Assembly: GCA_963789265.1 (NCBI GenBank)
Contig: CAWBKB010000001.1
Span: 1,696,001 to 1,760,000 of the forward strand
Direction: 5' to 3'
Source: an uncultured delta proteobacterium
GTDB taxonomy: Bacteria; Desulfobacterota; Desulfomonilia; Desulfomonilales; Desulfomonilaceae
DNA length: 64,000 bases
Made by a program: the position numbers and the translations under genes. Shown piece by piece: positions 1-64,000 of this stretch (position 1 is its first letter; each line of letters begins with the position of its first letter). Below the pieces are notes generated by a model. The model was given only the letters and a program-made list of their open reading frames with translations. It searched no databases and had not been told where the DNA came from.

Positions 1-42
1 AGATGCGGCACAATTTCAGACCGTCCCCATTTTCGAGAAGCG

Positions 43-258
43 ATGCGATATTTTCTAACTTTTTTGTTACTTCTGGCTGTATGGCTGATGCTCGACGCCT
101 TCCTTCTAAAAGATCGGAGGGCGGAAGGGCTCAATACTCTCACGGAAAAGATAAAAGACTTCGGCCGCCGCCTTCACTGGTCCGTCGGCGTTCTCGCGGT
201 GCTCCTCATTTTGATTTATGTGTTGAGGTTCCTCCTGCGGCTCCTCGGGTTCCTCTGA
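43..258 (+). CDS. Small hypothetical membrane protein (2 TM)
   Basis: 71-aa ATG ORF with two strongly hydrophobic segments. Confidence 0.6.
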   Translation: MRYFLTFLLLLAVWLMLDAFLLKDRRAEGLNTLTEKIKDFGRRLHWSVGVLAVLLILIYVLRFLLRLLGFL

Positions 259-344
259 GTTGCACTTCGTTATCTCTTGGTTCAGGAACGGACCAGCCGC
301 AGTTTCATCGAGAACAGGCCGGTGACTGCCCAGGAACAAGGCAT

Positions 345-695
345 TTATTCAAACGACCCTGTAAGAATCTTAGTCAACTCCACCGTATCGAGCCAATCGT
401 CAACGTCATTGTGGCAACGGGGGCATCTCTTGAAGGAGTTGGCGGAGGAAAAACCGCAGTATGGGCAGGTGCGCGCAGTGTCCGGCTTGTTAAGAAGCCC
501 GATCTGTTTGCCGGCTCTCTTGTCGAAGTACGCGCGTGTAGCAAGCTTGGCCTCGATGAGCTTCCCGAAGAGATCTTGCAAGCCCTGAAAGGAAATCTCA
601 TACTTTTCCATAAGTTGGGTATCCGACATCTCCGCCTTGAGGTCGATCATAATAGCCTTTGCGCTTATCTTTTTCGTGGTTTTCTTGTCAGACAC
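345..695 (-). CDS. Hypothetical protein with helical N-terminal domain and C-terminal zinc ribbon
   Basis: KKISAKAIMIDLK..MSDTQLMEKYEIS segment plus CPYC..CPRC; start uncertain (GTG 695 chosen, ORF open to 773). Confidence 0.65.
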   Translation of the reverse strand: MSDKKTTKKISAKAIMIDLKAEMSDTQLMEKYEISFQGLQDLFGKLIEAKLATRAYFDKRAGKQIGLLNKPDTARTCPYCGFSSANSFKRCPRCHNDVDDWLDTVELTKILTGSFE

Positions 696-871
696 CTTTT
701 TCTCACTCGGAGCTTTTCGACACTTCACCCCCCTTCCACTGCCGGGACAATTGTCCTCCGCGATATGCGTCAAGAACCGCGCTTAAAAGCTTGTTGACCG
801 CCAATTACGCGGTCTCAGACTTTGGAATCCGGCACATGACTCGGCCCCCGCCTTCTGCGCCGGGGCAGATG

Positions 872-2101
872 CTAAACCATCTCCAGCGCGCAGGCCATGG
901 AGACCCCACCGCCCCCGCACAGTGTCGCCAGTCCCATGCTCTTTTGCCGCTTCTTCATCGCATAGATAAGGCTGACTATGAGTCTGGCGCCGGTGCATCC
1001 CACAGGATGTCCCAACCCTATACCGGAGCCATTAACATTTGTGACGTCGCGGTTGAGATTCAGCTCCCTCTCACAACCGATGTACTGGGCCGCGAATGCT
1101 TCATTTACTTCAATGAGGTCAAAATCATTGAGGTCCATACCGGACCGGCTCAGGAGATTACGAACCGCAGGAACCGGACTCAGCCCCATGAGGGTGGGGT
1201 CACATCCACCCAGTCCCACTGCCTTGATGCGGGCCATTGGCAAGAAGCCTCCGGCCTTGGCGCGTTCCTCGGACATGATGATCAGACCGGCCGCTCCGTC
1301 GTTAATCCCGCTGGAGTTTCCGGCCGTAACTGTGCCTGTCTTGGGGATGAAAGCGGGGGCAAGTTTGGACAGGGCTTCCATGGTGAGACCGGGCCTGTAA
1401 TGCTCGTCCTTGTCAAAGATCTTTGAGTCACTCTTCTTTTGGGGAACGCTGATGGGGACTATCTCTTCGGCAAAAGATCCGTCGTTCGTAGCCCGTTCGA
1501 CATTGTTGTGGCTGCGAAGGGCCACTTCATCCTGTTCTTGGCGTGTTATACCACATTTGAGCGCAACGAACTCTGCTGTGTGCCCCATTATGTACGGCTT
1601 ACCTCTGAAGAATTCTACCGGACCGTTCTGAGGGTAGGGCAAGATGTGGGACCCGCAATGCAATCCCATGGTCATGGCATCCGTAACCGTGTCATTACCC
1701 ATTCGGACGCCCCAGCGAGCCCTCTCAAGGGTGTAAGGAACGCCGGACATGTGTTCCACGCCCCCTGCTAAAATGACCTCGGCCACCCCGGCCTTGATCA
1801 TTGCGGCACCGGATAGAACCGCTTCCATTCCGGATATACAGACGCGGTTGATTGTCACGGCAGGCACACTATCCGGGATTCCGGCCATAAGCGCGCCGAT
1901 GCGAGTAACGTTCATTGCGTCAGTTGGATTCAAGCAGCATCCAAAGCGAACATCGTCTATCATCGCGGGGGAGATACCCGCTCGCTCAATAGCGGCCTTT
2001 ATCGGCACGCTGGAAATGGTTGCCGCGTGCATGTCCCGTAATGATCCCCCGAACGAACCAATTGCTGTGCGGCAAGCTGAAACGATCACTGCTTCGGTCA
2101 T
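872..2101 (-). CDS. Acetyl-CoA acetyltransferase (thiolase)
   Basis: NRVCISG catalytic Cys, NEAFAA, GHPVGCTG and CGGGG thiolase motifs. Confidence 0.95.
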   Translation of the reverse strand: MTEAVIVSACRTAIGSFGGSLRDMHAATISSVPIKAAIERAGISPAMIDDVRFGCCLNPTDAMNVTRIGALMAGIPDSVPAVTINRVCISGMEAVLSGAAMIKAGVAEVILAGGVEHMSGVPYTLERARWGVRMGNDTVTDAMTMGLHCGSHILPYPQNGPVEFFRGKPYIMGHTAEFVALKCGITRQEQDEVALRSHNNVERATNDGSFAEEIVPISVPQKKSDSKIFDKDEHYRPGLTMEALSKLAPAFIPKTGTVTAGNSSGINDGAAGLIIMSEERAKAGGFLPMARIKAVGLGGCDPTLMGLSPVPAVRNLLSRSGMDLNDFDLIEVNEAFAAQYIGCERELNLNRDVTNVNGSGIGLGHPVGCTGARLIVSLIYAMKKRQKSMGLATLCGGGGVSMACALEMV

Positions 2102-2278
2102 ACAGGCACTCCTTCCGATACTACGCGCATTATTTCGGTTTCAAGGGGAAAGATGGCGATTATAATCCGACCGTTTTCCCACGGGCGGAAGGGATTCGGC
2201 GAAGCAATACATGATAGTTTACCGGGAGGAACGGATCCTGCAACGGATCCACTCATCCCGGTTTTCATGATAGGAACG

Positions 2279-2806
2279 TCACTTGATGATGGCCGCTTCA
2301 TCCACTGTCAGCTTCTTTTCGAACTCGTTCCAGAATTCCTGCTGCGATTTTCGCCAATCCGAACCGAATTTCTTGTTGAACAGTGTGCCCACTTGGTCAA
2401 GGGCCTTCTTCCAAGCGGACTGATAATTGAGGCGCAGCACGTCCTCGAGGAATGGCACGAGGGAACCGAGCTTCTCTTTCGGCAAGTAAGCCCTGGCTCC
2501 AAGTTCGATGGACTTCTTAAGCGCTTCCGGGGTGAAGGCATGCGCGGTGAGCATCACCACTGGAAAATTGGCATTTGTCGCGATTTGCAAGAGATCGAAG
2601 CCTCGAACACCCATAATGTCCAGAATGACCAGGTCGTATGTGTACGAAACCAGGTACTGCTGGGCTTTCTCAAAAGTGGTAGCCCTGTGCAACGTGCAAT
2701 TAGCGGACTCTGAGAGTTCCTCCTCGATTATATCCAGGACGTCCTCTTCGTCATCCACCGCCAAAATCAGCTTGTCTTGCAAGATTTCAGAACTGGACAT
2801 CGGCAA
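2279..2806 (-). CDS. Response regulator (receiver domain with short C-terminal extension)
   Basis: ILAVDDE, DLVILDIM, MLTAHA and YLPK receiver motifs. Confidence 0.9.
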   Translation of the reverse strand: MPMSSSEILQDKLILAVDDEEDVLDIIEEELSESANCTLHRATTFEKAQQYLVSYTYDLVILDIMGVRGFDLLQIATNANFPVVMLTAHAFTPEALKKSIELGARAYLPKEKLGSLVPFLEDVLRLNYQSAWKKALDQVGTLFNKKFGSDWRKSQQEFWNEFEKKLTVDEAAIIK

Positions 2807-3260
2807 TCCTTTTCTTTTGGGATTTGCTGAATCCCAAATCCCTCGTAATTAGTTTCTATGAAAGAGCAAGAATCACCTTTCCTAAACATTGGACGCCTGA
2901 CAGAGATGTAAAGATCCCATTATCAGCCGGCCAGACATGATGCGACCGCTTCATAGAAACTCGGATAAACCGCTAGTTACCCCTATTATGCTTAACTCTT
3001 CCGAGGGGTACAAGTCAACAATTTCAGAGACCCAAAACGATATGGATTCTGAAGGTTCTTGTTGACCTTAACAATTCTGGTAGGATACGTTTTAGAAAAA
3101 TGAAGCGCGAACAGCTCGCGTGAGCCTTGCGAGACATGAGCACAGAGCCGGTGAGAAGCAAGGCTCTTCCCCGTATTGTGCTTTGAGTTCCAGTGGGCCG
3201 TCCGCGAATCCGGCCCAAGCCGCGGCGCGCGGTTAATCACGATCAGATGACGAGGTCGCC

Positions 3261-5820
3261 ATGCCTTTGAGAAAATACGTGGTGGTCCCCCCGATGGGGG
3301 GTACTCTCGAGAGCCTGAGAGAGATAGCTCAAAATTTCTGGTTTTCATGGAACCATGAAGCAGTGGAGCTTTTCGATCATCTCGATGAGCAGTTGTGGAG
3401 AGAAACAAATCACAATCCGCTTCAGACCCTGATCCGCTTATCAAGCCACAGACTTCATGAGATACGCGAGGACGAGGGATATCTGGCTCATGCTGAACGA
3501 GTACGGCAGCGGTTTCGTTCGTACATGAAACGGACACGCACGTATGAGTATCGCCTTGAGCGACCCGTGGATTTCGTGACGGCATATTTCTCTTTGGAGT
3601 TCGGCGTGACTGAGTGTCTCCCCATATACTCAGGCGGGCTGGGGCTTTTGGCCGGAGACCATCTGAAATCAGCGAGCGATCTCAACTTACCGCTCGTCGG
3701 TGTCGGTTTGATGTATGGCGAGGGATACTTTCATCAGCAACTCACTAATGCCGGATGGCAACAGGAATATTATCCCCGAACGGAATTGGACGTACTCCCG
3801 CTTGAAAAACAGATGGACCAATCGGGCAACCCACTTCTTGTAGCGGTAGATTTGGCGGGAGAAATGGTCTGGTGCCGAGTCCTAAGGGCGAATGTGGGGC
3901 GAGTTCCTCTTTATCTCTTGGACGCGGACATTCCTGAGAATGCGCCTCGACTTAGGAACACCACGGCACGGCTTTATGGGGGCGACATTGAAATGCGCAT
4001 TCGTCAGGAAATGCTTCTCGGCATAGGCGGATGCCGCGCGTTGCAAGCCTTGAATATAAAACCTGCGGTATACCACCTCAATGAAGGACACGCCGCGTTC
4101 ACACTTGTTGAGAGGATGCGATACCTGGTGGAAAAAGAGGGATTAAATCGCGAAGAGGCAATGGAAATTGTCACCAGCCAGAGCGTCCTGACCATCCACA
4201 CTCCGGTAGCTGCGGGAAACGACGTGTTTGAGCCGCGGTTGATGGAAAAGTATTTCGGAGATTTTGCCAGGCAGGTGGGTATGGACTTCGAAACCTTTCT
4301 CGGCCTTGGCAGGAGGCAGCCCGTGGACAGGTCGGAAGGTTTTTGGATGCCGGTGCTGGGCCTTAGGATGACCTCCAGGACCAATGGGGTCAGCAAGCTT
4401 CATGCAGGGACTACCAAGAACATGTGGCGCCAGGTCTGGCCTAACGCGGACCCGGAAGACGTGCCTATCGCTCCCGTTACCAATGGGGTACACATCCCGT
4501 CATATATTTCTCGTGAAGTGGCAAGGTTATACGATCGGTACCTCGGCCCGGGGTGGACCGAAGACCCCGACAATGAAAAGATATGGCAACGAGCGGAAAA
4601 AATCCCTGACACAGAACTGTGGCGGACGCACGAGCGTTGCCGGACAAGACTGGTGTACGCCGCCAGAAGGCGGCTCCTTGAACAGCTCAAAACAAGGAAC
4701 GTCCCGGGCCGACAGCTAGACGCGGCTGAAAAGGCCCTTGACCCGGAGGCGCTCACTATATGTTTCGCCAGGCGCTTTGCCACATACAAAAGGGCCACTC
4801 TACTTTTCAGGGAACCTGATCGCCTCGCACGAATTCTCGGACATCCGGAGCCCGGCGTACAGTTAATCTTTGCCGGGAAGGCTCATCCCGCGGATAATGA
4901 GGGCAAGGAAATGATCAGGACGATTATAGACCTGTCCAGAGAAGAGCCCTTCCGCAGCAAGATAGTATTCTTGGAAGATTATGACATCAATATTGCGAGA
5001 TATATGGTTCAAGGTGCGGACGTCTGGTTGAACACCCCTCGCCGTCCCATGGAGGCATGCGGGACCTCGGGCATGAAGGCCTCTGCCAACGGAGCACTGA
5101 ACCTGAGCATCCTGGACGGATGGTGGGATGAAGGTTTCCGTGGAGACAGCGGATGGGCCATCGGGTCCGGGGAAGAGTACGAAAATCCCGTTTATCAAGA
5201 TGACATCGAGAGCAGGTTGCTATACGACCTACTGGAAGAGAGCGTCAAACCGCTTTTCTACGAGAGAGGCGTGGACGAGCTGCCAAGAGAGTGGATCAGG
5301 ATGATGAAGCGGTCGATTCAGACCATTTGTCCGGTTTTCAATTCTCACCGGATGGTATCTCAATACATTGAGTCCGCGTACGTACCGGCTGCCACTTCAT
5401 CTTCACACTTGCAAGCCGACAACTATGCTCTTCTTAGAGAAATGGTGGCCTGGAAAAGAAGAATCAGCCGCGATTGGGACAAGATAGCCGTTAAGAATGT
5501 GCAAGTGCTCGACGCCGGCGAAGCCCTCAAGGGAAAGACTGTGGCAGTGGAAGTGACAGTAGATACAGTGGGCCACGGTCATGAGGAATTGAAGGTTGAG
5601 TTGCTCCACGGTCCGATAGATCTATGGGAGAACTTCAAAGTCCGCCATATAATGCGGCTCAACGCCAGCGCTAACCAACCTCGGTACGAACGGGGACGTC
5701 CTCTTCACGGGTTCAATTCCCCTAAGCCATACAGGCCTTTATGGTTATGTGGTCCGGATTACTCCGGCCCATCCGGACCTCCCTTTTTCTCAGAGCTTCG
5801 ATCTTGTCCTTAGAGGTTAA
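3261..5820 (+). CDS. glgP: Alpha-glucan (glycogen) phosphorylase; probable frameshift near the C-terminus (~5660-5690)
   Basis: YSGGLGLLAGD, NEGH, FARRFATYKRA and EACGTSGMK motifs; a family-like tail (..GLYGYVVRITPAHPDL..) lies in a shifted frame ending at TAA 5820. Confidence 0.93.
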
Positions 5821-5956
5821 AAGAGCATGGGCGATAAAGCAGAGGGGAATTGTGGAATAGTTCACCTAAGAGAACGTTAAAAATTTTGTTTTGCCGCGCG
5901 GTTGCCCGTTGAAGTACCCAAGTCTTGGTCGGCGACAGTGACGGCAGTTCCAACCC

Positions 5957-6080
5957 GGATTCCCGATGACGCGGGAATTAGAACGATTTCTGTGGGGCGG
6001 ACTTTCCAGTCCGGCATTACGCGTATTCCCACGGATGCCGGAATTACTACATGTAGGCGCGGGTTCGAAACCCGCTCCCG
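5957..6080. repeat. Cluster of REP-like palindromes
   Basis: ATTCCCG-N6-CGGGAAT, GTGGGGCGGACTTTCCAGTCCGGC and GTAGGCGCGGGTTCGAAACCCGC hairpins in the gap between convergent genes. Confidence 0.6.
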
Positions 6081-6151
6081 CGCCAACTCTGCAAATCAGT
6101 GTGCATCGGATCAACAAAAGTACATCATTGAGGGCAACTAATCTAACAGGC

Positions 6152-6535
6152 TCAGCGAGACACTTTTCTCACCGGCGGGTCCGGCGGCAACATCGGTCCG
6201 TTTGCTGGGTATATCAGCCCGATGGGCAACTGGCACATTCCAGGGTCCGGGCAAGGAACTTGGGGACCGAGGTAATAACCATTTACGTCCCAGCCCCATA
6301 AGGGATGCGACCAGCAACCGATGTATTCGGGTGACGGTCGAAAACCATGAAGTCCTTTTTGGTTGGCACAAGTCGTATTGTAAACGGTCATGTTCCCGCC
6401 ATACCCGTGGGGGAGCCAAGAAACGTTTGCAGGTGCCTGAGGGAAGGGCTGGTCGGCCCGACAAATATCACTTGGCTCGAAATTCAGGAGTATGATTGCA
6501 GCCAACAAAGCGGTGAGTGTCAGTTCGCGGACCAT
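6152..6535 (-). CDS. Hypothetical exported protein (Pro/Gly/Cys-rich)
   Basis: GAGGAGG RBS before ATG; signal-peptide-like N-terminus. Confidence 0.65.
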   Translation of the reverse strand: MVRELTLTALLAAIILLNFEPSDICRADQPFPQAPANVSWLPHGYGGNMTVYNTTCANQKGLHGFRPSPEYIGCWSHPLWGWDVNGYYLGPQVPCPDPGMCQLPIGLIYPANGPMLPPDPPVRKVSR

Positions 6536-6783
6536 GGGGCCTCCTCGATTTCCCTGCTGGAGAGATTGCTATAATTTGTCTAATTATACCGCATTAATAT
6601 GCAGAATGTCAATCTGTCACTTTAGCTTATTTTGATATATGGCCAGAGTGCGCCAAGATCGGAGAAAAACGAGGGTGACAACTCTCTGGGAAAAATTGTA
6701 GAAAGGTGCGATGCAAAGCAGCTTTGCGCCCGAGACAATGCCCGTATGCCATTCAGTTACAGCCGGAATTTGCGGATAGCTTC

Positions 6784-6861
6784 GTGGGGTGGGCTTTCTA
6801 GCCCGCCATTGAACGGGGGGATCCCCGGCAGGCTGTCCCGCGCCTCGTGGGACTGCCCCAC
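6784..6861. repeat. Inverted REP-like doublet
   Basis: GTGGGG-led hairpins in opposite orientation; the reverse complement of 6827-6861 matches 59943-59977 at 32/35 nt. Confidence 0.7.
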
Positions 6862-7009
6862 AAGGCTGAATGGATGTCAATGCCCCAAGATTCCCGTTGA
6901 CAAGAACAATCATTCCCCTGTATGTTACTGTCGCGTTGTTAAATCAATATATTCCGGTCACCTAACCCAACTAACCCAAGCAACAACTCAAAAAGCAAAG
7001 GAGTGGGAA

Positions 7010-8905
7010 ATGGAGCGAACCATTGACCAGGCCACCAAGGCGGTTCTGCGCGAAAATGACAAGAACGCGGTTAGCACGGTGTGGGAACGCTTTGAGAAGC
7101 AGGCTCCGCAGTGTGGATTCGGTGAACTCGGAGTGTGCTGCCGGAACTGCATGCAGGGCCCTTGCAGAATTGACCCCTTCGGAGAAGGAGCGAGGCAGGG
7201 CGCTTGTGGAGCTACGGCAGATACAATCGTGGCTCGTAATCTTGCACGTTCTATCGCAGCCGGTGCCGCGGCTCACGCGGGTCACGCGAAGCACCTGGCT
7301 TACACCCTACTCGAATGGTCTCAAGGCCATGCCCCTGATTACCCGGTGAGAGATGAAGCCAAACTCAAAGCAGTAGCGGCAAAACTGGGAATTGAGTGCG
7401 AAGCAAAGAGCACTCAGGAGCTGGCCGGAGCGGTTGCTCGGGCGGCTCTGGCAGATTTCTCGGAAAAGAAAACCCCTGTTGCTTGGGCTGCTGCCAATGT
7501 TACTCAGGGCCGCGTAGAGACCTTTCTGAAATACGGAGTTGTTCCCACAGGAATTGATTCCGTAATTTCCGAGATCATGCATCGTACCCACTACGGGGTT
7601 GACGCGGACCCTCTTAACTTGCTCCTTGGCGGAATAAAATGTTCTCTAGCGGACTTTGCGGGTTGTCACATGGGAACGGACTTGGCCGATGTGCTCTTTG
7701 GAACTCCCAAACCGGTGGTATCCCGTGCAAATCTCGGCGTCCTGAGAGAGGATGCGGTCAACATCGCACTGCATGGGCATAACCCTGTGCTGTCAGATGT
7801 TATCGTCCAGGTAACGAAACAAATGGACGATGAGGCCAAGGCCGCCGGAGCCCCTGGCGGGTTGAACGTGGTGGGGGTCTGCTGCACCGGAAACGAGATT
7901 CTTGCCAGACACGGCATTCCGTCGGCCACTCACTCGGTTTCTCAGGAAGCTGCCATACTCACTGGGGCAATAGACGCGATGGTGGTGGATTATCAGTGCA
8001 TCATGCCGAGCCTGGGACCATTAGCGGAGTGCTACCACACTCGGCTTTTTACTACAATGCCGATCGCCAAAATCCCCGGTGCCCGGCATATCGAGTTTAA
8101 TGAGTCCAATGCCGGGGAAACCGCGCGAGAAATTGTTCGAAATGCAATTGAAGCGTTTAAAGCGCGTCAAACGAAGAAGGTAAACATCCCGCAATATGAA
8201 TCTGTTGCAATTGCCGGATTCTCTACGGAAGCCGTGCTCGACGCGTTGGCCCTGCTGGACAAGGAGGATCCTCTCAAGCCCCTCATCGACAATATCGTTA
8301 ACGGCAATATACAGGGAGTGTGCCTGTTTGCCGGGTGCAATAATGTCCGCGTCACCCAGGACCTGAATTTCATAACCATGGCCAAAGAACTGGCGAAGCA
8401 GAATGTCCTCCTGCTGGCTACAGGATGCGGGGCCGGCGCATTTGCTCGACACGGCCTGATGACTTCTGAGGCGACCAACCAAATCGCGGGTGACGGCCTT
8501 AAGGCGGTGTTAACGGCTGTAGGGCAAGCTGCCGGTTTGGGTGGGCCGCTGCCTCCTGTGCTGCACATGGGATCCTGTGTGGACAACAGTCGTGCCGCAG
8601 ACGTGGCCGTGGCTGTAGCCAACAAATTGGGAGTGGATCTCGACAAGTTGCCGGTCGTCGCGAGCGCCCCGGAAGCTACTACGGAAAAGGCGATATCCAT
8701 CGGAACGTGGGCCGTTGCAGCCGGTTTGCCAACACATCTTGGGGTGGTTCCGCCGGTGCTCGGCAGCGCTGCTGTTGTGAAAGCCTTGACCGAGGACGTC
8801 AAAGGACTCTTCGGCGGGTACTTCATTGTGGAAACCGATCCGATAAGCGCTGCCGCTAAACTGATGGAAGCGATTAAGACCAGAAGGGAGGGTTTGGGGA
8901 TATGA
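7010..8905 (+). CDS. cooS: Anaerobic Ni,Fe carbon-monoxide dehydrogenase catalytic subunit
   Basis: CGFG..CCRNCMQGPC (D/B clusters); C-cluster ligands GHNP, VCCTG, DYQC, AGCNN, TGCG, GSCVD; AAGGAG RBS before ATG 7010. Confidence 0.96.
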   Translation: MERTIDQATKAVLRENDKNAVSTVWERFEKQAPQCGFGELGVCCRNCMQGPCRIDPFGEGARQGACGATADTIVARNLARSIAAGAAAHAGHAKHLAYTLLEWSQGHAPDYPVRDEAKLKAVAAKLGIECEAKSTQELAGAVARAALADFSEKKTPVAWAAANVTQGRVETFLKYGVVPTGIDSVISEIMHRTHYGVDADPLNLLLGGIKCSLADFAGCHMGTDLADVLFGTPKPVVSRANLGVLREDAVNIALHGHNPVLSDVIVQVTKQMDDEAKAAGAPGGLNVVGVCCTGNEILARHGIPSATHSVSQEAAILTGAIDAMVVDYQCIMPSLGPLAECYHTRLFTTMPIAKIPGARHIEFNESNAGETAREIVRNAIEAFKARQTKKVNIPQYESVAIAGFSTEAVLDALALLDKEDPLKPLIDNIVNGNIQGVCLFAGCNNVRVTQDLNFITMAKELAKQNVLLLATGCGAGAFARHGLMTSEATNQIAGDGLKAVLTAVGQAAGLGGPLPPVLHMGSCVDNSRAADVAVAVANKLGVDLDKLPVVASAPEATTEKAISIGTWAVAAGLPTHLGVVPPVLGSAAVVKALTEDVKGLFGGYFIVETDPISAAAKLMEAIKTRREGLGI

Positions 8906-9396
8906 AAGAGATCTTTGTCAATCTGGACCGGTGTCTGGGGTGTCGCAGTTGCCAGATCGCCTGTGCGGTAGAGCACTCCACCGGAAAGAGTCTCTTTGCT
9001 GCCGTGGCCGAAACCCCTGGTCCGCGATACCGGCTCTTCGTAGAGAGATCGGAATCTCTGAACATACCTCTCACGTGCAGGCACTGCGACCCGGCGCCAT
9101 GCCTCGATGCTTGTATTTCGGGGGCCATCAAGAGAGACAGTCGGGGAGTGGTGGTCCAGCAGGAAGATCGTTGCGTAGGATGTTGGACGTGCCTCATGAT
9201 GTGCCCTTACGGGGTCGTCACCCAAAAACCGGAACAAAAGGTTGCACTGAAATGCGACCGTTGCCCTGACCGTGAAGCACCCGCATGTGTGAGTGCGTGC
9301 CCCACAAGGGCGTTAGTGTACACTGAACCGGACAATTTCGCAGCGGGAGTGCGCAAGATCGAGGCCGGGGTCGTTGCCGGAGCTGTCAAAGGCTGA
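8902..9396 (+). CDS. cooF: CooF-like 4x[4Fe-4S] ferredoxin
   Basis: CLGCRSCQIAC, CRHC..PC..AC, CVGCWTCLMMCP, KCDRC..AC..CP; ATGA overlap with cooS. Confidence 0.92.
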   Translation: MKEIFVNLDRCLGCRSCQIACAVEHSTGKSLFAAVAETPGPRYRLFVERSESLNIPLTCRHCDPAPCLDACISGAIKRDSRGVVVQQEDRCVGCWTCLMMCPYGVVTQKPEQKVALKCDRCPDREAPACVSACPTRALVYTEPDNFAAGVRKIEAGVVAGAVKG

Positions 9397-9430
9397 ACGA
9401 GGACAGCCTCTCTCACGAAAGGGGGCAAAC

Positions 9431-10711
9431 GTGCGCTACGTTATTATTGGAAACTCCGCGGCGGGGCATGCAGCCGCGGCATCGATCCGGAGGTACGATC
9501 CTTCGGGTAAAGTGCTTATTTTGTCGGATGAGCCGTATGCGTCCTACTATAGACCACTTATTCCGTTCTTTATTGACAACCGAGTGGCGTTCTCGGGGCT
9601 CTTCCGGGAACCGGAAACCGTGCCCCAGGGAGTAGAGATCCGGCTCGGCGTACGGGTGGAGAGCATTTCTCCGGAAAAGAAGCTGCTGTTTACGAACGAT
9701 GGTGAGACGTTGCCCTACGACCGGCTGCTAATTGCCACCGGAGGGTCACCCGCTCGCCTTTCGGTCCCTGGAATGGAAGGTCCTGAGGCTTACGTCTTCA
9801 GATCCATGGCCGACGCTGTGGGACTGAGGAAGGCCGCGGGGGAGGGGCGGCGCGCGGTAATCATAGGCGGCGGCAGGGTGGGCACAAAGGCGGCTATGGC
9901 GCTGAGTCGGCGCGGGGTGCAGCTAACCGTGGTCGAGCAAGGCGACCGGATAGTGCCCTTTCAGTTCGACCAAGCTGCTGCCGTCATACTGACCAGGGCC
10001 CTGGAATCTCAGGGGATCCGGGTCCTGTTGAACCAATCGGTTTCTCATCTGGAAAGACGGAAAGATACCCTGGAAGGTGTCGTCCTGAATAACGGCTCAA
10101 CGGTTCAAGCGGATTTCGTGGTGGTTGCCGTGGGCGTACAGCCCAATGCCCAACCTGCACGCAATGCGGGAATCGCTATCGACCTCGGGATCGTCGTGGA
10201 CAAACGTTTGCAGACAAGCGCTTCCGACGTCTATGCGGCTGGAGACGTCGCTCAGACTACGGATCTTGTGACGGGAAAACATGTAGTCCCCGCCTCCTGG
10301 ACCAGTGCAGCGGAGATGGGCCGTGTAGCAGGGCACAACATGACCGGGGGTGACCACCAGTATCTAGGAACTCTGGCGGTCATGAATTCCTTTGTACTTG
10401 CCGGTATGCCAACCGTATCGGTGGGTATGATTCAGCCGACTGATTCTGAGGATTATCACGTGTCTACCGTGACGGAAGGCAACTGCTATCGGAAGTTCGT
10501 GCTAAGGGACGATCGCCTGTTAGGAGCTTTGTTGGTCGGGAACATAGGCGCTGCGGGACTTTGCACCTGGCTAATAAAAAGAGGAGACAAGATAAGCACC
10601 TCGTCTCTGAGAGGATTAATGGCCGGCCGAGCAGATCACGCCGCGTGGTTGATGCGGGCTTCGCCGACTCATGCCGGACGCCATATCATAAAGGGTTCCG
10701 GTCAGGTCTGA
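9431..10711 (+). CDS. FAD-dependent NAD(P) oxidoreductase (FNOR)
   Basis: IIGNSAAG, LIATGG, IIGGGRVG and YAAGD motifs; GTG start at 9431. Confidence 0.9.
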   Translation: MRYVIIGNSAAGHAAAASIRRYDPSGKVLILSDEPYASYYRPLIPFFIDNRVAFSGLFREPETVPQGVEIRLGVRVESISPEKKLLFTNDGETLPYDRLLIATGGSPARLSVPGMEGPEAYVFRSMADAVGLRKAAGEGRRAVIIGGGRVGTKAAMALSRRGVQLTVVEQGDRIVPFQFDQAAAVILTRALESQGIRVLLNQSVSHLERRKDTLEGVVLNNGSTVQADFVVVAVGVQPNAQPARNAGIAIDLGIVVDKRLQTSASDVYAAGDVAQTTDLVTGKHVVPASWTSAAEMGRVAGHNMTGGDHQYLGTLAVMNSFVLAGMPTVSVGMIQPTDSEDYHVSTVTEGNCYRKFVLRDDRLLGALLVGNIGAAGLCTWLIKRGDKISTSSLRGLMAGRADHAAWLMRASPTHAGRHIIKGSGQV

Positions 10712-13700
10712 GAGCCGGAAGATAGATGCTGAAGGTCGTGCCGGCCTGAGCCTGACTTTCACAGGTGATGTGCCCTCCGTGTTGCCTAACAATGCCGTAG
10801 ACCATGGCGAGCCCTAATCCGGTTCCTCTTCCCAGTTCCTTCGTGGTGTAAAAAGGCTCAAATACGTGTTCCATGATGTCTTTGTCTATTCCGTGCCCCG
10901 TGTCGGAGACCGTGAGTACCACGTATTCACCGGGATCGGCTCCAACATGCACTTTGCAGTATTCCTCATCTAGAGTAGTGTTTCCGGTGGCTATCGTGAG
11001 CCTGCCTCTGTCCGGCATAGCGTCACGAGCATTAACAGCCAAGTTCATCAATACCTGTTCGATTTGAGTCGGATCGGCATTCACTTCTGCCAGGTCATCT
11101 GCCAAATTCATTTCAATGTCGATCATTTTGGGAATGGTCCGCCGCAGTAGTTTCTCCACTTGAACTATTTGCCTGTTAAGATTCAAGGAGATCGGCTGGG
11201 GCTCAACTTTTCTGCTGAATGTGAGCAACCGCTGGACCAGTTCGGCTCCGTTCCTGGCCGCATGGAATATTTTTTGGAGATCGGCATATTCCGCATCGAC
11301 TTCCCTCTTTTGGGTCAATAGCCATTCTGAAAAACCCAAGATGACCTGAAGGAGATTGTTGAAATCGTGTGCAATCCCCCCGGCGAGGGTCCCAACGGCC
11401 TCCATCTTCTGGGCATGGAGAAGTTGCTGAGAAAGTTGGAAATGTTCGGTTATGTCACGCTTCACGGCAACAAAGTTTATGATCTTGCCTCCGGAGTCTC
11501 GAACTGGAGAAATCGTGGACTCCTCGTGGTAGAGACTTCCGTCCTTTTTCCTGTTTATCAAGCGGCCTGTCCAGACCTCTCCTCGCGAAACGGTTTCCCA
11601 CAGATCCTTGTAGAACACTTCGTCGTGTTTGCCGCTCTTCAGAAATCTCGGATTCCGGCCGATGACTTCTTTTCGCGTATATCCGGTAATCCTCTCGAAC
11701 GCGGGATTCATGTACTGGATGTTTCCTGAAGTATCAGTGACGACAATTGCTTCTGCAGCCTGTTCTACGGCAGTAGCCAAACGCCTTTGCACTTTCTCGG
11801 ACCGCTTTCGTTGCGACACGTCTCTCACCCACACCTGCACACCTTGCTTACTCTCGACTTTCACGGCTTTTGCGATGATTTCGCCGTCGAAGGACGATCC
11901 ATCTTTGCGCCGCAACTTGACCTCATACTGTGAGACGACCTCTTCGCTTCGCATTCGAGCCGCGGCCCTCTCGCGAACAATCTGATGGTAATCCGGATCA
12001 TAAATATCAAAGACATCCACACCTTCCAGTTCGGTCAACGAGTATCCGAGCATTTCGCACAGACGGGAATTGGCAAATATGATCTGAAAGCCTTTCAGCA
12101 GCATCAGGCCACTAAAACTGTTTTCTACAAGTGTTCGGTACCTTTGTTCGCTTTGTCTAACAGCTTCCTCTGCCAGCAGTCGGTCCGTTATATCTACCAT
12201 GACGCCGATCAAACCGGCCAAGGTGCCGTCAGGATCGAAAAACGGGGCTTTATGATTGACGAATGCACGCTCAGACCCATCAGCTTGCGGCACACTAAAT
12301 TCGTAGATCTGCACTTGCTGATGGTCAAATAGTTGGAGATCCTTTTTGCGCCATACGTCGGCCACCTCCTTGGGAACCACATCGTAAACGGTTTTTCCCA
12401 CCACTTCATCCTTGGGTAACCCCAGCAGGGAAGCGAACGCTTCATTGCAGCCCAGATATTTGTGGTTGATATCTTTATAGAAGACGGGACTGGGAATGGA
12501 ATCGATCAACGTTCGACGGAAATCCAGCAGTGCTTTCAAAGAATCTTCGGCTTGTTTTTGCTTGGTGATGTCAATAACATTGGCAAGAATCGCAGGGTTC
12601 CCGTTATGCTCTATCACTGAGGCCCGCACTTCCCGCCATTTCACGCTCCCGTCCTTTCTTAGGGCTCTGAATTGGTATTGGCTGGGAATCTCCTTTCCTG
12701 CAAGCCTACCGAGCCGCATTTCCTTAACCATTTCACAGTCCTGGGGAGCCACAACTTGCTCCACCGATTTGCCGATCAGCTCGTCGGCTGAATAACCCAG
12801 GTCTTTGGCGTACCGCTCATTCACATAGACGTGTCTCCCTTGTTGGTGTACGCAAATGCCGGTAAGTGAATTCTCGGCCAGAGCACGGTACCGCTGTTCA
12901 CTTTCTGTTAGGGCCCGTTCGATCCGCTTTCTTTCCGATATGTCGGTAATTGCCGCTATCGTGCCTGTACTTAGGTCACTGAGGCTCAGAGCCTTCATTC
13001 TTATGTGCGCGTCAAAAAGGAAACCGTCTTTTCGCCGCAAAGTTGCGTCAATTGAGGTGACTCGTCCAGTTTGTAAGCTTTCATAAAGGATTTGCCCGAC
13101 ACGTTCATACTCCGCTTCGGATGGATAGATTTTGTCTGCACGCAGGCCAACAACGTCATCTTGATTTTCCAAGCCGAACATTTCCAACCAGGCTTCATTC
13201 GCCCACTTCATGATCCTGTTTTCACCCAGACCTATAGCAACGGGAGACGTTGACAGCACGCTCCTTAGCATCGCCTCACTTTCTCGCAAGCCGTCTTCTG
13301 CTTTTTTGCGTTCAATGATTTCCTGTCTCAGATGTTCGTTGGCAGCAGATAACTTGGCAGTTCTGTCGTGAACTTTTTGCTCAAGGTCATCGCGGGCTTT
13401 ACGCAGGTCAATCGATTGCCGACCACGCGTGATTTCAATAGCTGCCAGATTCCCCAATAGAAACAAGGTATCCAGGTCTGACTCGGAAAAGGAAGTCTTG
13501 GTGCGGTTAAAACCATAAAGTACACCCAGGTTCTTCCGGCCCATTTGGATTGGTACTGCAATTCCCGATATTAAGCCCTCGGCACGAACTATATCGTGGA
13601 AGGGTGATTCCACCTCTTTGAAATAGTCCCTGACCACGAGGCCCTTTTGAGTCGCGGCAACTTTGCCTCCAACGCCGGATCCGACGGGCAGCCGGACCCT

Positions 13701-14399
13701 CTTGAAGGCTTCGATGGTGATGCCGGACAGCGTATGCATATATAGTTCACCTGCCGTGTCGTCACGCAAGGCAATGTACGATGCGTCGAACCCAAGCAGC
13801 TTCCGGCTCTGTTCGACTACTATAGACAGGTTCTCATCAAGGTCATTGTCGGCTGTCATCGCAACCGCCAAGTCATACAACGCCCGGAATTTGTTTGCCT
13901 CCTTCTCCAGGTCCGCTTCGGACCTTACACGCCGTGTTATGTCCAGTATCGTACACAAAAGTGCCGAACCACCTTCGAAATCCATGGAGGAACCGTACAC
14001 CTCCACCTCCACGATCTCACCATCCTTCTTTATCCCTCTGAATTCGTACCCTACTAGTTTCTTCTGCCTTGAAGTTCGCAGTGAGATATTCTCCCGAACT
14101 CCGGGCCAGTCTTCCGGCAAAACGAGGGCTTCGGTGGGAACATTGTCCACAAGTTCATCAACCGCATATCCGAATATTTCCGCGGCCTTGGCATTGGCAT
14201 ACTTGAAATAGCTGTCCTTAATTATGCAAACACCGGCCACGAAATTCTCAGCAAAGTTTCTAATCTGAGCCTCGGATTGGCTGGAAGCGACCACAGCGCC
14301 TTCGTGTCGGCTTTTCCAGGTTTCCAATTCCGCAACTCGTTGGCGCAGTTGCCTGACTTCAGTTTTGAGTTGCTCTGCGGTCTCAGACCCGGCTGTCAT
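10686..14399 (-). CDS. Multi-PAS/GAF sensor histidine kinase
   Basis: PAS-GAF-5xPAS, H-box AHDFNNLL, N-box NLAVNARDAM, G-boxes DTGHG and GTGLGL. Confidence 0.93.
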   Translation of the reverse strand: MTAGSETAEQLKTEVRQLRQRVAELETWKSRHEGAVVASSQSEAQIRNFAENFVAGVCIIKDSYFKYANAKAAEIFGYAVDELVDNVPTEALVLPEDWPGVRENISLRTSRQKKLVGYEFRGIKKDGEIVEVEVYGSSMDFEGGSALLCTILDITRRVRSEADLEKEANKFRALYDLAVAMTADNDLDENLSIVVEQSRKLLGFDASYIALRDDTAGELYMHTLSGITIEAFKRVRLPVGSGVGGKVAATQKGLVVRDYFKEVESPFHDIVRAEGLISGIAVPIQMGRKNLGVLYGFNRTKTSFSESDLDTLFLLGNLAAIEITRGRQSIDLRKARDDLEQKVHDRTAKLSAANEHLRQEIIERKKAEDGLRESEAMLRSVLSTSPVAIGLGENRIMKWANEAWLEMFGLENQDDVVGLRADKIYPSEAEYERVGQILYESLQTGRVTSIDATLRRKDGFLFDAHIRMKALSLSDLSTGTIAAITDISERKRIERALTESEQRYRALAENSLTGICVHQQGRHVYVNERYAKDLGYSADELIGKSVEQVVAPQDCEMVKEMRLGRLAGKEIPSQYQFRALRKDGSVKWREVRASVIEHNGNPAILANVIDITKQKQAEDSLKALLDFRRTLIDSIPSPVFYKDINHKYLGCNEAFASLLGLPKDEVVGKTVYDVVPKEVADVWRKKDLQLFDHQQVQIYEFSVPQADGSERAFVNHKAPFFDPDGTLAGLIGVMVDITDRLLAEEAVRQSEQRYRTLVENSFSGLMLLKGFQIIFANSRLCEMLGYSLTELEGVDVFDIYDPDYHQIVRERAAARMRSEEVVSQYEVKLRRKDGSSFDGEIIAKAVKVESKQGVQVWVRDVSQRKRSEKVQRRLATAVEQAAEAIVVTDTSGNIQYMNPAFERITGYTRKEVIGRNPRFLKSGKHDEVFYKDLWETVSRGEVWTGRLINRKKDGSLYHEESTISPVRDSGGKIINFVAVKRDITEHFQLSQQLLHAQKMEAVGTLAGGIAHDFNNLLQVILGFSEWLLTQKREVDAEYADLQKIFHAARNGAELVQRLLTFSRKVEPQPISLNLNRQIVQVEKLLRRTIPKMIDIEMNLADDLAEVNADPTQIEQVLMNLAVNARDAMPDRGRLTIATGNTTLDEEYCKVHVGADPGEYVVLTVSDTGHGIDKDIMEHVFEPFYTTKELGRGTGLGLAMVYGIVRQHGGHITCESQAQAGTTFSIYLPALRPDRNPL

Positions 14400-14449
14400 C
14401 TAGAGTACTCCCTACGCTGTCCTTTGTTGTCCTAACGCACTGCCGCCAC

Positions 14450-15616
14450 TCAATATTCATAAGGAAGGAACAGTTTCCTATGTTCGTCCAGAGCGAATCG
14501 ATCCGTCATCCCGGCAATGTAATCGCAGACGATTCGTTCAGCAGGGTCCCGGTTATCCAAGATTTTCCGGTGAACGCCGGGAGGAAGCTGGGACGGCCTC
14601 CGAACATATTCGTAGAACAGGTCTCGGAGCAGGCGATCTGCTTTGTATTGCATTCGAAGGATTTTGTGATGAGTGTAAAACCGTGAGTGGAGGAATCGAT
14701 TGAGCTGGTCTTTCCACTGTTGCATGCGAGGGGAAAACGCAACCACAGGAGTGTCCGACCGGGTTATCTCTTGCGGGCTGCTGAAATTGCCGCGTGAGAG
14801 TCGCTCCTCGGTTCCCTCGAGGAGGTCTCGGATGAACGTGTCTATCAACACGCGGATGCACTGGTACAGGAAGGTATCGCGGTCTAGCATTGGATGACGA
14901 TCTCGAATGATCCTGGTGACTTCGTTCCACAGATCCAGATCGCCAAGCTCGGCCTCATCGAAATATCCAGATCGAAGCCCGTCTTCTATGTCATGACAAT
15001 TATAGGCTATTTCATCTGCCAGATTAACTATCTGGGCTTCCAGGGTCGGTTGGGGCTCCGTCATGAACTCGCTGATCACGTGTTCCGGCGCTTGGTCGTA
15101 TACCGTTGAGTGCCGGATAATCCCGGCACGTGTCTCATAAGTCAGATTAAGGCCCGGAAAATCGGGATAGCGTGCTTCAAGAACATCTACCACCCTCAAA
15201 GACTGGCTATTGTGTTCGAATCCCCCGTTGTCGGCCATCAATTCCTGTAAGGAATGCTCTCCGGCATGCCCGAAAGGGGTGTGGCCCAGATCGTGGGCCA
15301 AGGCCACCGCATGGGTCAAGTCTTCATTGGCGCCAAGATACTGGGCCATGCTGCGTGCAATCTGGCCTACTTCCAGTGTGTGTGTCAGCCTGGTTCGGTA
15401 ATGGTCTCCTTCGTAATAAGCGAAAACTTGGGTTTTGTATTCGAGTCTGCGAAAGGCCTTTGAATGGATTATTCGGTCCCGGTCTCTCTGAAAAGAAGTC
15501 CTATAGGGACATTCCTGCTCCTGATATACCCGGCCGCGGCTGTTCTCGGAAAGAAGAGCGTACGGAGCCAGGAATGACCGTTCTCTCTGTTCTTGAACTG
15601 GACGTTGTATAATCAC
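14450..15616 (-). CDS. dgt: Deoxyguanosinetriphosphate triphosphohydrolase
   Basis: RDRDRIIHSKAFRRL, RTRLTHTLEV, HDLGHTPFGH and DYIAGMTD motifs. Confidence 0.95.
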   Translation of the reverse strand: MIIQRPVQEQRERSFLAPYALLSENSRGRVYQEQECPYRTSFQRDRDRIIHSKAFRRLEYKTQVFAYYEGDHYRTRLTHTLEVGQIARSMAQYLGANEDLTHAVALAHDLGHTPFGHAGEHSLQELMADNGGFEHNSQSLRVVDVLEARYPDFPGLNLTYETRAGIIRHSTVYDQAPEHVISEFMTEPQPTLEAQIVNLADEIAYNCHDIEDGLRSGYFDEAELGDLDLWNEVTRIIRDRHPMLDRDTFLYQCIRVLIDTFIRDLLEGTEERLSRGNFSSPQEITRSDTPVVAFSPRMQQWKDQLNRFLHSRFYTHHKILRMQYKADRLLRDLFYEYVRRPSQLPPGVHRKILDNRDPAERIVCDYIAGMTDRFALDEHRKLFLPYEY

Positions 15617-15700
15617 GCTGTCTTATCCTGTCGATCGAGCGGTCGCACGTTGACTCGTGAAGACGCCGGTTCGGAGCAAGGGGTTCGCGTCAAGGGTTTC

Positions 15701-16117
15701 TCAGTTGGCAGACCCATGCAGAACTATATTCACCAACACTGCGAAGGCACCTACCACCCCCAGCGACACAAGTATCCAGACTAGAAGGCTGAGGCTCGCT
15801 CCTCTGGATGGTCGTTCCACCGAAGCCGCCTCTCGCTCCGAAGGAAAACGAAAGCTCTCAAAAGCATCCGACGGTAGGGTGTGTTCGGAAACTTCAGCCG
15901 CAGTGGTTTGCGAAGTAGGTGAGGTCCTTTCTTGAACGCCACGGAATTCCGCGCCGGGCGCAGGCCCGGATGCCGGAATTTGCTCCACTGGAGTTTGATC
16001 TTGAATGAACCCAATTCCTTGGCAATGAGGACATCTTATCTTCACTTTTTGCCTCTGGGCAATGCGGCTCTCGTCCACTCTCATTTTGCCGCCGCAATGG
16101 GAACAGTTCACAATCAT
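15701..16117 (-). CDS. Zinc-ribbon (MJ0042-type) protein with C-terminal TM helix
   Basis: CSHC..CPHC at the N-terminus; hydrophobic C-terminal helix. Confidence 0.8.
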   Translation of the reverse strand: MIVNCSHCGGKMRVDESRIAQRQKVKIRCPHCQGIGFIQDQTPVEQIPASGPAPGAEFRGVQERTSPTSQTTAAEVSEHTLPSDAFESFRFPSEREAASVERPSRGASLSLLVWILVSLGVVGAFAVLVNIVLHGSAN

Positions 16118-16595
16118 GACTGATGGTACCTTTCAAGCTGAGTATGTTGTTGCGGCATCTGAAACTGTCTCGAAGCTATTTGCCATGCACATCCGGCGCC
16201 GGATGTGGTGAGCCCGCCAACAGAGAAGGAACCGTCGAGCGAACTGCGGGATCAGCGTTTAGGTCACCCGAGAACTTCACGGCGAGATGTTCCGTGTTCG
16301 GTGCAGTTCCGCGCCTCTTGCAGATTTATCTCATCTTACCAGAACTATCGCTGTACGGTAATAGTTCACAGCGCAGAACGCGAAACGCGCGGAGATTTCT
16401 GTTTATTCTACACGGCCATGTGAATGGGAGCTGCAAATTCCGGCCTGTGACAATCGGGGCAATGCCCGCCCGGCTGAACGCGGCAGCAACTCATGTGGAG
16501 CTGAACAGGCTATCCTGTCTCCTCTGCGCCCTCCGCGGTGATCCCGCGTAGACTGCGAGACTGATTGCGCGCTGAACTGGTGCTCTCTACCAGAC

Positions 16596-17402
16596 CTATC
16601 TCTCCACCGTCTCCGCTTGGCCGGGTCGATTCTCCGTCACGCCGCTGAGGTCAAGAAAGAGGAGTGTTCCGCCGACCACGGCTGCGGGTATGAACAGCAG
16701 ATTTAATACGGGAACAGCAGCCATCAAGACGTTGCCCAATCCGAATCCCATTATCGACCAGAATCGACGGCGGAAGAAAGCCTGTTTCTCCTTCCACGTG
16801 AATCGCCGTCTGTCCATGGGATACCCAAGATATTCATAAGCAAACATGTAAGCAGACAAGAGCACTCCGGCAACCGCATACAAGACTTCGCCGACCCCCG
16901 GGATCAAAAGTAAAAACAAAGCTGCAATTAAAAGGGCTAGGTAGATGCCAAGCACCTTAAACAAGTGACAGATCGATCGTGCTGAATCTTTCAGGAGCTG
17001 CACAACGGAAAATGGCGTTTCATGAAAATTCCCTCTGACCAATTCCTCCGTCTTGTTGGAGACGAGATCGTTGAACGGCCAAGCCAGTGCGGAAGCGATC
17101 CGAGTGAGCACGAAGAAAAAGAGGACCGATAGCAGTGCGATATCGACGACCAGGAGCGAAAAATATAAGACCTGCTGGTACCAGGCACCGATCGAGTAAG
17201 TATACAGGACGCCGGATAAGAGGTGATATAGGAGCCAGTACGAGCCCCCAAGGATCAATATGCCGATGGCAGTAGGGGCCGCCGCATATTTCCAAAGCAC
17301 CTTATGGGTCCGAAGAAAAAGCGCGCCTCTGATCACGTACAAAGGCGCGAACCGGATTCCGCCTGATAACCCTCCGCAGGTATCCATTGATGGTCGCAAC
17401 AT
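16596..17402 (-). CDS. EI24/CysZ-family membrane protein
   Basis: Multi-TM; A.PFND.VS..TEE, EYLGYPMDRR and VPVLNLLFIPAAVVGGT CysZ-like motifs. Confidence 0.8.
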   Translation of the reverse strand: MLRPSMDTCGGLSGGIRFAPLYVIRGALFLRTHKVLWKYAAAPTAIGILILGGSYWLLYHLLSGVLYTYSIGAWYQQVLYFSLLVVDIALLSVLFFFVLTRIASALAWPFNDLVSNKTEELVRGNFHETPFSVVQLLKDSARSICHLFKVLGIYLALLIAALFLLLIPGVGEVLYAVAGVLLSAYMFAYEYLGYPMDRRRFTWKEKQAFFRRRFWSIMGFGLGNVLMAAVPVLNLLFIPAAVVGGTLLFLDLSGVTENRPGQAETVER

Positions 17403-17481
17403 AAAGCCTGTGGAGCCGCTCGCTCCGCACGGCCCGCGAACAATGCCGGCGTCAGGCCGGGCAACTCGCGACTCAAGGGGT

Positions 17482-17709
17482 TCAGGTGGGTTTTTTTATC
17501 AGCCCCAGGACTTCTCCCTCGTTGGGGAAGCGGCCGAGATTCTTTTTCGAGAAAACGAGATTCTCGCCGAACTCGACCTCAAACACGCCGCCTGCGGATT
17601 CAATCAGTTTCGGCTCAATGCCTAATTCCTTCTTCAATTCTTCCGCCAGACCGGCGGCCCGTGGTTTGTAATTTCATTGTCCGCAGTAAGTGATCTTGCA
17701 TACATCCAT
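17482..17709 (-). CDS. SelW/Rdx-family selenoprotein (CxxU), 75 aa; missed by the ORF track
   Basis: MDVCKITYCGQ-U-NYKPRAAGLAEELKKELGIEPKLIESAGGVFEVEFGENLVFSKKNLGRFPNEGEVLGLIKKPT; in-frame TGA at 17674-17676; AGGAGG RBS. Confidence 0.9.
17643..17657 (-). promoter_or_regulatory. Putative bacterial SECIS hairpin of the SelW-like gene
   Basis: CCGCC-GGTCT-GGCGG stem-loop starting 17 nt after the UGA, with G as first loop base. Confidence 0.7.
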
Positions 17710-17859
17710 GTTGTCCAGCGACCTCCTTCCACACGAATCTGTTTATCTTCCACGTGAAATTATAGTCGGACCGGTTTGCGGTTACAAGTCCTTGGTGGTT
17801 CTTGCCCCTAATGCCAATGCCTCATGCTTCTCTCTAGCATTCTTGGGTCACGGACCGCG

Positions 17860-19363
17860 TTACTGGTACTCCAACACCTCCAGCTTCACCTTGCCTACCA
17901 TTTTGAGAAGGGAACGCGTGTTGTCGGCCGAGTCCCCGGAGGATATTTTGATATGAGTGGCATCAGCAGGGAGTTGCTTCAACGTCGGATCAACGGCCAA
18001 CCAACCATTGAGGTAAGATTCGCACCATGCATGATACAGAAATCCTCCTTGATTGGAATATACTATGCCGGTGACGATCCGAGTCGGGATCCCCTGAGAT
18101 CTGGCCAGAGCGGTGTAGAGGGACGCGTGCGATTGGCATTCGCCCTCTTTTCTATGTAATACCGACAGGGCTGAAAAGTTGTCCGTCATCTTGCTCTTGA
18201 TGTTATCAGCGGTCCAACGAGTCAGCTTGAGCACTTTTTCCAGCGGGGAATCATCAGGCGAAACAATTTTCTTGGCCTGATCGACAATTTCCTTGTTATT
18301 AGACTGAATTGATATGGTGGGAGCCAGGTACGCGTCGGAGACCGCTTCAGCAGGATTGTGTGCCGAAGCCTTGAAGCGCAAGGGATCCTCAACACGGACC
18401 GTGACATCGAATGAGCCTTTCGGTGCGTTGCCCGGAGGAACGGTAACCTTTTGTCGATGATCTTCAGGAATGTCAGATTTCTCTACCCCCTGCAGCCTCG
18501 ACTTCAGGTAATGCAGCTTTTCCGGATGGGGCAAGGGCTTTGAAATACGGATCAGGCTGACGTCAAGGACAAGGTCCTTTCCCTGGGCTTTTGCGTTAAC
18601 GAACTTTTCGGCGGTGCTTTCGTCTTCGAGTATCGTAATCAAAGATCCTTGCAAGGCCTTTTCGATCACGGTCAGCCCCTTCTTGTCCAGCCACGAGTCA
18701 ACTAAAGACTCCCCGCAAGTGTTCTTCACCTTCCAGACAGCCTCATTTGGCCCGGCCGGGCCTTTGACTGTGAACATCTGCTGATTGACTTTTTGCATCC
18801 CCAGCTTTTCTGCGTTGAAGACTTCGAAAGTGTAGGCTTGATTATTTTTGAGTCCGCGTAATGCGGGCATTAGTGAAATCGCGCTTGACGGATATATTTT
18901 TTCATCTATGGGGTACTGGCGGCTCTCCTTTTCTCCCTCGACCGTTATATCTACAAGGAATCGTTTCCCTTCCGTCCTACCATTCATGGACATATCTTTA
19001 CCGTTCATGTGGACTACAGACTGGAACGACACCAAAGTCAGGTTCGGGCCGTACCACGACCCTCTCGCGCATCTTGACTTCGTTCACCTTCCTTAATGCT
19101 TTGAGCCTCATGAAAGAGTCGGTGTTTATGCTAAAATTGTGACTTGCAGGTTCGATTTTGAAGTGGCTGTATCCCACCTTCTGGGTCTGAAAGTACATCC
19201 CGTACCATGCCTCGTGAAAGGGCAATTTGCCCAAAGTAACATAGCCGTTGGCGGGGATGACAGGATCGGAGGTGCTTGGCAAAAAAGAATGCAGAGCGCA
19301 AGAACTTTGCACAAGAACGAGGATGAGAACAAAGAAGCCGGTGCAATGCCTTACTCGACGCAT
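17860..19363 (-). CDS. Transglutaminase-like domain exported/lipoprotein; frameshifted at ~19045
   Basis: GECQSHA, YHAWCE and VDPT catalytic triad motifs; signal-like N-terminus (..VQSSC) in the upstream frame; removing 1 nt joins the two ORFs. Confidence 0.82.
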
Positions 19364-19979
19364 TTTGTCAATGTATACGCCTGGCATTACGCATGCAATC
19401 CGCCCTTGTCCTCTCTCTATAAGTAGGGGGCTGGCGGATTCTGCAAAAAAATCATCGCAAGTCCTGGTCTTGCCACGAAATGAGAAATGCATAATTCCAG
19501 TAGGTTATGCGCGCCAGATTGATCGCGGCCACACGGGCCGGAGGGCCGAAAATCAATATACTCCTTGCAGAAGCGGGTTGCAATGAACGCGGCGGCCGCT
19601 CGCACGGCGTCTGTGAAGATACTGTTTTGTGGGGTCGCGGATTACTTCTATAAATCGCAGCTTGTGACTTTTATAGCCTAGTGGAGAAAAATCCCCTTTT
19701 CGCCGAGAAGAAACAGTCTTGAAAGTTTGGTTGCAGTTTGTACAGCCGGCTTAACAAATTTCCCGATTTTCACCTTCAAAAAACCACGACGCCCTATCAT
19801 CATACGATAATTTTCCATTCGTCGATCACATTTTGCCAAAAGTCTTGTATCGCCTGCCTGCGATTTTGTGGTAAAACCGAAACATCAGTCATCTCCTGTA
19901 TGCTTTACGAGCGGAGATAATTTCTTGACACAGTGAGTTTATGTGATATATATTCACTTGTAATCATATAGCGTTATGC

Positions 19980-20870
19980 GTGTTTGTTTTATTGCCTCGG
20001 AGAAAGAGGTATGGATTGAAGTCGAAAACCAAATTCCCATGGACTGTTCTAGCCTCTGTTCTCTTCGTGCTCATGACGGCTCTCCTCTTGCCGGGTGAAT
20101 CTCCTGCGGGGGATGCGTCATGGTGGGGGTCGTCTGCCTGGTGGGACTGGTCTGATTTTAGAGGAGTCCTCGCAGGCAGAGTCTTTCTAGCGAGGTTGGC
20201 GTCCGCCACCATTACCAAGGGAGGGGTGGATTACGACTTGAAAGGGTCGGACTACGGGTTCGATGATGATCCTGAGCCTTTCAAGGAGTTCTGGGGAGAA
20301 CTTTACATCGACCGTCTGGGATTCCGCTTCCATGTCGAGGAAAACGAATGGCAGGGTATGCCGGCCGCTAACGTGAGCACAGGTGGACCGACATCTGATT
20401 TAAAATTCGGCATGTCCCGTCTTGGCGTGGACCTTGACCTCATCCGCTTTCCATTTCTAAGATTCGGAATCGATTACGATTACCAGGTCAACGAGGTCCA
20501 ATTTCGGGACCGGACTGAGGATCTTTATAGGTCGGTCACGCCGATGACGTTGGGGATCCACGGCCGTGCGATTCCCTTCCGATTCCGCGACATCCCTTTC
20601 ACGGTCCAGGCGCGTTTTCGCTTTCCGATGCCCTTCTTGAACAGACAAGCCGAAGCCAAGATCACCGATTGGGAAATATCGGGGGGCCTGCGTCCGGCGA
20701 TCTGGGAGACCAGCTTGTACGGGCACGCGACATTCTCCTTCGACGTCGAAGCTGGATTCCGATCTGTGAGCCTTGATTCAAATCTGGAAACAGACGCAGG
20801 GCCAGCAACGTCTATGAGCTTGAACGCCCGCTGGAACGGGGCGTTTGTCCAGGTGGGGTTGTTTTTCTAG
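19980..20870 (+). CDS. Hypothetical exported protein, possible outer-membrane beta-barrel
   Basis: Signal-peptide-like segment, alternating beta-strand pattern, C-terminal Phe; start uncertain. Confidence 0.65.
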   Translation: MFVLLPRRKRYGLKSKTKFPWTVLASVLFVLMTALLLPGESPAGDASWWGSSAWWDWSDFRGVLAGRVFLARLASATITKGGVDYDLKGSDYGFDDDPEPFKEFWGELYIDRLGFRFHVEENEWQGMPAANVSTGGPTSDLKFGMSRLGVDLDLIRFPFLRFGIDYDYQVNEVQFRDRTEDLYRSVTPMTLGIHGRAIPFRFRDIPFTVQARFRFPMPFLNRQAEAKITDWEISGGLRPAIWETSLYGHATFSFDVEAGFRSVSLDSNLETDAGPATSMSLNARWNGAFVQVGLFF

Positions 20871-20875
20871 GCAAT

Positions 20876-21208
20876 GTGTCATCCGAGCGACCCGTAGGAT
20901 GTGCTGAGCGAAGCGAAGCGCATCTATCGCGGAGTCGGTCGTGAGGGTGGCTTGACCGTGACGCGACCGATGCTACATGCTGAAGAGAACGCCGTATACC
21001 AACACCGTCACCCCGGCGAAGGCTTGGGTCCAGAGAAGATTACGAAAACCTGGATTCCGGCCTCCGCCGGAATGACGACGAGGCCAATGCCTAGCCGAAA
21101 GGAAAGCTCCTGAATAAGAGACATGAGGCTTAAGTCAACAGCATAGGATCGGCCCCCCGCGGGACGCGGGGTCGCTCCATCGCCGCCGGCAGAGACGCCG
21201 GCGCTACT
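20876..21208. repeat. Cluster of degenerate REP-like palindromes
   Basis: GTCATCCGAGCG..GAGCGAAGCGAAG, GTCACCCCGGCGAAGGC..CTGGATTCCGGCCTCCGCCGGAATGAC, GCCGGCAGAGACGCCGGCGCTAC between convergent genes. Confidence 0.6.
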
Positions 21209-21237
21209 CTGGGATTGGAGCCCACAGCGACCGTTTT

Positions 21238-22545
21238 CTAATCCGGTCCGGCGACCTCTTTGCTTCCACCCTCTTCAGTCCCAAAGATCCTATAGCCCAA
21301 GAGATGACGTCGCAGCAGATCCAGTGCTTGCATTGCCGCGAGTGTCTTCACCCACTCGCGAACTCCGGGTAGTAGAAAGCCCCTGCTTATAACTGCATCT
21401 TGCGTGGCCAGACCGAGGTAAAATGTCCCCACCGGTTTGTCCGGGGTGCCGCCGTCCGGGCCCGCGATGCCTGTGGCCGAAAGACCTATGTCGGCTTTAC
21501 CTACTCTGCGGGCTCCAAGAGCCATTTCCCTGGCGCAGCGATGAGACACGGCCCCATGTTCTCTCAGTGTTTCGGCCGACACCCCGAGGATGTCCATCTT
21601 CATATCGTTGGAATAGCTGACAACAGAGCCCATGAAGGTTTGCGAAGATCCCGACACGCGGGTCAACATTTCTCCCATCATTCCCCCGGTCAACGATTCA
21701 GCCAGAGCCAGAGTCAATCCTCTGTTCTGCATAAGTTGAAGCACAACCTCTTCCATAGACCGTCCATCGTTAGAAAGTACGTTTTCCTTGAGCCGCTCCA
21801 TCAGAACCCGCTCTTTTGCAGTCAGCCTTTGTTCGGCCTCTTGTTCGGTCAAGGCACGAACGTCCATTCGGAGCCTGATGATGGGAAACCTGGGCAAAAA
21901 GGCTAGATGGTAATCATCTTCATCACGGGAGACATCGGCAAGGATTTCCCCTAGCCTGGACTCGGTCATTCCGTACACATGAAGGGTACGGTTTCGGAAC
22001 ACTCGACCTGAAGAACCGAGACGCTCCGATATGGCTGGAATCCCTTTCAAACGAAGCATGTTCACCAATTCGCGCGGGACCCCAGGGAAGAACAATGCTA
22101 TGTGCCCCGCCTGTTCGATGATGAACCCCGGCGCGGTACCGTAGTCGTTGGGGATGGGAATGGCTCTTTCGGGGAAAAGAGCCTGCTTGGCATTGCTCGC
22201 TGCCATCGGACGACCCCAACGACGAAAGCGATCCTCGATGCGCGCTAACTGCTCGGGATCGGATTTGAGGGGAACTCCTAGAAAATCCGCCACCGCTGAG
22301 GCAGTTTTATCGTCTTCCGTGGGGCCTAAGCCACCAGACACGATCGTGATCAGTGCTCGTTCCATCGCGTGGCCCAGCGCGTCCCCGATGAGAAGGGGAT
22401 CATCGCCCACAGAGGACATCCCCTTTATGGCAATGCCGACGGCACTAAGCTCGCGAGAGATTGTCTCCCGATTGGTGTCTGTGATGACACCGTTCATAAT
22501 CTCGTTTCCGATCGTTAAGATCCAGGCTTCGAGGATGTTGTCCAT
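21238..22545 (-). CDS. cinA: CinA competence/damage-inducible protein (MocF-like + PncC NMN deamidase)
   Basis: TIGNEI, GGLGPTEDDKT, FPGVPRE, AESLTGG and TGIAGPDGG motifs. Confidence 0.93.
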   Translation of the reverse strand: MDNILEAWILTIGNEIMNGVITDTNRETISRELSAVGIAIKGMSSVGDDPLLIGDALGHAMERALITIVSGGLGPTEDDKTASAVADFLGVPLKSDPEQLARIEDRFRRWGRPMAASNAKQALFPERAIPIPNDYGTAPGFIIEQAGHIALFFPGVPRELVNMLRLKGIPAISERLGSSGRVFRNRTLHVYGMTESRLGEILADVSRDEDDYHLAFLPRFPIIRLRMDVRALTEQEAEQRLTAKERVLMERLKENVLSNDGRSMEEVVLQLMQNRGLTLALAESLTGGMMGEMLTRVSGSSQTFMGSVVSYSNDMKMDILGVSAETLREHGAVSHRCAREMALGARRVGKADIGLSATGIAGPDGGTPDKPVGTFYLGLATQDAVISRGFLLPGVREWVKTLAAMQALDLLRRHLLGYRIFGTEEGGSKEVAGPD

Positions 22546-25212
22546 TTAATGCGCCTCGTCCCAATTATTCCCCATGGCTGAATCCACCACGAGGGGTACC
22601 GAAAGCGGGTACACCCCTTCCATCTCCTTCTTCAGCAGGGCTGTCGCGTCTTTCGCTGATTCTTTCTCGACTTCCAGTATAAGCTCGTCGTGAACCTGAA
22701 GGATCATTTTCGCAGGCATGCGGCTTTCTTTGAGTGCTCTGTGAACCTTGATCATGGCCAACTTCATCAAGTCGGCAGCGCTGCCTTGCATAGCGGTGTT
22801 AATCGCGACCCTCCGCGCCGCCTGTTGGGCTATCCGGTTCGGATTTTTCAGGTCCGGCAGAAAGCGTTTCCGGCCCAGGATGGTAGTTACGAAGCCGTCT
22901 TCCGTAGCCTTTTTCGGCAATTCCTCCATGAATCTTCTTACGCCCGCGTAAGTTTTGTAATAATCCTCCAGATACTGCCGTGCCATCTTCATGCCCACGC
23001 CGATTTGCCCCGCCAACTTATACGGTCCCATCCCGTACATGATTCCAAAATTAATCGCCTTGGCCTTGCGTCTCATTTCCGGAGTGACGTGAGCGGGAGA
23101 ACACTCGAAAACGCTGGCTGCCGTAATTGCGTGTATGTCTTCGCCCGCGGCAAAAGCGGTCGTGAGTCGCTCATCCCCAGACACGTGAGCCATGATTCGC
23201 AACTCTATCTGAGAATAGTCGGCAGCCACAAAGACATAGCCGTCCTCAGGAATAAAGGCCTTGCGGATCTTGCGTCCTTCTTCAGTCCGAGCCGGTATGT
23301 TTTGCAGATTAGGATCGGATGACGAAAGCCGCCCAGTTGCGGCTACGGCCTGATTGTACGATGTGTGGATACGGCCGGTCCTGGGATTGACCAAATTTGT
23401 CAGAGAATCCACATAAGTTGACTTGAGTTTAAAGATCGAACGATAGTCCAGGATCTTGCGCGGTAATTCATGGTCAAGGGCAAGTTCTTCCAGCACTTCA
23501 AGTGAAGTTGAAGGTCCGCTCTTTGTTTTCTTGGACGCTTTCATGCCCATGCGCTCAAAGAGAATCTGCCCCAACTGTTTCGGTGAATTTATGTTGAATT
23601 GCCCGCCCGCAAGTTCATAGATCTCGGCTTCGGTCTTCTGGAGGATTTCACCGAACTCTTTTGAGAGCTGATTCAGATAAGCCGTGTCGATGCGAACTCC
23701 TGCAAGCTCCATGTCCGCCAGCACAGGGATGAGCGGCAATTCGATATCTCGGAAGAGGTCTCCAAGGCCCTCTTTATCAATGCGGGGGCACAAGATCGAG
23801 GCCACCCTGAACGTTGCTTCCGCGTCTTCACAGGAATATTCGGAAGCCCTGGGAATATCTACATCGGAGAAAAGAACCTGGCTTTTGCCCGTGCCGATGA
23901 GTTCCTTTATCGGAATCATGCGGTGTTCCAGAAAGATTTCGGCCAGGTCGTCCAGCGAATGCCCCCGGCGAGATGGATCGAGCAGGTAGGATGCGAGCAT
24001 GGTGTCACACTCGATACCGCGGATCTCGACCCCCTCCTTCTTGAGAACAATCAGATCGTATTTGATGTTCTGCCCCACCTTGGGGATCTCGTGATTCTCC
24101 AGAAGCGGCCGCAGCACCTCCAATACATCGTCCTTCTTCAACTGATTTCCTTGTTTGTGAGCCACAGGGATGTAGCAAGCTTTTCCGTCCTCAGCACACA
24201 TCGAAATGCCGACCAGATCAGCCCGCACGGGCTGTTCGGAGGTCGTCTCAAGGTCAACCGCAAACCTGCCTATTTTCTTGATCCCATTAGCGAAATTGCG
24301 AAGGTCTTCCATAGTGACAATTGTGCAATAACCCGAAAAATCCAGGGTCCTTTGTGCGGGCAGGTCCCCCATGAGCCGCTTGAATTCCAGTTCTTTGAAA
24401 AGCTCTCTGAGTCGGTCTAAATCCGGTTCTACGATCTTCAACTCTTCCAGACTCGAAGCCAGGTTTACCGCACTGTCCAGGTGAATCAACTTTCGGCTCA
24501 GAAATGCCAGATCCCTGTTTCCGGCCAATTTTTCTCTGACTTTTTTCTGGGTCACCTCTTCCAAGTGTGAATAAAGGTTCTCCAAAGTATCAAACTGCTC
24601 GATCAACTGAGCCGCGGTCTTTTGCCCCACACCGGGAACGCCGGGAACGTTGTCCGAACTGTCCCCCACAAGAGCCATAAAATCGAGAATATGATCCGGC
24701 GCCACACCGAACTTCTTTTTGACCGCTTCGGAATCATATATTATGTCCCTTTGAGGGTCCCACATCGAGACCCCTTCTTGGACGAGCTGCATCAGATCCT
24801 TGTCCCCGGATACTATTACTACTTGCCATCCTTTTTCCCTGGCCTGGTGAGTGAGCGTAGCTATAATGTCATCCGCCTCGAAGCCCTGTACGGATAGGGA
24901 AGGCAGTCGGTAAGCGTTTACTATCTCCTCGATTTTCGGGATCTGAAGCCTAAAGTCTTCCGGCATCTTCGGCCTATTTGCCTTGTAATCCGAATACATC
25001 TCGTGCCTGAAGGTGGGCCCCTTCGCGTCGAATACCATCGCGATTCGCTGAGGCGCCTTATCTTTCATGGTCTTCACGATCATATTTGTGAAGCCGAAAA
25101 CCGCCCCGGTTGGAAAGCCCTTGGAATTGGAAAGCCCACCCATGGCATGATAAGCCCGGTGGATATATGAACTTCCGTCAATGAGATAAATTTCTTCTTG
25201 TTTCTTAGCCAT
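22546..25212 (-). CDS. polA: DNA polymerase I
   Basis: IDGSS..RAYHA and EADD 5' nuclease motifs, DLETT exonuclease motif, DYSQIELR, KAINFGIMYG and QVHDEL polymerase motifs; ATG at 25212. Confidence 0.97.
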   Translation of the reverse strand: MAKKQEEIYLIDGSSYIHRAYHAMGGLSNSKGFPTGAVFGFTNMIVKTMKDKAPQRIAMVFDAKGPTFRHEMYSDYKANRPKMPEDFRLQIPKIEEIVNAYRLPSLSVQGFEADDIIATLTHQAREKGWQVVIVSGDKDLMQLVQEGVSMWDPQRDIIYDSEAVKKKFGVAPDHILDFMALVGDSSDNVPGVPGVGQKTAAQLIEQFDTLENLYSHLEEVTQKKVREKLAGNRDLAFLSRKLIHLDSAVNLASSLEELKIVEPDLDRLRELFKELEFKRLMGDLPAQRTLDFSGYCTIVTMEDLRNFANGIKKIGRFAVDLETTSEQPVRADLVGISMCAEDGKACYIPVAHKQGNQLKKDDVLEVLRPLLENHEIPKVGQNIKYDLIVLKKEGVEIRGIECDTMLASYLLDPSRRGHSLDDLAEIFLEHRMIPIKELIGTGKSQVLFSDVDIPRASEYSCEDAEATFRVASILCPRIDKEGLGDLFRDIELPLIPVLADMELAGVRIDTAYLNQLSKEFGEILQKTEAEIYELAGGQFNINSPKQLGQILFERMGMKASKKTKSGPSTSLEVLEELALDHELPRKILDYRSIFKLKSTYVDSLTNLVNPRTGRIHTSYNQAVAATGRLSSSDPNLQNIPARTEEGRKIRKAFIPEDGYVFVAADYSQIELRIMAHVSGDERLTTAFAAGEDIHAITAASVFECSPAHVTPEMRRKAKAINFGIMYGMGPYKLAGQIGVGMKMARQYLEDYYKTYAGVRRFMEELPKKATEDGFVTTILGRKRFLPDLKNPNRIAQQAARRVAINTAMQGSAADLMKLAMIKVHRALKESRMPAKMILQVHDELILEVEKESAKDATALLKKEMEGVYPLSVPLVVDSAMGNNWDEAH

Positions 25213-25279
25213 TATGCGCCTCGTATGGGAATACTTGGGCCAAAAAGAAGCGGGGCCACGGCAGCGGGCGAACGATACG

Positions 25280-28200
25280 CTATCGCGGCTCCGTGACAGT
25301 AATTCTCTCCGCACAGTCGAGAATGGACGAAAAGAGCGGGTGTTCCTCCAGCATGCGGCCATGTCCCAGGAGAATAAGTTTCGATCGTGCCCTGCTCAGA
25401 GAGACATTCAGCCGTTTCGGATCGGCGAGAAACGAGGTCACTGCATCTGAACGAGCCAGCGACAGTATTATAACTTCGCGCTCGCCTCCTTGGAAGCGAT
25501 CCACAGTATCGACTGACAGTGAATGCAAGTTGCCGCGTCCGTCCAAGAGTTGTCTGCGAATCAGGGCTTGCTGTGCCTTGTAAGGGGTGATGACACCTAT
25601 TTCGTGCGATGGTACGCCCCCGGCAAGGAGTCTCTCTACTATCTTGCAAACCACAGCCGCTTCTTCGGAACTGGCTTTCCCTGTGTCCGAGCTAAGGACG
25701 TCTGCAAATACCACCGGCCGCTCCGGAGCCACAATCTCCTCAATATTCGAGTCTCCGGACACTTGACGGTCAATCTTCAGGCGCCTGCCTACGGTTTCAG
25801 GCGATGGAAACAGGGTGCCGCCATAAAAGAGCTGAGAAGAAATCGCTTGCACCTCGCGATTCATCCTGTATTGCATGCGCAGGCACGAAACCCGCGACGG
25901 ATGCGAGGATAGAAAAAGACGCTCGAAGAGAGATTGCTCCAGTCCATTCTCCTCGCTAGCATCCCGATTTTGCTTCGGCGTCTTAACAACAGGTGGAAGC
26001 TGCAAATGATCGCCGCCGAGAATGAATTTGCGGCCGAACGTCAGCGGCCCCAGCGTTGCAGGCTCGTCGAGTTGACCCGCTTCATCCACTACGACACGGT
26101 CAAACCGCCTGCGCAAAAAGAACGGATGTGCCAAACACTGATACGCTGTTGCACCGATGAGCTTTGTCTCTTCCACTCGTTGCCGGAACCGTTTGAAATC
26201 TCTCTCTCGGGCGGCAAGCGTCCCCAGGAGGAAGGGGGGATTTCCGCCGAGTTCCATCGCGTCGAGAAACTCCTTCGAAAGAGATGGGCCGCTCCCGATA
26301 CGAAGAAAATCGCGCACCCCAAGGTTCATAACTGAAATAAGCAGTCGGTCGAGAGCCACGTTGGTAGGACATGCAACGAGCACGCTCTCTCCGCGATCCA
26401 AACATATTCGAATGAGTTGCGCGAGCACCCTGGTCTTGCCTGTGCCGGGCGGACCATGAATCAGATGGAAGGTTTCGCAGTCCAGTGCGGATTTAGTCGC
26501 AGCCTGCTGGTCCTCATTCAATTCATTTTGCGGAAGCTCTGATTGGTCAGGTGGCTGCGATGGGTCTATTGCTGTCGATTCTTTCGGTCTATCCCCGCCA
26601 TTGCGTGTGGCGTCTGACATCTCTAACCAAGGTCCCGCCATTGTAACAGAAGGTGCCTGTTGCTGCGGGGACACTATTGCTTCGATAACCGCGGGATCGG
26701 CCTTTTCGAAGAATCTGAAAAGAGCCTGTCGAGATACTTCACGGCCCCTTGAGAACGGAATCCGGTCCACAAACCAGGTGCGAGATGTCTCGAATGCCGG
26801 ATATTGGCTTGCAGTCGGTGGACTTGCGGAAAAAGGAGCAAACGGAACCTTGAGCCTCACAAGCGTTTGCCTCAGTTCGGAATCAATAACGCGACCGCGA
26901 ATGGCATCGGAACTGCAAGCGTCACCACTGTGAATGATGACTTCCTCACCCGGGCCGATATCCGCGGCCGAGTCTTCGAAAGACAATACAGCGACAACTT
27001 GGCCTGGCGTGGCCTTACCAGCTCGGGATGGGACAGCATCAGCCGGCCCTTCGGCCCCTGGCTCGCGGGGCGGTTCTTTGCCACGATTGCTTTTGGCTGT
27101 GGGCTCTTTGGAGCCGTCCAAAAGACTGATTTCCAGGACGGGGAACGTAATGCTTTCTTCCACGCGTTCTTTGAGTGTCCTCGCATCCAAAACTCTGGCG
27201 AACTCTCCTTCTTCGGCCCATGCATCACGGGACAAAAGACGCAGCCAACGATCGTAGTATTGCCGATTCGCTCCGTTCAAAAAAGGCTCATCATCGTGTG
27301 CGAGATCGCCGAAAAGCCGGGTACAGGCCGACCTGGAGAAACACCTCCCGTTCCTGGGGCAGTTGTATTCTACGGAGTCCGTGACTTCGAGTGTGTACGA
27401 GTATTTCAATGCAACAACCAGGTTACGCGCGTGCAGAAGTGTCCGTTCGATTCCATTATCCCGGCCGTTCAGTCCCTCGACCCTGCCGGAGGCTGAATAG
27501 AGTAGATAACCATCCGGTGCGCTATTGTCTGCATCCGAAGTGAAAAGAAGAGAATAAGCCTGGAGCTGAACGCGATGGTCCTTCGCCGGCATTTTCCCGG
27601 ACTTGAGCTCCAGAATCGCTGTGCGGTCACCATTATAAAAGATAGCGTCGGCCCGCCCCTTCAACCCCCACCTCGTGGACATCCGGTCCTTCTCGACTCC
27701 TACGAGAGAGAAGCCTTTACCCTCGGCTCTCAGCCACGATTTCAGATTGTTGAAGTGGGTCCTGGCCTCTTCCTCAAACTCTTTTTCATCGGGAAAGACT
27801 TTGGAGCCCGGGAGCACCGCCATAAGTGCCGGGAGAGCTTCCTGATACGCCTCTCGAAAGATGCTCTTGCAGGGGGCCCCTTGATTGTGCAACAGATGGT
27901 CGAAAAGTGTATGGACCAGGCGCCCCTTGGCCATCCAGAAAGGCTCCTCCGGCCCGACCCGATATCGCAAGTCGGCCGAACGAATACACGTAGCGGCCTC
28001 AACCGCTTCCGTGACGCTCACGAGGCGAAAGGGCTCCAATACGAGATGGCTTTCCGGTGTAACTGTATAAATGACGCTGCCGTCATCGAGTCTATTGTTA
28101 AGCTGAAGATTTAATGCAGCGATTCGGGCGCCGACCCAGCAAAGTAGGGGGAATTCATAGAGGTCTGCGCCTGCAAATTCAGGGAACATGAGAAACACAC

Positions 28201-28332
28201 GAGCAGAGTTGCCGTCGTGTGAAAGCTCAAGCCCTCGAAAGAGGTACCCCCGCGCGGGGCCTTCTTCGGTTCAGGAGAAATGCGGACAACCGCGCCCTGA
28301 ACGGATTCGTTATGTACTCCCTCGGCAGCCAT
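25280..28332 (-). CDS. Dna2-like PD-(D/E)xK nuclease + SF1 (UPF1-like) helicase; probable frameshift in the homopolymer at 28247-28251
   Basis: CIRS, GRLVH, LKGRADA, ELKSGK, QLQAY, C-x5-C-x5-C; helicase GPPGTGKT, DEAGQ, GDHLQLPP, QYRM, TVDRFQG, NVSLSRAR; adding one G joins ORF 28111-28332 to ORF 25280-28198. Confidence 0.85.
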
Positions 28333-28614
28333 TGCAATAAGGTATCACAGCCGGTAGGTACCGACAACTGATGGCAGCGGGGCGGATATGCTTTAGTGAG
28401 GTGACATTATTGATGTTATTTTGGAGATTGCGACATCGCCGGCTGCGAAAAGTATTGCGGGGGGCGAACCCTCTCTGTCGCTTAGCCGGCGGACAGCTTG
28501 GTCCAGCGACGATTTCTTAGGGAAGCGGAAAAACTCTCGCTCACCCTGCCTGATGCCGCTTCAATCTTCTTGACCGAAGGTATCCTCAGAGCCACGGCCT
28601 CAAGATCATGATCA

Positions 28615-31600
28615 TCATCGAAAAAGAATGTAGCGTCTTGAATCACGCCAATCATCTGGTTTTTGATCGTGGATGGACTTGAAATAACCTCGCTTCTCAT
28701 GAATGTGGGTGCACACTATTCTGTTATAGCGATTACATATTTCGGCAAGTAATTCACACCGCACCCGTAGCCTAACTCCGAATGAGAGCTTTTCACGAGT
28801 GTAGCTCTCATCTTGGTAACCTTCCTGCCACACTTCATAGGCTGCAACCCTTTGCCCATTCTTCAGAAGGTCGAAAACCTCGAATGAGAGTTCCAAGTCA
28901 CGTAGGATGAAAGAGGCCAGTGAACAGATATTCCGATACCCCAGGAAAGTAAAGGGATTCTCGTGTTCCGCAATGAGCGGAATACTTTCATGTCTGTCTA
29001 CATCCAGATTGTCGGTTCTCGTTCTGAGCAAGGTCTCGCGTGCTTGCGCAAGGGTAATTGCGCTTTCGAAATCAGTAATTGCGAACCGCTCTGATACGAA
29101 AGCAATTTCGTCCAACACGTTTGCCTCATTGTAGACCCCCGATGGAATCAAGAACGATTCCAGGGATATCTCTTGTCTATACGGCACGTTGTACTGCTCT
29201 TCCTGCGCCAGTGTGCGTTTCTCGAAGATGGTTATCCAATCACCGCCATCTATTGGCGTTGTACGGTCCTCAACATGCATGGATTCAAGTTCACCGAGTT
29301 CGCTGAACCATGCATCCTTATCTGTTACACGAAGAGGGGGAATATCTTTGGGCCTAGGTATCACGCCACGGGTAATATATTCAGGGTCAACCGTTTGAAT
29401 AGTACGGCAAAGCTGACCAATCTGGCTTTCAGTCAGCCTGAGCTTCTCTGTTGCCTCATCGAGAATGGACCATAGAGCTTTGGACGCTCGTTTCTTGGAA
29501 ACGCGTCGTGATCCATACAACTGGCCAGCCCTGAGGATGGACATGCCCGTCCCAATCGTCTTTGACGCGATCTCGTTCTTCATCAATTGACCAACCTTGA
29601 GTTTTTAGCCTATCCTCAATGGCTGCGATAAGACTTCCGACAGGAACACGCAGAATCTTGTCCAATGCTAGAACCCGTCGAAAGAAACCAGTCAATGTGT
29701 TGCGCTTCATAAACGCCATGAATCCCACTGAAGGATTTTGAGGAAGCCGGTAAGTCGGATAGGAAATGATGTGCGAGTATGCTTTTTCCACTCGGTCGAT
29801 CGAGATGAGCACCGACTCATCCAGCGTCGAGAACTCGGCAACGAGCCTTAGGATCCGTAAAGTTTCCTGGCGGCAGAAGAAGTCATTTCGGTCAAGGAGG
29901 CGGGCAACAGATTGTTGGTAGGCGGCCAGTGATGCAGGAACTTCATGCGCGAGACAACTGAGCACCACTAGTAATCTACTCTTCGTCCGTCCTGAAGAAT
30001 CTAACGCTCTATTCACTATACGATAAATGGTACTTTCCCGGCGCTCAATCGCCAGCCGTGTTAATGCTCTGACCAGCCTCTCGCCGAGATCGATCTCCGG
30101 TGTCTCAAGTTGATCAATGATGAAGTCCAGAACTAGCTGATTCATTTCCTCCGATGGCTCTTCGTACTGCTTCAACCATGAGTATTCCTCGTCTTGCGGG
30201 AGTTGTGCGAACATGGTCTCGCAATGTTCAAGGAAATCGTCAAAAACATGTTCAAGCATGAGCGATTCATCGAACACATCAAGCCCCGTCGCCGCAAAAG
30301 GCGGTGTGTCATGGCCTCCACCGGATCTGCGCGCGGAGTCATAACATTGCTTCAGTAAGAGTGTTTCAGCGGCCTGTCTGTTTGCTGACGCTACAACTGC
30401 GAGGTATTTCCTGCTATCTCGCCAGGGAAACCAACTTCTAGAACATCCATACGCGACCCCGAAACCGGCAATGGCATTGTCACTATCGCCTAATTCCAGG
30501 AAGCGCTCGGCCAAGGCTTCAATGACGTCGGCATTCTGCGATGGTCCTTGGGATTCCGCGTATTCTTTGATTGGGAGAAGGTCTGTCGCCGCCGTCGCTG
30601 CTGCTATGTGGTGCCTCAAAACAATGTCGATGAGATGCGGCTCGTAGAAAACCTTATTTTGCTTCTTCAGCTTATCGATTGTCTCCAGAAACACGGGAAA
30701 CGAGACACGGCACTTGCTTACCACGTCGTCGTTCGTGATAGTCTCCCCATCAAACGCATAGCCGGGCCGCCTCTTTGCCTGTGCCTCATTGCTTTTCGGC
30801 GTTTCACCATTCTGCTCAGTTTGTCTGTCCAGTTCCGGTTTCAGGTCCTGCGGCCAATGTCGGGGAGAGACATCCGACAGCACAAAATGCCTGAAGCGAT
30901 TCTCGAAGTCCTGGAACACATCTTCACGATCTGACTGTTTCACCAAGTCAACCACATGCTGCCGGATCCCCATAATTTGTTTGCAGTGTCGGCCGTCACG
31001 GCTGTCATGATTGGAAAATATTTCCGCGAGGCACCAAAGGCACTCGGGATCTCCTTCCGTTGCACTCATAATGTATGACTCCAGGCAGTCCTGCATCTGC
31101 CATCTTGCGGTTGTGCGGCAGAAATGTCTGAGCAAGTCAAACGCTGCCCTCCGATTTACGGCAAGAACAGCTTCAAAAACCTCCTTGACCAAGTATTTGG
31201 TCTCCCTGCCATCAGTCAAGTGGGGCATCCAGCGCACCATTGACAATACACGGGCGCACCGTTCCAGGGCCGTTTCCGGCTGCCGCCGATTTACTAGCTT
31301 AAGGACATCGATTAAGTATAGGAGGGTGAGGTCTTTGTGATACCCGTGAATCAGCGAAGAGCGGATGCCGTAGCGTAGCCACTTCTTAGCATCTGCCCTC
31401 ATTCCGCACTTAGCCATAAGGGCCGCAAGCTGGAGAAAATGGTCCGATCGACTGCCCCCCTTCAAGAGGGTTGAACTCTCATAGGTAATTGCACAGCTCT
31501 TCAGGATCGGGACCAAGCCGGGCCGCACCCCAGGGCTCTTTGCAAGGATTTCCCATAGCCTTAATTCAAAGGTATAATCTTGAATTGATTCGTCTATACC

Positions 31601-34600
31601 GAAGTGCATAGTCCAGAGCAGTGAATTGCGCAGAGATTCGAGTTCCGTCACCCAGTGTATCAGTCGTTCTGGATAGCGCCTTTCAACGCATTCGGTCAGC
31701 AGCCCAACGCTTAAGAGCAGTACGTCCCTTATGAGTTCAATCGATTCAGGGATTCTTTCGCCGTCGCCTTGCTCAGCTCTAACGAGTATGGCAATGCTCT
31801 GGCGAGCCTCTTGATACCAGTCATTCTCGTCAGAGCGTAGCGACCTCCCTATGCATCGGCCTGCCTCGAGGAGATGATGGAGGGCAGAGGCCCAGAGAGT
31901 ATGGTTCTTACCAACTAGGGTGCTGCGAATCTCATGGAATATCGGGTTTTCCTCATACCCAATTGTGATGAATGAGTACGCATACCATCTGAGCGTAGGA
32001 TCACTTCGGGAAAGATAATCGGGGCTTTCTGTCTTTGGGGCTTCTATTGGCCCAGCAACAGTAGCTACACCGGAAGGCAGAATCCCTGCTTTAGCAGCGT
32101 AGAAAGCAAGCTCCACATTACCGACCGGCTGCTCCTGCGACAAATACTCGGAAACATTTACCCTCAGCTCCTCAATGCGGTTGTGTTGAGCCAAAGCCCG
32201 AATCAACAAGTATCGCACGAGCTTGTGTGGGAAGAGTATCTTTACTCTCTTGAGCTTAGACCACTTCTCCACATGTCCGAAGTGGACAAGAGCGTCGATA
32301 TAAGCCTCTAACTGCGGTGCATATCCGGGAGCGAATGGGTCATTTTGTTCCAGGGTCCCGGGGGCCAGTCTGAACTGTGATAGCCATCGAAGCGCTCTGG
32401 GCAAGGCCTCCAAGTAAATTCCCAAACATCTCGCGATTCTAACGACCTGGGACTTGATGTCACTTCCGATTCGGGTATCGACGCCCCGGAACTCATCCGT
32501 GAATACCTCGAAGAGACGGTTTCCAAGCTCCCTCTTTCCTTCCTCTGCGAGGCTGAACATGACATCAAGCGCTGTGCGAGGTTCTATAAGCCAGCGATTG
32601 GCTTCCGCTGAATAGGCGAAGCTCATAACCTCCTGCTCGCGGCCTAGTGCGAGCAGTGCATTTGCGAGGAGAGTGTGATCGAGATTGTGTTCAAATCGCT
32701 CCCACGTTCGGTATCCTAACGGCCCGAGTCGACTGAGCCGTACGATATTGCGGCTCTTAAAGGCTGACTCGACGGCCCAGTGTATGGCATCCAGAATTTC
32801 CGGAGATGGCCTGCAGTGCATTAACGCACGATCAACGAACTCAGTGTTCACCTCCTCCAAGACGTATATGTAATCCTCGGCCTCGTGGGAGTACTCGAAA
32901 ACATGACTGAACCAACGGGGCGAATCCTTGTTGGCCTTGAGAAAGGATGCGATCTGACCACGTATCTCACGTAACCAATCATCAGAGATTTGACCAATCA
33001 TAAATTCGCGGAAGCTATTGTGGAAAACGGTCAACCTGTCTTGGGTGGGCCTCAGAAGGTGGCTCATGCATTTGAACGCGTCCTCGAACGCTGGCCGTGT
33101 CAGAGCCCCCTGTATTCGAAAGAGTTCATCCCTGTGCACACTGAAACGCAAGCAAGCCATGACGGCACACAGATGCCTTGCCTCACCCATGCCAACACGC
33201 TCAAATTCTTCCCACAAAAGCTCGTAGTAGCGACGTATGTCGCCTCCGGCCGCAGGGGCTAATGAATCCAAAGTCTCTGTTGGCGACTCACTCGCAATAA
33301 GTTTCTCCGCCACGTACCACAGATAAAGAGGCAAGCCTTCGCACTTCCTGTGCACCTTCACAATGTCGGCGTGAGACAGCTCTGAGAGTCCTCTCTTGGT
33401 GCATAAGTATTCCTCTGTCTCCGCTTCGGAAAAGAGGGGCATTTGGATATGGCTGCTTGGATTTTCTCTCGCGCGTTTAAGGAAATGGGGCCATTTGTGC
33501 AGCTCTTGGGTCCCCACAATAATGGTAACACCTGAGGGAACGTCGGGCGGAAGAGTTGAAATCACCGTGTCTCTGATTTCGGGCTGCAGTCGTTCAGCAT
33601 GATCCAATCCGTCCAGAAAAATTATGAATCTTCTGTTTTTCTGGGTGAAATGTTTGGCAAGGGTTGCCAGGCTTTCCAGAAAGTTACTTTCACTGTAATC
33701 GAAACGCCTTTTGAGGACGTTCGGATATCGCCGGTGGAACTCACTCAGAAGATTCGCACGAAGGCTTTCAGCCTGAACCCGCATTTTTTGCGCGTTATCG
33801 TTTACACCAACGAAACAGTAGTAGCTAAAGATCTCGCATTCGCGTCTGTCAAACCGGTTGAAGTACGTGGTCAATGAGGTGGACTTACCACTTCCGGGAA
33901 GGCCGGTGACAATCAGGTATCCGCCGCTGATCTCAGGCAGCACCCGGTCAAGTTGCTCTGAAAGGGACCGCTGCTCTACGAATTGCGCAGAGTTAACTGG
34001 GAACACTTGGGGCATAAGCAGTTTGCTCTGAAGTCTCTCCAGAAGCCTGTCTATCAAATAGGGTGTTATAGGGTCTCGGGAATAAAGTGCATTCTCCTTG
34101 ATGGCATCCCTGAGGTCAAAAAAGATCGAGTCCTCCGACAACCCCAACTCTTTGTCCAGAAAGTTTCTGATGTGCTGCTCTAGGTCCGGAAGCATTGGTT
34201 GTCGCAACATAAACCGGAACTCACCCAAGAAGGTGGTGAAAGGTTCGGCGTCGAGTCCTGAGGCAGTGGCTAGCTGCGAACGGATTTCCTTAGCATCCCC
34301 CCGACTTCGGTCCTCGATGACCTCACACGCAAATCCCGTTCCTTTCGCGTTCACAAGGTCTACTAGAGGTGCATCAAGACCTCGGTTGGAGCAAAGGTAG
34401 GCAGTACGCTTGTGATTGGGGAACCGTTCCCTCAATTTCTGCCAACTGGCAGCGAATTTTCTGATGCTAACAGGGCTCTCCGGGTTAAGGAAGTCAGCCA
34501 ACTCATAGACCGAAAGGGGTTTGACGGCATACTTGACTTGGTAGGCGAGGATATCTGATTCCTGGAAAAGAACGATGTCATCGAGGTTGCCAGACTTTTC

Positions 34601-34726
34601 GTACTCGAGATATATCTCGAAAGGCTTTCGATCGACATACGCTTCAAGGACTAAGCGTAGCGCAGTAAGGTCCTGATAGTCATCTCCCTTTCTTCGGGAG
34701 CTTCCTCTTTTGCCTGATTCCGACAT
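28615..34726 (-). CDS. Large nuclease-STAND NTPase (Avs/AVAST-like, Avs3a-like architecture), ~2036 aa; frameshift at ~29492
   Basis: N-terminal GDDYQD..E..DD..QVK restriction-like nuclease motif; Walker A GLPGSGKS, Walker B FLDGLD, GLPLY; long helical C-terminus; deleting one A joins the 1756-aa and 323-aa ORFs. Confidence 0.8.
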
Positions 34727-34965
34727 AACAGTTCCAATATGCTCCGGTCCTTATGGTTTTCGTCTATGACCGGAAATAGATCTCCACTCTCACAGACTTC
34801 GTTTGTACGCGAGGCATTAGGTCATCCCGAACTGCATCACGATCCGTATAGGCATCATGTCGTCCGACCAATTCCACACCATTGTACTCCGTTACGTCAT
34901 TAACTCTCCCTTAGCCACTCCTTCTCCACCACAAGACCGGCTGCAACTTCAACGAGCCACAGACC

Positions 34966-35043
34966 TCATGAGACTACGGGCGGCTCCAGTGCTTCCAGTT
35001 CTTTACGGGCAGAGCGCGCAAATGTGATGGAATAATCAGCCGT
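34966..35043 (-). pseudogene. RelE/ParE-type toxin remnant
   Basis: (ACG)ADYSITFARSARKELEALEPPVVS-stop; start codon appears mutated ATG->ACG and overlaps the upstream stop codon. Confidence 0.65.
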
Positions 35044-35887
35044 TCCGGGTCAGTTTGCCCTTTTGGCGCAGCCGCTTCTTAACGGCATCCAAAGATTCGC
35101 GCGGTTCGTCCTGCCGCTCTTTAGCCAGATCGGTGACTGCTAGATCGCAAACAATTTGCCGTATTCGTCTCCTCGAAGACTCCAGGACCTCTTTCTCCAG
35201 CTCCAGCGTCACGGTTCCGTTGTAGCCTTTATTCATCAGCGCACCGAATATCTTTTGAAAATCAATAATTCCCTCTCCGATCGGGAGATGCAGATCATCG
35301 TTCACACCTCGCCCCCCCCTATTGTCATGAACGTGAATGTGTTTTATGGAAGCAGAAAGTCTCTCGATGATGTCGAACGAGGTGTTGGTGCTGCTTAGGA
35401 GTTGTCCGTGCCCGACGTCCAAGGTCAGACCGAGATCCGGGACAGCTTCCAATATCCGTCCTAGATCTGCTGCGGTTTCGGAAAGGTTTTCAAGACCTAT
35501 GAGCACACCGTTCTCACGGGCATAGGCGCAGATCGCCGTCAAGAAACGTCGCTTCTCCCCGCGTGCTTCCGAATTTACAAAGCGAGGATCCAGCCAGAGA
35601 TGGATAGTGAGAAACGCTATTTTCAGCTCACGTACATCATCTACAGTCTTCTTGAGCGCGGGATAGTAGATCTCCCACAAGTGATTGATATCGTTAGGCG
35701 GCCCTTCCTGAGGACCATGAGCAATTAGAAAGTAGCCCGAGTTAAACTCATTAGTGATCTCTGAGGCAAGCCAATAGGCGCGCGATTCGGCATTTCGTAG
35801 GATAATCTCGCCCAGGTCAAATTTTCGATCTCGAAGGTACTCGATATCATCCAGAAATTTAACATGGCCCCCGTAAAGCATAGCCAT
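35036..35887 (-). CDS. Sugar phosphate isomerase/epimerase (xylose isomerase-like TIM barrel) with antitoxin-like C-terminal tail
   Basis: GLENL, LDVGH, HIHVHDN..DDLHLPIGEG and TLE metal-binding motifs. Confidence 0.85.
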   Translation of the reverse strand: MAMLYGGHVKFLDDIEYLRDRKFDLGEIILRNAESRAYWLASEITNEFNSGYFLIAHGPQEGPPNDINHLWEIYYPALKKTVDDVRELKIAFLTIHLWLDPRFVNSEARGEKRRFLTAICAYARENGVLIGLENLSETAADLGRILEAVPDLGLTLDVGHGQLLSSTNTSFDIIERLSASIKHIHVHDNRGGRGVNDDLHLPIGEGIIDFQKIFGALMNKGYNGTVTLELEKEVLESSRRRIRQIVCDLAVTDLAKERQDEPRESLDAVKKRLRQKGKLTRNG

Positions 35888-35952
35888 ACCTGCCCGAAAA
35901 TTTGTATTCCGACAAAGGCGGCGGAATGGAATCCTTCACCGCTGAGAGCGCC

Positions 35953-36023
<71 letters not shown>

Positions 36024-36160
36024 AAATACACGATCATATTTCCGGAACGCAGTAATTAGAGCAAACTTGCATGCCTGCGTTGTTTTCGCTCCATCTCGCT
36101 GCGGCACGAACATGAATGCGATGTGCCACAACTTATGGAAATTCAGGAAAAAATAGAAGT

Positions 36161-36189
36161 CTCTGCGTTCTCTGCGCTCTCAGCGGTGA
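36161..36189. repeat. Dispersed CTCTGCG..CGGTGA repeat
   Basis: Related copies at 16522-16541, 48030-48058 (reverse complement, 26/29 nt) and 48194-48213. Confidence 0.7.
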
Positions 36190-36192
36190 GTC

Positions 36193-37377
36193 TTATTCCA
36201 ACCCAATTTCTTGATCCGTGAGATAACAGGCCGGGTCCGGTGCCCACACATCTCCGAAGATAGCTTCCGCCCGAACTCTGAAGTTGCCTCCGCAGATGTC
36301 CAACCAGCGGCACCGGGCACAACGCCCTTTCACGTGCCTTTTCTTTTCTTTGAGTTTCATCAACAGCTCGTCGGATGGGTCCGTCCAAATCTTGCTGAAC
36401 GGGCGCTGGCGAACATTTCCAAACGAGTGGTGCCGCCAAAATTGGTCCGCGTGAACAGCTCCGTCCCAGGACACGCAGCCGATGCCTCGGCCGGAATTGT
36501 TGCCCTCGTTCATCTCAAGGAGTTGCAATACTTCCGCGGCTCGCTTCGGATCTTCTTTTGTCAAACGGAGGTACGTGTACGGGCCGTCTGCATGATTGTC
36601 CACAGTAAGGACTTCCACCGGCTGCCCCTTTTCGTGAAGCATTCTGGTGCGATCCAGGATTAGATCCACCACTTCTCTGGTCCGCTCGTGATCGAGGTCT
36701 TCGTTGACGAGTTCCGTGCCCCGGCCGGCATACACCAGATGATAGAAACAGATCCTCGGGATCCCTTTTTCTTCCACAAGATCGAAGATCCCTGGAATAT
36801 CCTGGATATTGCGCTTGTTGATGGTGAACCTCAACCCCACCTTCAAGCCTACAGCCTGGCAGTTCTTGATTGCCGCCATGACTCGCGAAAATGTGCCTGG
36901 AATGCCTCTAAATGCATCGTGGACTTCTTGAAGGCCGTCCAGACTAATTCCCACATACGACAAACCGATATCTTTGAGCTTTTCAGCCAGAGCAGGGGTG
37001 ATGAGAGTGCCGTTCGTGGAAAGGACCGCTCTCCTGCCTTGCTGCGCCGCGTATCTGATCAAATCGAGGATGTCAGGGCGGATTAGGGGCTCTCCGCCTG
37101 AAAAAAGAATCACCGGAGACCCGAATCGGGCGAGGTCGTCAATCAGGCTCTTCCCCTCTTCAAACGAGAGTTCACCGCTGTACCCGCGGTCCTCGGACTG
37201 GGAATAGCAATGAACGCATCGGAGGTTGCAGCGACGGGTCACGTTCCATACTACGACCGGCTTTTTATCGATGGAGAACTGCAGCAGGTGAGAGGGGAGA
37301 TCTTCGGACCGGCGTGCGTAGCGCAAAGGATCGGAGGCTTCTACCGCGCCGCAATAAAGTTTTGAAATTCCAATCAT
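36193..37377 (-). CDS. ahbC: Radical SAM protein of alternative heme biosynthesis (AhbC/NirJ1-like)
   Basis: MIGISKLYCG N-terminus, CNLRCVHC, C-terminal CARC..CGGNFRVRA..DPAC SPASM-type motif. Confidence 0.85.
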   Translation of the reverse strand: MIGISKLYCGAVEASDPLRYARRSEDLPSHLLQFSIDKKPVVVWNVTRRCNLRCVHCYSQSEDRGYSGELSFEEGKSLIDDLARFGSPVILFSGGEPLIRPDILDLIRYAAQQGRRAVLSTNGTLITPALAEKLKDIGLSYVGISLDGLQEVHDAFRGIPGTFSRVMAAIKNCQAVGLKVGLRFTINKRNIQDIPGIFDLVEEKGIPRICFYHLVYAGRGTELVNEDLDHERTREVVDLILDRTRMLHEKGQPVEVLTVDNHADGPYTYLRLTKEDPKRAAEVLQLLEMNEGNNSGRGIGCVSWDGAVHADQFWRHHSFGNVRQRPFSKIWTDPSDELLMKLKEKKRHVKGRCARCRWLDICGGNFRVRAEAIFGDVWAPDPACYLTDQEIGLE

Positions 37378-37462
37378 ACGGGACCTCATGTGGGAGACTT
37401 ATAAGTAAGGATAACGCGTACAATAATGACTTGCAACCAAAGCAAGTGAATGGAATCAGTAC

Positions 37463-37491
37463 TTGACACTTGTGATTTTAGATACTATAAC
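37463..37491 (+). promoter_or_regulatory. Sigma70 promoter of marR with overlapping operator; probably leaderless
   Basis: TTGACA-17nt-TATAAC; ATG begins 7 nt after the -10 box; TTTTAG-ATA-CTATAA palindrome at 37476-37490. Confidence 0.8.
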
Positions 37492-37497
37492 CATCCC

Positions 37498-37946
37498 ATG
37501 TCCGTGGAATCGAGCAACCTGGCTGAACGGATTCGCCGCATTATCAACCGGCTGATTTTCTTGGAAAAGCGTAGCGTTATTCAGCAAGAGGGGGTGCGGC
37601 TCCACCCCTCGGAAATCCATTTGATGCAGGTCATTAAGGAACGTCCCGAGCTAAATGCCGGCGAGATGGCGCAACAGCTCGCAGTTAGCAACGGCGCGGT
37701 ATCCCAAACTTTGGCCCGACTTGAAAGAAAAGGAGTTATCACGAAGTCCCGAGATCCCTCCCTCAGAACAGAGTAACTGCGATGTTTACCGAGCCCGGAA
37801 GGATGGCTATACAGCGTTTTGAGGAGGAACGGGCCTCGTCTGTTAGGTCTTTCTCTAACTACCTTTCCAGTCTCTCCGAAGGGGAAATGAAACTGATCGA
37901 CAGCTTCCTTTCGCACATGGAAGAATTCCTCGCAGAGTTAGAGTAA
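37498..37946 (+). CDS. MarR-family transcriptional regulator; 1-nt frameshift at ~37765
   Basis: SEIHLM..AGEMAQQLAVSNGAVSQTLARLERKGVI wHTH; the shifted frame continues NRVTAMFTEPG..FLAELE to TAA 37946. Confidence 0.85.
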
Positions 37947-37963
37947 TTTTTTTTGCGTTGTGT

Positions 37964-37978
37964 TTATAGCATCTAAAA
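37964..37978. promoter_or_regulatory. Second copy of putative MarR operator
   Basis: TTATAG-CAT-CTAAAA matches the reverse complement of 37476-37490 at 14/15 nt. Confidence 0.7.
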
Positions 37979-38033
37979 CCAACATTATCATGTTTTCTGG
38001 ACTTAACCTCAAAAAGCAATGAAAGGAGCGAGC

Positions 38034-38777
38034 ATGCGTAACAAGCTGATGGCTGGGGTGTGGCGCTACATCCTGGGTGTTCCGCCGTTTCTCTGGGAAA
38101 AACAAATTCAGAGAGCTGTCCGCAAAGTGGAACGTTCCACTCGATTCATGACCGCGGAGCACAGGCTGGTTCATCACTACGTGGTCAAAGAGTTGCCGCG
38201 CTACAGTAAGCCCATGGCTCCGGACTTGGTGGCCCGGAGATTGAACCTAGATCCGGCGCGCACTGTGGAGATACTGGAGGACTTAGAGAGGCACCTGACC
38301 TTCGTGTACAGGGACAAGGAGGGAAAAGTGACCTGGGCTTATCCCGTGACGGTGGAAGAAACGCCCCATTCCATAACCTTCCATTCGGGAGAGGAGTTAT
38401 ACGCTGCTTGAGCGGTAGACGCGTTCGCGACGCCCTTCGTGCAGGGGCGACTCAGGGGTGACGCAGTGTCTGTGGGCGTGGTATCTGAATGCGCCCATTG
38501 CAAGCGAACCATGCGTATGGAGATCGACAGTGATATGAATTGCAGGTGTCAGGACGGGGATTGCAGCCCTATAATCTTCGTTCCTGAAGTGGATTTTCAA
38601 ACTCTGAAAGATCCAAGCATAATAGATTCGTTTTGAAAGGAGAGCGTTTTCTTCTGGTCAGAAGAACATGCTAGAGAATACCGTAGAGAGACTCACAGGG
38701 TGCGGGGCTCGTACTTCACGGCTCGACAAATAGCTTACTTGAATACGCGAATTCAGAGCGCTTTATTCGGATGGTAG
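38034..38777 (+). CDS. MerB-like organometal lyase with two selenocysteines (247 aa)
   Basis: Read-through of TGA 38409-38411 (LYAA-U-AVD) and TGA 38634-38636 (DSF-U-KESVFFWSEEHA) gives one ORF with MerB motifs (HTH, AYP..ETPH, SECAHC, FFxS); AAGGAG RBS before ATG 38034. Confidence 0.85.
38431..38449 (+). promoter_or_regulatory. Putative SECIS hairpin for the first UGA
   Basis: CGCCCTT-CGTGC-AGGGGCG stem-loop starting 20 nt after the UGA. Confidence 0.65.
38643..38672 (+). promoter_or_regulatory. Putative SECIS hairpin for the second UGA
   Basis: TTCTTCT-GGTC-AGAAGAA core (38649-38666) extended by AGCG/TGCT; loop resembles the GGTCT loop of the SelW SECIS. Confidence 0.7.
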
Positions 38778-38916
38778 GTTTGCCGTGCCGGATCTGACGA
38801 AGAGGCTTTTGGAAATCGGTTACAGACATCTATGATGAATGAAATCATCATTGAGTTTGCGTCTGTCTTTCTCGGTCCCGGGCTCGGCCCGGGAACCAGG
38901 CATCCAGTGGGTACTC

Positions 38917-39369
38917 TCAGCCGGATTGGCCTGCTTGCAAGCTGCTGAAGAAATCCTCGAGAATCTTCGCGTGGTCAAAAGCCAGTGGGGTAGGGAGGGT
39001 CTGCCGGTCAAATAGGCCAATGTCCGCAGCGTCATCCGCGGCCTTGGGGACTCCGTTTGCCTGGCCGGTAAAAACTACGCTGAGCGTATGTTGGCGCGGG
39101 TCTCGATCGGGCGCGGAGTAGACCCCAAAAAGCTCCAGTCGCTCAACATCCAAACCGGTCTCCTCCTTCGCTTCCCGTAGCGCCGCGTGCTCCGCGGGCT
39201 CGCCGTAGTCAATAAAACCGCCGGGGATTGCCCAACCGTGCGGCGGATTCTTTCGTTTTATGAGCACAACGAATCGGCCGACCCGGATGATCACATCAGC
39301 CGCGGGTATAGGGTTTCTATACACAGTGACAAGCCGGCCGCAGTTGGGGCAGGTAACACCTTCTTTCAT
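38917..39369 (-). CDS. NUDIX hydrolase
   Basis: PGG..GEPAEHAALREAKEETG Nudix box, RDPRQH, AFDH; N-terminal CPNC. Confidence 0.92.
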   Translation of the reverse strand: MKEGVTCPNCGRLVTVYRNPIPAADVIIRVGRFVVLIKRKNPPHGWAIPGGFIDYGEPAEHAALREAKEETGLDVERLELFGVYSAPDRDPRQHTLSVVFTGQANGVPKAADDAADIGLFDRQTLPTPLAFDHAKILEDFFSSLQAGQSG

Positions 39370-39495
39370 GGATTTGCTCCTGATGGATGTGATGGCGAGA
39401 GGATACGCGGGAAATTGAAATGATGCCAGATTATCCTGAAAAAAGAGTGTGGCCGTGTTTTTTTTGGACGAGGGGGTTGACAATTGGGACGGATA

Positions 39496-39522
39496 TTGGC
39501 ACTCACTAAGGTAGAGTGCTAA
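39496..39522 (+). promoter_or_regulatory. CIRCE element (HrcA operator)
   Basis: TTGGCACTC-N9-GAGTGCTAA upstream of groES; TTGACA at 39477. Confidence 0.93.
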
Positions 39523-39568
39523 CAAACTCGAGCACCATACTTTTAACTAAACACCAGGAGGTAAAACG

Positions 39569-39856
39569 ATGAAATTTCGCCCTCTGTATGATCGAATCCT
39601 CGTCGAGAGGGTAGAGTCGGAGGAAGTTACCAAAGGAGGCATAATCCTCCCCGACACCGCGAAGGAAAAACCTCAGCAAGGTAAGATTATTGCGGTCGGT
39701 TCGGGCAAACACACAGAAGACGGGAAAGTCATTCCTTTGGAGCTTAAGGCAGGCGACACCATTCTTTTCGGGAAATATTCAGGTTCGGAAATTAAGATTG
39801 AAGGCACAGAATACCTGATAATGAAAGAAGACGACGTATTGGGCCTAGTCGAATGA
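39569..39856 (+). CDS. groES: Co-chaperonin GroES
   Basis: [29 protein letters not shown] motifs. Confidence 0.98.
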
Positions 39857-39930
39857 CGACCGCTGCGCTTTCGAAACCCGACTCACGTTTCAAATCCAAA
39901 CCACGAAACAATTCAGGGAGGAGCAAATAA

Positions 39931-41562
39931 ATGGCCGCGAAGATTATCATGTTCGAACAACAGGCCAGAGACAAGATCCTGAAAGGGGTCAACATGATGG
40001 CCGATGCTGTGAAGTCTACTCTGGGCCCCAGGGGCCGGAACGCGATTCTCGAGAAATCCTGGGGCGCGCCCAACGTTACCAAAGATGGTGTGACTGTGGC
40101 CAAGGAGATCGAACTTGAAGACAGGTTCGAAAATCTCGGCGCCCAAATGCTCAAAGAGGTTGCTTCCAAAACTTCCGATGTAGCCGGCGATGGTACCACC
40201 ACAGCGACTGTCCTGGCTCAAGCCATTTACCGCGAAGGCATCAAGATGGTTGCCGCGGGTTCGTCCCCTATGGACCTCAAGAGGGGGATCGAGTCGGCGG
40301 TGGAGGCAGTCGTAAAGAACCTGAAGAGTCTGTCCAAACCTACCAAGGACAAGAAAGAAATTGCCCAGGTGGGCACGATTTCCGCCAACAACGACCCCAC
40401 TATCGGGAACATTATTGCCGAAGCAATGGAAAAGGTTGGAAAGGAAGGGGTCATCACCGTCGAAGAGGCCAAGGCCATGGAGACGACCTTGGAAGTGGTC
40501 GAGGGAATGCAATTCGACCGTGGATACCTGTCTCCGTACTTCGTCACCGATGCGGAGCGAATGGAAGTCTCCTTGGAAGAGCCTTATATCCTTATTCATG
40601 AGAAGAAGATTTCCAACATGCGCGATATGCTGCCGCTACTGGAACAGGTAGCAAAGATGGGCAGACCGCTCCTCATCGTTGCTGAAGATGTCGAAGGCGA
40701 AGCACTGGCTACACTTGTGGTAAACAAGCTCAGAGGAACCCTTAATGCTTCCGCGGTCAAGGCCCCTGGCTTTGGTGATCGTCGTAAGGCGATGCTCGAG
40801 GATATCGCCGTGCTGACCGGCGGCCAGGTCATTTCCGAGGATTTGGGACTGAAACTTGAGAAGGTATCAGTCAATGACCTCGGACGGTGCAAACGGGTGG
40901 CGGTGGACAAAGACAACACCACAATCGTTGATGGTTATGGTGCAAAAGAAAAGATTGAAGGTCGGGTAAAGCAGATTCGGACTCAGATTGAGGAGACCAC
41001 CTCGGACTATGACCGTGAAAAGCTTCAAGAAAGGCTGGCCAAGTTGGTCGGCGGAGTGGCCGTCATTAACGTTGGGGCCGCGACCGAGACCGAGATGAAG
41101 GAAAAGAAGGCCAGAGTTGAGGACGCACTCAATGCTACCCGCGCTGCGGTGGAGGAAGGCATTGTCCCGGGTGGTGGCGTTGCTTATCTGCGATGCCTGG
41201 GAGAAGTGGAAAAACTGAAACTGGAAGGGGATCAGGCTGTCGGGGCCAAGATCGTTCGCCGTGCATTAGAAGAACCTCTTCGCCAAATAGCAGCCAATGC
41301 CGGTCACGACGGCTCCATCGTCGTTGACAAAGTCAAGTCAAACGAAGGTGCGTGGGGCTTCAACGCTCAAAATGAACGCTACGAAGACCTTCTGGACAAC
41401 GGCATAATCGATCCTACCAAGGTGACCAGATTGGCATTGCAGAACGCCGCCTCAGTGGCGGGGCTCATGCTGACAACCGAGGTCATGGTTGCAGAGAAGC
41501 CCAAGGATAAAGAGATGCCGCCTATGCCCGGTGGTGGTATGCCGCCTGGTGGTATGTATTAA
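39931..41562 (+). CDS. groEL: Chaperonin GroEL
   Basis: [25 protein letters not shown] motifs; GGM-rich tail. Confidence 0.98.
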
Positions 41563-41606
41563 TCGGCTGCCGGGGGACCGGCCAGACTCTGTCCCGCACA
41601 GCAACA

Positions 41607-41634
41607 GGAGAGGGGGAAAATTGGCCCCCTCTCC
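41607..41634. terminator. GC-rich hairpin between convergent groEL and pyrI
   Basis: GGAGAGGGGG-N8-CCCCCTCTCC; no clear U-tract. Confidence 0.55.
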
Positions 41635-41694
41635 GACTTGTGCGCAGCGAAGATCTATGTTCTTCAAGCGCCATATGTTCGCCGTGCCGTTTTT

Positions 41695-42171
41695 TTACCC
41701 CTTCTCTTTATACCTTATCAGGGGCCCGAAAAACTCCGTCTCACAATAGTGGCACCTCAGCGTGAGGGGGTCTTGGCTGACTACGAGAAATTTCCCTGGA
41801 ACTTCCTCGTGGTTGGTTATGCAGAATCGGTCGGGGCAAACGACGATGTCTCCGATCTGATTGGGGATTTCGACTTTGTGTTTTTCTATGACTTGCCCAT
41901 CTGCTATGCGAGTTATTGTAGCAAAAGGGGCTATAAGCGCTACCACATTGAGCATATCTCGCGACAGGCTCAGATTTTCCACCTTTATTATGTCCTTCTT
42001 CTTCATTGACGGGGACTCAAAGTTTGTACCTATGGCTATTATATCTCCGGTTTCTCGTGCGAGAGCGTTCAGCGCCAGAACCCGTACGATGAGGTAAGCT
42101 TTGCCCGCGGGTATGTGGTCAATGACTATACCTGTTTCAATTTTTGCAATAGTGATAGGCCTTTTTTTCAT
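41695..42171 (-). CDS. pyrI: Aspartate carbamoyltransferase regulatory chain
   Basis: GIVIDHIPAG, KKDIIKVEN; Zn ligands CPDRFCIT and RCHYCE. Confidence 0.93.
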   Translation of the reverse strand: MKKRPITIAKIETGIVIDHIPAGKAYLIVRVLALNALARETGDIIAIGTNFESPSMKKKDIIKVENLSLSRDMLNVVALIAPFATITRIADGQVIEKHKVEIPNQIGDIVVCPDRFCITNHEEVPGKFLVVSQDPLTLRCHYCETEFFGPLIRYKEKG

Positions 42172-43106
42172 CGAACGGCTCCCAGGATCATTGCAAGCAG
42201 TGTTTCCCGCACGAAGAGCCCGTTGCGCGCCTGCTGGAAGTAGTAGGCGTGCGGGGTGTGATCAACGTCCAGAGCTATTTCGGTCACGCGAGGCAGCGGG
42301 TGCATCACTTTCATGTGCGGCTTTGCCTCTTTCAACATGCCCGCTTCAAGCCGATAGATGCTCCTGAACTTCTCTGCGAGCGCTTTTCGTTCCTCAAGTC
42401 GCTCTTTCTGTATTCTTGTCACGTACAGAATGTCTACCTCGGAGATAAAGTCCTCTATTCGGCTCCCCTCATCGACCCTTATGCCTCGATCCGAGGCCGC
42501 TTTGCATTTGTCTATCAGGGATCTGGGCATGGCTAGATCGCGGGGAGAGATGAAAAACAGCGTGCAATTATCATATTTCAATAGGGCTTCGGTCAGGGAG
42601 TGGACGGTGCGGCCGTTCACCAAATCCCCGACCATAGCGACGGTCAACCCATCCAACTTTCCTTGGGTCTCCTTGATAGAATACAGATCCAACAGCGTCT
42701 GGGTGGGGTGCTGATTCGGGCCGTCGCCGGCATTGATCACTGGAATGTCGGCAGCCTCAGCCGCGAGGCGAGCTGCCCCCTTCAGCGGATGACGAATCAC
42801 GATAACGTCAAAACCGTACCCGTCATGCATCTTCACCGTGTCCCACAGTGATTCCTCTTTTACAACGGAGGTGATGTTGGCATCGTAGAACCCGCCGACC
42901 TCTCCGCCAAGATTGCGCATGGCGACCTCGAAAGAAGTGCGGGTCCGAGTTGACGGCTCGAAGAACAGCATGGCCGAGACCTTGTCTTTACATAAGCTCT
43001 TCTTTTTAGGATGATTTCGGACTGTTTCGACTTTCGAGAGGATCTCGTCTATTTCCTCACGGGTCAAATCATTCATCGAAATGATATCCCTGTTTTCAAA
43101 GTTCAT
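42168..43106 (-). CDS. pyrB: Aspartate carbamoyltransferase catalytic chain
   Basis: FFEPSTRTRTSFE, HPTQTLLD, TRIQKER and HPLP motifs. Confidence 0.96.
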   Translation of the reverse strand: MNFENRDIISMNDLTREEIDEILSKVETVRNHPKKKSLCKDKVSAMLFFEPSTRTRTSFEVAMRNLGGEVGGFYDANITSVVKEESLWDTVKMHDGYGFDVIVIRHPLKGAARLAAEAADIPVINAGDGPNQHPTQTLLDLYSIKETQGKLDGLTVAMVGDLVNGRTVHSLTEALLKYDNCTLFFISPRDLAMPRSLIDKCKAASDRGIRVDEGSRIEDFISEVDILYVTRIQKERLEERKALAEKFRSIYRLEAGMLKEAKPHMKVMHPLPRVTEIALDVDHTPHAYYFQQARNGLFVRETLLAMILGAVR

Positions 43107-43223
43107 CCTTGCTCACCTCGAAAATCGACGGCACCGACTTCTCCGGTCTGTTAAAGACCGACATAGTTAATCTCTTCGCCAATCTTTTAGGAACAGCCCC
43201 AACTCGACCGTACGCGGATCAGG

Positions 43224-44531
43224 TCAGAAGACATGCTGTTTCCCTCGCACTACGGTTCCAGTGACTCTCGCTGGAAGAGGCACGCCATCGAAGGGAGACC
43301 ATCCGCAGAGGGTCTTTAACGCGCCTCTCCCTTTGATCTGACTTCCTTCCACCAGCGTGGAGTTTCTCATATCGAGAATGGTTAGCGACGCGGCGTATCC
43401 CGCACCTATCTTACCTTGTGGCAGGTCCAGATCTTGATGAAATAGCCCGGCCGGGGCTGTCGAAAGAACCTCGGCCACACGCACCGGCGAGAATCCGCGC
43501 TGGTTCATAAGCCATCCAGCGAACGGGCCCAGCGTGTCCAGGTGCGGCATACCGGGAGATCCATTCCTTTTGTCGTCCATTGTGTGCGGAGCATGATCCG
43601 AGGCCAGCACATCAATCACGCCTTGTTTGAGAGCATCCAGAAGGAAGCGTCGATCACTTTCCGGACGCAAGGGCGGATTACATTCCAGTAGCGCCGATGC
43701 GGAAACATCTTGTTCTCCCGCCGCAAAGATTTTCCCATCTTGGACGCTGAAGAACAGGTGGTGCGGCGTAACCTCGCAGGTCACGCGGTCTTCGGACGTT
43801 CGGTTATAGTCTCGAATCAGAGACACGGCTCTTTCCGTAGAGACATGGCAGATATGGGTGTGTAGTCCGAACTTGGCCGTGATTTCAAGGATTTTTTCCA
43901 CCGCCCTTATTTCGGCCTCCGGGGGTCTGGTTTTCCATCTCGGCCCGGGCCCTGGGGCATGTCTCAGTATTTCCGGGTCCTCAGCATGAAAAAAAACCCG
44001 GCACTTATTGTACCGGGCCAGGACGTTTTCCAGATCGCCCCACGACGTGAAGGACACCGGGGAAGGGGCCGCATCAAGATAGACCTTGTACGGTATGTCT
44101 TGCCACGGTTCGGAACGTTCGGTTACGGCCGCGAATAAGATGACCGGACAGATAGATGAAGCCGAGAGCTCTTTCTTCCGAGCGTACGCCTGGGCATTGT
44201 CCGGCGGCATCGGGTCATTCGGCATGGCCGCGAATAGAGTCACGCCGCCGTTGATTGCAGCCTCACCCGCGCTTCGGAATGTTTCCTTTCGGCAGGCCAC
44301 TTCCCATTGTGCCATAGCCTGTGGGTTGGAGGGATCTGGTCGAGAATATTCTCTCGCGTGAACGTGAATATCAATGAAACCGGGAAAGATGAGATCGCCT
44401 ATCTCTTCATCCTTGTCCAATTCCTCTACGGACCGTATAGAGCCGCCCTTAGTGTCGAGAGAAATTTCAGCCCAGCGGACACCATCGGCAAATACTGTTC
44501 GGCCTGAAATGAGAGATTCCATTGTCTCCAC
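43224..44531 (-). CDS. pyrC: Dihydroorotase (amidohydrolase)
   Basis: DIHVHARE, MPN, HAED, HICHVS, EVTPHHL, NPPLR and SDHAPH motifs; next to pyrBI. Confidence 0.85.
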   Translation of the reverse strand: METMESLISGRTVFADGVRWAEISLDTKGGSIRSVEELDKDEEIGDLIFPGFIDIHVHAREYSRPDPSNPQAMAQWEVACRKETFRSAGEAAINGGVTLFAAMPNDPMPPDNAQAYARKKELSASSICPVILFAAVTERSEPWQDIPYKVYLDAAPSPVSFTSWGDLENVLARYNKCRVFFHAEDPEILRHAPGPGPRWKTRPPEAEIRAVEKILEITAKFGLHTHICHVSTERAVSLIRDYNRTSEDRVTCEVTPHHLFFSVQDGKIFAAGEQDVSASALLECNPPLRPESDRRFLLDALKQGVIDVLASDHAPHTMDDKRNGSPGMPHLDTLGPFAGWLMNQRGFSPVRVAEVLSTAPAGLFHQDLDLPQGKIGAGYAASLTILDMRNSTLVEGSQIKGRGALKTLCGWSPFDGVPLPARVTGTVVRGKQHVF

Positions 44532-44598
44532 ATCCGTTCATGGCCGGCTCAACGCCCCGGATTAGCCGTAAACGAGAACGCACAAACCATTAGGCCGC

Positions 44599-45204
44599 TT
44601 ATTGACCTTCGGCTGCCGGAATTGTGGCATTAACGAGGGCTGCCACGTCACGAAAGAATTTGTCGAAAGAGGGACACCGCTCGCGGCAGAGCGAGAGATC
44701 CATGCGGCTCGCAAACTCTGATTGGTGCACTGACGGCGTATATTTCATACCCTGGCAAAAGCGCTTGAGCGTTCCCTTCCCACCCAAATTCTCGGGATTG
44801 TCCGGCGTTGCCGCGTCGACTGGTATGCCCATGAATCCTCTGAAAGACTCCAGGCACCCCAGAAACCACGCCTCGAATTCCTTCTTGGCCAGGACCACCG
44901 CTACGGGCAACTGAGCGGCCTGTTTCGCACGCCTGAGCAGCTCCGGCTCCAATTTCGCCGGGCAATCTTTGTCAGCATCGAGAAGGACCAGAATAGCTCC
45001 CACATTCTTTCTTGTCCTCATCGCAAGTTCGATGGCCTTTTCCAGCTCACCCTCATTGACAATCTTGTGGCGTTTTTGTCTGATAGGTTTTTGATCCGGG
45101 TACACTGTGTACACCTTCATAAACCGTAAGATTCTACTTAGCAGAACCGGAACAGACTTCACTTCGCCGTGCCCCTCGACAATTGCTACAATCGAGCGGC
45201 TCAT
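44599..45204 (-). CDS. DUF4276-like (TOPRIM-related) protein
   Basis: IVEGHGE..LLDAD..EFEAWFL..NPE..CPSFDKF; 5 nt downstream of the AAA gene. Confidence 0.8.
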   Translation of the reverse strand: MSRSIVAIVEGHGEVKSVPVLLSRILRFMKVYTVYPDQKPIRQKRHKIVNEGELEKAIELAMRTRKNVGAILVLLDADKDCPAKLEPELLRRAKQAAQLPVAVVLAKKEFEAWFLGCLESFRGFMGIPVDAATPDNPENLGGKGTLKRFCQGMKYTPSVHQSEFASRMDLSLCRERCPSFDKFFRDVAALVNATIPAAEGQ

Positions 45205-45209
45205 CGTTA

Positions 45210-46442
45210 TCAAACCGTTTTGTCGACAAGAGATTCATCGGATGACCGAGGACCATGAGGTGAAATTTCCGGTGCCTCGTCGTCAGGGCGTATCTCATTC
45301 ATTTTCAGGAGTTCCCCGGGAGAGTACAAGCGCTCTCGTATAACGTCGCGGCTCGATTCAGAAAGGGGGGCAATGACGGTCTGCCCTTTCTTCAAATAAA
45401 CCATGCGAATCTGAGAATCTTCTAACTCCTTTTGGTCAAGGATTTCGGGGCTATGGGTAGTTATCAAAACCTGTTTTTCATTGGAGGCTCCCATAAGGAT
45501 CTCCATGATCATTTCAAGCAGGGCAGGGTGGACCGTAGCCTCCGGTTCCTCGATGCCCACAACCTTTGGCAACGGCTGCAGCACAGAGAGGGCTAAACCC
45601 AATACTCTCAAGGTACCGTCTGACATGTCCAGGGCATCAAATTCCACAGGCTCTGTCAAACCGATATCTTGGAAAAATAACAGCTTCTCTTTATTGTCAA
45701 CTGACTTAGTAGCTACCCTATGGATCCCTGGACAGGCTTCGGCAAGAATTTTGTTCAAAAACTGAACTACAGGAGGGTACAACCGGCTCCCTCTTTCATT
45801 GATTTGTTTCAAGACCGATGTTGCATTGCTCCCATCCCGTTTAAGAAGTAACCCCGAATCGGGAATTTGAAATTCGCGCAAACTCCTGGGCTCGATAGCG
45901 TAAACCCGCATAAAATCCAGGAAAAACCAGAGCTGTTGGAACTCTTCCACTCCGGCCACCAGCCGTAAGGCTAGATTGTTTGCTGAAATATGAGGTTTGA
46001 TGCCTGGGACAGATGTCGTGAACTGGCCTCTGTCCATCAGAAATTCGGATCTGCTCCCGCCGGGGCCTTCTATGATGCAAGACTCGTACGCCACGGAGAA
46101 AGGTCGTGAAATGTCTTCGACCCAAGTATCTATTTCAAACGTATATTCGGCGGTAACATCGGATGCTAGCTCAATTGAAAGACTGAATCTTATGCCAGGA
46201 TAAGGCGCACCGGACGTAAGGTCTTTCGCGCGATTCATGACGTGCGCCCAACCACCCCTTCGATTCAGAGCCACCTCCACAGAATCGGCCAGGCATTCTT
46301 GGACAAAAGCAAGCGCATCAATGAAGTTGCTCTTTCCTGACCCGTTGGTTCCAACGAAGACTGTAAATGGTTCAAGATCGACTCTAACGTCGGACAGACT
46401 TTTGAAGTTCAATATTTCAACCGACTTTATGCGGGGAATCAT
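45210..46442 (-). CDS. AAA_21/ABC-type ATPase
   Basis: NFKS, GTNGSGKSN, MSDGTLR, IEEPEATVHP and ITTHSP motifs. Confidence 0.9.
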   Translation of the reverse strand: MIPRIKSVEILNFKSLSDVRVDLEPFTVFVGTNGSGKSNFIDALAFVQECLADSVEVALNRRGGWAHVMNRAKDLTSGAPYPGIRFSLSIELASDVTAEYTFEIDTWVEDISRPFSVAYESCIIEGPGGSRSEFLMDRGQFTTSVPGIKPHISANNLALRLVAGVEEFQQLWFFLDFMRVYAIEPRSLREFQIPDSGLLLKRDGSNATSVLKQINERGSRLYPPVVQFLNKILAEACPGIHRVATKSVDNKEKLLFFQDIGLTEPVEFDALDMSDGTLRVLGLALSVLQPLPKVVGIEEPEATVHPALLEMIMEILMGASNEKQVLITTHSPEILDQKELEDSQIRMVYLKKGQTVIAPLSESSRDVIRERLYSPGELLKMNEIRPDDEAPEISPHGPRSSDESLVDKTV

Positions 46443-46553
46443 ACAAACCACTCCATGAACTTATCCGTCGTGCTCAGACCTTGAGCCTTCTCAGGCAAGA
46501 TTATGCTTCTCCCGCGGTTGTGCAAGCTTTTCCGCGACCCGTGGAAACAGTAC

Positions 46554-47083
46554 TTAGGATTTCTCTTCCATAGCCTGGATGATTGTCCGGCAGAAGGCGG
46601 GCAAGTCATCAGGCTTCCGAGATGTTATGAGGTTGCCGTCCCGGACCATCTCGGAGTCTTCCCATTTGGCCCCTGCATGGATCATGTCATCCTTGATGGC
46701 AACATACGAAGTGGCTTTCTTCCCTTTGAGTATTCCCGCGCTGGCCAACATCCAACCTGCATGGCAGATCGCTGCCACTACTTTGCCTTTGTTGAATGCG
46801 TCCCGGACAAGACCCACCATTGCCGCGTGCAAGCGCATCCTGTCCGGAGCGTATCCGCCAGAGGGATCACGACCGCATCGAAATCATCCGCGGTCACTTC
46901 AGATGCCGATTTGTCGACCTGCACAGGGATACCGTACTTGCTGTGATAGACGGATGCAGATCCGGAGCCGACAACAGTAACGTTCACCCCTTCTTCCTTC
47001 AATCTGTAGTAAGGTATCCAGAGTTCGAAATCGTTGTAATTGTCCTCAGCGAGCAAAGCGGCCTTTTTACCTTTCAATTTCAT
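46554..47083 (-). CDS. PfpI/DJ-1 family protein; 2-nt insertion at ~46861
   Basis: Removing CT restores VVIP-GGYAPDRMR; AICHAG and TSRKPDDLPAF motifs. Confidence 0.88.
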
Positions 47084-47181
47084 TATCTTTTCCCCCTATT
47101 TGGTTTTTGCACAATTAGTTTCTGATTGGATCGGTAGCAACCTTCCCCCGGGAATTTCTCCGGAGACCTGTTCCATTGACT

Positions 47182-47538
47182 CTAGGTGGGAGAGTCTTCG
47201 ACCTCCAGCGAGGCTATCCGCATTTCATCACGACCTTGGAGAATCTGGAGAGATGCTGAAGAGCAGACCGGGCAGAAGGGCTGATAAACTTCCAGTTCGA
47301 ACTCTTTGCCGCACTCGAAGCAGTAAACCTTGATGGGGACGATGCTTATGTCCACCTCAGCCCCTTCGGCGATACCGCCCTTGGAAAGCACTTCAAACCC
47401 GAAAGTTATGGCTGCGGGCATTACACCTGTAAGCGCGCCGAATTCCAGGTTTATTTTTAAAATCCTTTTCGCGTTGTGGAGTTTGGCCTGCTGCTCCAGT
47501 ATATCTATGATGTTTTGTACTATGGCCATTTCGTGCAT
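47182..47538 (-). CDS. hypA: Hydrogenase nickel chaperone HypA
   Basis: MHE N-terminus, CFEC and CPVC zinc motifs. Confidence 0.93.
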   Translation of the reverse strand: MHEMAIVQNIIDILEQQAKLHNAKRILKINLEFGALTGVMPAAITFGFEVLSKGGIAEGAEVDISIVPIKVYCFECGKEFELEVYQPFCPVCSSASLQILQGRDEMRIASLEVEDSPT

Positions 47539-47601
47539 GAATCGGTACCTCAACAATTTATGAAAGCTATCATTAAGGATTAGTTCCGAGTATTTCAGTT
47601 T

Positions 47602-47979
47602 TCAGCTTGGCTGCCTTACCCATGCAGGAAGCTGCCACTGCACCGATCTGTTTATCTCCTGGAACCAGCCCTCACCCGTCAAGTCTATGAAAGTACGGTA
47701 TGTATTCTGAATGTTGCTGTTGCTGTAAATGCTAAAGGCTACGTTTCTTCCACGATATGAATAGACCGTAACCATTTGGCCGCCCGGACCCGAATAAAAA
47801 TCCATAGTGGTTTGCTTGCCCGGGATGTCAGGCGCGTGATTGGAGCTGCTTGTGGTCAGGTGTTTGAACGATCTGAGGTCGGGAAGTCGATATTTTTGCG
47901 GCGCTTGCTGAGCAGAGGCCAACACAGCCAGAGACAAGAAGGCAGTAATTCCGCAAAGGATAGCACAGATTCTCGCCAT
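47602..47979 (-). CDS. Hypothetical exported protein
   Basis: Signal peptide ending ASA-QQ. Confidence 0.65.
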   Translation of the reverse strand: MARICAILCGITAFLSLAVLASAQQAPQKYRLPDLRSFKHLTTSSSNHAPDIPGKQTTMDFYSGPGGQMVTVYSYRGRNVAFSIYSNSNIQNTYRTFIDLTGEGWFQEINRSVQWQLPAWVRQPS

Positions 47980-48542
47980 AAGATACAGATCCTTTCAGTC
48001 CTCGTAACCGTTCAGCGGGCAATCAGGATTCACCGCAGAGTGCGCCGAGAACGCAGAGAGAAAAAATGGCTTCCGCAAGCCCACATAAGTAGCGGGGCTA
48101 CTCAGTCAGGCCGGTAGCACCTTCAGTGCCAGAGACCGGAATCCCCTGCGTCTCACCTGGGAGAATGGCACAGAAAACAGAACCCTTAGTGATCTCTGCG
48201 ATCTCCGCGGTGAACGATTACCAGTCCTCTTATGTGTGTTCAAATGGGGTCTATACCAGATTTCGATTCCTTGAACAACACGGACAACCCGCTAACTGTA
48301 CGCACCCAGTTTTCAACGGGTGTAATTGTCATTGCAATAGTTGGCAAGGAGGTCGTCGGTTGCGGTGCGCCTGAAATCGTTCCAAACAATCTTGCGAAGA
48401 TCACTATGGCAGATAGGATTCCGTTCGCCGAAATCAAGACCCGTACGGGAACATCCTGTTCGCGACATTCAAGGAACAATTGACAGAGCATTCGGATTGC
48501 TTCAAGATTGTGTTCTGACTCCAATTTCGAACCAAGTGGAAG

Positions 48543-49049
48543 ATGACTATGACCTTCGACGGCATGGGCGGAGATGAGTTGCGAGAGTACCTTGATTTTC
48601 TTATGTGGAATTATCGTGTGGTAGACGCTTTTTGGTACATTTATATAGAGCAAACATACGGTTCGGATACGGCCAACCATTTCAATGAAAAGGTTTGGGA
48701 CCGCGTGGCTGGTCTCTCGGCAAGGGATATTATCAAGAGGTTCAACATAACCGAACCGGGTCTCGGCGGCTTTGTGAAAGCTCTGAAATACTTTCCCTGG
48801 ACGATGCTAGTGGGTTACCACATTGAACAAACACCCCGGGAAGTGATCGTCACCGTGCCGGAGTGCCCGACTCAAATGGCCCGCCTGCGTCGGGACCAGG
48901 GCGAGTACCATTGCAAAGAGATGCACCGCGGCGAATTCATAAGCTTTGCGCGGGAAATAGATCCGAACATCAAAGTGGAATGCGTTCATGCACCACCTGA
49001 TCCACATCCGGCGGATAGATTTTGTAGGTGGAGGTTCACCACCTCGTGA
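48543..49049 (+). CDS. DUF6125-like (V4R-related) protein
   Basis: [39 protein letters not shown] pattern. Confidence 0.7.
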
Positions 49050-49225
49050 ACCATTCCAAGCTTTAAGCAGAGTGGAAACCACCAGGCTCTTGCCGGGATG
49101 AGCGTGGATTCTTGACAGGCATCTTTTCGGAATGGTACCTTGCTAGGGGAAAGGCTCTCAGCTAACCCTCGGTCAAGGATGCAGACCCAGACTTAATTCC
49201 ACCCTCCGTACGACGGTGACAGCTC

Positions 49226-50752
49226 ATGTCCAAGGAAATTGAGGCCAAAGTTCTGGTCGCATTGTTGGATGACCGATACCTTCTCAGTCGGGTCCTTAGT
49301 GACGGTTTTGTGCCCGACGTGTTCAAAGACAGCAGTTTCCGAATCATCTTCAAGACTGTGTACGAGATGATTCAAATCCCCGGCCAAGTTATTGATTGGA
49401 TCACCATAGAGAATACTATCAAGCGAAAAGAGTGGCACACGCCGGAGGTGGCACAAGCCATTGCCAAGTTGAGAAGCGATGAAGCCCCTGAAGCCGATCA
49501 ATTGATGGCCTATGTCGATATTCTCAAAGACCGCAACCTTCGTGACAAAATGATGAAATTGTCGCAGGTGATGGCCGACTATTGCATGCATAAGGGGCAG
49601 TACAAGGACCAGGATTTCGTCGATTTTAGCAGCCGCACGATTCAGACCCTTATCGAATTGCAAAAACAAAAAGTAAAAAAGCGCATCAGCCCGGTGAAAG
49701 AAACCATCCGTGAGATTCAGAATCTAACCGACCGCAGCAAGACGGAATCCAACAGGCTTCTAGGATTTTCCATCGCCCCGTTCGATAGACTGGAGCACGT
49801 TCTTTCCGGCGTTCGAAAGGGATTCTACTACGGGCTGGCGGGACCCCCTCGCCGGGGCAAGACAACCCTGGCCCTGGACATAGCTTCGCGGCTCGCGGAA
49901 AGAAACGACTTCCCCGTGTTGTTCTACACCTGGGAACAGACAAGACGTACTCTCGCGGCCCGACTGCTCGGCCGGGAATGCTACATAAACCCGGTGAAGC
50001 TCCTGACCGAGGTTTCTCCCGAAGAGAAACAGCGTCACTCTCTGGTAACCAAGGTGATTGAGCGGTCTGCCTCATACAGCAGCAACTTGTTTGTGATCGA
50101 AGCCGGGCGACAGGACACCATCGAGCGGATCAAGGCTCAGGCTTACAATGTCATGCACGAATATCGGTCGAATGACATTGCCATTTTTTTCGACTACTTG
50201 CAAAAAATCCCGCTTGGCAGACAATATGAAGATATAAGGAGCCAGGTGAATGAGGCATCGGCTCAATTGGCCGACCTTAGCCTCGAACTGAACTGCCCGG
50301 TGTTGGCCATCTCCGCAATGGATAAGGAAGGGTGCAAGCTGGATGAGAAGCCCCCTTCTTATGACGAATTCTCTACCACTTACTTCGCCAGACCAACGAT
50401 GCACAACTGCGTCGGAGGCGGCGACTTGGAATACGACCTGGATGTGGCGATGATACTTTCGAAGGATTGGGTTGCAACAAAGAATCTCCATGACCGCCTC
50501 AGTTTAAAAGACAAAGACAAGAAGGCTCCGGATCTTCCTCAGATAGATATCATCAATCTTCACGTGGACAAGAACCGAGATTCAGCGGGTGAGACTTCGC
50601 CCACAATTCAGTATGCTTTCTTCATTAACATCAACAAATTCGTGGAAGTGGGTTTCAAAACTGAAGAAGAATATTCCAAGGAATTCAAAGGATTCGCGAA
50701 GGCCGAAGACATGTTCGGCACACTTTTGGACACAGGGATCTTTAAGCTGTAG
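49226..50752 (+). CDS. Divergent DnaB-like (SF4) helicase
   Basis: DnaB-like N-terminus, Walker A AGPPRRGKT, FFDYLQ, LEYDLDV and DKNR motifs. Confidence 0.75.
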   Translation: MSKEIEAKVLVALLDDRYLLSRVLSDGFVPDVFKDSSFRIIFKTVYEMIQIPGQVIDWITIENTIKRKEWHTPEVAQAIAKLRSDEAPEADQLMAYVDILKDRNLRDKMMKLSQVMADYCMHKGQYKDQDFVDFSSRTIQTLIELQKQKVKKRISPVKETIREIQNLTDRSKTESNRLLGFSIAPFDRLEHVLSGVRKGFYYGLAGPPRRGKTTLALDIASRLAERNDFPVLFYTWEQTRRTLAARLLGRECYINPVKLLTEVSPEEKQRHSLVTKVIERSASYSSNLFVIEAGRQDTIERIKAQAYNVMHEYRSNDIAIFFDYLQKIPLGRQYEDIRSQVNEASAQLADLSLELNCPVLAISAMDKEGCKLDEKPPSYDEFSTTYFARPTMHNCVGGGDLEYDLDVAMILSKDWVATKNLHDRLSLKDKDKKAPDLPQIDIINLHVDKNRDSAGETSPTIQYAFFININKFVEVGFKTEEEYSKEFKGFAKAEDMFGTLLDTGIFKL

Positions 50753-50819
50753 AATCCTCTCGTATAAGTGACGCCGGCAATAGCGAACTTTGGAAACCCG
50801 CCCGAAAGAAAAATCTTCC

Positions 50820-51539
50820 ATGTACTTGAAAGAAATACGAATAAACGGCTCCGAATTTCCCATCCGCGATCGATTCCCTTTCGACATCGCAGCCTTTCAG
50901 AAAACCTGCGAAGTTGAGATTTCCTCCCCGGTGGCATTCTTTGTGGGCGAAAACGGAACCGGCAAATCTGCTCTGCTGGACGCGATAGCTCGCAGAAGCG
51001 GCTTTCTTCCCTGGGGCGGGAGCAAGATTCATCGAGTTCATAAGAACCCTTACGAGACGCAGCTCGCCAACCACATTGAGCTGATGTTCGGGCCAAGGCA
51101 TCGTTACGGGTTCCATTTTCGTGCCGAGGCCTTTTTCAACTTCGCTTCCTCCCTCGATGACATTATTCTTGACGATCCCGCCCGCGATAAGTATTACGGC
51201 GGTGGGTCATTGAATGCGCTCTCCCACGGAGAATCGTTCCTCTCCTTTTTCAAGGGCTACAGCTTTCAACTGGATGGATTGTATCTTCTCGATGAGCCGG
51301 AAGCGGCGCTTTCGCCGCAGAACCAGGCAGAGTTCGTGCGCATCATTCACGAGTCCGCTATTTCGGGAAACAGGCAGTATATCATTGCCACGCATTCCCC
51401 GATCATCTTAGGCTGTCCGGGCGGACAGATCTTCAGTTTTGACTCTCCGCCCATACGGCCTATTGAGTACCGAGAGACGGCTTCTTACTTGTTTTACAAG
51501 CAATTTTTAGCTGACCCGGACCACTTTTTTCGGCGCTGA
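50820..51539 (+). CDS. Stand-alone ABC/AAA-family ATPase
   Basis: GENGTGKS, RAEAFF, LSHGESF, LLDEPEAALSP and ATHSPI motifs. Confidence 0.9.
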   Translation: MYLKEIRINGSEFPIRDRFPFDIAAFQKTCEVEISSPVAFFVGENGTGKSALLDAIARRSGFLPWGGSKIHRVHKNPYETQLANHIELMFGPRHRYGFHFRAEAFFNFASSLDDIILDDPARDKYYGGGSLNALSHGESFLSFFKGYSFQLDGLYLLDEPEAALSPQNQAEFVRIIHESAISGNRQYIIATHSPIILGCPGGQIFSFDSPPIRPIEYRETASYLFYKQFLADPDHFFRR

Positions 51540-51644
51540 CTACTGAGTTCCGAAATTTGTGGGCTGGGGCAATCATATCAAGTTCGCGTCAAAAGTTGAC
51601 AGCCTGTGGCATTATCTCTCTCAGGGGCTCGCAAGGTGTTCGCG

Positions 51645-52788
51645 ATGAAGTCCCTCAACCGGCAGGATAAGGTCCGCTCTACCGGACACAACGGCATGAT
51701 GGACGCTTCGATCGTCAGCGACGTTCTGGAAAGCATGAGTGACAGCCTTCTGGTGATAGGCCGAGAAGGGGAGATCCTCTATGCCAACCGCGTTACCCGC
51801 GAGATCTTGGGATACTCGTTCGAAGATCTGCAAGACAGGGGCTTGGAAGCCCTGATCTCGGATGAGCAAAATTTTGACTTTAATCAGATTCTTTGGAGCG
51901 CTGTGCAGAATCAGAGTGTCAACTATTACTCAGAAGTGGACTATCGCCATCCGGACGGCTCAATCAAAAGACTGACCGCCACCACTACTTACTTCGTCAC
52001 TGAAGGCGATCGCGAAAGCACACTTAGAGGTTTTGTAGCCCTATTCAAAGACATCACCGAGGTATTTAGACTCCGACGGAAAGAGCAGGAGCTGATTCAG
52101 GAAAAGCAAAGAATTGATCGAGAAAGAATAAGAAGCCTTCACAAACTGGCCATGGGAGTAGCTCATGAGATCAGAAAACCCCATGGTCAGTATCGGCGGC
52201 TTTGCAGCGCGAATCGCGCGAGATGAACGAAATTCTGAAGAGACCAGACGATACGCTCAGAATATTGTCGAAGAAGCCAGAAGACTTGAAATCGTCGTAG
52301 ATGAAATTCAGCAATACTGCAACTTGCCTCAAATCAGAGCACTTACAGGGGAAATATCAGTAGTTGTGGGGCAGGTGGTGTCCCAAATGAGGCCAGTCGG
52401 GCTTGAAAAAAAGGTTAGGATCGAATTTCATGACTCTCTTCCCGCTCACCATGAGATGACTTTCGATCCCTTCTTGATCAGGATGGCAGCACGCCATCTG
52501 CTTGCCAATGCCATCGAGTTTTCATCTGGCGGCGGCCTGATCGAGGTCTCTCTCTATTCGGCCGATCAAGGAATCGTTTTGGAGGTAAAAGATTCAGGAG
52601 TTGGCATCTCGGACCTAGACCGTGAGTATATCTTTGACCCGTTCTTCTCGACACGGGCTCATGGTTCGGGAATGGGACTGGCCATAGTAGAGAGAATAGT
52701 CCGCGAACACATGGGAAGGATTGAAGTTGAGTCCAAGCCCGGCATGGGCACAATGTTTCGCATGGTGCTCCCTCCGGTGCTGAACTGA
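51645..52788 (+). CDS. PAS sensor histidine kinase; 1-nt frameshift at 52175-52178
   Basis: Removing one A restores the H-box AHEIRNPMVSIGGF; NAIEF, DSGVG and GSGMGL motifs; start uncertain. Confidence 0.88.
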
Positions 52789-52919
52789 ATGCTTCCGTGC
52801 AAGCCAAACTTCTTTGTCCCTCGAAATCGTTAGGCACCGCCGGCATAGAATGTCTGTATGAGAAGACGTTCTGCCGCGTTTCCGGTGAGAATCCTTCTAA
52901 TGGATACTTAGTTTGTTTA

Positions 52920-53717
52920 TCACCTTTCCAAAAAGTCCAGAACGTCTGCATTCAATCTCTCGGAGGCTTCAATCGGCGGCAAGTGGCCGATATTTGGATA
53001 GGTCAATAGTTGAGCGGTTCCGATCTGTCGGCCCAGATATTGGCCGTTGCCGTACGGAATAAGCGGATCAGCATCTCCATGAACAACCAGCACGGGGACA
53101 CTTATATCCTTGAGCCTATCCCCGACACCCTGCCACGTCATTACCGCTGCGAGTTGTCGCTGATAGGATTCCATCGACATAGGTTTGGACGTCTCGCGAG
53201 AAACGATCTGATTCAGGTCTTCGGGATGGGAATCCATATATCCCTGCGCTGTAAAAAAAGGATAAATACGGCGAAGCCGCGTTTCAAGATCTTCATTCTC
53301 GGTGGGCATGAGCAGGGTCTCTATTTCCGGGGCAGCTCTTACAAAATTCGGTCCGCCGGCGGTCGTGGCCACTAGGATCAATCGTTCCACCAAGTCGGGA
53401 TGACGCAGGATCAATTCCTGAGAAATGAAGCCACCCATGGACCAGCCCATCACATAAGCCGGTCCGAGATTGAGGTTCCGAATCAAGCTCGCCGCGTCGT
53501 CAGCCATATCCGGTATTCCGTACGGCCCAGTGCCAGGCGCACTCTCGCCCGCGTCGCGGTTGTCCATGTTGATCACGCGATACTTTTGGGCGAGTGGCTC
53601 AATTTGCTTCCACCAGACCAATCGCGAGTTGCTAAGTCCGGGGATGAGCAGCAGCGGGCGACCCTCACCGTATTCGTCATAATAGACACTATGCGATCCA
53701 GCTTGCGTAATGGGCAT
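52920..53717 (-). CDS. Alpha/beta-fold hydrolase
   Basis: GWSMGG nucleophile elbow, GDADPL, GHL. Confidence 0.9.
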   Translation of the reverse strand: MPITQAGSHSVYYDEYGEGRPLLLIPGLSNSRLVWWKQIEPLAQKYRVINMDNRDAGESAPGTGPYGIPDMADDAASLIRNLNLGPAYVMGWSMGGFISQELILRHPDLVERLILVATTAGGPNFVRAAPEIETLLMPTENEDLETRLRRIYPFFTAQGYMDSHPEDLNQIVSRETSKPMSMESYQRQLAAVMTWQGVGDRLKDISVPVLVVHGDADPLIPYGNGQYLGRQIGTAQLLTYPNIGHLPPIEASERLNADVLDFLER

Positions 53718-53799
53718 ATCGTCTCCTTTGCTCAGGCCGCGGCCCTAAAACTCGGCCTGGTCGACATTTAGGTGTATCCGCGGATGCCCATGCAACGCT

Positions 53800-54135
53800 T
53801 CAATCGCGCGGCAAAGGACATTGCTTTACGGTTAGGCAAGATGAGATGAACTGACCCGCAGCCCAGATCCCTACGGCAAAGGTCCCGAAAGAAAATATTC
53901 CCAGCGAAAAAACTCCGACCGAGAAGATGCCGACAGAAAATAGGCCTGCGGAAAATATTCCGACGGAAAAAAGACCGGCTGACAGGACTCCGGTGCTAAA
54001 GAGACCTCCGGATAACCATCCCGAAGAAGTCGCTGCACTCGGCATGGAATTCGGAATAGGTGGAGCGATTAAACCTATGAGCAGCAAAATGATAAGGGCC
54101 GCCCAAATGATAATACTTACAGTACGCTGAGTCAC
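53800..54135 (-). CDS. Small membrane protein with G-x-F-S-x pentapeptide repeats
   Basis: N-terminal TM helix then ~11 tandem GxFSx-like units; AGGAGG RBS before GTG 54135. Confidence 0.7.
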   Translation of the reverse strand: MTQRTVSIIIWAALIILLLIGLIAPPIPNSMPSAATSSGWLSGGLFSTGVLSAGLFSVGIFSAGLFSVGIFSVGVFSLGIFSFGTFAVGIWAAGQFISSCLTVKQCPLPRD

Positions 54136-54313
54136 AACGATCCCCTCCTTTGAAATTTCCAAACGCAATTTTGCGGTCACCATCAATTCACCTGTTTCAG
54201 CATATCAGATCGTTGATTCGAACAACACATATTTCTGTAAAGTGCCGTGCAACGATCCGCATTCAAGCCGCCGGGAGAGCGCCGTCGATTACCGGCTAAC
54301 CCTCTAATGGCTT

Positions 54314-54347
54314 AGATTGCTTCGTCCTTTCACTCCTCGCGATGACA
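54314..54347. repeat. REP-like element
   Basis: AGATTGCTTCGTC..CTCCTCGCGATGACA, resembling a common intergenic palindrome class. Confidence 0.55.
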
Positions 54348-54403
54348 GAGAACCGAGAACTCTGCCTCGTACCAGAATGCATACAGTACCGGCTCCCCGG
54401 TCA

Positions 54404-54432
54404 TTGACCCCCAGAGCCAAGTGGGGTAAAAT
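54404..54432 (+). promoter_or_regulatory. Sigma70 promoter of the hem cluster
   Basis: TTGACC-17nt-TAAAAT, followed by AGGAGG and GTG 54458. Confidence 0.65.
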
Positions 54433-54457
54433 TATATGCTTTTCAGGAGGAACCCAC

Positions 54458-55138
54458 GTGAAGCCTTACCCAATCATGATGAGCCTCGCCGGCAAGCGCG
54501 TCATAGTGGTCGGTGGCGGACGGGTGGGCATGCGCAAGATCATGGGCCTTCTCGAAAGTGCAGCCAGCATAACCGTGATTGCCCCTGACCTGGAACCGGA
54601 ACTGCAAGATCTAGTACGGCAAGACCAGATCGAATGGGTGCCTGAAAGGTTCGACAAAACTCTCCTCGATAGGTACCCCGAAGCCGTCCTCGTGTTCGGC
54701 ACGACGGATCGGCGCGAAGTAAACATGGCCATTTATAGAGCATGCATGGACAGACAGATCCTGTGCAATATCGCGGACGTTCCCAACCTTTGCTCCTTCA
54801 TTGTCCCGGCAGTGATTACCCAAGGAGACCTTATGATAGCTGTCAGTACGGGCGGAGCGTCCCCCGCTTTGGCCCGTCGAATCAGAGAAGATCTGGAAAA
54901 GCACTACGGGCCTGAGTACGGTGAGATGACACGCGTTCTTGGAGAGCTAAGAAAACTTGTTCTTCGAACCGGCAGCTCGCCGGACGCGAATAAGAAAATC
55001 TTTCGAGAGATAGTGAGTTCTGAGATTTTAGCGGCTCTTCGAGAAAACGATCGCGAGCGCGTTCTGGAAATCTTGAAGGCAATATTGCCTCAGAATGTCG
55101 ATCCCGAGCCGGCCGTTGAGCAGAGGCCGAAGAATTGA
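54458..55138 (+). CDS. Precorrin-2 dehydrogenase/sirohydrochlorin ferrochelatase (SirC/Met8-like)
   Basis: YPI, VVGGGRVG.RK, NIADVP and VSTGGASPALA motifs. Confidence 0.9.
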   Translation: MKPYPIMMSLAGKRVIVVGGGRVGMRKIMGLLESAASITVIAPDLEPELQDLVRQDQIEWVPERFDKTLLDRYPEAVLVFGTTDRREVNMAIYRACMDRQILCNIADVPNLCSFIVPAVITQGDLMIAVSTGGASPALARRIREDLEKHYGPEYGEMTRVLGELRKLVLRTGSSPDANKKIFREIVSSEILAALRENDRERVLEILKAILPQNVDPEPAVEQRPKN

Positions 55139-55157
55139 GTCACGCTAGGATGCCGTA

Positions 55158-56009
55158 GTGGATCTGATCTTCTTTAAGCTTGCGATAGCGTTGTACTTGG
55201 CGGCCTCCGTGGCTTACGTTGTCTTCTTGATGATGTCATCGGGGAGCCGTGGCACACTAGGTTTCTGGTGCGCCCTGATTGGATTCGCGTCACATAGTCT
55301 ATCAATTCTTGACAGGGCGGTCTTTTCAGGATTCTTTCCTCTGGCAACGGCCTTTGACGCGCTGTCGTTGTTTGCCTGGCTCATAGTGGGCCTGTTTCTG
55401 GTTATGCGGTACCGAGATCCCAGCCCCATCTTCGGCGCGATTGCCGCGCCTATGGCTGCGGTGCTGATGCTCTTCGCATCAACGTTCTCCTATCAAGCCA
55501 AAGAGCCGCTCGTTCCCGTCATGAGAAGCTGGTGGCTACCCATCCACGTCATCTTTGCGCTTGCGGGCAATGGGGTGTTCGCACTAATGGCCATTAGCGG
55601 CCTCATGTACATAGTCCAGGAGCGCCTTATAAAAACCAAAAAGATAGGGAGGTTTCACAGGCTGCTCCCGTCATTGGAAGTTCTTGATGTTATCAACCGT
55701 CACGGCCTTCCTTTGGGGTTCTTTCTGCTGACCCTGGGGATCATTTCCGGGGCATTGTGGGCCGGTAGCGCCTGGGGCTCCTATTGGAGCTGGGATCCCA
55801 AGGAAACTTGGAGTCTTATCACCTGGTTCGCTTACGCGGCTATGGTTCACCAACGACTTGCACTCGGATGGCGGGGCAAGAAGGCTGCCGTACTTGCTCT
55901 AGTAGGATTTGCCCTTGTTATATTCACTTTCTTGGGAGTCAGCGCCCTGATGGGCGGACATCATGCCTTCAGCGTGATGCCCACGGGTATGGGGGCAAGC
56001 CGACCATGA
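55158..56009 (+). CDS. ccsA: Cytochrome c biogenesis protein CcsA/ResC-like
   Basis: Multi-TM; WWD motif GALWAGSAWGSYWSWDPKETWS. Confidence 0.9.
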   Translation: MDLIFFKLAIALYLAASVAYVVFLMMSSGSRGTLGFWCALIGFASHSLSILDRAVFSGFFPLATAFDALSLFAWLIVGLFLVMRYRDPSPIFGAIAAPMAAVLMLFASTFSYQAKEPLVPVMRSWWLPIHVIFALAGNGVFALMAISGLMYIVQERLIKTKKIGRFHRLLPSLEVLDVINRHGLPLGFFLLTLGIISGALWAGSAWGSYWSWDPKETWSLITWFAYAAMVHQRLALGWRGKKAAVLALVGFALVIFTFLGVSALMGGHHAFSVMPTGMGASRP

Positions 56010-57346
56010 AGGCTGAAATACTGGTCATTGGCCTCAACCATTCCACTGCACCGGTTCAAATCCGAGAGAAGATAACTTTTCCCGGAGACGAAAAGGGTGA
56101 AGTGACTCGGTCGTTGGCTGACGTGGATGGCGTTGAAGAGGCAATGATCTTGTCCACGTGCAACAGAGCGGAGATCATCGTAACAACCGAGGACCCGGTC
56201 GAGTTGAGCGAAAAACTCATCGAGCTCACAGGGTCGATCCACGGGCTGAATCCGGAACCGTTCCGAGCATTTCTCTATTCGAAAGCAGGGGAGGATGCGA
56301 TACGCCACGTCTTCCGGGTGGCCGCCAGCCTCGATTCGATGGTGGTCGGAGAGCCGCAAATTCTGGGCCAGGTCAAAGAGGGCTACAGGAGGGCCGCAAA
56401 TGTCAACGCAACCGGCCCGATTCTCAACCGCCTCATGCACAGAGCCTTCTTCACGGCCAAGAGAGTTCGGAACGAAACCGGCATAGGTATGGCGGCGGTC
56501 TCGGTAGCTTATGTGGCCGTAGAACTGGCAAAGAAAATCCTGGGCGAACTCCGAGACAAGACCGTTCTGTTGATCGGCGCAGGAGAAATGGCCGAACTGG
56601 CCGCGAAGCACCTGGCCGGCCACGTAGAACGCCCAATCATAGTAGTAAACCGGACCCTGGAAAACGCCTGTGATCTCGCCCGGCGCCTGTCAGGCGATGC
56701 GCTCTCCATGGAAATGCTTGAAGACGGACTTATCAAAGCCGACGTGGTGATAACTTCTACCGGGAGTTGCGAACCGGTGATCCGAATGGATCCGCTGAAG
56801 AGTGTCATGAGGAGGAGAAGGTATAGCCCTATTTTCATTATAGATATTGCCATGCCGCGAGATGTGGAACCAGCCGTAAACAACATCGACGGTGTGTACC
56901 TTTACAATATCGACGACCTGCAAGCAGTCGTGGAAGAGAACCTCGGCGAACGCCGCGAAGAGGCCCTCAGGGGAGAGCAGATCGTCGAGGAAGAAGTGGC
57001 GAAGTATCTCAGTTGGGCCAAGAGCTTGGATTCCACACCCACGATTGTGGCCCTCAAAGAGAAACTTGAGGCCATCAGAGCCGGTGAGATGGAGCGTATG
57101 AACGGAAAACTGGCGGCGCTGGACCCTTCTCAACGAGAAGCCGTGGAAATGGTTACTAGGTCCATTATCAACAAAATCGCCCATGACCCCATTGCGTACT
57201 TGAAAAAGGCCGGAGCCCGGTCCAAGCGAAATCTGTACCTGGACATGACGCAAAAACTGTTCAAGTTGGACGTGCTACCGGCTGACCCCGCCTGCGAGAA
57301 AGACGAATCGTTGGAAGATGAAGCTTACTATCGGAACGAGGGGTAG
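56006..57346 (+). CDS. hemA: Glutamyl-tRNA reductase
   Basis: GLNHSTAP, STCNRAE, SLDSMVVGEPQILGQ, GAGEM and DIAMPRD motifs. Confidence 0.96.
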   Translation: MKAEILVIGLNHSTAPVQIREKITFPGDEKGEVTRSLADVDGVEEAMILSTCNRAEIIVTTEDPVELSEKLIELTGSIHGLNPEPFRAFLYSKAGEDAIRHVFRVAASLDSMVVGEPQILGQVKEGYRRAANVNATGPILNRLMHRAFFTAKRVRNETGIGMAAVSVAYVAVELAKKILGELRDKTVLLIGAGEMAELAAKHLAGHVERPIIVVNRTLENACDLARRLSGDALSMEMLEDGLIKADVVITSTGSCEPVIRMDPLKSVMRRRRYSPIFIIDIAMPRDVEPAVNNIDGVYLYNIDDLQAVVEENLGERREEALRGEQIVEEEVAKYLSWAKSLDSTPTIVALKEKLEAIRAGEMERMNGKLAALDPSQREAVEMVTRSIINKIAHDPIAYLKKAGARSKRNLYLDMTQKLFKLDVLPADPACEKDESLEDEAYYRNEG

Positions 57347-58268
57347 TGCGCTCGCTCTATGGCAGGCTCGACACGTCGCCGCTGCCGTTGAGAAAGCGCA
57401 CTCAAACATCAGAGTCGAATTGATGACAGTGAAAACCCAGGGAGACAAGATCCTGGACACGCCTCTGGCCCAAATCGGCAATAAAGGGCTTTTCACCAAG
57501 GAGATCGAAGATGCGCTCCTGGCGGGAAAAGTGGATCTCGCCGTCCATTCCATGAAGGATTTACCCACGGATCTGCCCGCGGGTCTGGAAGTCGCAGCAG
57601 TTATGCAGCGCGAGGACCCAAGAGATGTTTTCATTTCAAAAGATGGCCGCGGCCTTAACGAATTGGAGAGTGGTGCGAGAATCGGCACGTCGAGCTTGAG
57701 GCGGAAGGCATTTCTTCTGAACCGCTTCCCTCACTTGGAAGTAATCTCAATCAGAGGAAATGTCGACACTCGCCTGAAGAAGATTGAGACCGAAAACCTT
57801 GCCGGCGTAATGCTCGCCGCGGCAGGAGTTCTCAGATTGGGTTACGGCGATCGTGTGACGGCTTTCATGGAGCAGGATTCGATGATTCCGGCTATAGGGC
57901 AGGGGGCTCTGGCAATCGAAACTCGAACGGACGATAATCGCACCTGGGATGTAGTGGCCGCCTTGAATCACGACGATACAGCTCAATGTGTTGGCGTTGA
58001 GCGAGCCTTCCTCAGAAGAATGGGAGGCGGCTGCCAGGTGCCGATGGCCGCGCACTGCGTCACGGATGGCGATCGCCTTAAGGTGATCGCCGCAGTTGTT
58101 CACCCGGACGGAGACCCCATGATTCGGGACCTTCTAGCAGGCCCGAGAGGAGAAGCCAGTACAGGATCCAAGCTTGCCGACATGCTCATAGAACGAGGCG
58201 CGGATCAGATTCTTCGAAGCGTCCTAGACCAGGACTGGGAACCGGGTCCGACAACCGATATCATCTAA
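57318..58268 (+). CDS. hemC: Hydroxymethylbilane synthase
   Basis: GTRGSALALWQ, GLFTKE, VHSMKD, GTSSLRR and GGCQVP motifs. Confidence 0.97.
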   Translation: MKLTIGTRGSALALWQARHVAAAVEKAHSNIRVELMTVKTQGDKILDTPLAQIGNKGLFTKEIEDALLAGKVDLAVHSMKDLPTDLPAGLEVAAVMQREDPRDVFISKDGRGLNELESGARIGTSSLRRKAFLLNRFPHLEVISIRGNVDTRLKKIETENLAGVMLAAAGVLRLGYGDRVTAFMEQDSMIPAIGQGALAIETRTDDNRTWDVVAALNHDDTAQCVGVERAFLRRMGGGCQVPMAAHCVTDGDRLKVIAAVVHPDGDPMIRDLLAGPRGEASTGSKLADMLIERGADQILRSVLDQDWEPGPTTDII

Positions 58269-58361
58269 TGGAGCGGAGCGACCTTATTGAAATCGTGAGC
58301 CATTCCAGTGGCTGCACCTTGCACTTTCAGAGATATCGCGAGGGTGAACTAGGAATCTTTC

Positions 58362-59921
58362 ATGCAAAGACAAAATCCGGAAATGGAGAATTCGCGTTCC
58401 GCTCCAGGCACGGTTTGCCTTGTGGGCGCGGGCCCGGGCGACCCAGGTTTGATAACGGTCAAAGGTCTGGATAAGATCAGAGCCGCGGATGTCATCGTGT
58501 ATGACTATTTGGCAGGATCGGAACTGCTCGAAGAAGCCCGAGAGGATGCCGAACTGATCTATGTGGGGAAGAAGGGTAAGGATCACACCCTGGAACAAGC
58601 CGACATCAATGATCTTTTAGTCCGTAAGGCAAATGAGGGCAAGAGCGTCGTTAGATTAAAAGGCGGAGATCCTTACGTTTTTGGTCGAGGAGGCGAGGAA
58701 GCGGAACAATTGGTCGAAGCCGGAATCCCATTCGAGGTCGTTCCGGGAGTAACTTCTGCCGTAGCCGCACCCGCTTATGCAGGCATCCCGGTAACTCATC
58801 GGGATCACGCGTCAATGATTACGTTCATCACGGGTCACGAAGATCCCTCCAAAGACGAATCCGCCATAGATTGGGATGTGTTGGCACGCAACCCCGGGAC
58901 ATTGGTCTTTCTCATGGGCGTTAAGAATCTTCGCAATATATCTGAATCGCTTATAAAATACGGCAAGCCTGCGCTTACGCCTGCTGCACTGGTCAGATGG
59001 GGAACAACTCCGCAGCAGATCTCCATTATTTCGACCCTTGGCGAAATCCCGCTTGAAGCCGAACACAAGGAACTGAAGCCACCCGCAGTTCTGATTGTTG
59101 GGTCGGTGGTCAACCTCCGTAAAAAGCTGGAATGGTTCGAAAGCAAACCGCTCTTCGGGAAAAAGATTCTCATAACCCGTAGCCGCGAGCAATCGAAAAG
59201 GATGGCCGACAAGATTTTCGAGCACGGCGGAGAGCCGATCCTCTTCCCCACTATAAGCATATTGCCTCCATCAGATCCTGGCCCTCTCGATCAGGCAATT
59301 GGCAAAATTCAGACCTTCCACTGGGTGCTTTTCACTTCTGCAAATGGAGTAGAGAAGTTCTTGCAAAGATTCTTTGAGCTCAAAGACGACATACGAGACA
59401 TGGCTGGTCCCAAAATCGGAGCTATTGGGCCTATGACTGCCGCAGCGATTCGCCGGTACGGCCTGAAGGTAGATCTCCAGGCAAAGGAGTTCGTAGCGGA
59501 AGGGGTCCTGGATGCGCTCGAAGAAGCCGAGGTTAAGGGAAAGAAATTTCTCATACCCAGGGCTGAGTCTGCGCGGGAGGTCCTTCCTGAGGGCATCTCT
59601 CGCGCTGGTGGCGAGGTAGAAGTGGTCAGCGTTTACCGAACCGGGCTCCCCGAAAGAGGAGACGTCGAGAAGATCCGGACAATGCTGATCCGAAAGCAGG
59701 TCGATGCAGCCACATTTACTTCCTCTTCTACGGTCACTCACTTGACCAACATGATCGGAACCGATTTGCCCAGCCTGCTGGACGGAACCGTCGTGGCTTC
59801 CATTGGGCCGATAACCTCCCGAACATTAAGAGAAAACGGATTGCCGGTCCACGTGGAGGCATCGGAGTACACTATTGATGGGTTAGTTAGCGCCCTCGCG
59901 AAATACTTCAAGCCGGTCTAA
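58362..59921 (+). CDS. cobA: Uroporphyrinogen-III C-methyltransferase / uroporphyrinogen-III synthase fusion (CobA-HemD)
   Basis: GAGPGDPGLIT and RLKGGDP methyltransferase motifs; HemD part ILITR, FTSANGV, FTSSST. Confidence 0.93.
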   Translation: MQRQNPEMENSRSAPGTVCLVGAGPGDPGLITVKGLDKIRAADVIVYDYLAGSELLEEAREDAELIYVGKKGKDHTLEQADINDLLVRKANEGKSVVRLKGGDPYVFGRGGEEAEQLVEAGIPFEVVPGVTSAVAAPAYAGIPVTHRDHASMITFITGHEDPSKDESAIDWDVLARNPGTLVFLMGVKNLRNISESLIKYGKPALTPAALVRWGTTPQQISIISTLGEIPLEAEHKELKPPAVLIVGSVVNLRKKLEWFESKPLFGKKILITRSREQSKRMADKIFEHGGEPILFPTISILPPSDPGPLDQAIGKIQTFHWVLFTSANGVEKFLQRFFELKDDIRDMAGPKIGAIGPMTAAAIRRYGLKVDLQAKEFVAEGVLDALEEAEVKGKKFLIPRAESAREVLPEGISRAGGEVEVVSVYRTGLPERGDVEKIRTMLIRKQVDAATFTSSSTVTHLTNMIGTDLPSLLDGTVVASIGPITSRTLRENGLPVHVEASEYTIDGLVSALAKYFKPV

Positions 59922-59942
59922 TGTGACACCTGATTTAGATTG

Positions 59943-60021
59943 GTGGGACAGTCCCGCGAGGCGCGGGACAGCCTGTCGAATGGGAATGACGGGCAACTCC
60001 GCGTTTCGCGGGACACCCTAC
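59943..60021. repeat. Inverted REP-like doublet between convergent genes
   Basis: GTGGGACAGTCCCGCGAGGCGCGGGACAGCCTGTC plus an inverted partner ending CCCTAC; related to 6827-6861. Confidence 0.7.
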
Positions 60022-60074
60022 TGTGATGAAGTACTATTCGTTTGAAAGCGCGTTTGCCTGGCTGCACAACCGGT

Positions 60075-61244
60075 TTATCGTCTTTGACGTTCGGCAACTT
60101 CCTTAAATATACCAAGCATTAGCTGGTGGTTAGCCTGCGCGGTATAAGCTGAAGCTGTCTGCCTTGCCGCTTGAGAGGCTGATTTTAATTGTCCCGGCTG
60201 AAGAAAACGCTCCATGGCATGGGCCATTTCATCTATATTCCTGGGATGATGCAGTACCACTCCGTCTCCACCGTCGTGGATTATTCCTGCGGCGCCGTTG
60301 AACGCCGTAGTGATCGCAGGCAACCCCGCAGCCATGGCCTCGAAGACCACCAAAGAGCACGCGTCGTAAAAGGTCGGCAGGACAAAGACGTCACTCGCGT
60401 TGTAAAAGGCTTCCGGCTCTTTGGTTGCGCCCGGGAACACAACCACTTGACTTAATCGCAATTTGTCGAGCAATCGTTGAAGGCTAGGGGAGGGTTGGGC
60501 CCCTACCGCTACCACGCCAAAGCGACCCTTACCGACTCGATCCCTAAGTCTCCCGGCAGCCTCGACCAGATACCTGAGACCTTTCTTTCTGAAATCATAG
60601 GCCAGAAAAAGGAACAAAACTTCATTATCAAACCCAAGTCTCTTTCGCCATTCCAGTCGCCGGTCCAGGTTACCCGAAGCGAACCTGGTCGGATCAATCC
60701 CGTTGTACACAAGTCTTATATCTCTCTTATCGACGCGAAAGTAATCGGCCATATCGTTCCTGACCATGTCTGAAATGGCAATAATAACGGGATGCTTGGT
60801 CATTCTGAAAGGCGCGGATTCTATCCATGCTCGGGCATGGTACTTTGGTGTCGCTAGCATAGCGACTAGCTTCAACCACCGCTTCACGGGGTTCCGTATG
60901 GCCTGAACTTTCCTGACATTGCTTATGAAATGGACACCTCCGTGAGACTGGTACACATTCATCGTCAAAGTATTTCCGAAGCCCAAGACCACATCGAATT
61001 CTTCACCGACTATCATTCTCCGGTGCCGGAGCGCAAATGCCATTATCCTTATGGAAGGGGGAATCCAGCGAGGGAGCTTCGGAATCGAGTGGAAGACAGC
61101 TCCGGCAGGTAGACCATCCCACGTGTGGCCGTACAGATGGACTTCCCAGCCTCGTGAAACCAGCGTCTCTGCCAGCGAAACTGCGTAAGATTCAGCGCCG
61201 CCTCCATGACGGCTGAAATTCTCCATTGCGATAGCAATTTTCAT
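60075..61244 (-). CDS. Glycosyltransferase family 4 (LPS core, RfaG-like)
   Basis: GGAE, YNGID, KGL and PTFYDACSLVVFEAMAAGLP motifs. Confidence 0.9.
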   Translation of the reverse strand: MKIAIAMENFSRHGGGAESYAVSLAETLVSRGWEVHLYGHTWDGLPAGAVFHSIPKLPRWIPPSIRIMAFALRHRRMIVGEEFDVVLGFGNTLTMNVYQSHGGVHFISNVRKVQAIRNPVKRWLKLVAMLATPKYHARAWIESAPFRMTKHPVIIAISDMVRNDMADYFRVDKRDIRLVYNGIDPTRFASGNLDRRLEWRKRLGFDNEVLFLFLAYDFRKKGLRYLVEAAGRLRDRVGKGRFGVVAVGAQPSPSLQRLLDKLRLSQVVVFPGATKEPEAFYNASDVFVLPTFYDACSLVVFEAMAAGLPAITTAFNGAAGIIHDGGDGVVLHHPRNIDEMAHAMERFLQPGQLKSASQAARQTASAYTAQANHQLMLGIFKEVAERQRR

Positions 61245-61307
61245 CGGGTCACCGAGGGGTCTGAATGACAGGGAAGATGAAACCCTCTCAAAACTATTTT
61301 GATGTTG

Positions 61308-61399
61308 CCCTCACCCCGACCTTCTCCCAGAGGGAGAGGGAGCTTTACAAAGCAGCTATCATAGCCCCTTCGCCCTTTGGGAGAGGGTCAGGCTGAGGG
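61308..61399. repeat. CCCTCACCCC-type inverted REP pair
   Basis: CCCTCACCCCGACCTTCTCCCAGAGGGAGAGGG followed by the inverted CCCCTTCGCCCTTTGGGAGAGGGTCAGGCTGAGGG. Confidence 0.75.
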
Positions 61400-61482
61400 A
61401 ATTTCGTGATACGATTTCATTCTGTTCACGGGTTTTGAGACACCTTCAGGTGCCCGTCCCACCAAATGTCGTTGCTCGAAAC

Positions 61483-62274
61483 TTATTTCTTGTCGTCAAT
61501 AATGAGACTCTTTTCCCAAGCTTTGGCATGCTTGAGGAAGACGTAAAACGCACTATTGACGGCAATTACGATTCCCGGTATGCCATCGAGGAAGCCCTTT
61601 TTCCATACTGCACATTCCAAAAACTTGCCCGCGGCATGGAGGAGACCCAGAAAAATGTGTGCCGCTGACGCAGAACCTTTACGATGATCGGCACTCACTG
61701 TAGAGAAACGATTGATCGTGTTCATCTGGTCGGAAATGTCGCGGTACACGTAATGAAGCAGCGGATGCTCCAGTTCCTTCACTATGCCGAATACTTCGAG
61801 CCTTTCGTGTAGGCCGTCTCCCGCCCAGCGACCGCGCCCTTTCCGGACGAGCCGGACCTTCCTGTCAGGGTACCATCCACCGTGACGGATCCACCTGTTA
61901 AGATACCGGCTTAAGCGCGGCATGGAAAATCCGGCGATATCCGGCCCGGCGCTCTTAATCGCGGCCAGGATCTCGTCAGCGGACTCCTCGGATAAAGCCT
62001 CGTCCCCATCCATATTGAGAATCCATCTGCCTTGAGCCGTTTCCAAGGCAAACTGCTTCTGCGCAGCGTATCCCTTCCACTCATTATGCACGACCCGAGC
62101 CCCGCGAGATTGGCATATCTCTACTGTGCCGTCAGAGCTTCCCGAATCCACGACAAGGACCTCATCGGCAATTGAGGCGCTGGAAAGCAGCCGGCCGATT
62201 CGGTCTGCTTCGTTCTTTGTTATGACAACCAGACTGAGGAGGAGGACCTCGCTGGATCGTGGAGGATTACTCAT
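61483..62274 (-). CDS. Glycosyltransferase family 2 (KdtX/WaaE-like)
   Basis: ITKNEA, VDSGSSDGT, MDGDE, GGWYPD, HE and GFLDG motifs. Confidence 0.9.
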   Translation of the reverse strand: MSNPPRSSEVLLLSLVVITKNEADRIGRLLSSASIADEVLVVDSGSSDGTVEICQSRGARVVHNEWKGYAAQKQFALETAQGRWILNMDGDEALSEESADEILAAIKSAGPDIAGFSMPRLSRYLNRWIRHGGWYPDRKVRLVRKGRGRWAGDGLHERLEVFGIVKELEHPLLHYVYRDISDQMNTINRFSTVSADHRKGSASAAHIFLGLLHAAGKFLECAVWKKGFLDGIPGIVIAVNSAFYVFLKHAKAWEKSLIIDDKK

Positions 62275-62418
62275 GGCAACAAATGATAGAAACGGTCGAG
62301 CCCATTGTCAATTCATCTTTGGCGCGGTCGGATGTACACCCAGGTAACCGGTGCGGATGTCAGAGTTAACATAATATATCTTATCGGACGTCATGCACGG
62401 AACTGACGGCTCATGATC

Positions 62419-62826
62419 TCAATGTGCCATTTGATTCAACGGATTCACCCGAACCTCAATGCCTATGGTACGAATGATCTCAGCAACCTCCTCAGCGTCC
62501 TGCTCGGGTCCGTGACCAACCACACGAGAACCGAGATGATCCACCTCCCAGGCTATGGCAAATGCCTGCTCCTCACTGATGCCCAGGGCCTGTATGGTTA
62601 TTTGCATGACCTCTTGGTACGTGTTGTAGTCATTGTCAATAATTCGGATTTCGTAGAGAGCTTCAGAGTCACCGTCCGCGTCGTCCCGAGGTCGGCCCCC
62701 AACTCTAATGAGAGGAAAACGTCGGCTGGTATAACAATGGAGAGGAAACGAGGCATCCCCATAAAAGAAAATCCTCTCTGCAGAAAACTCGCTGTCCTGC
62801 CGATGCATTGGCCGCGTATGCTCCAT
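62419..62826 (-). CDS. ClpS-like adaptor protein
   Basis: IRIIDNDYNTYQEV..AFAIAWEVDHLGSRVV ClpS core; start uncertain. Confidence 0.75.
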   Translation of the reverse strand: MEHTRPMHRQDSEFSAERIFFYGDASFPLHCYTSRRFPLIRVGGRPRDDADGDSEALYEIRIIDNDYNTYQEVMQITIQALGISEEQAFAIAWEVDHLGSRVVGHGPEQDAEEVAEIIRTIGIEVRVNPLNQMAH

Positions 62827-62856
62827 GATTGTAAGGAATTATTGACCGCAAGGATG

Positions 62857-63249
62857 CTATTCGACTTTTAGGCTCAACTCAGGTTGGATCTTGAATGTCT
62901 TGGAAATCGTGCATCCTTTGGCAATTGCGGTAAAACCTTTGGTCTTCTCTCCCAGTTGGCTGACCACATTTCGGATGGTCACATCAATTCTCGAGATCCT
63001 ATCAGGCTTCTCCTCGTACTCCCATGACACTTCCGCTTCGATGTCACGCAACTCCATCTTGTGGCGTCGAGCGGCCCAGACTACACCCGTAAGCACCTGG
63101 CAGGATGCCAAGGCAGTCGCGGTCAATTCCGAGGGATTAGGGCCTGAATCCTCACCTCCGAACTTTTCCTTCAGATCCACGATAAAGCTCCATCTCTCGG
63201 AGATGACTTCCATTTTTCTGGGTCCGATTTGTCTGAGCTTAAGATTCAT
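62857..63249 (-). CDS. OsmC/Ohr-family protein
   Basis: GGEDSGPNPSEL..ALASC and second Cys in GCTISKT; GAAGGAAG before ATG 63249. Confidence 0.85.
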   Translation of the reverse strand: MNLKLRQIGPRKMEVISERWSFIVDLKEKFGGEDSGPNPSELTATALASCQVLTGVVWAARRHKMELRDIEAEVSWEYEEKPDRISRIDVTIRNVVSQLGEKTKGFTAIAKGCTISKTFKIQPELSLKVE

Positions 63250-63328
63250 CTGTGCTTCCTTCAAATGGATCACGGATCTGACAAAGCCTAGATCCGTGGG
63301 ACCCAAGATCTGACGTTGGCCGTATGCT

Positions 63329-63371
63329 GGGTGCCACTGACCTGGCCCCGAGGATTGCCGCCAGGTCAGTG
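63329..63371. repeat. GGGTGCCACTG-family REP variant
   Basis: GGGTGC-CACTGACCTGGC-N13-GCCAGGTCAGTG; same leader as the arms at 35953. Confidence 0.65.
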
Positions 63372-63418
63372 CTGGTTTAGCAACCAATCGAGGTTCCATG
63401 ATTGAGAGCGAACCGCTG

Positions 63419-63913
63419 TCATAGTCTGCCGCCGGGAAAGAGTTCCAAAGCCCTTTCCAGGTCCGAGACCCTGAAGATAAAAAGAGCAGATTCGCTGTCC
63501 GAAAAACCCGATCCATAGGTATAGGAAATATTTATCCCTGCATCGCCTAATTTCCGTGAGACCTTGTTCAGTATTCCTGGCTTATTTTCCAAAACAAGTC
63601 CTATGACGTCGTGCATCTTAACTTGATACCCGCTCTTAGCCAAGACCTCCACGGCTTTGTCCGGATTGTCCGTGATTAGGCGGATCATCGAGTACTTAGC
63701 TGATTCCTTCAGTATTGCCTCGTAGTAATCCCGAGGCGCGACCCGTCGTCCAGTATGACTCCGGACATCGTAGAGAGCCAGAAGGTACTCATTCGCATCC
63801 TGGATGCTCATGGCCTCGATATTGACGTGTTCGTCCTTGAGAAGGGCCGTGAGTTTGGCCAGTTCTCCAGGCGCGTCCGCGAGCATTACTTCTAGCTGTC
63901 GTTTCACAGGCAT
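63419..63913 (-). CDS. Tandem ACT-domain protein
   Basis: LADAPGELA..VNIEAMS and LENKPGIL..GINISYTY ACT motifs. Confidence 0.85.
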   Translation of the reverse strand: MPVKRQLEVMLADAPGELAKLTALLKDEHVNIEAMSIQDANEYLLALYDVRSHTGRRVAPRDYYEAILKESAKYSMIRLITDNPDKAVEVLAKSGYQVKMHDVIGLVLENKPGILNKVSRKLGDAGINISYTYGSGFSDSESALFIFRVSDLERALELFPGGRL

Positions 63914-64000
63914 AGCTCTCTCCACGCGATAGCTTTTCCCAACCGGTACATGATTATGCCTCAAGTCCCGACAAACGGGCAAGAAAATCTGTAACCATTC

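Follow-up and report, generated by a model that had tools for sequence, protein, structure and literature searches.

The window, as we call the whole 64,000-nucleotide stretch of DNA analysed here, contains a single plus-strand frame (38034–38777) that is interrupted by in-frame TGA codons only at 38409–38411 and 38634–38636 and closed by a TAG stop codon at 38775–38777. Our analysis shows that it is a functional gene for a protein of 247 amino acids (aa) with the fold of MerB, the organomercurial lyase. With both UGA codons read as selenocysteine (Sec, U), the protein would carry Sec126, Asp129, Cys153, and Sec201, together with the motifs WAYPVT, ETPH, LYAA-U-AVD, SECAHC, and SF-U-KESVFFWSEEHA; the single frame split by TGAs, the length of its product, and these motifs had been put forward in the initial annotation and were all confirmed in the sequence. 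The start codon is placed at the ATG at 38034, 5 nt behind a Shine-Dalgarno-like AAAGGAG (38022–38028, plus strand; read from the sequence). Another ATG of the same frame, at 38019, was dropped on the basis of this spacing and of the orthologue N-termini, as most orthologues match from query residue 6, which is the M at 38034, and the aligned ones start with M-x-N-K-L-M. Short-read contigs of run X1, which may be the sample of origin, span the two TGAs and show 0 differences. No RNA run was listed as containing the gene. The gene immediately upstream, also on the plus strand, encodes a MarR-family regulator (37450–37946; ORFs 37450–37776 and 37782–37946; Pfam MarR E 2.5e-11). It appears frameshifted in the window by a 1-nt gap relative to a 92%-identical locus (L021). 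Because short-read contigs from X1 and X8 add an A behind position 37764, the most likely cause of the frameshift is an error in the assembly; in view of these contigs and of the L021 comparison, a real pseudogene was rejected. The region between the two genes, nearly identical in L021, contains a promoter-like site on the plus strand (TTTATA-17-TATCAT, 37963–37991) with only a weak match to the consensus.

Standard annotation fragments the gene, as had been expected: translation table 11 breaks the frame into the ORFs 38019–38411 and 38439–38636, and public gene calls of this di-Sec MerB-like family mostly stop at the first TGA (~125 aa). We retrieved relatives from 299 species-level genomes of GTDB by one pattern scan and aligned the best 80 of these 299 with the window sequence. 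TGA occupies both sites in 81 of the 81 sequences examined (47–92% identity), and protein conservation runs past both codons to a common C-terminus. The gene was also matched in 26 genomes of a 401-genome sample of the phylum, and all 26 full-length matches, down to 41% identity, have two TGAs. In distant clusters, other residues appear: Cys at the first site in P0060, P0063, P0068, P0072, P0075, and P0083, which end just short of the second site, and in P0082, and Ser at the first site with Cys at the second in P0028 and P0065. The alignments show that both UGA codons and the sequence downstream of them are conserved under purifying selection, and TGA conservation at the two sites lies far beyond chance.

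Each UGA is followed in frame by a hairpin, as originally noted. Hairpin 1 (38432–38448, plus strand) has a 6-bp stem (GCCCUU/AGGGGC) and a CGUGC loop (38438–38442) starting 26 nt past the first UGA, and hairpin 2 (38645–38670, plus strand), located in the codons of the conserved S-V-F-F-W-S-E-E-H-A motif, has a 3+7 bp stem and a GGUC loop (38656–38659) starting 19 nt past the second. In bacterial SECIS elements, the loop has G in its first two positions and stands at a set distance past the UGA; both loops carry G within the first two positions and are invariant across orthologues. In the alignment, 98.7% of the cells of hairpin 1 and 98.8% of those of hairpin 2 are paired. The outer pair of hairpin 1 is GC in 68 distinct rows, UA in 5, and unpaired in 6, and the closing pair of hairpin 2 is UA in 65, CG in 13, and UG in 2, with at least 8 changes of state on the family tree. 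These are the only pairs, one per hairpin, with changes on both sides, most pairs being invariant within conserved coding sequence. Paired cells and covariation exceed those of all 500 shuffles, and the paired cells also exceed all slid controls. Codon usage is constrained as well: the codons CCC, TTC, GTG, and GGG of hairpin 1 and TTC, TTC, and GAA of hairpin 2 are fixed at 99–100%, and codon entropy is 0.49 bits in the 14 hairpin codons versus 1.44 bits in 46 conserved codons outside them (Mann-Whitney p 7e-6), this synonymous constraint being limited to the hairpins. The case for the hairpins is built on such comparative data because, folded as single sequences, the two do not exceed shuffles in stability (z -0.5 and -0.9). 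An Rfam scan of 38300–38800 retrieved no SECIS family, its one match, PhotoRC-I, being at chance level (E 1.4). Comparison of the orthologues thus shows a conserved, SECIS-type hairpin in frame behind each UGA.

These data bear directly on whether the TGAs could be true stops, in a decayed MerB pseudogene or a set of three small ORFs followed by chance hairpins. The splitting of the frame under table 11, the prevalence of public calls ending at the first TGA, and the unremarkable single-sequence stability of the hairpins would fit such an arrangement, but the comparative data contradict it, and it would leave unexplained the two TGAs kept in every orthologue and in every full-length match of the phylum sample, the conservation up to a common C-terminus, the synonymous constraint confined to the hairpins, and the full-length fold predicted with confidence for the read-through protein (see below); we therefore regard it as extremely improbable. 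A different objection comes from the full-length public gene calls, 16 of 17 of which, when aligned, have W at both TGA sites, as with a code in which TGA means Trp. This is best explained by gene callers picking code 4 on 1-kb contigs. It could also be taken to mean that TGA is decoded as another residue, Trp or Gly by an alternative code or by near-cognate read-through, but we give this hardly any credence. The orthologues themselves terminate in TGA (45 of 81), TAA (20), or TAG (16), and selA and selB of the same genome are open under table 11, which indicates that TGA is not reassigned genome-wide. Decoding as Trp or Gly also sits badly with the location of both sites at the two catalytic Cys positions of MerB, with the Cys found there in distant homologues, and with the SECIS-like hairpins and full Sec machinery. 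This machinery is present in the genome, with selA (594 bits), selB (386), selD (360), and tRNA-Sec (71) all over their cut-offs, and selD has an in-frame TGA of its own. The distribution of selA in the phylum sample is uninformative, since it occurs at the same rate in the genomes carrying the gene (24 of 26) and in the background (371 of 401); it was not found in the gene-carrying genomes G148 (99% complete) and G360 (90% complete).

The proposed assignment of the read-through protein to the MerB family is upheld by both profile and structure comparisons. Residues 111–244 match Pfam PF03243 (MerB superfamily, NosL/MerB-like fold) at 55.1 bits, over the cut-off of 27 (E 9.8e-15). An AlphaFold model of the 247-aa protein (pLDDT 85.2, pTM 0.83) retrieved only MerB or MerB2 among its top 11 Foldseek matches (TM 0.75–0.78 by target), and VIA-align aligned it to MerB2 (5c17) with Z 21.9 and rmsd 2.9 over 206/206 residues and to MerB with Z 19.8. 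The protein is accordingly predicted to have the full-length MerB fold. In the profile alignment, Sec126, Asp129, Cys153, and Sec201 correspond to Cys96, Asp99, Cys117, and Cys159 of MerB, in agreement with the earlier suggestion that the UGAs stand at the two catalytic cysteines. The first UGA (38409–38411, plus strand), at the Cys96 position, lies in U-A-V-D, where UxxD replaces CxxD, and is aligned to LYAWCALD of MerB; the second (38634–38636, plus strand) is aligned to Cys159 in FC(C/S) of MerB and to the Cys of TCK in MerB2. Between them, the GAC codon of Asp129 (38418–38420, plus strand) takes the position of the proton donor Asp99 and is invariant (80 of 80 in the alignment), and Cys153 is found in the window protein and in 90% or more of its family.

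The protein shares with canonical MerB and MerB2 (PDB 3f0o, 3f0p, and 5c17; EC 4.99.1.2) not only this predicted full-length fold (Z 19.8–21.9) but also two chalcogen ligands plus Asp, a buried Cys117 equivalent, and an N-terminal winged-helix-like domain. Unlike them, it has Sec for Cys at both ligand positions, with 15–18% identity, and comes from strictly anaerobic lineages, judged by the titles of sequence records. In one study, Cys96 and Cys159 are used as the MerB signature (PMC8261052); at both positions the window sequence and 80 of the 80 orthologues examined have TGA. The closest precedent is SaoL (NCBIfam NF040728), presented in the description of the SAO loci by Haft and Gwadz (bioRxiv 10.1101/2022.07.06.499078) as a MerB-like organometallic lyase selenoprotein. 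Going by that description, the two are alike in their MerB-family fold, their occurrence as selenoproteins of anaerobes, the Sec at the Cys159 position, the Asp at the Asp99 position, their location outside mer operons, and their routine truncation in databases. SaoL, however, has Cys at the Cys96 position, a C-U dipeptide, one Sec, and an average length of ~213 aa, and its presence marks an SAO neighbourhood of nine genes (among them an ABC transporter, SaoC, and SaoE), whereas the window protein has Sec at both positions, S-F-U instead of C-U, and two SECIS hairpins, and its locus has a MarR/MerR regulator instead, none of the seven flanking genes (~6 kb) being of SAO type. Its score with the SaoL model is 47.3 bits, below the cut-off of 140, which bears out the initial distinction from SaoL, and its scores with the MerB models NF033555 (42.7 versus 200 bits) and NF009710 (46.4 versus 193) are likewise below the equivalog cut-offs. 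By NCBIfam cut-offs, the sequence is neither SaoL nor canonical MerB.

The same genome encodes a second di-Sec MerB-like paralogue (P0208, G000:C1:710531-711235; Pfam MerB 59.7 bits), whose two in-frame TGAs are aligned with the MerB2 cysteines equivalent to Cys96 and Cys159. It is only 20% identical to the window protein (BLASTP E 0.057) and differs from it in the N-terminal region and at the first site, which reads U-R-F-E instead of U-A-V-D, so that Glu replaces Asp. Two TGAs are present in 42 of the 58 matches to this second family listed in the phylum sample.

The genomic context departs from that of classical mercury resistance. Within ~6 kb, the seven flanking genes code for radical SAM, TIM-barrel, NUDIX, chaperonin, pyrBI, and amidohydrolase proteins, and this interval contains no mer (merA, merR, merT, merP), sao, or transporter genes, unlike the context of canonical MerB and as had been stated for mer and sao neighbours. 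The gene had also been called stand-alone, which is correct as regards mer and sao genes but not as regards the MarR regulator adjoining it upstream on the same strand. This association recurs: among 70 loci scanned, the upstream same-strand ORF encodes a MarR protein in 23 and a MerR protein in 16 (together 39 of 70), and the only gene clusters common to more than 15 of the 81 loci are the gene itself, ORFs overlapping it, and the MarR/MerR regulators. The upstream MarR proteins have zero cysteines, and the MerR-type ones have no conserved Cys of the kind found in thiolate Hg(II) sensors; given this lack of metal-thiolate Cys, regulation by Hg(II) itself is not indicated. A search for MerA in the genome gave no match over the cut-off (best 387 bits versus 454). 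The lack of merA, merT, and merP nearby and of a MerA over cut-off in the genome counts against a lyase function.

In MerB, the Cys pair holds the metal while the Asp protonates the leaving carbon, and selenolates have a lower pKa than thiolates and a higher affinity for soft metals. By analogy with MerB, we consider it fairly probable that the di-Sec protein, with its UGAs read as Sec, acts as a high-affinity organometal lyase. SelB with Sec-tRNA(Sec) would read UGA 38409 and UGA 38634 as selenocysteine to give Sec126 and Sec201, which would take the places of the mercury-ligating Cys96 and Cys159, beside the proton donor Asp129 (Asp99 in MerB). The soft metal of an organometal compound would be gripped between the two selenolates while Asp129 donates a proton to the departing carbon, and the metal-carbon bond would break. 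The foremost candidate substrate is methylmercury or some other organomercurial, although organotin, organolead, or other soft organometal(loid) compounds are possible. These properties of selenolates would help the enzyme to catch substrate at trace levels in habitats that are sulfidic and anoxic, but would slow the release of product, and as there is no MerA partner, we propose that the metal must pass to something else or remain bound. The adjacent MarR-type regulator, or the MerR-type one in other lineages, would control expression as in an inducible detoxification gene. From chemical reasoning, two selenolates may hold Hg(II) too tightly for turnover.

Such tight binding might itself be the function: the protein would then be a non-catalytic di-Sec sink, sensor, or chaperone with a MerB fold and a very high affinity for soft metals in inorganic form (Hg(II), Cd, Cu(I), or Ag), the ion being held between the two selenolates. 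We consider this rather unlikely. In its favour, Hg–Se bonds are stronger than Hg–S bonds, and neither a MerA over cut-off to take up the product was found in the genome nor a transporter within ~6 kb. MerB itself does not let go of Hg(II) once the reaction is over, and it can bind other metals, according to PMC8261052 and to Haft and Gwadz (bioRxiv 10.1101/2022.07.06.499078). A sink, however, would not account for the invariance of the proton donor Asp129 (80 of 80), though the MerB residue also ligates metal, nor for the fact that the MerB core is kept in full, together with the conserved residues surrounding the two sites, and the upstream regulators are devoid of metal-thiolate sites. This last feature might instead point away from metals altogether, since MarR-type and Cys-less MerR-type regulators typically answer to organic ligands. 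The Sec126/Sec201 pair could then serve as a centre for redox (diselenide/selenol) chemistry or for carbon-heteroatom bond cleavage on an organic substrate sensed by MarR/MerR, in line with the scores of the family, which lie far under the equivalog cut-offs for SaoL and MerB, and with the redox function of most selenoproteins (PMC13188914, section 7). We regard this as improbable, because the invariant residues are exactly the metal and proton triad of MerB and the neighbourhood contains no conserved gene for a redox partner.

Returning to an organometal lyase, the genome of the window has hgcA and hgcB. In the phylum sample, a strong HgcA match (E ≤ 1e-70, a threshold chosen after viewing the list; G297, with HgcA fragments only, was counted as not strong) was found in 14 of the 26 genomes with the gene and in 107 of the 375 without it (odds ratio 2.9, Fisher p 0.013, related genomes not being independent), and any HgcA match at E ≤ 1e-20 in 18 of 26 versus 118 of 375. 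This modest enrichment is a weak ecological hint and no proof of function, and since 12 of the 26 gene-carrying genomes have no strong HgcA match, any link with mercury methylation is not an obligate one. Tentatively, both di-Sec MerB families might together make up a system of selenium-dependent organomercurial lyases in strict anaerobes of the Thermodesulfobacteriota, Nitrospirota, and Chloroflexota, many of them mercury methylators, and provide the enzyme of a mer-operon-independent degradation of methylmercury in anoxic sediments; if this is true, selenium availability would be tied directly to net methylmercury production.

To our knowledge, MerB-type lyases are the sole enzymes that cleave the Hg–C bond of methylmercury. 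In the searchable literature, the only MerB with selenocysteine that we found is SaoL, with its one Sec, and the di-Sec MerB-like family is absent from the 119 families in Table 1 of the 2026 selenoproteome review. Sec at both metal ligands, with two in-frame SECIS elements, would represent a distinct chemical solution, and the existence of Cys/Sec, Ser/Cys, and Cys/Cys relatives makes the family a natural test of Sec versus Cys at a metal site. Because annotation truncates the protein to ~125 aa, merB surveys of anoxic sediments miss a family spread over 299 species-level genomes in one pattern scan and 26 of the 401 sampled genomes of the phylum. The gene could thus be an overlooked enzyme of anaerobic bacteria for the degradation of organometals such as methylmercury. 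Should its product indeed be an organometal lyase, the gene would offer a concrete candidate, open to test, for the breakdown of methylmercury by anaerobes and for a connection of selenium with mercury cycling at the molecular level.

The 247-residue MerB-like protein is encoded at 38034-38777 (+) in a single frame that runs from ATG 38034 to TAG 38775-38777 and is split, as the initial annotation proposed, only by the TGA codons at 38409-38411 and 38634-38636. Under translation table 11 the gene falls apart in the predicted way, into two ORFs (38019-38411 and 38439-38636) and an open tail, and the read-through translation contains all the motifs that had been described for it. An earlier ATG lies in the same frame at 38019. 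Since the matches of most orthologues begin at residue 6 of the translation from 38019, and the aligned ones start with M-x-N-K-L-M, we place the start at 38034, and the UGAs therefore correspond to Sec126 and Sec201. A Shine-Dalgarno-like AAAGGAG (38022-38028, +) precedes this ATG by 5 nt, and both TGAs are covered with 0 differences by short-read contigs of sequencing run X1, possibly the source sample.

A pattern scan across GTDB, with each species represented by one genome, retrieved 299 relatives, the best 80 of which were compared with the window's gene. All 81 sequences (identity 47-92%) carry TGA at both sites, spaced by 75 codons in 78 of them and by 74 in three, and protein similarity continues past the TGAs to a shared C-terminus. 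Both Sec, Asp129, WAYPVT, P-F-V-Q-G and F-F-x-S-E are among the invariant elements of the 80-sequence alignment. In an even draw of 401 genomes from the window's phylum (match threshold E <= 1e-10), the gene was matched in 26, and the 26 full-length matches, with identities down to 41%, all have exactly two in-frame TGAs. One sampled genome also holds an extra copy in two adjacent pieces with one TGA each (G275:C7:5036-5771, -), which may be a frameshifted duplicate. These comparative data contradict both a pseudogene and an alternative code; TGA is not reassigned, since 45 of the 81 genes use it as their terminal stop and selA and selB of the window's genome are open under table 11. The Sec machinery that the proposal presupposes is present in this genome (6.06 Mb, nine contigs), with selA (594 bits), selB (386), selD (360) and tRNA-Sec (71) all above their cut-offs. 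The selD gene (L010, G000:C7:193442-194362, -) itself contains one in-frame TGA, the selenoprotein form of SelD. Of the 26 carriers, 24 have selA, which is uninformative because this gene is nearly universal in the phylum sample (371/401).

The hairpins reported downstream of each UGA were recovered as conserved consensus folds at both sites. Hairpin 1 has a 6-bp stem (38432-38437 with 38443-38448, +) and an invariant CGUGC loop, and hairpin 2 a 3+7-bp stem (38645-38655 with 38660-38670, +) and an invariant GGUC loop. Their loops start 26 nt past UGA 1 and 19 nt past UGA 2, with G among the first two positions; bacterial SECIS elements, the hairpins that direct Sec insertion, carry a G early in the loop at a set distance from the UGA, and both hairpins fit this rule. 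Paired cells amount to 98.7% and 98.8% of the alignment for hairpins 1 and 2, respectively, every slid control had fewer, and the covariation score and the number of cells changed on both sides exceeded those of 500 out of 500 shuffles. The closing pair of hairpin 2 is U-A in 65 distinct rows, C-G in 13 and U-G in two, the switch combining TGG (Trp) to CGG (Arg) with a silent TCA to TCG change in the opposite Ser codon; its state changed at least eight times on a quick maximum-likelihood family tree, a count with a small circularity, as the Trp/Arg column was included in building the tree. Each hairpin has only one covarying pair, neither is unusually stable as a single sequence, and no Rfam family matches them. 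Independently of pairing, synonymous choice is frozen within the hairpins: CCC (99%) and TTC, GTG and GGG (100%) are fixed in hairpin 1, and TTC, TTC (100%) and GAA (99%) in hairpin 2, while codon use is free at equally conserved residues outside them, such as WAYPVT. Mean codon entropy is 0.49 bits for 14 hairpin columns versus 1.44 for 46 other conserved columns (Mann-Whitney p 7e-6).

Assignment to the MerB family holds, with 55.1 bits against the Pfam MerB model (cut-off 27). The AlphaFold model, computed from the 80-sequence alignment, reaches a pLDDT of 85.2 and a pTM of 0.83; MerB or MerB2 make up all of the top 11 Foldseek matches of this predicted structure in the PDB, and VIA-align superposes it on MerB2 (5c17) with Z 21.9 and an rmsd of 2.9 Å over 206/206 residues, and on MerB with Z 19.8, the next fold scoring Z 5.4. 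The MerB-defining signature comprises Cys96, Asp99, Cys117 and Cys159, according to part of PMC8261052. Profile-to-PDB alignment puts the UGAs at the two catalytic positions claimed for them: L-Y-A-A-U-A-V-D pairs with LYAWCALD (Cys96, Asp99) and S-F-U-K-E-S-V-F-F with S-F-C-(C/S)-H-V-H-F-F (Cys159), and E-C-A-H-C lies opposite the Cys117 region.

The protein is nonetheless distinct from SaoL, as anticipated: the SaoL model of NCBIfam (release of June 2026) requires 140 bits and gave 47.3, and the protein also falls below the cut-offs of both canonical MerB models (46.4 versus 193 and 42.7 versus 200). SaoL, as described in part of Haft and Gwadz, has Cys99, Asp102 and a C-U dipeptide with a single Sec, and marks a nine-gene SAO locus. 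It is the sole MerB-like entry (motif CU, 1 Sec) among the 119 families and subfamilies in Table 1 of a 2026 review (PMC13188914); the double selenoprotein MbdU of the same table (NF045648) gave no match in our NCBIfam scans. BSepDB (PMC13326102) was assembled from previously reported families, and its main text does not mention MerB or mercury. A full-text literature search found no Sec-containing MerB other than SaoL.

Public databases hold the family in altered form. A search of 5.8 billion proteins gave 58 matches; 17 gene calls that span the full length, most of them on JGI contigs of 1 kb, were aligned, and 16 have W at both sites, suggesting that the gene caller read TGA under a TGA=Trp code, the remaining one (P0028) having Ser and Cys. 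Calls of ~140-150 aa end directly before the first TGA. Among 524 proteins at E <= 1e-3 in a library of 1.84 billion representatives, most of the best 150 are ~125 aa long and cut at UGA 1, since they end at query residue 130. The distant representatives (<=43% identity) show the Cys homologues that are usual for a selenoprotein. In six of them site 1 is Cys and the sequence stops immediately before site 2, which presumably makes them Cys/Sec forms of the SaoL kind; two have Ser and Cys at sites 1 and 2, respectively, and several have neither Sec nor Cys at either site. In five proteins (P0064, P0066, P0070, P0086 and P0098; 28-37% identity) both Sec/Cys positions and the Asp are gone, and F-(F/Y)-C-S-E-E-H-A has Cys replacing the family's Trp. 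These may be a non-Sec offshoot with a different active-site arrangement.

The genome has just one further MerB-family gene, P0208 (235 aa, G000:C1:710531-711235, -; L101:1372-2076, -). It also has two in-frame TGAs, which align to both catalytic cysteines of MerB2 (the Cys96 and Cys159 equivalents) and to both Sec of the first family, in the motifs G-Q-U-R-F-E and A-Y-T-U-S-T-M-N-L-F-R-S-E-E-H. The two families are only 20% identical, the position of Asp129 is taken by Glu in P0208, and the score of P0208 against the SaoL model (44.9 bits) is below the cut-off. Exactly two TGAs occur in 42 of the 58 P0208-family matches listed (37 genomes) for the phylum sample. Having Sec in place of the two MerB ligands thus seems to be a recurrent and stable state in these anaerobes.

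Within ~6 kb the gene is surrounded by TIM-barrel, radical-SAM, NUDIX hydrolase, chaperonin, pyrBI and amidohydrolase genes; no mer or sao gene occurs in this interval, as claimed, and no MerA above the cut-off anywhere in the genome. A 1756-aa ORF (29456-34726, -) lies ~3 kb upstream of the locus. The gene stands alone in lacking mer/sao genes but not entirely so, as a small regulator is conserved directly upstream on the same strand, the only conserved neighbour across the 81 loci, 70 of which have such an ORF (same strand, >=80 aa, ending within 350 nt). It is a MarR protein in 23 of these 70, the closer relatives, window included, and belongs to the MerR family in 16, the 52-61% identity group (L044, L055, L058, L061, L063, L066-L068, L071, L075, L081, L085, L087, L090, L092 and L099). 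The window's MarR gene (37450-37946) reads frameshifted, most likely through an assembly error, probably in a homopolymer, rather than as a pseudogene, since it is one A short of L021, a locus with 92% identity, and the short-read contigs from runs X1 and X8 also have an additional A, behind 37764. The C-terminal domain of the MerR-family proteins (W-H-x-E-F-E ... H-Q-E-F-L-E-G-L-G-I) is conserved among them and devoid of conserved cysteines. No conserved cysteine was found in the upstream regulators of either type, MarR proteins having zero and MerR proteins one non-invariant Cys, and judging from the sequences neither type resembles a thiolate Hg(II) sensor.

The window's organism is also a putative mercury methylator. 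Its hgcA (L105:946-2025, -; G000:C4:258983-260062) encodes a C-terminal membrane domain and NVWCAAGK, which we take to be the HgcA motif, and adjoins hgcB, a ferredoxin-like ORF just downstream in the Cys form (G-V-G-C). In frame upstream of hgcA lies ...S-C-TGA-P-P..., a C-TGA of the same kind as the C-U extension of HgcA selenoproteins covered in part of Haft and Gwadz. Strong HgcA matches (E <= 1e-70, a threshold picked after viewing the match list) occur in 14/26 carriers versus 107/375 non-carriers (odds ratio 2.9, Fisher p 0.013, kinship ignored), leaving 12 carriers with none; at E <= 1e-20 any match is found in 18/26 versus 118/375, again ignoring kinship. This weak hint of a link to mercury methylation is a lead, not functional evidence.

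This Sec-decoding organism thus has a conserved, intact MerB-fold gene with two UGA-plus-hairpin cassettes that are themselves conserved. Residues 126 and 201 would be Sec, and the two selenolates would bind a soft metal centre together with Asp129. The most likely role of these groups is to break a metal-carbon bond by protonolysis of the MerB type, and the MarR or MerR regulator could confer inducibility. The main rivals keep the di-Sec protein and differ in its role, either as a non-catalytic metal sink or in a function outside metal chemistry. The family occurs widely, its annotation is systematically wrong and its chemistry is distinctive; through it anaerobic organomercurial degradation would become experimentally addressable.
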